DNA from: Paragordius varius
Lineage: Eukaryota; Animalia; Nematomorpha
NCBI GenBank assembly: GCA_964247055.1
Contig: OZ176055.1
Location: 7,254,001-7,318,000, forward strand
Direction of reading: 5' to 3'
DNA length: 64,000 nt
The notes under the pieces are model-generated. The model was not told the origin of the DNA, searched no databases, and saw nothing but the letters and a program-made list of their open reading frames with translations. Numbering within the stretch: position 1 is the first letter of the stretch; the number at the start of each line of letters is the position of its first letter. A program made the translations under genes and the position numbers. Of the stretch, positions 1 to 64,000 are shown piece by piece.

Positions 1-1253
1 TTTTTTTATATACTAACAAATATAAAAAGAAATGGTTTACAGTAATTGTTAAAATTTAATATTAAGAATAATTTTTTAATCCATGTGGCATTTTGTTATC
101 CTTTTATAAGTTGTTTTACAACCATATAAAAAATAACATTTACATATATATTTAAATGTACATACATGTCCCTTTTCGGTACACATTATATTAACATTGC
201 AATATGTTCCCCTTCTCGCTACATATCTTATTAGAGAACTGGTAACATTGCATATGTGATGTGGCTACTTCGATAACTAATTTTTTAGGTTATATTTTTT
301 TTATAAAAAATTAACTTTTTATCAATTAATTAAGAAGATGTTTCAGAAAATTATAACTGATATCATATAAGACAATAAAAAAATATAAATGAATTTAACA
401 TATAAATCGCTTATGTGCGTATTGTATTAAACAAATTTAAATATTGATTTGATTATGCTGACTTTTTTATGAAAACATTATACTTCACCTACAATTAGTT
501 AAACTGAGAAATTTCAGAATGGTAAAATAATATCATTTATTTATTATAATTATTTTATGGTTCAAGTGGTAATTTATTTAAGCAAATATTTTTGACAATT
601 TTTTAATGTGTTCATAATATTTAAAAAAATGAATGTGCTGAATATTTTCAAGAATTTGAGTTCAGTTTTCAATCAATTCTTCCACATTGTTGAAATGGCA
701 TCTTTCCTGACTTTTTTTGATCTCTGGAGTCTGGGTTTTTAATGTGATCCCATAGTTTGAATCTGATGTTGATGACAAACTTACATCTATACTATCTTCT
801 TCAAAAAAACTATACATTAATTCTAAATATCTTCTTAAAAAATTGATAAAAACTTAATATTTTATACAAAAAATTATATCAAACTTATAAATTAATAATC
901 AAAGTATGCAGAACACATAACATACTGATTAATACCTAATTTTAGAAAAAAATGATATACCAAACCTAATTATTTATCAAAGTACCACCAATAGCGTTGT
1001 GCATTTGACTGCTTTTTAAAAAAGTCCGGTCTGACCCAGTCAGACCATGGTCATGACCACGGTCATGATCACTTTTTACTTAAGTAAATATCATGCAATA
1101 TTGGATTCTGAAAATAATGTTCGAGCGACACCTGGTTTTAATAATGTCGTGTTTTTTCTTAAAAGTTTGTATTGTACATTTTTTTATTTATTATTTACAA
1201 ATATTTTAAATCAAATTTAATCAATTTTGTTTTCAATGCCATATGTTGACCTT

Positions 1254-1332
1254 GAAAATGCAAAAAACTCGAGTGGCAGAAAAATTTGTTGTTCAGTGCT
1301 ATAAATGGGTTGTAAGTGTTAAGCATATTTTT
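1254..1332 (+). repeat. Dispersed repeat, second copy at 62574-62642
   Basis: gaaaatgc..aaaactcgagt.gcagaaaaa.ttgttgt in both. Confidence 0.65.
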
Positions 1333-3405
1333 ATTCCCCGGATTTTAGCACTGTAAAAACATTAAGCGCGGTTATTGTGACTCTTGGTAATTATACCAAA
1401 AGAGTATGAGGTTTAATGATCCTTTAATACATCTGATTGTCATTAGACAAATATCAGATTCTCGAGTGTTAATTCTATACTTTAAAACTATTTCACTCCA
1501 CTTGTCGACTTTAGATTTTTCTAAATATATATTGAAAAAATATATTCATTAACCTATAACTTCATATTTTCACTATAGATATTGCGTTTTTATTTGCTAA
1601 ATATAATATATATGTTAAAAAATTAGAATCGATTGGGTTATAATAATGTTTTATCAGCCGTTTTTTGATTAGGGTTTTAATTATAGGCCGCAAATACACA
1701 ATGTAAATAATCCTTATTCTTGCAGTGTACTACCAGATAGTCATAAATTACCGGATCTATGAGAAGACGTCGGCGAAAGTTAGTCTGACGATTAATTTAA
1801 TACACACCTTAATTCGCAAACACATCACATGAGAAACACACGCAATTTTAGCTCGCTAAAGTTGTTTTTATTATTCAGTAATTATGTCGCGTTAGTTCCT
1901 AAAAAGCATTTGCACCACCCATTGCTATCAGAAAAAAACGGTCTTTAAGCGTTATCGTTTTCTGGTAGAAAATATGAAAAGTTGTGATTTCATGTGAAAG
2001 AGTGTGGGCGCTAGTAGACCACACGACTGCGCAACAATTGGCAGACGCACTATGTTTCACAAAAATACAATGAATACATATGCAATGGGAAGGTCTAATC
2101 AAATGTTAAATAGGTCTTACACAATTAGAATGAACGTCAAATCGAAAATCGGAAAATGACTTTTAAATTCTTCAACGTCATAATTAATTTTCGCATCGTA
2201 CGGGACGGGTGATGAGAAACAGTTTTATTTTTTATGTTGTAGCAAAAAAATCGTGGCTTTCATCATGCCAAGCAGTTTCATCCACAATAAGGCATTTACG
2301 CTTCGGCAAATCTCTGTGTCTTCTGGAACTAGAGCTGTATTGTGAATTGAAAACTTTTGTCCCGTAACAATGTTAAACAACACTATCGCTAACTAATAGC
2401 TAATTAAACCATGCATTAAAGAAGAATGAGCCAAATATTTGACAAAACGAATCTGCTGCATGACAATGGTTCGACTCGCAGAGCAAAACCGGTAGATAAT
2501 TTGAATTCGCTTCGATGTAAAATTTTTTCCGTATCCGCATAATATTACATGGAAATGTGTGTATGTGTGTGTGTGGGTGTGTGTGTAGAAGCCGTTATAA
2601 ATTATTTTGGAGAAAATAATCAACATTTCCTCTCAAAACTCCAGTTACTAAAAAACAGCTAAAAATTTATGGCTACATCTTTAATAATTAAACTTTATAA
2701 TCTTTCTACCTTTTTCTCTGCGATAACATACTGGGGTAGTTTTATATTCTAGAGCTCAATCTTGTAAAAAAACTACTATTTGACGTATTGTAGGTAAATA
2801 TTTGTTATTAAACATTGTTTCCACTATTAAATAAAAACAATTAAATACAGGCCTAAGACTTCTCGAGCCTAAAATTGGGGCAGCTCCAAAACAAGACTGA
2901 GCTAAACAGCTGATAACATAATGAATAATTATCAAGTTTTTTCCAGGAAAATGCAGCCTGAAAGCTACGCAACATATTACATCTTCTAACTATAATATGG
3001 ATTTATTTGCCTATTTTTTGAACGATTTTTAAAACTTAAAAAATAAAGAGGGTTTTTACAATTTAACATTTATTAAAATATTTATTATGCGATTGAAATC
3101 ATAAGTAGGGCATATTTTTGACCCAGCATTTTAAATATTATTTAAATCAATAAAATTTCAAATTCTAATAAAAACCACAGGATATAAAGACCCCAAACGA
3201 TTTTTGTATTTAATTTTTTTAAACTTAAGCCTTTGAGATTACTTCATAATGCTAGCTCAATATATATTCAAAAATTATTATTGCTTTTAAAAGCATTATC
3301 TATTTTTTTAGTTAATTTGTGCAAAAATAAAATATGTGGGCATAAATTTTAGCTAAAATATACATTCACTAATCAGGCTTTTTTAAGTGCACACGCTACA
3401 CTATT

Positions 3406-6400
3406 ATGACACTACCCATCAAGAAAAAGAGCAACAAGAATCCCTCGTTTTTTAGCCATGAATTTGTAATTCAAAATCATGCTGATATATTGTCTTGTGT
3501 TCTTATGATATTTATAGTGGCTCTGTATTTTCAAGTATTTTAAAATTAAATTTTAGGTATCTAAACCTTTTGGATCAACTTTTGTTGCCCTTAATCATAA
3601 TATGACTGTAAATGTTACTCAAGACGGTGAAACGTTTGAAGATTATTATTCCAATTATACGACGGGCATGAAAGATACTTGTTTTGTCTTCTTTTATCTT
3701 ATAACTTTTATAATTTATCATGCTGTTATTCAGGAGTACATTCTTGATGTAAGAATTTATGTAAATATGTTTTTTAGAAATCGAATAAGAAACTTCATTT
3801 ATCAAAAGTGAAAACTAGCAAATTTAATGAATCGGGGGGATTGTTGGCATTTTATTTACCTTTCCTTGCCTTTGCAATTTATCTCATATCTCAAGTTTGC
3901 ACACCAATCTTTTTTATATATAATAAAATTTTTATTTTATAAGTTAATTACAATAGATTTCACAAAGTTTGGATCATAAAAACTTTTTTTATTTTAAGTT
4001 TTTGCAATTTTAATAGAGTTGCCAATTTTTGGTTTTTTTAATCTCTCACAAATTTAGATTTGCCGAATATTTTTTGGATTTCCACATTAAATTAAATATA
4101 ATATGTTTAGGGTTTTGTTAAGCGCCTATCTGATCTCTGGAGCCATTATCCAACGCTTATATTACCCTGGAATGCTAAATTATTCTTTCTTCTACAAGTA
4201 ACAAATTTTTATTTAAAATATAAAATTTTATTTTATAGATTATTATTTATCACTATTTTATGTTTTATAGATTGCGGCTTGGTTACACTTTTTACCCGAA
4301 TTGTATTTCCAAAAAATACCGAAAGTATAATTAACATTTTTTTTATTAATTAATAAATTTAATTTTCGAATAATATTTTGTTAATCATTAGGATGAATGG
4401 GATGCCCGTTGTCTTTATATAGCTCTCTATGCCATTTTCATAAGCGCTGCTTATATATTGAAGTAATTAATATTTATTGTTTATATAAAGTTTTTTGACT
4501 TAATATATCATTTTTATTACAATTTATAATTTCAAACATCAAATATTGATATTTTCTGTATAAAATACTGTATTTATACAATTTATAAATTCAAAATTGA
4601 TATTTTCTGTATTTAAATGTAAAATATATGCATTTATATTTAAATTTTACCTATTATTTCTCTTTATAACATTAAAGGGTTAAAATCTTTTATGTCTGAT
4701 TCACATTTAATTTTTTTTTAGATAAAATATATTAATAATCTTTATGGCGTGTTTAGTTTCACAAAGCTTGGACTTATTCTCATTATACTGCAATACTTTG
4801 AACAAAGTTTATATCACATGGCTCGTATCCTTTATTTTGCTGGGAAGGAAAAATTTGCCAAATATAGGTAACGCTTTTATCTAAAAACATACAGTAAAAA
4901 TTAAAAAAAGCTTAAAAAGTTTAAGGACATTTTTCCAAAATATATTATGTTTTTTCTTAAAACCTATCGTTTCGAGTCAAATAAAAAAAATAGTAAAATT
5001 GGTAATATATACATATATATATATTTACCAATTTAGTTGTTTCATTATAACCTTTTTTTTACTGGAGATACTTTTTTTACTAAAATATATCGTTAAAATC
5101 CCAAAAATATTTTTTAAATCTTCTATAATATATTGTTCGCATTTTTTAGTTAATTTTTTATATTAGCTTTATGGTTTGGGATGGTGTATTTATTATAACG
5201 CGCTTTTTAACCGTCATGCTTGTTATCCTTTGTAACCAATTTTTGGCGAAGAGTGCTGTGTCACATATTGATTGGGGCCGAGGGAATTTTAATGTCACTT
5301 TATTAAGGTATTATTTTTTTGCGCATTTGCTAAAATAAAAGTTGAGTTTTTAATCCTTACAATATTTTAAAGATTTTATACTGTGGAAACCATTAATCAA
5401 AAAGGGCAATTGTTTAACAAAAATAATTGCTGTTTTTATCAATGTTAGATGTGATTTAAATAAGAACTAGCTTTAATTTTAGCTGTAAAATTAAATAAAA
5501 ACGATATTTTGCAAAAATGATGTAAAATAAGAATGGCCTCGAAGTAGTTTAATATGAAACTTTTTTTCACACTCAGTTTTATTTAAATATATTAAAGATT
5601 TCATACAGTGAAAATTAATAATCAAAAAGAGCAATTCTTTAACCGAAAAAATTGTAGGTAGAAAATAACCGTTTTTTAAAATTGCATTTAAGTTAGATGA
5701 TTTTGTTCTTTATTTAAGATTTTAAATGAATCTGAATATTTACCAAAAATACATATAAATAATAAGCTTTTGTTATACGCCTTTTTTAACATTCTACAGA
5801 AATATTATCAATTTACCAGATAAAACAATTGCAAAATTAATTTGCAGCAGAGAAATATCTTTAAAACCACAATTTCAAAACTGCTCCCCAAAAAGCTAAT
5901 CGTTTTTTTGCTTCCAATCTTTCCTGTTTACGATATTTTAAAGCATAGTTTCACATATCTATGATTTAGATTACCATTGATGGGTATTTTTGGGTTTTTA
6001 CAAGTCTGGATGGTTTCCAAATTTTTCACTTTTTACTTTAAACGTATGCGTGAAAATAACCAATTATTGATATCATCATCATCAACAAGTTCGAAACATT
6101 ACTCCATGTTAAATGCGAATAGTTCTGGAACCGGTTCTGTTACTAAAGGGAAAAAAATCAAGTCCAACAACACACCAAATATGTTTTCTTGGCTAACGTC
6201 AACACTTTTTCCTTCGCCTCAAAGTATGACACTATTTTTATTTAATGATTTTTTGAAATCTTATAAATTATATATTTAATTTTGTGAAAAACACAAAATG
6301 TTTATATCATTTAAAGTTATTCCAAAAAATAATTGATATTTGCGATGTAAAAAAGTAGATTTATTTATTCAAAGCATTTGAAATATAATTATATTATCTC

Positions 6401-7666
6401 AACTATTCAGGAAAATAACAGTCAGATGTTTTTAGAAATAAGAACAAAAAATTGTCTTTAATTGCAAAAATAGCCCGCATTAAGGTTTGATTAGTTAAAT
6501 TTGATAACATTAAAATTTACAATATAGAAAGCAGTGGACCTGGAAAACGCCTTCAAGACTCTAATACAGCTAAATTGAAGCAGACGGCTAAAACTCCGGG
6601 TATGTGAGACTTTCTCTTTTTTATTCAAACAATTTTTACATCGAATTTGACGGCGTTTATACATAATTTTAGAAATAATGTAAAATAAAATACATTAGCT
6701 ATTTCACTGGAGGAAACAGGCTTGTAAATACTATCATATTTTAATCCTTTCAATATAATTATATGAATATAGCTGTGAAATATAAAGTTTTGAATTTTTT
6801 ACAGCATACTTGATTTTACAATCATTATAACCGTTGTAGTTGTAATTAGAAAATATTCAAAAAGGTGCTTTCAAAAATATACAGTTATTGAAATTTTACG
6901 GACAAAACATAAAAAAATAAAGACAAATATTATTTTATAAAAGACAAACAATACTTTTTAAAACGATAATTTTCCTATATAATATTACAATTCTGAAATT
7001 TATATTTTATATTCTATTTCACACTTTGCAATTTGTAACAATGATTTATATTTGTCTATCTTTTTATATTTTGTCCGTATAATATTAATTTTTACTGTAT
7101 CTATTTTTTTTCATTTATAGCATCATCCAATGTTAATAATTATCATGGATCTTCTTCTCAAGTCGATTCCGCAGGTTTAAAGAAACGGACCAAAGATAAC
7201 TCTTCAAAAACCAATGGAACTCCAAATACTCCTACTTCTGCAACGGGAAAACATAGTTTGCAAATATCTTTTTTAAATTAATACTTTTGTGATGTTTTAT
7301 ATTATTTTCAAATATCTTTAAACGCCTTTTTAAAGTTTTTAAAAATCTTTAAATTGTTTAAACATAGCCAACAATTGTATTATATTATTATTTCTAAGCT
7401 AATTACATTATCACTCATTAAACCGAAAATTGATGTTTAAAAACGTTTTAAACTAAAAACTATGAAGACACTTTCTTTTAAAACTGATATTAGCGGTATT
7501 TAATATGTCTATAAAATCATGAATAAAACTTTTTTGGTATTATTTTATAGTAGAAAAATTTGAAATTTTTATTTGTAAAAGTTACTTTTTAATTGTTTTA
7601 GATAAAACAGTAAATGGTACTGGAATGAATTCTACAAACACGCGATCCGCCAAAAAAGTTAAATAA
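3406..7666 (+). CDS. TRAM1: Translocating chain-associated membrane protein (TRAM1/2 family, TLC domain), 12 exons
   Basis: Exons 3406-3534, 3557-3748, 3778-3894, 4111-4197, 4271-4324, 4392-4462, 4757-4867, 5167-5307, 5970-6223, 6528-6599, 7121-7255, 7602-7666; all GT-AG and in phase. Family motifs SHEFVIQNHADILSC, HAVIQEYILD, SKFNESG, WLHFLPELYFQK, GNFNV. The last three low-complexity exons rest on phase and splice sites only. Confidence 0.93.
5439..5568 (+). repeat. Dispersed repeat, second copy at 23645-23770
   Basis: tcaatgttagatgt.atttaaataa...acgatattttgcaaaaa...gtaaaataa.aatggc.tcgaag.agtt..a.atgaaactttttt in both places. Confidence 0.75.
6882..7097. mobile_element. Tc1/mariner-like MITE (TA|CAGT...ACTG|TA) in TRAM intron 10
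   Basis: About 45-bp imperfect TIRs containing tacggacaaaa and ttttgtccgta; a partial second copy starts at 55042. Confidence 0.65.
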
Positions 7667-8098
7667 ACTTTAAAATGACTTCTCTCTAAATGAATCATAC
7701 TGACATTTAATTTGTTCTTATAATATATGTTTTATAAAATATAATAATTTATTTTTTAAGCCAAATGTTTTATACTTTAAATAATGCTACTGAACAAATA
7801 ATATATGTATTGGGAAACATTTTATTTATACTCTTTATAATTAGTTTAGTGACATTCACCAAATTTAAATGCATCTTTTTGACAATTTTTTTAATGTACA
7901 TTATTCTATTATCCATATTATTTTTTTAAAATTTTTTTATGTATGATATGTTATGTGCCTAGAAAAAATCATATTCTTTTTTATGATGTTGCGTAGTTTT
8001 CGTTCGTTTTTATGTAACTCTATACCAACCTAATTATCTTTATCACTAAATAAATTGAATAATTTATTACAATATTTGGAATATATTTCATTCGAGAG

Positions 8099-8424
8099 CT
8101 GAGGTGTCCGACACAAATTGCTTCGCGGGCCACATTTCTGACTCAAAAAACAGGCGGGGTGCATTCGAAAAATTTATAGACATTTATAGGTATTTGATTA
8201 GATTTCAAACATAAGACACTGTAAAATAAAATGACCATGAAAATATAAATTTTATTTGATACACCAATTTTTGCTAGTTCGTTGCCAAAACTTAAAAAGA
8301 CTTAAATTTATTGAAATATCAATATATTTTTGCAAATCATTGAATTTCAGTTATATTTGGTGATTTTTGAAATTGATTGCGGGTCACGCATACTATCACG
8401 AAAGTCGAATGTTGGACAACCCTA
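8099..8424 (-). mobile_element. hAT-type MITE, same family, inverted
   Basis: gaggtgtccgacacaaattgcttcgcgggccacatt is the reverse complement of the 48232-48267 end; the other end reads gttggacaaccct. Confidence 0.75.
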
Positions 8425-8703
8425 CTTCAAAGAAATCGATCGATTTGATAGACTTATATGGATATAATATTACCGGAAAATGTATTCCAAATATTTTAGG
8501 ATTATTTTAATATTATTGCTTATACAATGCTTTAATATATTATTTTGTCTTTTTGATTATAATCTATGATTGCAGAATTTTTTCTTGGCTCAAAGTTCAA
8601 AATTTAAATATTGTAATTTAATACATAATTAAATAATCTTCAAACGTTTTTCTATATAAATCTTTTTAAATTATTTATAATTATTTGAAAAATTAGATTT
8701 TTA

Positions 8704-9660
8704 CCTTTATCAACCTTTAAGGGTGTTTTCTCCCAACAAGAGGTAACCCTTTGGATAGCCCTACGCCATAAAGCATCTGTCCTGTGCATCTTCCATTTTC
8801 AGATTTAAAATAGCTAGATCTTTTCCACAATAAAACGTCAGCTTTTCAATGAATGTCCTTTACGATTAGAAAACTTTTTGAAAAATTGACCATGCGGTAT
8901 GGCCAACTTTCATGTGGGCGTCGGTGAACATGTCCCGCAAATGACGATTTGTGCAACAGTCGATAAGTGGAATCATTTGTAGGACAGTATATGGATCAAT
9001 TATTGTTGTAGTTATAGAGGTTTGGGTTTGTTGCATAAAGTATAATTTTTTTAATTCTCGTTTCCGCTTATTGTAACTTAAGTGAATTTGTTTTGGTTAA
9101 AGTTATAGCTTCTGTTGCGTAAATAACGGGTCGTATGGTGGTGGTGTACATAGTCGATTTGGATATGAGAAATGAATTTATTGTTTGGAATACTTTTGAG
9201 TTGGTGGTATATTTTGACCAGGCAATTTTATTCGGTTATTTATAGTAAGTTCAAGGCCTCCACCAGCTATTATAATGTCACCCAAATATGTAAAACTTTG
9301 TACCGTTTCATAGGTTCTTCATTGCGTATAGTTAGTGGAGGTTGGATTGGGCGTGCTGCAATCGGTGCATATAAAATCGTGATGTAATCGATTCCCGCTG
9401 AGAGCATTTTTGTGGACCCATTTTTCACATTTGATACATTGGATTGCTTTGGTTTTGAATTCTTTACTTCACATGAACAAGGCCATCTAATGGGATTTAT
9501 TTATTATTATCATTCATTAATTTTGTTTTTGATACATTAAGCTTAAGGCCAAACGTCTCTAGCCGTTCTTTCATTCTCGTCAGATTTGTGTATAATTGCA
9601 CTTCACTGTTTGCCATTAATACCAAGTCGTCGGCAGGATGTTGTATGGTAACGTCCATTA
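8704..9660 (-). mobile_element. Decayed RTE-type non-LTR retrotransposon, RT C-terminal half to 3' end
   Basis: Minus-strand translation gives PADDLVLMA...GLKLNVSKTK, KAIQCIKCEKWVHK, ETVQSFTYLGDII, GHVHRRP and EKDLAILNLKMEDAQDR, with stops and frameshifts. Confidence 0.85.
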
Positions 9661-9671
9661 CAAAGTTGGCT

Positions 9672-9805
9672 TTCTATTGTGAAAAACGATCTGGCTATTT
9701 TAAACCTGAAAATTGAAGATGCGCAAGACCGATGCTTATGGCGTAAATCTATCCGAAGGGTTACCTCCTTGTTGGGAGAAAAAATCCCTTAAAGATTGAT
9801 AAAGG
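9672..9805 (+). mobile_element. 3' terminal fragment of the same RTE family, opposite orientation
   Basis: Aligns by eye with the reverse complement of 8704-8835 (ctatttaaa.ctgaaaat.gaagatgc.ca.gac.gatgctt...agggttacctc...ttgttgggagaaaa...ccttaaag.ttgataaagg). Confidence 0.8.
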
Positions 9806-10299
9806 TTGTTAAGGATAAGATCATAACTCATAGTGTTGTCTGGTAGCCTGATAATTTGTTTTGATAAAATCGAAGTTGAGTCTTTGTTTGATCTGTATAG
9901 GGATTGTAATTTAATATGAGCATCTTTCAAACCTTCTACATGACTCTTTTTACTTATTATTTCCTTATTGTTTTGCGACATCTTTTCTTTTCAAAAAAAT
10001 ATTCTAATTTGGGTTCGGCTGTTTTTTTAACTTTCCAATACTAAAAAGATAAATTTTTTTATCTAACACAATCCTTAGTCCCACCACCATTTAAACCTGG
10101 TTAACCTTTTGTCCTCCAGCCTTTTATAATGATTCAACACATAATTATTTGAAAGTGCTCCAGTTAATAGAGTCGAAATTAGAGACCTTATCTGATCCAA
10201 CTTTTTATAGGCTTCTATGGTAGATGGATGTTTTAGTTTGTTATGACGGAGTTTTAATACTGTGATAGATGGGTGATTTGAGAGGGTTGCGATTACCAA
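9806..10299 (-). mobile_element. LINE ORF2 fragment (endonuclease-RT linker), probably RTE
   Basis: ORFs 10299-10075 (SNHPSITVLKL...FKWWWD) and 9981-9736; the latter is an inverted diverged copy of 10325-10495. Confidence 0.65.
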
Positions 10300-10324
10300 C
10301 TTGTGTTGCGATTGTAGTTAGAAA

Positions 10325-10768
10325 CAAAACAATAAGAGAAATGATAAGTAAAAAGGGTCGTAAAGAAGGTTTAAAATGAATGCTCAAATTAAATCACAAT
10401 CCATATGCAAATCAATCAAAGACTCATCTTTTCTTTTATTAAAACAAGCCATCAGGCTACTAGACAACACTATCAGTTATGATCCTATCGTTATAAAACA
10501 AACTTGGAGGAATTATTTCTACAAAATATTCAACAATGATAATAATAATGTTTTTATACCATGTTCTACGCCTGTACTAAATTGTGCTGAACAGTTTACG
10601 GAGGATAATATTGAAAAAGCGATTTGTTACATGAAAAAAACAGTTTCTGGACCCTCTGAATTTACGATAGAATTTATTTGCGCTTTAGATTCAAAACTTA
10701 TCACACCGATACTGAGTAATATATTTGATAAAAAAAAATATTTAAGCCCTCTGCACTTTAATTCATAA
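10325..10768 (+). mobile_element. LINE ORF2 fragment (pre-RT linker), probably RTE
   Basis: TWRNYFYKIFN and FTEDNIEKAICYMKKTVSGPSEFTIEFI match the RW..YF..LLN and EV..AI..MK..K.PGPDG pattern just before LINE RT domains. Confidence 0.7.
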
Positions 10769-10846
10769 TACTGGGTCTATCAATTTTCTTTACAATTTAT
10801 TTGGCCCTTGATTATGTATTTATAAATATTTAGTTATTAAATATTA

Positions 10847-13800
10847 TTATACATAATTTTGCGTTTCCATATATTTTTCCATAAATAGGCTAGTAAATAG
10901 AGTTAAATAGGAATCTTCCTTCATTTTAGCCATTATCATCAAATCTTGATACATTTTCTATCAAAATGGGAATTAAACATAAATTTATTGCGAAATAATA
11001 TAAATAATGCGTTTCATCATTTTTATTGAATCATAAATTGTCAACCCGATAATTTGAACTTAACATTTAATTGTGACGAAAAAATCATAAGCTTAAATAT
11101 TTATAAACAAAGCATCGAATTTAGTCATATATTAAACCGCAAAATTTTGTGCAATCAAATTTGATAACATATAAAAATATATACCTCAGCTCCACTGAAA
11201 TTTACAATACCGATTGCACTAACGCTTATAACTCGATTATTAATACGTTTTCCCTTATTTGGTCCCAATTGAATTCGATCGACCTGAGTAGAGGTTTTAC
11301 ATTGTAGGAGCGACAAATTTTTTATACCCTGACTTAAATTTGCTGTGTCATTTCCATTTTTATCAATTTCCAATGGTTTTATCGTTTTTTGGAATGCTAA
11401 ATCATTTGAGATTTTATAGAGGTATTTCGGTAATTTTTTTCGGCTCACTGAAAAGAGGTATGGAATTTTGTATTGTAACGCCGTGTAAATTGTTGAAAGA
11501 ATTAATTCACATAAGGAATCTTTGGTTTTTTGTCGATAAGAAAAATATAGAATAAAACGTCAAAAAGGTTAAAATTTAAACAAAATATATCTAGATTTTA
11601 ATAAAAATAAAACTTTAATTAAAAAAAGTAAACTAGACACCTTTTCTTAGGAGTGAAAATTCAAGATCTGGCGCTATAATGAGACAACACAATTTTCCCA
11701 ATTCCATCCATTTGCAACAATCCTTGAAACCATAAACGAGTCTGCGTTTATCTTTGGCCAAAAGAAATTTCTAAAAGATTCATTGACAATATATATTACA
11801 ATTAATAATTAGAATATTATAATTTAAGGATAATAACTTTACTAAAATGATGAATTTAATTAATAATTTGAATGAATAAAAACTAATTCATATTATCAAA
11901 ATTTTTAAAGTATGGGTGTTATATAGGCTTTTAAGGTACCCAAAAGCGGTAAATTTGCAAAAACTCGCTGGAATCCCAATAATATATAAATTATGTTAAT
12001 ATGTTTGACTTTTACTGATCAATCGAAATAAAAAAGAACGTACGGTTTTATAACCTATAAATGCTTATTAATCGACTTTTATTTTAAAATATTTATTGAA
12101 CGAGAAAGGCAAATAATATTATACTGCTTTAGTGAGTTGAAAAAAAGATTAGCTAAATAATTGAATTTACATTAGGATCAGGTGATTCCAGCACTTTCCG
12201 TTGATAATAATTATATAGGGTTTGTAAGAGTTCGCAAGTTTTTGTTTCAAACTCTGCATCATACATTTGTGTACAATATCTAAATATTTTAATTTTGCAG
12301 AAAAAGTCATAAAATTAACCAGATAAGTTTTTCAAATACATCAATTGACTAAGATATTATAAATTTATGTGAGTTTGTATGTGTAAAACTAATTGTATTG
12401 ATAAAATTTACCATTAATTAGATGTAATTACCAATATGAAACTTTAATCCTTATACCTAAAAAAGATAGGTTAAATCTTTTACATCAACATTTTCCCAAC
12501 TTAATTTACCTTTTTTATATGTAGAGTTTAAATAATTGAATAAAAAATAGGGTATTACTCTTTTTGTTTTGGTGAAATTAATCCCTTTTCCTTCAATTCC
12601 GCCAAAGCCATTAACATTAAATTATAAAATTCTTGGGAAACATTTAAGTTAGTCATATTTCCATCATTTAAAGCCAAGGTTTCATTTTCAAGTTTTTTTA
12701 CCTTCATAATCCATTCTTTAACATTAACATTCCACCATTGTTCAAAGGTAAAAACTCCCTTAAGACTAAAGATATGCAATTAAAAAAAAAATTATTAAAA
12801 TGAAATCAAATTAAAAATTATATAAATAAACGTTTAATATCAAAATAAAATATTCGCCTTACATTACATATGAATTTTTTAATTAATGATTGATTTTGAA
12901 TTATTTTTTGTCCCACAACTGTAAAAAATAATTATTTAGTTAGTTAATAATTTAGTAAGATCAATGATTATCACAAGAAAAATATGTCAAATTTGTAAGT
13001 AGTTATAACAGAAAGTATTCATCAGGGTCTTATATGGTATATTTATTACATATTTTAACCATGCGCTAATCATTTTTGGATAATCATTTGTTTTTTCGTG
13101 ATAATCATTTATTATATTACTAAATAAGTCAAATTTCATTTTACAGTTTTTATTTTACAATCTAAATTAGTGATACTCAAACCACAGCTTAAAAGTGAAT
13201 TTTTATGGCCCTGAATTATTTATTGATAATTTTTCATATTTTTATTTTTAGTATAAACATCAGCAAATGGTAAAACAGCTATGATCGGTAGTAAGGTAAG
13301 GTCCTTGAGAAAAGAAAAATATTTTTTGGCCCTTTAAATTTTTTTAGCAATGACCACAGGTCTAAATAACAAAAGCAGTAACCAAAAAATATTTTTAAAG
13401 CAATAATTAGCGGATTGCTGCCAAATTATATAAAATAAATGGATGATTATGATTTAGAAATGTAAAATTTATTTATCATACAATATATATTTATAAAACT
13501 ATTTAGCGTTTAAACAAAATTCCAGAAACAAAATTGTGCTGATTATAAAGATTTGAGTAATTTTAATTTACATTTTTTTATGACCAAAGCTACATAGTAT
13601 ACAATTTTTACAAAATACTCCAAAGCTAAAAATATTTTACAGAAAAAATTATTAAATACCCAAATTGAATGAGGTTAGCCTTTAAAATATGGTAAAGTTG
13701 TTCATGACATTTCCATAAGAAGGGGCCGAATGCTGGTAAATGTTTGCTACATAACTGAGCAAATGCTTTAATTTTTCTTTGTTTGAGAATTGAATCGACA

Positions 13801-14606
13801 AAAACAGATTCGTTATTTTCAACCGTTTTGAGATCGCTTGAATATATTTTGTTGTTGACATTTTTTAAACTCACAGTAGTATTATTCCTTTTATCTATAT
13901 TAAGCTTGTTAAGGTGCAATAATTCTGAATTGACCTCTAGATATTTATATATAACGAAAAAGGAATTTTAGCAAATGAATTAAATGAGGATGAATATTTT
14001 AGCTTTAACTCAAAACGTAAAATGAGTTACCATTATTTTTAAAAGAATGATTTAAATTCTGTTGTCGGCTATATGAGTCCTTATTTATGTGTTTTTTATC
14101 GCTCGTTTTCCATCCAATATAATCTTCAAGGGTGGTTAATTTTGATTCCTTATCGGGATTTTGAAATTTATGCCCAAATATTTTTCTCCTAAATTTTTTG
14201 GGGTTTTGACGTTTTGAAAAATTTAAATCTCCAAAAACATATAAGGATTCGCCTGGCAAATAAAATATTGAATTGTATGCGGAGATTTCACTAAATTTAA
14301 GTATTGAAAAATACTTATGAAAAGTGATGTATTTTTGATCTAATTTAGATTTAATTACATCCTGTCATTGTATAAAAGTAAGAAAAAAACCTTTTTAAAT
14401 TTTGTGTGCTTAAATTTTCTTTTTTTGTACACATTTTGACTGTAAGGAATGGTTTTTACACCTATGTAACGGGATTTTCTAAATTTTGTAATATAATTAC
14501 TTCGCCGGTCTATCTTTCTAAATTTAAATTAAAAAATAACTTTTTCTATATTTATCTTGAAAGTTCCATTGCTTTTATATCTTTTTTCGGAGGCCACATA
14601 ATTCAT
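10847..14606 (-). CDS. SECISBP2: SECIS-binding protein 2 (L7Ae-domain selenocysteine incorporation factor), about 556 aa, 10 exons
   Basis: Exons 14606-14541, 14517-14501, 14478-14391, 14361-14031, 13936-13660, 12765-12559, 12279-12171, 11770-11641, 11519-11185, 10957-10847 give one open frame of 1671 nt. EYCTQMY...AKDKRRLVYGFKD...LCCLIIAPDLE...IPYLFSVSRKKL...VSAIGIVNFSGAE resembles SBP2 DYCSQML...AKTKRRLVLGLRE...CVIISPNCE...IPFVFALNRKAL...VSVVGIFSYDGAQ. The first three exons are inferred from phase, not homology. Confidence 0.85.
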
Positions 14607-14657
14607 TTATATGTGAATCTCAGAAATCCTCCAAATTTAAATACTATCACATTTGTT

Positions 14658-16132
14658 GGCCCATGTGAATGAGCCAGTTGAGCAGGCTCATTCACCACTT
14701 TTAATGATCCAGGTGAATGAGCCTTCCTCATCCTGTTGAGATGGAGGAATTTTTAATCCTGGTTTTTTCAGGATTAAGCTTGTTACAAAAGCCGATATCA
14801 TGAGAACTAGGAAGAATTTTTGGAATCTGGAAACTGTATTAGCCTTAAAAAGGTATATTTAATATATGTATATGGTAGGTTTTGGAAATTTTGGACATGG
14901 ATTAAAAAATATTTTTCGGGCAAATGCTTACTAAAGGTTAGATGCTTTATTTTTATATATTTAGGCAATAAATGGTAGTTAGTTCGAGTTTATAAGCAAG
15001 TTTAACTGAATATTTAGAAAATCATCGTATAACTACTGATATGTTTTTTCAAGGATTTAGAATAAGCCATCAAATAATTCTTTTCTCACTTGAAACCATT
15101 CTAAATAGTAAAATAATCAGGAATACTATCGAGTATTTTAAATTTGGTTTATTTTAGACATGAAACTCATTAATGATAATCGGAGTTTTCGGTAATACAT
15201 ATTTCTATAAAAGCGATAGGTAACATTGACGAAAATGAGTTAGCAAACTTTTATCAGAAGATCAGACAACACCTATATTGAATAGCCATCAGACAGGAGT
15301 AGATCGGAGAAACAAAATTTGACATAATTTTATTTATAATTTATTTTTACACAATAAATGAATATATTTTATAAATGTATTATTGGTTTGGCTCAGTTAT
15401 TGGGATTCCATGGATTAATTTACGATATATGTCTCTATCATTTGTTGCGTTTCGAGGTATGTTCAAGAATTTAAAGTCTTATTCTATGATTTGAGTCCAA
15501 GTTGTTTTAGGCCTCCCTTTTCGGTTAAGAACAGGGATCTGTAAATCAAGAATTTCTTTTGCAGGTGAGTCTATACTGGATCTCTCTATGTGTCTAAAAT
15601 ACCGAAGTCTATTTGTTCTGATTAAAGCTTTTATTGGTTCTAGTTCAATGGTAGAATTTATCATCACATAGCATTTTGTCTTCCGTTCTTTTCAATCTCG
15701 ATTCTAATGTTTTTGTGATTGCCCAATTTAAATATTGATCATTTCTTCGACTAAAGCCTCCTAGACCTTAAGCTTTTAGTCATTGCAGAATTTATTTACG
15801 GATTCATAAAGATGCACAGATATCTCGAATTTAGACAAAACTTTAAGACCCGCATATAAATCGCGTGTAACTGTTTTCATCATATTGATAAAAATACAAA
15901 TCAGGCCTTCGCCATTGCTAAATTTATTTACGATATTCATAAAGATGGATGTATATCTATATATTATTTGAACAAAATAACCTAAATAGCGTGTAGAACT
16001 GTTATCCATCATACTGATAAAAATTTTCAAAATTCCCACCTCAAAAACTCAATCACCTCCCTCAAACATATGCTTCCTCATAATCCATAATCCAGGTGAA
16101 TGAGCTTGAAAATTGGCTCATTCACATGGCCC
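14658..16132. mobile_element. TIR-bounded non-autonomous element (Harbinger-like ends) between SBP2 and ZCCHC9
   Basis: Left end ggcccatgtgaatgagcca (14658); right end tggctcattcacatggccc (ends 16132); 18/19 inverted match. Five GTGAATGAGC motifs cluster at the two ends. TSD is ambiguous (possibly TTG). Confidence 0.6.
15377..15720 (-). mobile_element. RTE 3' fragment nested in the TIR element
   Basis: IRTNRLRYFRHIERS...RKGRPKTTWTQII (ORF 15667-15479); the 3' part is shared with 39071-39202. Confidence 0.8.
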
Positions 16133-16143
16133 TTGATGTACCA

Positions 16144-17742
16144 ATGAAAATAAATGCATCATCTCAAAAACCGAAATCAAAATTTAAAAAGGGGGTGTTT
16201 TTTTGCTTTAAATTATTATAATCAAATTTTATATATTTCGCCTTGACTTTTTGGTGTGCGGTACCGGCTTATGCAACCATGGATTCCCATCCAGGCTAGA
16301 ATGCAATCTATGACAATGTTGGATAGTGGCTGTGCGCTAGCTTAGCTAATGGGGCGGATTGGGAAGATTGATACAGTGCTCTGGAGATTGCGCAGATCCA
16401 ATAGCTTCTCAATAGGACATGGCTGTTTGATCTTTCCGTAGAATGATGGCACCAACTACACTATACAATCTTCTGCAAGGGTCTCCTACCGGGCTCTACG
16501 ATAACCTCACTGTATGCCTTTGCCATTCCCGGCATAATTATAGGAGCGCTTGGGGATGTCGCGTCTGGTAGGCAGAATTGTCTTTGCAGACATTGTGTAG
16601 CAGTTTGGATGTAGCCTTAACAGATAAGACTTTTTTGATTACCTTTATTAACTTATTGTTTGTTTTATAAACTTTAACTTATCCATAATTGACATTTATT
16701 GATTTAATTTAAGCCAATTGGCCTTAAACTATAATTTAATATGGATCTCGTTTGCTTTAACTTTGCCAGACATTAAATTTTATTTAGTATCTTCCCTGCT
16801 TAGCTTTGATTTATTCTATTTTTGGACAAAATATTTTTGGTTTATTATGAATTTACTATTGCATCAATTAATTTATTACCGTTGTATGACTTTCAATTTT
16901 GAAAATCGCTTTTATGCTTATCTCACTATTTAATTCGTTTTCGTGTCATATCGTAAAAAATTTTAATTCGATAACTCGCTTGCCATTTGTCATTTTTAGA
17001 TTTTAATTCATCGTCATAAATCATAATTGATTGGAGCGCCTTGTTTATATCGATTATTTACACATTTAGTTTATCATATATATGTTTAGTATTATACGTT
17101 CCATTGCATATGTTTGTTAGAAGCCGTGAAGAATGATTGACGTCCCGCTGCCCTGAGGCGTGTAAAAGCGTAGGAAGGCGGTAAGGGTCGTCCTGTGCGG
17201 ACAGTGACGGTACGGAGCAAGCCTGTCACACCCTTTTCTGGATACCTGGATTTAAAAAGGGGATCAATAAACGTGAATTTAGGCGGCTTAAACGCATAAA
17301 CCAGAGGACAGAGAATATTGTATGATATTGTTTAATAAGTTTTTAGAAATGTTTTAAATGTCGTCAGTTAGGCCACCTAATGTCAGAGTGCGAAACTGCA
17401 ATCAATGAATCCAAATCATCGGGGATGATTGAGGACGATTGTTATGATATATGTTATAAATGCGGTAGCCTTGAACACAAATCCAGTAATTGCAATCAAA
17501 AAGTAATCGGATATCCTTACGCAAAATGTTTTATATGCAATCAAATCGGCCATATTTCCAAAAATTGTGTACAAAATACTAATGGTATTTATCCAGATGG
17601 TGGTTTTTGTCTTTATTGTGAGCAAAAGGATCACCTAAAAAAAGATTGTCCACAAATAAAAAACAAATTGGATTCCGGACCTCAAACTGCTTCTGGCACC
17701 AACACAAGAGTGAAAAAAATCAAAAAAGTTGTTAAGCTGTAG
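16144..17742 (+). CDS. ZCCHC9: CCHC zinc-knuckle protein, ZCCHC9-like (four knuckles)
   Basis: Exons 16144-16194, 17260-17319, 17347-17742. REFRRLKR, CFKCRQLGHLMSEC, CYKCGSLEHKSSNC, YPYAKCFICNQIGHISKNC and GIYPDGGFCLYCEQKDHLKKDCP follow the ZCCHC9 pattern. Exon 1 is inferred from the 13-bp direct repeat and frame. Confidence 0.85.
16195..17249. mobile_element. Unclassified 1055-bp insertion flanked by a perfect 13-bp direct repeat
   Basis: atttaaaaagggg at 16182-16194 and 17250-17262. GC-rich blocks at about 16250-16620 and 17120-17250. No TIRs or LTRs recognised. Confidence 0.7.
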
Positions 17743-17963
17743 CGTTAATAAATATTAATTATATGTAATTTTAATATATCCATTTTTTGGTCTAGCGAAA
17801 CCGTTATCGGTTTAAGCCAACCTCTGTACTATTCCACATTTATTCATAAAAAAAACTAAATCTTTCCAATTTAGAACTTTTTTTCAGCCAAAGAATTTTA
17901 CCTCTCCTATCTTTTTTGGCCAAATGGTCCCATTTACAGATTAGATAATTCGATACAATAAGA

Positions 17964-18126
17964 GAGTAGCGTATGGCATAAAACAATGTTAGTCCATAAA
18001 AGAATAAAATATTGTTTTTTAAAACAATGGGATATTATGGATATGTGTGTATACAACCAGGCTTTTTTTAAAAAAACATTTTTTATTATTTTATACACTA
18101 ATAATGTTTTATGCCATACTCTACTG
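17964..18126. mobile_element. Small MITE
   Basis: agtag.gtatggcataaaaca.t.ttagt inverted at the two ends. Confidence 0.55.
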
Positions 18127-21100
18127 TATATAACCATAAAATATAACATCACATTTATTATGCCCTACTATCCTCTATATCTAAAACTGTGGTAGTCGTA
18201 TCGCGACCCTCTGGCCACATGCGGCTTAAAAGAACAATTGTCAATTGTTATCACTTAATTATTTTTTTTATTAAATGATTATTTAGAAATACATATAATC
18301 GATAAATTTGAGATTTCGATATAATTTTGGTATTTATTATTTTTTTCTATTATGAAATGAAATATGGAAAATGTAATTTCTTTGGTATCCGCTTTTCACA
18401 TAAAAAAGCTATACCGTAAGCTTCATAAGAATTTCTTATATTTTATAATATTAAATCTTTTGCCGATGCGAGCATGTAAGCGGTTTCACCCTTAACCAAA
18501 TTATGGCTTAATTTAAGTGCGCGACAAATTGAATGTCTGTTAAATTTATTTTCAAGCGAAATGTTGGAAATATTTTAGCTCACCTATCAGTAGAACTGAT
18601 ATTAGTTCCACACCATAAGGTTCAATATTCTGTTTAAGTGAAATGTCTAAAAGTTACCAATGAACAAAAGCTGGTAATGATTTTGCTCAATTGGCACTTT
18701 TATCTTTAAAAAATTGGTTGCTTACGGTTTTTTTCATTTGAAAATATATAAAATTTACACAACCTTAATCCTTTCTTTTCATTAAAATACAAGATTTCCG
18801 AATCAATAATTAAAACTGTTGTGGAAGGTGTTTTAAGTCTTAGTAGATTCTAAGTTTTTAAAAAAATAATCTCAATGAATTCTTGTGATTTGGCCTGAGA
18901 AGGGCTTTAAATAATTTCGTGTTTAAAGACATGAAATATTCTAAATTTTTAAGTAAAAAAGTATATTATCAATAATAAATTGTGAGTTGTCTTGGCTTAT
19001 CTTTTCCACATTTCTCATAAATCAAATGTTTAAATAGACGTCTTTAAGGTGATAACATTTTCGAAAATCAAATATAAATGTTTGATGAAAAATTATTAAC
19101 ATATTAAGTTATTATAATATCTATTTCCGAGACTTAAAATACTCAAGAAAAACATATGAAAACTGCCATATCAACTCGATTGATAATTATTTAACATTTG
19201 TATTTAATGAGATAAAATTCCGATTAGATATTTAAAAATATTAAAAAATCCTTAAAACTCGTTGTAAATCCATGGCATATGGATATGTCAAATATAACGT
19301 AACTTGTGCAATTTTCGATCATCCGCATAATGAAAAATTAAAATATTCAAATTTAGAAGCTACACGGAAAATCTGAAATGTAAGAGCTACATCGAAGCAT
19401 GTCCCAATTACATATAAAAGTTCTCAAGATTTTACTGTTTTCCCATCAACTTATACATGCGCTGTTTAAAAATGAAACATGTTAAAATGTATCAAAATCG
19501 TCTAGAACAGCGTATTAAGATTGGCCTGTCATAATGCTAAACCAGATTTCTTTCGATAAAGATTAAAATATGTCCACTTATAAGATATTTGTCGTATTAT
19601 AAGGTACACGGCCTTTAAGACTAAATAATCTATTATTCGGATCGTCATATTTTTTAATTAATACCTCTGGTTTAAAAATACATATTCTTTTATAATGGAA
19701 ACAATAATAAAATATTTACATTGTATTAGATAACATATATTTTTGGAAGCGCGGTTTTGGACCTTTATAACAATTTATGGCTTAAAAAGTCAAGACACAA
19801 AAACTCTTAAATAGATTCCCAGATATAATGTTTTATTCCTCTTTCAGGAGTAACATTGGACCACACTTAGCATAAAAAGATATTTGTTCCAATTATCATT
19901 GGTAGGTAACTAAATGTTATTAGAACTTTTTCTATAAATAACGACAAAGAATATTCAAATATTAGAGCTATTTAGTCAAGAAAAAAATATTGATAATTTT
20001 ATTAAGTATTGGATATATTCTTGTATAATATAATGTGACCAAACATAGTTTGACGCAATACAACATTAAAACATAATTTGCCTCTTTTTACACCATTGGG
20101 TGGTATATTACACAGTTTCTACAAAAATATCATGATAATATATATATATATATATATATACTTGTTGTACCCAAGTGTTAAAGTCATAATTCTTTTGGCT
20201 CTTTTAAAATGAAGTGTTTTATTAAAATAAACGCAAAATTCCCTTAAATATATACTAAATTTTGATATCAACTAAATATATATTTCAAAAAATGCATACT
20301 TTCAAAAATTTAATTTTTAGCATTTGTTGAAGCATTCATACTATTTTGACCATGATGGAAACGATATAAACGGTGGAGATGTTATAAAATTTTATATATA
20401 TTATTTGATGATGCTATCTCAATCAGAATTGATTGAAATATTCGTTCTTTTCCAAAAATTTACCAAAATTTGCAAGCAACCAAACTTTTAAAATAAAATT
20501 CTGAATGTTCGACATCATCCTGTTTAGAAAACATGTTTTATTAATTTTAGAAGGTTATGCCGTTTCCATCATGCTTCAAAATCGTTAAAAGTACGCTAAC
20601 AAAATATCAAATTTGTTTATGCAAAAAAATATGAAACTAATAAAATTTAACGTTTATGAAAAAAATTTAGTTATATCATACCTCCCACCATTTAAGTTTG
20701 AATAACAACTCTTTATTTTTACGAAAAAAGGTTATTTCGAAATCATATGCCATATATAATAAATTTTAATAATAGTTACGGGAATAACAATTTTCGAAAT
20801 AATTTTCTGTATATAACAAAAATGAACTAAACTGATCAAACATTTATTAAAATATAAATTAATTTTGTTATTTTTAATTTTGAGACACCTCTTTTTGCGG
20901 AAGCCCTGAGTGAAAGAGCCATTAGTCTGAATCTTACAGTGGAGTACGTGATTTATAGTTACGCCACTGCGCGAAAGGCTGCAATCATAGACGGTTTGAC
21001 TGATCCATAATTTAATTGATGTATGATTTGAGCAGAAAATAAAATATTAACCAATTCTTAAATTTTTAATGCAAAAAGAACCATTCTTTACTAATTATGG

Positions 21101-23780
21101 GGTTATTTACAGAGGGTACTATATTAAATTCTAAACAATTTTTTTGAATAAATAGAAGGTAATTAAAATATATTCACAAATAATTGAATTTTATCAATTT
21201 CAAAAAGCTGTACAAAAGTGGGGGCAGTACAGTCACAGTTTGAAAATCCAGTACTGCATTGCGAAAAACAGCCTATCTGGTAACATTAGTATAATACCAT
21301 AAAACTAAACATTTGTAATTCACGCTTAAAGATTTCATGTCTTTGTATATTTTAAAATTTAACCTTAGATACACACCTTCTAACCTTTTTTCAAAATTTC
21401 TCCTGAATATTTTTTTTACCCTTGTATAATAAGCCTTTATATATTTTAGGATATTTGAATATCTTACTCTAATTCTGTTTTTCTTAGCTTAATTTAACTA
21501 GCAAATTAAAATATTTATTTTTTGGCATATCATATACAAAGTACAAAAATAAATATTTCGATAAAAATTTGATAGTAGTTTATCAGGATTCTCATGGTGG
21601 TTTTGGAGCTTACAAGTGATTCAATAAAGTATTATTTATGCTGTTCATATCGAAAAAAAGAAAGGCGCATATTCTAAATAAATTTTTTTGGTGAAGGCTA
21701 ATGCTTTATTAAAATAACATTGAAATACATAATAAATTTCGCCATTTTCTGATATGAAGCAGAAAACAAATGAATAAATCTCTTAAATTCTTCGTAGGGC
21801 CTAAACCAAAAGAATCATGATAATCCCAATACATTTTGTATCAGGATATATATCTTATCAGGTTATTTTTTTGAGGCACTGTATGTTGTGTAATGCAATT
21901 TAACATGTTTAAATATATTTCATATTTTTACAAACTTTATACACGCCTTGCTTACTATTTACTCCGATTTTAATCGAAGGACTGAAACAAATTTCTTGCA
22001 TTCAATTGTTAATATAAGATGCGATTTAAAAATAATCTTTATTTTAGCGTTTTAAAAAAGCACGATAATTGCAAAAATGCTCTTAAATAAAAATCGCATT
22101 AAACTACTTTGTTTTTTGAAACTTAATTGTAGTTTAATATTTTGGCTTATTTATACATTCTATATCATCATAGAAAGAATATATTTAAATTGGAACGTCC
22201 CTTTCACTTCTTAATAATATCAATTTGAATTTGGTCGGGAGCCACTCACACCGATGTGAATCGAAGTTTTAAAAAATCCAAAATTTTCTGAAAAGCTCCT
22301 ATGAATATTAATTTTCTTTATATATACTTTATATAATAATTTTTGATAACCACCAATTTTGTGCACTCTATAAATTAAATAATAAATAACATAACCATCT
22401 TTACAAATAAATAGCTTTTTAATTTTATGAGTTTCGGATTTTTATTCTATTATAATAAATATAATATACTCTGCTTTGTCTTTATTTATGTGTTATTCAA
22501 AACTACATTCTTCGTGAAACGTTTTACCAATTATTTTAACGTTACATATGTAATTCATAACGCTATCGGAGAAAGGTATGTTTTTTTGAATTTTTAATTC
22601 AACTAGTATAAGTATAAATTTATTTTATACTAATAATTTAAGAGTATATCTATTTAAAATTTATTTATTATTGGCCGATAATCACCTAAGTGTGATATTA
22701 TTGGATCAATTTCTTTTTTACCGATTTTAATTTTGAAATACTAACTTTTGTGATATATCTGGATGAGAAAAACTCTTTTTGTTAAAAAAACCATTTTGTG
22801 TTTCTCACAATAAGTTTTTAACAATATTTTAATCCTATTTCCAATGTTAAATGTAAATTAAAAAAATTATTCAAGCTCATGTGTCGCCTTTTTATTCATA
22901 AGCCCGTTCCTTATGGTATAAAATCTTATATGCATATATTTAATTTTTTTTAATAAATTTAATTTTATATTTTATCCTATATATATATTTTTGAGCTGCA
23001 TATTTTTTGAAAAATTTTATAGTTTTCGATATGTGCGGTTTTTTGGGCGCGTTTTTAAAACATTTAAAAATATTTGAAAATTTATATTTTGGCTAAGCAG
23101 CCTAGTTTTTCTTTATTAAGGGAATATTTTAAAGCGTAAAAAGTTTATGACAAAGCTGGTTAGATGCAGAAATGACAATTAAACACAAAATTTATGGTTC
23201 TTTACAATTTGCATTGTTTGGTCAAAAATTTGAAATATTTTCTTTATTTTTAATTGATTTTATTTACCTAATTTTAGCATTTTTGATCTTTTTGTTTTTT
23301 TCTAATTAAGGCAAATATTTTATCAGCTGATATACATTGGTTAGATATTGTTAACACTTGGATACAACACATTCATTTTAGTCCTACGATATAAATTGGG
23401 GTGGTTAAATATCCCAGGCCTGCTTAAAATTAAATTCGTTATAAAATATGGAAGGAATCGAAACCATGGCACAAAATTTTACACTTTTATAACATTAATA
23501 AACCGAAATATATAAAAAATTTTATTTAAAAATACTTGATATGACTTATTTTAAACTAAAACCGAAAGGTAAATTTTGTCCAACGTGTCATGTGTGCCGT
23601 AAAATGGAAAAATAATACAAAATAAACCGCTTTTTCTATTTCTGTCAATGTTAGATGTAATTTAAATAAATTAGCTTTAATTCTACCCTTAATATTAAAT
23701 GAAGACGATATTTTGCAAAAAATTTGTAAAATAAAAATGGCGTCGAAGCAGTTCGACATGAAACTTTTTTTTTCATAACA

Positions 23781-24560
23781 AAATTTTATTTAGATATTTT
23801 GGAATTATTATATAATTTTTATTAGGATAGAAGCATAAATTTAAATTGGGACCGTTTCATTCAGTAGTTTTTTAAAAATCTTAACTCAAATTTAGTTTGG
23901 GGTATTTAGATAACCCAATTTGAATCGAAATGTTAAATATTTCATAATTTTAGACTTATTTTGTTATACACTAACTACCTACTTTATTGTGGCCCATTTT
24001 ATATATATGTTTTGGCCGATTGGCAATTCAATATCGTATGGATAAAAAACAACAAATGCGTGTAATTCAACAATTTTTTCCCTATCTTGCAACGTCTAAA
24101 TTTGTTTATGGACTAAATTTGTTTTATATCATACCCTACTGTATTGCCAGTCGGCCAACAATAATGTCGATAGTTCAAAAGAAAATGAATACTGTATATG
24201 CGAATATTTTACCAAAAGACAGGCGTAGAAAAATCTAGTGGGGGAGAGGGGTGAGAATTCAATTAAAAATAAAACTAGAATAAAATTTCTAAGGTGCAAA
24301 TTATCAAGATTGGTCCCCGATATGAAAAAAATATTTCAGCGATTGATAAGGATCTCATTTTAAGATTATATTATTTTTGTGCATTTGTATCTGCGAAACC
24401 TTTTTTCCAAAACTAAATTTTATTTAGATATTTTGGCTTATTTATATAATTTTTATTAGGATAGAAACATAAATTTAAATTGGGACCGTTTCTTTCAGTA
24501 ATTTTTTTAAAAAATGTCAACTTAAATATTGTCTATAGTATTTAGATACCCCAATTTGAA
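23781..24560 (+). repeat. About 145-bp direct duplication (23781-23925 and 24416-24560)
   Basis: aaattttatttagatatttttgg...ttaggatagaa.cataaatttaaattgggaccgtttc.ttcagta in both. Confidence 0.8.
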
Positions 24561-25341
24561 CAGAAGTATTTGTTATACCACACACTATTGTATATCTTCA
24601 TTCATATTTAAAATTTGTAACAATATTTAAATATTTTAAGTAGTAATCTAACCCAAATTGTTTCAAAGTATTAGCTCAATATATTGGATATATGAATTTT
24701 TGTTATTGTTTTCGATAATGGGTGGATGGCATAGTTTTTAAAACTTTTTTGCACTCATTTGTTTGAATGAATTTGTTTACATCTTTAAATGTTTTATCTA
24801 AGGTTAAGGTTACATATATGTGTTGGGGATTATCAATTGTATGTGTGATAAGAACAATAAAAGTTTTTTTTGATTTTTCCCAATTTTTGTATATTGTTAA
24901 AAACAAAAAATTCAGAATGATTTTTGTAATACAAATATATACTACTATGTATCTTTAAAAGCACAACAACAGAAATTTTGGGATCATTCTTAGATTTTTA
25001 TACTTATATAACTATGTATCTATCTATTTAGTTAAACCATGGTGCAAACACAAAATCATCCAATCTTGTATTTATGAAAATGATTGCATTTACAATAATT
25101 GATATACATATATACACGCTTGTCCATTTATTGATGCCACCTTACTTAATTCACCTAAATGAGATAGAATATTAAATATCGTGAAAATTAGCCTAAAAAT
25201 TTACAAAACATATAACACATATACGCATTTTTCTTGATTCGTTTGGGAATCCCTTGTGAAAAGATTTAATAATTTTGGGGCATAAATCACACTTAATGTC
25301 AATAAAGCAAAACTAAAAAATTATACAGGATTCAATTATAA

Positions 25342-47149
<21,808 letters not shown>

Positions 47150-47980
47150 AGAGAGGAGAAAACTAAAAAATTATCATCTGATTTCCAAAAATTTATGCCA
47201 AATATATGCCTATATACTGTACTGATATAGATAATTATTTTATAAATTATTCAAATCAAATAATGACGTTTTTTGGGTAAATCTTAATATATATTATATA
47301 TACTTTATTATTTAATTCATCCATGCATATTTTATCATTTACAACGGATATATGTTAATACATGGTCATTTAAGCAAACTTTTACAAGTTTTGAAACACA
47401 TTTTTGCCCTGACTCACAAAGATATAACATTTTACCCAAAAAATTATTTTTTTACCATGTTTTAAATTTATTATTTTATATCAATATAATTTTATTTTTA
47501 TTTAATTGTCAAATTCATATTTTTTATAAACTATTATAATTCTAATAAATATTGTAATCAATTTATTTGTAAAAGGGATTTTTCTTTAAGTGTTTTACTA
47601 ATAATTTAGGGACACAAAGATTTAATTGTTCATCACATAGTCTGTTTGAGTTGTATTGATCGAAACAGATATTGTCGAAGAAATTTACGTTAGTAGATCC
47701 TATAAAAATATAATATTTAGTAAAGTTACATAAATTGTTACTAATTTGAGTTATCATATTTTATTCTTACTTAACGTACAGTTTAGAGTCATCTCTTTTA
47801 TTCTTTTCATATTTAAAGGGTAGGAGGATTTAAATTGTATCGAGGACTTGTGAAAGCTTTAACACTTGCCCAGAGCTAATTGACATTGATGATGGAAAAA
47901 TTGCGTAGTTTTGGATTTTAAACTTTGGTAATCTACACACACACACACAGTGTAAGATTCCGGTACCCTATTCACTAAAT

Positions 47981-48267
47981 CAGGGGTGGCCAATATGCGG
48001 CGACCCGCGGAAAATTTGGAATCAATGATTTGCAAAAATATGCTGACAAAATATTATTAAAATTGATATTTCTTAATGAATTATTCAAAATAAATCTATT
48101 CAATTAACAAGAACTAGAAAAAAATCGTTATATTTCGTTTTAATATTGCTGTCTTATGTTTGTAATCTAATAAATTATTTATTAATGCCCATATATATTT
48201 CAAAAGCGGCTCGTCGAAATTGAGCTAAAAATGCGGCCCGCGAAGCTATTTGTTTCGGACACTCCTG
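47981..48267 (+). mobile_element. hAT-type MITE, reference copy
   Basis: Ends caggggtggccaa and tcggacactcctg; 8-bp flanks cactaaat and cactaaac (7/8 TSD match). Confidence 0.85.
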
Positions 48268-48707
48268 CACTAAACCATCATGCCTTCATATTTATTAAAA
48301 TTTCATAATGCATGATAATTTTTTATGTGAAATTTTTTGCATCCCAAATTTGTATTATATTGTACTTATTGTTATTTCACATTCAAAACTTAACGTCAAG
48401 CCTAAAATTCAAAAGGGAATCTACGCCTTGATTTTCCCAAAATTTGTGTGAAAATATAATTAATTATTGTAGATTATCTATTATTAACAAGTTTTAGCGC
48501 TTCTGAAATACAAATATTAAAAGGCAAAAAGTTTGAGATGAGATTTTCCAAACAAATTAAATTTTAATTTATTTTTTTAAATAACACTTATACGCTTTAG
48601 AATGCTTATTTTTAAATTTATCCCATTATCACAGTATTTTAAAGGATAATTAATTTTAAAATTGCTTTTTGAGATGATCTATGTCAAACAATAAAGAGTT
48701 AATTTAA

Positions 48708-51486
48708 TCAAACCTTTATTTTATTTTCATACAAAGCCAGGAGTAACATTATGGCCGTTCCAATCACCAAACCAGCCACGATTACCGCTAAACTCAGGGC
48801 TTCTCCCCATTTTTTAGGCGGTTCGATTTCTATAAAATCTTGAAGATCTTCATCATACTTTTTTTCTTGCCTTTTCAACTCATTTTTCCGAGGTATGCGG
48901 GAAATCTGTTTCTTAGGCTGCTGCTGAATAAATGAGTTTTGACCATTTTCTTGCTGATCACCTGATAAAGGTGGCATATTTTCATCGACCGAATATCGAT
49001 ATTTGCGGATAACTTCGGTAGTTTCTGTTTTTTGTCTTAACTCTGGTATCTAAAAATTATGGTGTAAATAAAGGATGTTTATTTAAAAATGCTAATAATA
49101 ATAAGAATATTTTTTGCTTTAAGTACTCAACACACGGTGCTAGAGTTTGGGCATTAAATATAGGAAAAATAAAATTTTTGGATACCGTTTATGAGCTTTT
49201 AGAATTGAATTAATGATATGTTCCGATTGGCAGAATAGCCAAAAAACTGAGGTGTTTTAAAAAATTTTCGTTATCAAATATTTAATTATCAGTAATATTT
49301 ATCTTAATATTTCATAAAATCCTTAATATAATATATATATAGATGGATATATATTTATACGCATTAGGTTAAATATTTATGGATATAATTAAAAACTATT
49401 TATAAAAAAAAACTGGTTAATTGAGATAATTGTTTTGGATATAAATATTTTTACCATGTTTGAAAGGGCCAAGTACAGAAACATGCCTGATATAATGCAA
49501 AATATCCAAGATTGCGGATCGTTGCCATCTTTCGTGGAACTATTTGTGAGTTGAGAAACCGTGTTAAGGTTCCCATTTTGCCGGAGTTGTGATATAATTA
49601 AACCCATTAAGCAACCAAGCAGAGCGCATAATATAAAGAAGCCATTAAAGGCTAAACTCAGTTTTTTCGATAATCCAGTTTGGGTTAAGAAAGCAAAATC
49701 GCCTATTAAATTATGCAAATTTGCGCATAAAATATAAGTTTTTTAACCATTATTTAAAAATATATTAATATATATATATATATATATATATATAAGTATC
49801 ATAATTTGTGATTTTACGTCGGTATTATAGTGTAATCGGTATGATAGATTTTAAAAATAAAAAAATTTTTCTTAAAAAATCAACCAATTTTAAAAGGTTC
49901 AATATAACTTAATAATGAAGATTAAATTTGAATATCCAATATTTACCCAATATGTGAGGAAATTCATGGCAGGAAATGGCAATGGTTGTACTTAAACCCG
50001 ATGTTATATTTCCACTATATGCCACAGCTATAATATAAAATAGTGAACATATTCTTTTCGGAAATTTTATTAAGTTATTATAAATTGCATTTCATTTATG
50101 GATGGCATAAAAGTTACCAATAGCTAATCCATCGAAGAAACTATGAAGTGCGTCTCCAATAATGCACGTCCAGGCATTTACAGAAATGCGCCTAGCTTGG
50201 CTGGCAGAAATCTTGTTGGATTTACCTATTTATTAAATTTTTTGATATTCAATTATATGGATAAAAAGTGGTAATTTACCAGAAAGTAAGCCTTTTTCTA
50301 CATCTCTCTCCTTTTGAATGGTTGAGTATTCAGGATCTTTCGGTTTATGACTAGACATAGAACTAACCAAACTCATAAATTTTTCGAATAGAAAAAGTGC
50401 AATTATCATTGCCATAACCACAAAACTTTTCCAAACAATGCGGGTTTGAATGGTCCGGACATAATTGATATTATCTTTAGCGGGTAAGGGCTGATATATG
50501 GCCTTTGAAATTATATATGCAGATGCATTAAATAAAAAGGCATATTTATCGTTTCTTTCTTTTTTATTAAAGAGGAACTAGAACACATGAAAGGTTTAAC
50601 ACAAGCCCGCCCAGGATTGACAGGGAAAGAAAAATTGTGCAGTTCAGTATTCTTCAAACTCCAGCCTACTCTGTTAATTGTAAAAAGTCCGACGCCTTCT
50701 CTGCTATACCACTACGCCTTCAAATTTAAAATGGAACCAAATTACAATTTGAAATCTTAGAAAAAACTGAAAAATTTCGAAACCCCTTAAATCGAGAACT
50801 AAAGTTCTTTAAATTAAACAATGTTTTTCACTGGGAGGGTCAAAAATATTTTTGTTGTCAAATAGGTTTGTTTGATTGTGACACTCAATGTTTTTCCGAA
50901 AATAAATATATGTTTAATAGATTCAATTCAAGAAATGTTATTAAATAGATTTTTAGTTGTGGCCTTTGTTTTAAGCTTTAAGTTTTAAACTATTCGCTTC
51001 TTCATACAAACATATTATATACAGTATGTGCAGGTCAATTTAACAAAAAGTAAAAGAAATGGAAGAAATATGGCTAAAATTCATTCAAAAATAAAGAAAG
51101 ATACTTGTGGCATTAAATGCATGATAGCGTCTCCAGCTAACGAAGCAACCGCAAGCGACACACAAAATTGAGAAATCAATTTATTTCGCGTGCTTATATT
51201 CCGCTTTGGCTTCTCAGATTGTCCAGGTAACGAAGTAGATGGTTTTTCATGTTTTGGATGAAACCGTTTTTCTTTTGTTGCCCGAATATATATGAATAGA
51301 GCAATCAAACCAATGGCCCATATCAAGAGAATTGAGGAGAAGGCATAAATCCAAACTGATTTGTCACAAAAATGGAATGATATATATATTATAAAATAAA
51401 TTTAGACTATATCAAATAAGATTTACTTGTATAATTCATGGGTGTTTTAAAGGTAATTACATATTCAAATAATGAAAGTATTATTA
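48708..51486 (-). CDS. ZIP (SLC39) metal transporter, LIV-1 subfamily; 5' end unresolved
   Basis: Exons 51355-51105, 50502-50280, 50225-50118, 50027-49947, 49702-49455, 49049-48708 are in phase; 51486-51427 is tentative. Motifs SLAVASLAGDAIMHLMPQ, GDALHSFFDGLAIG, CHEFPHILGDFAFL, GMFLYLALSNMIPEL. Confidence 0.88.
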
Positions 51487-53239
51487 CTAATTGAAGTTTT
51501 TTATATTAATTAATTGATAATTAAATCGTTAAAGATGTGCAAATTAATACTACAATGAAGATAAGACTAATTCGTATTTTGTTAAAACTCTATCAAGCGT
51601 GCAAAAACGTATACCTTGAAGCAAAGAACGGTGAAAACCCTATTTATAATTCGAAGAACATAAATATTTATCATAGGGTTAAGCTTTTTATCATTAATTT
51701 TTAAATTTTTACAAATTTAAATAGTTCTAGTCACCCAAAAATATTGGCAATTTCGGCTATGCCGAAATGATCGACCCCTTTGTCTACAAAAATTATTTTT
51801 TAGGAATCTTAATACGATATTTATGATTGAATATTATAAAACTTAAAACGTTTAACTTAACATGCAAGGAAGGATCAGTATATTCGTTAATTATACATAT
51901 TTTTTTTCAAAAATATGTAATTAAGTGTTTAATCATTATCTTTATAATGTAAAATAATGTCCTCACAATAGCATATAATTTAAGCAAAATCATATAACAT
52001 TATAACCTTTAATAAATTATTCGCAGACTGGTTAGCAATATTGAGTTATGTTAATTAATTTGCATTTTATAGTCATGATAAAAGTAATATCTGTCTGTCC
52101 TTAGTGTAAATAATATAAATAATTTTAAGTCTAAGGTCATCTATTTCATACTTTTTTAACTTTTTATTTATCATTTTTTGATTATTACAAAATGAAATTT
52201 TACCACTCTTTACAGCTAATATTAATTCTTTTGATACTTTTTGTTTTAGAATGGAAAACCTCGGATTCACATGTAATATTATCATCTACAATCCATTCTG
52301 CGTCAATGGATGGACCACAAGCTATAAAAAATAGGGCAGTAGAAAATATTCGTAAGATAAAACTTCAACCCCCTAGAAATTTTTGGGATCGGTATTTCAA
52401 TGCCGTCGGAAATGCTCAAATATTATTCTAAAAGTGTAATTATTGTTATCTGACATTTTTATTTTCAATTTTTATATGTGACTTTTCTTTTTTTATATAA
52501 ATGATGTGTCCGTTAAATAAATTATAAATGTATTACATTTCTATACTAAAAAGTTTTATATATATATATAGGCATTAAAAGTCTGTGATACTAAAAATTT
52601 TTTTTTGGAAAAATGGCCACTGGATATTAATTACTTTAGAAATTTAATGATAAAAAATTTCTATGACTATTTAATTATGACCGATTTTATCGTATTTTAG
52701 GAGTATTTCTCACCGGAAATGTATTTCCAAAATTACAGCTTCCGGTTTTTCTGTTTGGATCCAAGACGGTTTCTACAAATCGAGAACCGTTCTAAAATTG
52801 ATTATCTGAGTATCTCATGCCTACCATTGTCTCACAAACTTGATAAAGCGTTTAAAATTAAATAAATTCGATAAAACATTGAATGAAATATAATACAATA
52901 TCAAATGAATGATTAATGCCGATTAATATTAGTTCTATGTTTAAGAAAAACACTTAAAAAATCCATTAAATTGAGTCAATTTTTCAAAAACTTCATTTTT
53001 TTTAGATATACTAAAAATGTTGTATGTTTACATAAATTTTATATCAAAATAAGGAAATTTATAAACATCCTTTCACACCTATCATATTTTTTAGATTTAT
53101 ATTTAAATATAGAATAAGAGTTTCCTTAATTATTTAGACTAAAGACAAATGTAAAAATTAGAGCCTATATAATTAGAATTGATTTATAAACGGTATAAAT
53201 GTTAACCAATCCGTTGCTTATAAAGCTTTACATCATCAA

Positions 53240-54700
53240 TAAGTCGTTGTTTATCCACCATGTGCTAGCTTCCATATTTTTGAGCGAAATAACTTGCGAT
53301 CGAGACAGTCGTCTTTGATCAAATGAGTTAAGTTTAAGTCATGGCTGATGGTTTTCCCAATCATGATATGGTCTGCCTCGTCTTAAATTGCCGATCGGAT
53401 GAAAGGTTCTAATTTTATTATTCCAGCCATTTAAGCGTTCAATGTGGTCCCAGTACCTGAGACGATTTGCTAAAAGAAGACAGAGGTATGATAAGAAACA
53501 GACTATGTATGCTTTTATTATTATTTGTTTTATCATTGTGGTACTGATTGGTGAGACATGAGTTGAGGATTTTTCTTTTTATTTCACATAATTTATTTTC
53601 ATTAGTTTGATTTATGGGCCAACATTCGCTAGCAAATGTGAAGGCAGGGCGAATGGCAATGGTGTAGATTTTCCCCTTGTTTGGGTTTGAAATGTGATTG
53701 TGTTTTATTTATACTTGAGATGATGGAATTTGGCCCAAGCTTGATGTGTTCGTGTTGTTATGGCGTTTTTATTATTGATATCAGCTGCTATTGTGTCACC
53801 CAGGTAATTGTACTTGTTTACTATCTCGATGTTTATAGATGGGAGGTAGATAGTTTGTGCGGGATTATTTGGGTTTATATCTGGTGTTGCACAAGCTTTA
53901 CATACAAAATTTTCAATGCCTAATAAACTTCCTTTAATTTGAGAGCACTTTTTAGGATCCACAGCTGGCATTTAGTGCATTTGATGGAATTAAATTTCAC
54001 TTCAGAGTGAGAAATGGAGCAAGGGAATTTTATTATAGGTGCAGGTGAGCGTCTTATTAAAGCCTTTGTTTTATCTGTGTTAATTTTGAGGTCAAATTTT
54101 TCTAACGTAGAATTCCAAAAGGTTATATTTGTTGATGATGGCTGTTTCGCTGGTGGCTGTTAGTATTATGTCGTCAAGGTACATCATCTCGAAGGGTAAA
54201 TTTGTTTTTATATTATCAGTTATTTCCATAATAATAATCAACAGTGATGAACTGAGGATGAAGCCCTGGTGTCCGACAGTTACTGGAAATTGATTGGTAT
54301 CACCCACGAGAGTTTTCACGCAACAGTGGTGTTCTCATATAGTAAGCTTATTATTTTTATTATCCATTCAGGACTTTCTTTTTTTCGTAACGCAAATGTC
54401 ATCATGGACCGCGAGATGCAGTCGAATGCACGGCTTAAATCAATAAAAATAGATATAAGGCTTGTTTAATAAGAATGAATATGGCGTCAAAGGTGCTGAT
54501 ACTCTGTTGGAAACCGAATTGGGTTTCGTCACTCAAGCAAAGTTGACGTATTTTCCTTTCTATTATAATTTCAAATAATTTGGTTGCGTGTTCAAGTAAT
54601 TTTAATGGTCTGTAGGAGGCGCAGTTAAGCATGTCGCCTTTGTTTTGATTTAAGAGAACGAACAAATGGTTCTGCTTAAACCGCGCTCTCATCAAAACAA
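53240..54700 (-). mobile_element. Decayed 5'-truncated RTE-type LINE (RT, Cys-rich finger, thumb, 3' end)
   Basis: CASYRPLKLLEHATKLFE...QFGFQ, MYLDDIIL, SIKCTKCQLWI...KKCS...FVCKAC, KYNYLGDTI...TRTHQAWAKF, NRLRYWDHIER...RRGRP; several frameshifts. Confidence 0.9.
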
Positions 54701-54827
54701 TGTGTAATAATACAAATCTATAAGGTGGTCACAAGGACTTAAATGATAAAAAATTATAATTTAATATAATAATCATAATTAACAATATTGCAAATCAATT
54801 GTATGTATCACAAAATAAAATCTAATA

Positions 54828-57800
54828 TTATGGCTTTAGTCGTTTTCGTTTGGAATTTGTGGTTTTAACATGGCACACCTCACAATCTAATCCAATACTC
54901 TTCATGTAATCAAGCCACAAAGTTTGCTTTTGGGAAAGTTTATCGCCTGGCCCTTTAACCTCTATAGTCTATTAGAATAGAAAAATACATATATATGTAT
55001 CACATATATATAATCCAAAATTTATAATGGCCAAATAAATACAGTTAAAATTGAAATTATATGGACAAAACGTAAAAATATAAAGACAAATATTTTTTTG
55101 TAAAAGACAACCAAACTTTTTGAATCTTAATTTTTATAATCATTGTTTCAAACTATATAGTAGGAAATAAAGATGTAAATTGATAACACAATCACTTATG
55201 TATTATACGATTGTAATTAAATTATTTTAATAGGAAAAATTAGGGTTTGAAAAAGTATGGTTGTCTTTTAAAATATTTGTGGCTTTATAATTTTACGTTT
55301 TATCCATATAATTTCAATTTTTCTTTAATTATCATTTTTAGAAAGATGATAAAATATATATTTGTGCTCACTTTTAATTTATTGATTTTCGTATTCCAAA
55401 CCACCAAGTCTGGCCATCCGCTCCTATAATGTCTATGATCCTTCAAATATCTTTCGGCTAACATAGCAAGCCGATAGGCACCAAGACAGCGAGTTATATC
55501 TAAAGCTGTTTTCCGTGCATTAGGAGAATGTAATTCCCCAAAAATGGCCCAATCTAAACCGGGAAACGTGACTGGGGCGCTCATCTCTAGCATAGAAACA
55601 AAAAATTACACTAATTAACCCTCTTGTAATGAGTTTTTTAAAACACAAAGCCTAAAAACGAATTAGATCTGCAGATCATCCTGTAGATTCCCGATTTTAA
55701 ATTAATGTAATTGTACAATGTTAATTATACCTTCCTAGACCCTTACTAGTTTGTGGGATTATGCTCTTATTATGAGCTAATTATAAAAAAATATTAATTT
55801 CATCTTAAATAAAAATATAATTTTATAGAAAAGGGTCATGATAAATTCCCAAATTAGCAAGCTCATAATGGGGGATTCACTGTATATTTAAAAATTATAC
55901 CCTATTTATTTTTAAATTTTTCCTTACTTTTTTTCGAGGGTGATTTTGGAGATGGATTGAGAATTGTCTCTTCATGCTGTGTGCCACATAAAAATTCCCA
56001 TTTGTTTGTAATGAGATCCGTTAAATATTGTGTTGCTATCTCACATGCATAATAATAATATTAATTAGATATAAATGCTGATTAATTAAAAAAAGGAAGG
56101 GATAAACGATTTCATAAACGTTTTATGATTATGTTAAATATATTTTATATTATAATAATTTACAAATTTATATAAGGACAAAATATTAATAATAAAACTG
56201 TTTTTTACAAAGTAAACCACATTATCACTTATTTTTTTTAAATTATTTCCTATCGTTTAAATGAGTGGTACTCCAACAGTGGCCCTAAAAGTGCTTTAAT
56301 GGCCATAAATTATATAATTAATTTTTTTGATGTACTTATTTTGGATATAAATATATGGAAAATTTTTATCGGTAATATATATGCTGCACGGTTTTTGAGA
56401 CATAAATATTTTTTTTAGGTCAGTTAGATTTTTTAATGAGTACCATTGGATTTAAATTGTGAACTAAAGATGTAAATTGATACTTAATTTTATAAAATTT
56501 AAACCATAAAGATTTTAAAAAAAACAAAATAAATAAATATGGTTTTCATAAAATCAGTATTTTTTTTTACTCTTTATATGCGTTTTATAATTTTATTGTA
56601 TAAAATTAATAAATACATGTCATATCTCCACCACAAGTTTCTAAAGTCGATGGGATGGTTTGCTTAAGTTTTTGAAGTTTAACCTCAAATTGCGAAGCAC
56701 GTGACTTAAAAAATGAGTCCGAACCCCAATCCAAGGGGCAAGTTTGCAGAGGGTATCTATATGCATCTGGTATGTCAGATAACCAAATTTCATCCCAAAA
56801 CGCTAGGATTATGAGTGAAGTAAACACTGAACCTTCGCAATGAACACCTAAAGATGGATGAAAAAAGTTAAAAGGCAATAGTATTTATATAATATATATA
56901 TATATATACCATTTACAATTCCAATTCCCCCTTGAACAATTCAAATTCACCCTAAAAATAAATTATGTGTTTTTGGGCTGCTAATATAACTCATCATTAA
57001 TATGCAATATCATAATTCATTACTTTTTCAGCATTATATTAATTTTAAACAGAATTTCATATTTTAAAAATATTAAAAATAAAGGTAATTTTAATGTGGA
57101 AAAACACATAATTTATTTTAGGGTGAATTCGAATTGTTCGAGGATGAATTTGAATCGTTCAAGGGATTTAAATTATTCAAGGGTGAATTTGAACTGTAAA
57201 CGGTATAATATGTATTGATAAAATGGATATAGAGAGTAATTAAAACTATCATTGACCATTTCGGTATTTTGATTGGCTAAAAGAAAATTGATTTACATGT
57301 GGGTTGGTATGTTTTGCATTTTAAAATTTTATTAGTTACAATAAAATTATTAACATGATCTTATATTGCGAACATGTGCCCCTGTATTTTTCTCTATAAT
57401 TTCGATTATGTGCGTTACTATAAAAAAAATCATAGATACTAATTGACATTTAAAACCCGTTTTTACCAATTAATATAAAATGGTTATAGAGTTCTCGTTA
57501 CTGTATTTAAGAAATAAAAGGAACATTAATTTGGTTACTATATATATTGCTCATTCTAATCATGCCACTACGATCGAAAACATTTGTCATTTCCCATTTT
57601 TACCAAAGCACTAGATTTATAATTTTAGCTATAATACTCAATTTTAAAATAAGGAGTTAAAACAATAAGAGTGAAGAAAAAACCAACTTTAAGCGAATAA
57701 TTTTGCTTTGTAAATGGGGGGGGGGGGGGGGAATTTACAATAAAAACTAGCAATGTTAGACTCATACTTTCAATTGGTAAATTTTTTAAAATTTTATACC

Positions 57801-58119
57801 TGACGTAAATCCTTCATTATCGAGGTAATGTTGCAGGGCTATGGTTTCAACATTACATAAGGTAGTAGATATGGTCAAAATTTCTCTTTCACATTCTTCA
57901 TTACCATTGGGGGGTAAATCAAATTCGTCTCTTGATTATAATTTAATAGTGAATATAATATAAGGGAGTAAAATTAATTATAGTTATAGACCGTGTATGA
58001 AAATAGGATAAAAACGCTATAAAAAAAGACAAAAGTGCTTATTATCTCGCTGGATTAAAATATTAATTCTCTCTTGGTAATGAAATTTATTCAGATATTT
58101 TTTAACAACACTTAAGATG

Positions 58120-58156
<37 letters not shown>

Positions 58157-60213
58157 AAAGATTCAATTATTATGCTTATATGTTTCGATATCCTCAAGTT
58201 AAAAAACTAAAAAAAGATTACACGTCTATGCTTAGTTTCCTTTGGCTAAAGGTAGTGGTTTTAGCCATTTTAGAAGACGTTGAAATATAAACCGACTTTC
58301 CAGCCAAGGCATTATCGGGTTTGGGTAGTAGCTTTCCAGATATAGTAGTCTAACAAAAATTTAATTTTTATTTAACGATTTTGCATATTATATTAGGTTT
58401 TGAAATGGAAAATACCGATGGTATATGATTGAGAGTAATATCTAAATCCGGTTCAATTAAAATTGGTTGAGTCGCAATATCTTTAATGGCACCGGTTTTA
58501 TATTTATCCATGAGGGATATGTAACGATCATATACGGCTTTACGATGAGCCCCACGAACATTGGAATCAGATAATGCTTCTTTGGTAATTTCCAACGCCT
58601 ATGAAAATTAAAATTTTTATTCTAAAAGCATAATTATATTAATTAAACTTGATAATTTTACTAAAGCACCATTGAGTATTTATATGCATCAATAGAAAAA
58701 TGATTAATATTAGAATGATTAATATTTTAACTTTCTTTTCTAATCATTACAATTGAATAATGGTGCAAAGTCGTAATATCTTTGCATTTTTATACAACTT
58801 TATCCTAACAAAACTTAGTATCCTGTTCATTCTAAAGAATCAAGTTTTTAATTCAGGATAATAGATATTATTAGTTTAGCAACTAACCCTTTTCCCGTTT
58901 CTCAGATGTCGATCTGTGATAAGAGCAAGCCGGACCCACCAATAACCTCGACGAGATGCCGATATACTTGGCCATTGAAGTAAAAATTGGGTAAGTTGCG
59001 CTGCTAATTCATAATCCCTGAGTTTGCAAGCGGTTTCTGCCGCCAGCGAAATTATGCGAAGGAAAATGCTCAATGCTGTATAACGTCTTAGAAACGCTGG
59101 GAGAGCATTTATACGCTCTATTTCAGTTGCTATAAGACTAACACTAGTATTGGTTGATTCTAGACATGTTTGAATGGAGTTTAAAATATGTGGTATATTA
59201 TTTGTTAAATTGAATTTAGCTTGTTTTAAAGTTTGTTTTAAATTGCTATCATCAACCATAATTTCTTCTATATCGGAATCTTGTTGGGTCGGTTGAGAAA
59301 AAACTTTGATCTGATGACTATTTGTGGTCTGGCCAACGAGAGGTATTTCATAAAATTTAGCAATCAATTCCAACGCACATGTTAAAGTAGCCAAAATATT
59401 TGGGTACATTTTCTTTTCAAACTTTTCTAGCGCTGAATCATAAAGTTGTAGCAATACAAAAAATCGGTCAAATACATCGAGGGAGGGGAAAACTACCGAA
59501 TTTTTTGTATGATTAATTTCGTAACAAGGGAATGAAAGGTTACCTATTTTAGCTTGTAACATTGTGTAAAAAATATTTTTTCTTTCTTCCAATTTTTCAT
59601 ATAAAGTGTTGGGTAAGCAGTAAAACACAAGGGTTTTGAGAAATAGATTTTTAACATTTTCAGGTATCCTGTATAGTAAATTGTTTGATTTTAAGCATCT
59701 AATATATATAAATGGTTTTAACTTTTCTAATATTATGTCTTTCAAACTCTTTTTCTGAGAAAAATATACAGGTTTAGATATAGTTTGGATTATGTGTTTT
59801 ATCAATATGTGCTTGGATTTATTTGGTTTTTCTAAGGGAAATGTTTGTTTGTAAATTTGATGAATAAATTCTACTTTTTGTTCTTGCAAGGCAATTTGAA
59901 TATCATCATTTTTAACTAAATGTTATAATTAAAACTTACATGTTTCAAAAAAACCAAAATGGCACAATTCATTGGCATATTTCACATAATCCGTAAAATA
60001 TGAATTAAGTGATTCCTTGTTATACCAAATTTTCTTTCTGCTAAAGATGCGTAAAAATATAATTTGACTCGGCTTTGTTAAATCAACAAATTTATCTAGA
60101 TAATCGATAGACCCATGAAAACATGATTTGAATTCATTAGATTGTTTTAAATTTTTAATAATTTCCAAAAAACTTTCTAAAAAATAGGGATCATATTTTT
60201 GATCGTCGTTCAT
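54828..60213 (-). CDS. FAN1: Fanconi-associated nuclease 1 (TPR plus VRR-NUC)
   Basis: Exons 60213-59940, 59915-58888, 58598-58377, 58349-~58224, ~57930-57800, 56847-56617, 56035-55928, 55586-55372, 54968-54828. Motifs PYFLESF, RRGYWWVRLAL, LCNVETIALQHY, GVHCEGS, RSGWPDLVVWN, IEVKGPGDKLSQKQTLWL. The junction between ~58224 and ~57930 is not resolved. Confidence 0.9.
56909..57203. mobile_element. TA-flanked MITE with CCATTTACA ends (copy 3 of 3), FAN1 intron
   Basis: Long imperfect inverted arms; TA flanks; internal segment ttatattaattttaaaca shared with copy 1. Confidence 0.78.
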
Positions 60214-63064
60214 ATAATAATTTCATGTAATCATGCTGTGTATTTAACAAATCTGTTAGTCTACTTTCAACAGAAAATATAAAAACCTAATTTAAGATTT
60301 ATCATGTATAATATGACTAAAAAATATTTATTCTGTAAAATTCTCATAACAAAATTAATTGTAAGTATATATTTGTAAATTGGCGAATGTAGGAATCGAA
60401 TTATTTAAGGGTAAAAGTTTATTTAAATTGCAAACACAATCTTATATACTTTAAAAATGCGCATAGAGTTATTTAGCCGTTTGAAATTAGTTATGCAGTT
60501 TGCTAGATCCTGGGTAAAGATGTTTTATGAAATAGAGGTCCCCATATTTGAGCACGTTTCTAAAAAACGCGTAGATCCATTCAGTATCAAAAATAATTTT
60601 TTATTTTTGTAAGCCGAATTTTACATATTAATCCCCTCCCTCCTAAAAAATGGGGTTTTTACAAAAAGTTTCCTGAGGGGGCACATTTGACTTAAAAATT
60701 GGATTTTTTCCGCGATTTAAACTTTTATTAGGCGCTCGATTGAGAACACCACTTTAATAATGTGGCTTTTGTATAAAGGTCTCTGAGCATATCTATCATA
60801 AAATATATTAACTTAATTTTTATTCTATTTTTATAATGCTGCAAGATGACTATTTCATTTTTTGAATCGCCCATCAACTGACCCCCCGTCTATGTTTTTA
60901 AAAAGATAATTTAAGCCAATTTTCGGGAAAGCGTGAGTAAATTTAATTTTAAAATGGATTTTTAATAATTATGTGGGTGTGACAGAGCCATCTTTGAAAC
61001 ACTCTTAATAATTCATAGTCCGGAATCGGGTTTTTAAACAATTCGTATACAGACAATTTTCCTGAAAACGTATGGGCTATTTTTTTCATAAGTTAAATTT
61101 GATTCATAAATGTGCCGAGCTTAGCAGAACCTTTTTTATATTAGCACATTAAATCATCCCCACGATAAAATATTGAATTTAAAGCAGTGGAATGTGCATA
61201 TGAATTTAAAAAAAAAGTCATTTTTAAATGTGCCGAGGGTGATTCGGCTATTTTTTCAATAAGCCCCTCCCCCTATTCGTGAAAATGGGGTTTTAAGCAA
61301 ATATTGATAATAATACTTTACCTTTTCTTTTGTAGACAACTACACTTTGGAATAGTTTTGTTCAGTTTAACTAAAACCACTATTTTTAGACCTCCTTTGG
61401 TTAAATATTAAACATTGTTCTTCTGTGATAAAAATCCTATCGTATCCAAAATTGAAGCTCTAAGACCCTATTGAAACAAACAGCTAATTTAAAAATTTTT
61501 ATCAAAAATTTGCTGCTTAAAAGCTTTCTAATGCATTAATCCCATAATACACATTCATTTGCGAGTTGTGAAAACGATCTGAATAATATATAAATAAAGA
61601 GCTGCATTTGAGATAAGGATATTAATTTTTTTGTAACATGCGCATTAAAAAAAGAAGGTATATTTTTTTTTAAATTTTGCCCAATAAGAATGCTTTTTAA
61701 TTTTTTAATTATTTAAAAATGCACTGGGATGCAAATATACCACAAATACTTTATAGTCGAATTTTTAACTATTGTAGTACCGTAAATTAGGTTTAATGTA
61801 CTTTAGAAAAACAGTAACAAAAATAATTTGATAAGTATATTTTGCAAATATCCTTTAGGCAAATTTTTTTGCGCTTATGTTAAATTCAAAAGAGACTTGG
61901 AACTTTTATAAAATTACAATTTAATATCAAATATTTTTGGCTTATTGCAAAAATTACTAAAATCAGAGTGTGTCAAATTTGGGTTCTCAAAAGAATTTAG
62001 GGCCTGGGCCATATTAGAATAAATTCAAAAAACCAAAAAATATAAAAACAGCAGTTTTAGAAGAGAAAATGCATTGTAACTGTAAACTTATTAAATAATC
62101 CTTATAAATGTCCAAAAATGCCTTAAACTTTGTTTTTAATCTTTGGACTTTCGAAATTATAAGCCTCCTTAAGGAAATAAATTATTGATGAGAATGTAAT
62201 TTTTTTAAAAAACGAAAAACTTTAAAATGGCTGTTTTGAATGACATAAAAGTAATAAATTAGTGTTTCAAAGATAAAAACTCTCTTGAGTTATCTTTTTT
62301 GGACATTCCTTGCCATCTAGACAAAGTTTAAGCTATTTTCATCCATTAGTTTAAAAATATATTAATTACGAAAAACGCTCTCGCTTCGCAGGTTTGTCGC
62401 TTCCTATGTCCAATATTAACTATCGATGTAAATAAAACATATTAGTATGCATTTTATAGAGTTTTTATTACTCTTACGAATGATATATTACCGGGCATTT
62501 GTTGTATATCAAAGAAAAACATTTTGTTATAATTTTTATTTCAGATTTACTGTTAGGATGATAGTAAATATCAGAAAATGCCTAAAACTCGAGTAGCAGA
62601 AAAAATTGTTGTCTGTAGTTATAGGTTGTTTAATCCATTTTTAATAAAGATAACTTAACAGCCTTTAACACAGTTACTATTTTTTTTAAACACTAACTTT
62701 CGATGATGCAAGCATTCCTCTCTATATTATTTGTAGCTTTTTTCCTCGATTAGAGCTTTTTTACGATAGTACAAATAAGGGGTTGGAGGTAACTAAGAAT
62801 GCACTCATGACAATCAGGCCTTTAAATACCAGTTAAAAGCTTTCAATTATATAATTTTATAATATACTAGCGTAAATCTCGGGCTGCTACGCGAGGAAGT
62901 CCTTCAGACTTCTTAGGGGGGTTTATTGAAAAAAGGGATCAACAAAATTGTGGTCCATATATGTAGATTATTTCGAAACATTATTTAATAGTTATGATCT
63001 CATAGGATTTTAAAAACGGTGCTTCATAGAATACTATGCATTCATACTAATATATTGTTTACTG

Positions 63065-63920
63065 GTGTGAAGGCCCCAAATCGACTAGCGGAAAAAACCG
63101 CTATATAATTTTTACATTTTTATAGGTGTTATTTAAAGACTTTATTGAACTCGTATGGCTTCTTAAGTTTTTTAAAAATTAGCTCCAAAACTACGCCATT
63201 TTTGTATGGAGTCTCGGTTTTAAACCCCTACCCACAGACCTATATGGAAAAAGCGCTAAGTTAAAATCTTTGCCTTTATAGGGAAAATATTTGGAATCAT
63301 CTCTGATACCATCGTCTCCTGGATTATTCGAAAAATACCTCACTAAATAATCATTATATGATGGCATTTTAGGGCATAAAGGCCCCAAATCGCATGACCC
63401 CAATTTTTACCTAGTTACGGTTAATATTTCAAGCCTTTAATGAGCTTATATGGCTTCATAAATTTTCTGTAAATACGCAATTTCTAAATAGTGGCGCAGT
63501 TTTTAGAGGGTAGCTGCTTACTCAGGGGCTAGTATAAAAAGTGTTGGGCAAAATTTTTGCCTTTATATGGGGAACAGCTGCAATTATCATGGATTCCATA
63601 TGTTCCTATAAATTATTGGAAATATTGCTTTAAACTAAAAAAACATTCTATGGTGGCGCATTTTTAAGGGCGTGAAGGGCCTAATTAACGGCTAATTTTT
63701 AAAAACCCCACGACCTAAATTTTTGCCTTGTTATGGGTATTATTTTAAGCACCTATTGAACTCATATGGTCTGATATGTTTTCTGAAATTTAGCTCCAAA
63801 GGCACGGTATTTTGATATGACGAATCGGTTTTAGCGGGTATCTCCTTATCCGGCAGCCAATATAAAAGAAACGCTCGACTAAAATTTTTGCCTTTCAACA
63901 GGGAATACCTGGAATCCTTA
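63065..63920 (+). repeat. Diverged tandem repeat, about 300-bp period, three units
   Basis: aagg.cc.aa at about 63070, 63380, 63675; tga.ct..tatgg at about 63147, 63441, 63757; aaaat.tttgccttt at about 63263, 63550, 63882. Confidence 0.6.
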
Positions 63921-64000
63921 TTAAATTTTTACTGTCTATGCTTCTCTGTGACGTAGTCTAACCGATAATCATTCTTAATAATTTGCAATAAATAGAGGTA

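Follow-up and report, generated by a model that had tools for sequence, protein, structure and literature searches.

Exonic insertions of Ds/dSpm in maize and of Tc1 in C. elegans can be partly spliced out through fortuitous GT and AG dinucleotides, which results in leaky alleles. New introns flanked by direct repeats have reportedly been found in Daphnia populations (Li et al. 2009, Science), where they are ascribed to double-strand-break repair with unique filler. Introners and other transposon-derived introns (Gozashti et al. 2022, PMC9860276; reviewed in PMC11282704) are established, with 1,093 introner families reported from 201 species; non-LTR retrotransposons account for about 5% of the confidently classified introner examples (Gozashti et al. 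2025, PMC12130899).

The exon interruption described here shares traits with all three. Like an introner, it is a transposable element in an exon, with one candidate splice site from the element and the other from the target or its duplicate; like the Ds/dSpm and Tc1 alleles, it is an apparently fresh exonic insertion with GT and AG at or near its ends; and like the new introns of Daphnia, it is a lineage-specific, possibly polymorphic interruption flanked by short direct repeats. Introners, however, are defined as families that have made many introns and whose splicing has been seen, and the Ds/dSpm and Tc1 alleles are DNA transposons with RNA experiments, whereas the present case is one retroposon-like copy, known from DNA alone, with weak candidate sites and an imperfect restoration that adds one codon. 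The Daphnia introns contain unique filler; the insert here is a copy of a dispersed family with a fixed 3′ terminus.

Our preferred reading, to which we give a probability of about 0.55, is that target-primed reverse transcription placed a copy of a non-autonomous, non-LTR-type retroposon (1055 bp, in the gene's orientation) 17 codons past the start of a single-copy ZCCHC9 homologue, within its first coding exon, and that this event duplicated 13 bp of the target. The insertion would be young and probably still segregates alongside an empty allele. Full protein could be made only if 16195-17259 were spliced out; with weak sites at the boundaries and stronger cryptic ones inside, the allele would most likely be broken or strongly weakened, in-frame spliced transcripts being a minority at best.

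Duplication and Family Terminus

The 13-mer ATTTAAAAAGGGG occurs as two exact copies, at 16182-16194 and 17250-17262, in the window (the whole 64-kb stretch of DNA analysed), and a search of the window with one mismatch allowed found no third. The features of the locus are as follows.

16144-16194, plus strand: putative first coding segment of 17 codons, MKINASSQKPKSKFKKG (open frame)
16182-16194, plus strand: left copy of the target-site duplication (exact 13-mer match)
16195-17249, plus strand: insert, a non-coding copy of a dispersed-repeat family (contig depth; no Pfam, tRNA or Rfam match)
16195-17259, plus strand: candidate new intron, 1065 nt (donor GGG/GTGTTT, acceptor TTTAAAAAG/GGG)
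16553-17137, plus strand: variable middle of the insert (missing in at least one other family copy)
17138-17251, plus strand: high-copy 3′ tail module (depth; pieces in runs X6 and X7, loose ends in run X2)
17250-17262, plus strand: right copy of the target-site duplication (exact 13-mer match, family 3′ end)
17263-17319, plus strand: coding continuation INKREFRRLKRINQRTENI (tblastn with P0001; N-terminal flanks of orthologues)
17320-17346, plus strand: 27-nt micro-intron, GTATGA...TTTTTAG, with two in-frame stops (gap in the tblastn alignment)
17347-17742, plus strand: last exon, with four intact CCHC knuckles, a basic C-terminus and a stop (Pfam zf-CCHC)

An earlier note, made by reading the sequence, had described this geometry, and its description held: the two repeats are exact and the sole copies in the window, the 1055 bp between them begin with GT (16195-16196), and the right copy carries AG at 17258-17259. 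Its statements about the reading frame were also borne out. Deletion of the insert and one repeat leaves the frame from ATG 16144 open into INKREFRRLKRINQRTENI and thus into the ZCCHC9 homologue, and excision of 16195-17259 preserves the frame with one extra GGG codon (Gly).

By itself, a 13-bp repeat is weak evidence of a target-site duplication; the window (27.7% GC) contains, as a control for chance, 96 pairs of exact direct repeats of at least 13 nt lying 200-3000 nt apart, 4 of them with at least 4 G/C. This repeat is convincing because its right copy falls within 2 nt of the fixed 3′ end of a dispersed family. The first two bases of that copy (AT) are possibly the element's last two, a microhomology; the duplication is perfect at 13 bp, or 11 bp if AT is assigned to the element.

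Evidence for the family comes from Logan contigs of four public DNA-like runs, labelled as four organisms and all behaving as DNA, which were aligned to 15200-18600. Depth in X1, the deepest run, is about 220-630 in the unique flanks, about 3,500-6,500 in the body of the insert (6-10 times single copy), about 13,600 at 16454-16567 (about 22 times) and about 125,600 at 17138-17251, against about 600 for single copy (roughly 200-fold). These depths indicate roughly 6-10 copies of the body and about 200 of the tail. One X1 contig links 16552 straight to 17138, with 70 nt on its shorter side. Tail pieces of other copies in X6 and X7 begin at 17102, 17144, 17144, 17155 and 17163; their ends fall at 17243-17252, with three at 17251/17252, and unrelated sequence follows; X2 contributes seven loose ends behind 17251. 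In these public DNA contigs, the 5′ starts of family copies vary and the 3′ end is constant, and the insert belongs to this dispersed family; the window contains no further copy of it.

The variable 5′ starts, single 3′ end, 13-bp duplication and A/T-rich target together point to retroposition by target-primed reverse transcription, and the fixed 3′ end with variable 5′ starts would place the element in the same orientation as the gene. It is very likely that this is a real insertion of young, retroposon-type origin, its youth being suggested by the perfect duplication. The evidence indicates a non-LTR retroposon, of a kind with no poly(A) and no autonomous partner found. The likeness to 5′-truncated LINEs and SINEs integrated by target-primed reverse transcription extends to a duplication within their variable 7-20 bp range, an A/T-rich target, variable 5′ and constant 3′ ends, and the 2-nt AT microhomology between target and insert end. 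The insert differs from them in its 3′ end, which reads CTGGATACCTGGAT and has neither poly(A) nor a simple-repeat tail, and in having no tRNA, 5S or 7SL head and no reverse-transcriptase remnant. Its ends are 42-49% GC and its middle is AT-rich (25%).

Searches for other signatures were negative. No tRNA, SINE head, ribozyme or other Rfam family was found in 15000-19000; Pfam searches matched no protein remnant in the insert or the upstream repeat, and in particular no reverse-transcriptase remnant in the insert; no inverted or direct repeat pair links the insert's two ends; the 3′ tail folds no better than shuffled sequence on either strand; no LINE sharing the tail is present in the window; and an exon-2 word and the element tail both drew a blank in metagenome scans.

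The earlier note had pointed to the new introns described in Daphnia, which are ascribed to filler DNA captured during staggered double-strand-break repair, leaving short flanking repeats with no transposition. Short direct repeats do lie on either side of the insert, but captured filler does not fit a family member whose 3′ terminus is the canonical one, shared by hundreds of copies with differing 5′ starts; we give this mechanism hardly any credence.

The ZCCHC9 Homologue

ZCCHC9 is conserved across animals. The coding part of the last exon (17347-17739) is 44-57% identical to ZCCHC9-named proteins, and the gene matches the ZCCHC9 family profile (E=1.3e-36) and, in four stretches of the last exon, Pfam zf-CCHC (E=2.5e-18). 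The characters of the family are present, namely four CCHC knuckles in family spacing, an RExRRxKR block before them and a basic C-terminus; INKREFRRLKRINQRTENI corresponds by homology to the basic RExRRLKR stretch that, in ZCCHC9, lies before the first zinc knuckle. A word search with exon 3 yielded two matches at 49% identity, and the best identity in an exhaustive search of family representatives was 57%. Two protein libraries, with a wider search through P0001, yielded only distant ZCCHC9s where a close hairworm orthologue was sought. The homologue appears to be single-copy here: the exon contig, at a depth of about 580-630 in X1, is at or above the other unique-flank contigs (about 220-250), which argues for about one copy.

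Two side observations concern exon 3. At 17570 the window has T (Val, GTA) where contigs of X1, X6 and X7 have A (Glu); T is a minority or private non-synonymous allele of the assembled individual, in the third-knuckle region. A contig of X7 (labelled organism D) covering 17344-17592 matches exon 3 over 249 nt, differing at 23 sites with gaps at 3 positions; it comes from a more distant relative or else from a second copy that has diverged.

The micro-intron provides a reference point for intron history. Its 27 nt are absent from all orthologues and fall one residue ahead of the first Cys. Precisely there, Lingula carries a phase-0 intron of 381 nt, and in an arthropod locus (L005) the first exon boundary falls within 1-2 residues of the position (intron about 1.2 kb). 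On this alignment, 17320-17346 is an ancient intron that has shrunk to 27 nt. The site of the insert has a different history. The earlier note had looked to orthologues lacking the insert, and all four distant ones compared, namely Lingula, the GenBank arthropod locus L005 and two rotifers (Brachionus and a contig from a metagenome), carry that site within a single exon; the interruption at 16195 is therefore lineage-specific.

The 17-codon segment upstream occupies a stretch of unique sequence, 62 nt long, with a repeat on either side. It shows no detectable match of its own to ZCCHC9 profiles, and its putative coding status derives from frame continuity. The first in-frame ATG of its open reading frame is at 16126, within the terminal inverted repeat of the upstream transposon, and 16144 is the first ATG located in unique sequence. 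Traced upstream, the frame of exon 2 meets a stop near 17182 and contains no ATG downstream of it, so that an upstream exon is required for the first zinc knuckle, consistent with the earlier note's remark that no other in-frame ATG lies near exon 2.

The same segment can be viewed as non-coding, with an old intron running from a hidden upstream exon to AAAAAG/GGG and the retroposon having duplicated that acceptor. Besides the segment's want of detectable homology, we estimate the chance of an open frame that long in this composition at about 0.06-0.2, which is only mildly unlikely, and the roughly 100 extra N-terminal residues of the orthologues (conserved as MTR[FWY]AR...) are absent from the six frames of the window in searches with three profiles (family, sub-family N-terminal and MTR-start). 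Against this view, the same three profiles detect no upstream ZCCHC9-like exon in 16 kb, the sole candidate, a mini-exon with an ATG at 14799, was rejected as out of phase, the acceptor is atypically weak for constitutive use, the four orthologues have no intron at the site, and equally short N-termini exist among some ZCCHC9 family representatives. We consider an old intron here improbable. A further candidate, VNELENWLIHM..., considered as a helical module of nematode-like relatives, failed the profile test.

Upstream of the segment lies a second repeat.

14658-16132, no strand assigned: upstream block with 22-nt inverted termini GGCCCATGTGAATGAGCCAGTT / AATTGGCTCATTCACATGGCCC (inverted pair, 91% complementary)

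The block ends at 16132, 11 nt before ATG 16144. Within it lie the remnant of a LINE-like ORF (15479-15667, minus strand) and repeats of about 131 bp at 15781-16024. Contig depth over 15200-16111 is 30-370 times single copy, and contig 9 of X2, from another copy of the block, departs from the window at 16133. The termini of the block carry GGCCCATGTGAATGAGCC..., and additional GTGAATGAGCC motifs lie close to both ends in either orientation. No evident duplication of the target flanks the block, which may be a single transposon or a pair of small palindromic MITEs. Exon 1 is not itself part of the 131-bp repeats. Just 3′ of the gene, at 17936-18163, is a very high-copy repeat (X1 depth up to about 350,000 versus about 600), in which several contigs with opposite-strand joints at about 18004-18084 suggest a fold-back or inverted-repeat element.

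These surroundings raise the question of whether the locus was already dispensable or dead, which would make the insertion mere neutral debris. A transposon terminus at 16132, the repeats throughout 15200-16111 and the absence of the orthologues' N-terminal module would suit a decaying gene. None of 13 public runs screened represents this region as RNA; for the small, RNA-labelled runs under the species label, the shared fraction of its words was 0.00. Decay is nevertheless very improbable, given a 131-codon frame that stays open despite 27.7% GC, retention of all 16 zinc ligands and of the YPYAKCFIC, GIYPDGG and HLKKDCP motifs, and an ancient intron still present with good sites.

Possible Filled and Empty Alleles

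The preferred reading of a young insertion into an otherwise intact gene allows for an empty allele in the population, and the ends of contigs at the locus bear on this. Contig 5 of X1 (171 nt, fully aligned, depth 632) terminates exactly at 17250, where a k=31 contig growing from the unique flank would be expected to run about 25 nt into the tail. A mixture of filled alleles (G before the duplication) and empty alleles (A before it) would produce the same break. The insertion is on the whole probably polymorphic, with both alleles coexisting, as judged from this one contig end, which a SNP at 17249 would break likewise. Contig 13 of X2 extends 11 nt into the insert; this length fits the filled allele and falls below the 31-nt rule for bridging.

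Splice Signals

The coding frame can be restored by few pairs of sites: acceptor 17259 with either donor 16195 or, ahead of the unique ATG, a GTACCA at 16138. A second in-frame acceptor, GAG at 17213, is poorer than 17259. For comparison, a local sample of splice sites was assembled by exon homology from a gene at 28.8-45 kb, with the donor of the micro-intron also counted. This gene occupies 28827-32256 and 42283-45137 on the plus strand and is presumably a ROCK-like (Rho-associated) kinase gene, resembling ROCK1. Its exons encode kinase, coiled-coil and C1-domain segments, and one exon is broken by long, low-complexity coding stretches rich in N, S and T.

The sample is small and comes from one window, with nine donors and eight acceptors. 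The donors are GTATGT, GTAAGT, GTATTT, GTAAAT, GTAAGA, GTAATA, GTGAGT, GTAAGA and GTATGA, that is, eight GTA and one GTGAGT, and all eight acceptors are [AT]TAG behind T-rich tracts. The candidate donor, GTGTTT, has G at +3 without a compensating AGT and is unlike all nine; the candidate acceptor, TTTAAAAAG before G, has A at -3 behind an A-rich tract and is unlike all eight. Within the insert there are better-looking acceptors at 16441, 16769, 16803 and 16999 and better-looking donors at 16512, 16884 and 17181. Because the boundary sites are weak for the local consensus and stronger cryptic sites lie inside, we infer poor splicing; clean removal of the insert would not be expected on such grounds, although the spliceosome of this lineage may be permissive. 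The joint 16194/17260 is not among the joints listed for the four DNA-like runs.

It is against this background that a newly gained spliceosomal intron must be weighed, one in which splicing proceeds efficiently between the element's GT and the AG within the duplicated target, one Gly is added and the gene remains functional. A GT at the very start of the insert and an in-frame AG within the duplication are what a transposon-made intron requires, and their precise position at the insert boundaries counts against the preferred reading. A functional intron would also account for the first zinc knuckle, for which there is no other in-frame ATG, and would agree with the absence of an intron at this site in Lingula, L005, Brachionus and the rotifer contig; transposon-derived introns are documented, some of them from non-LTR elements (PMC12130899). 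The broken-allele interpretation has a further difficulty, in that a homozygous ZCCHC9 knock-out might be costly.

Efficient use of these sites is nonetheless rather unlikely. The donor lacks A at +3, A at +4 and G at +5, a type absent from the nine local donors, and an AAG acceptor behind an A-rich tract is absent from the eight local acceptors; the stronger cryptic sites would compete from within the insert. The runs are all DNA-like, and no spliced or cDNA-like joint is among those listed. The perfect duplication and possible empty allele would have left selection little time for a test. The earlier note's proposal of a recent intron gain that rescued the gene is thus upheld in part: a transposed repeat with a duplication, target sequence reading as one continuous exon, intron-free orthologues and an in-frame GT...AG pair were all found, while rescue is disfavored by the poor sites and the better cryptic ones inside. 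The insert is probably not an established, efficiently removed intron, and we retain the reading of a young retroposon insertion producing a weak or null, probably segregating allele.

Significance

If the insert is not spliced, the locus would be a case of ordinary insertional mutagenesis in a conserved gene for a nucleolar zinc-knuckle protein, valuable mainly as a marker. It would also carry a caution, since an in-frame GT...AG pair around an exonic transposon is easily found and, alone, is no proof of intron gain.

The more consequential possibility, which we regard as doubtful, is that a spliceosomal intron has been caught at birth, as a polymorphic retroposon that uses its own GT and the AG of the duplication and leaves a one-codon scar. 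If it is spliced, the locus would provide a dated and mechanistically transparent birth of an intron from a retroposon in an animal, in which filled and empty alleles might be compared directly; such a case would be rare, as the introners documented so far are mostly DNA transposons of protists, algae and fungi. Should this be true, the hairworm-like lineage would offer an animal system in which transposons still drive the gain of introns.
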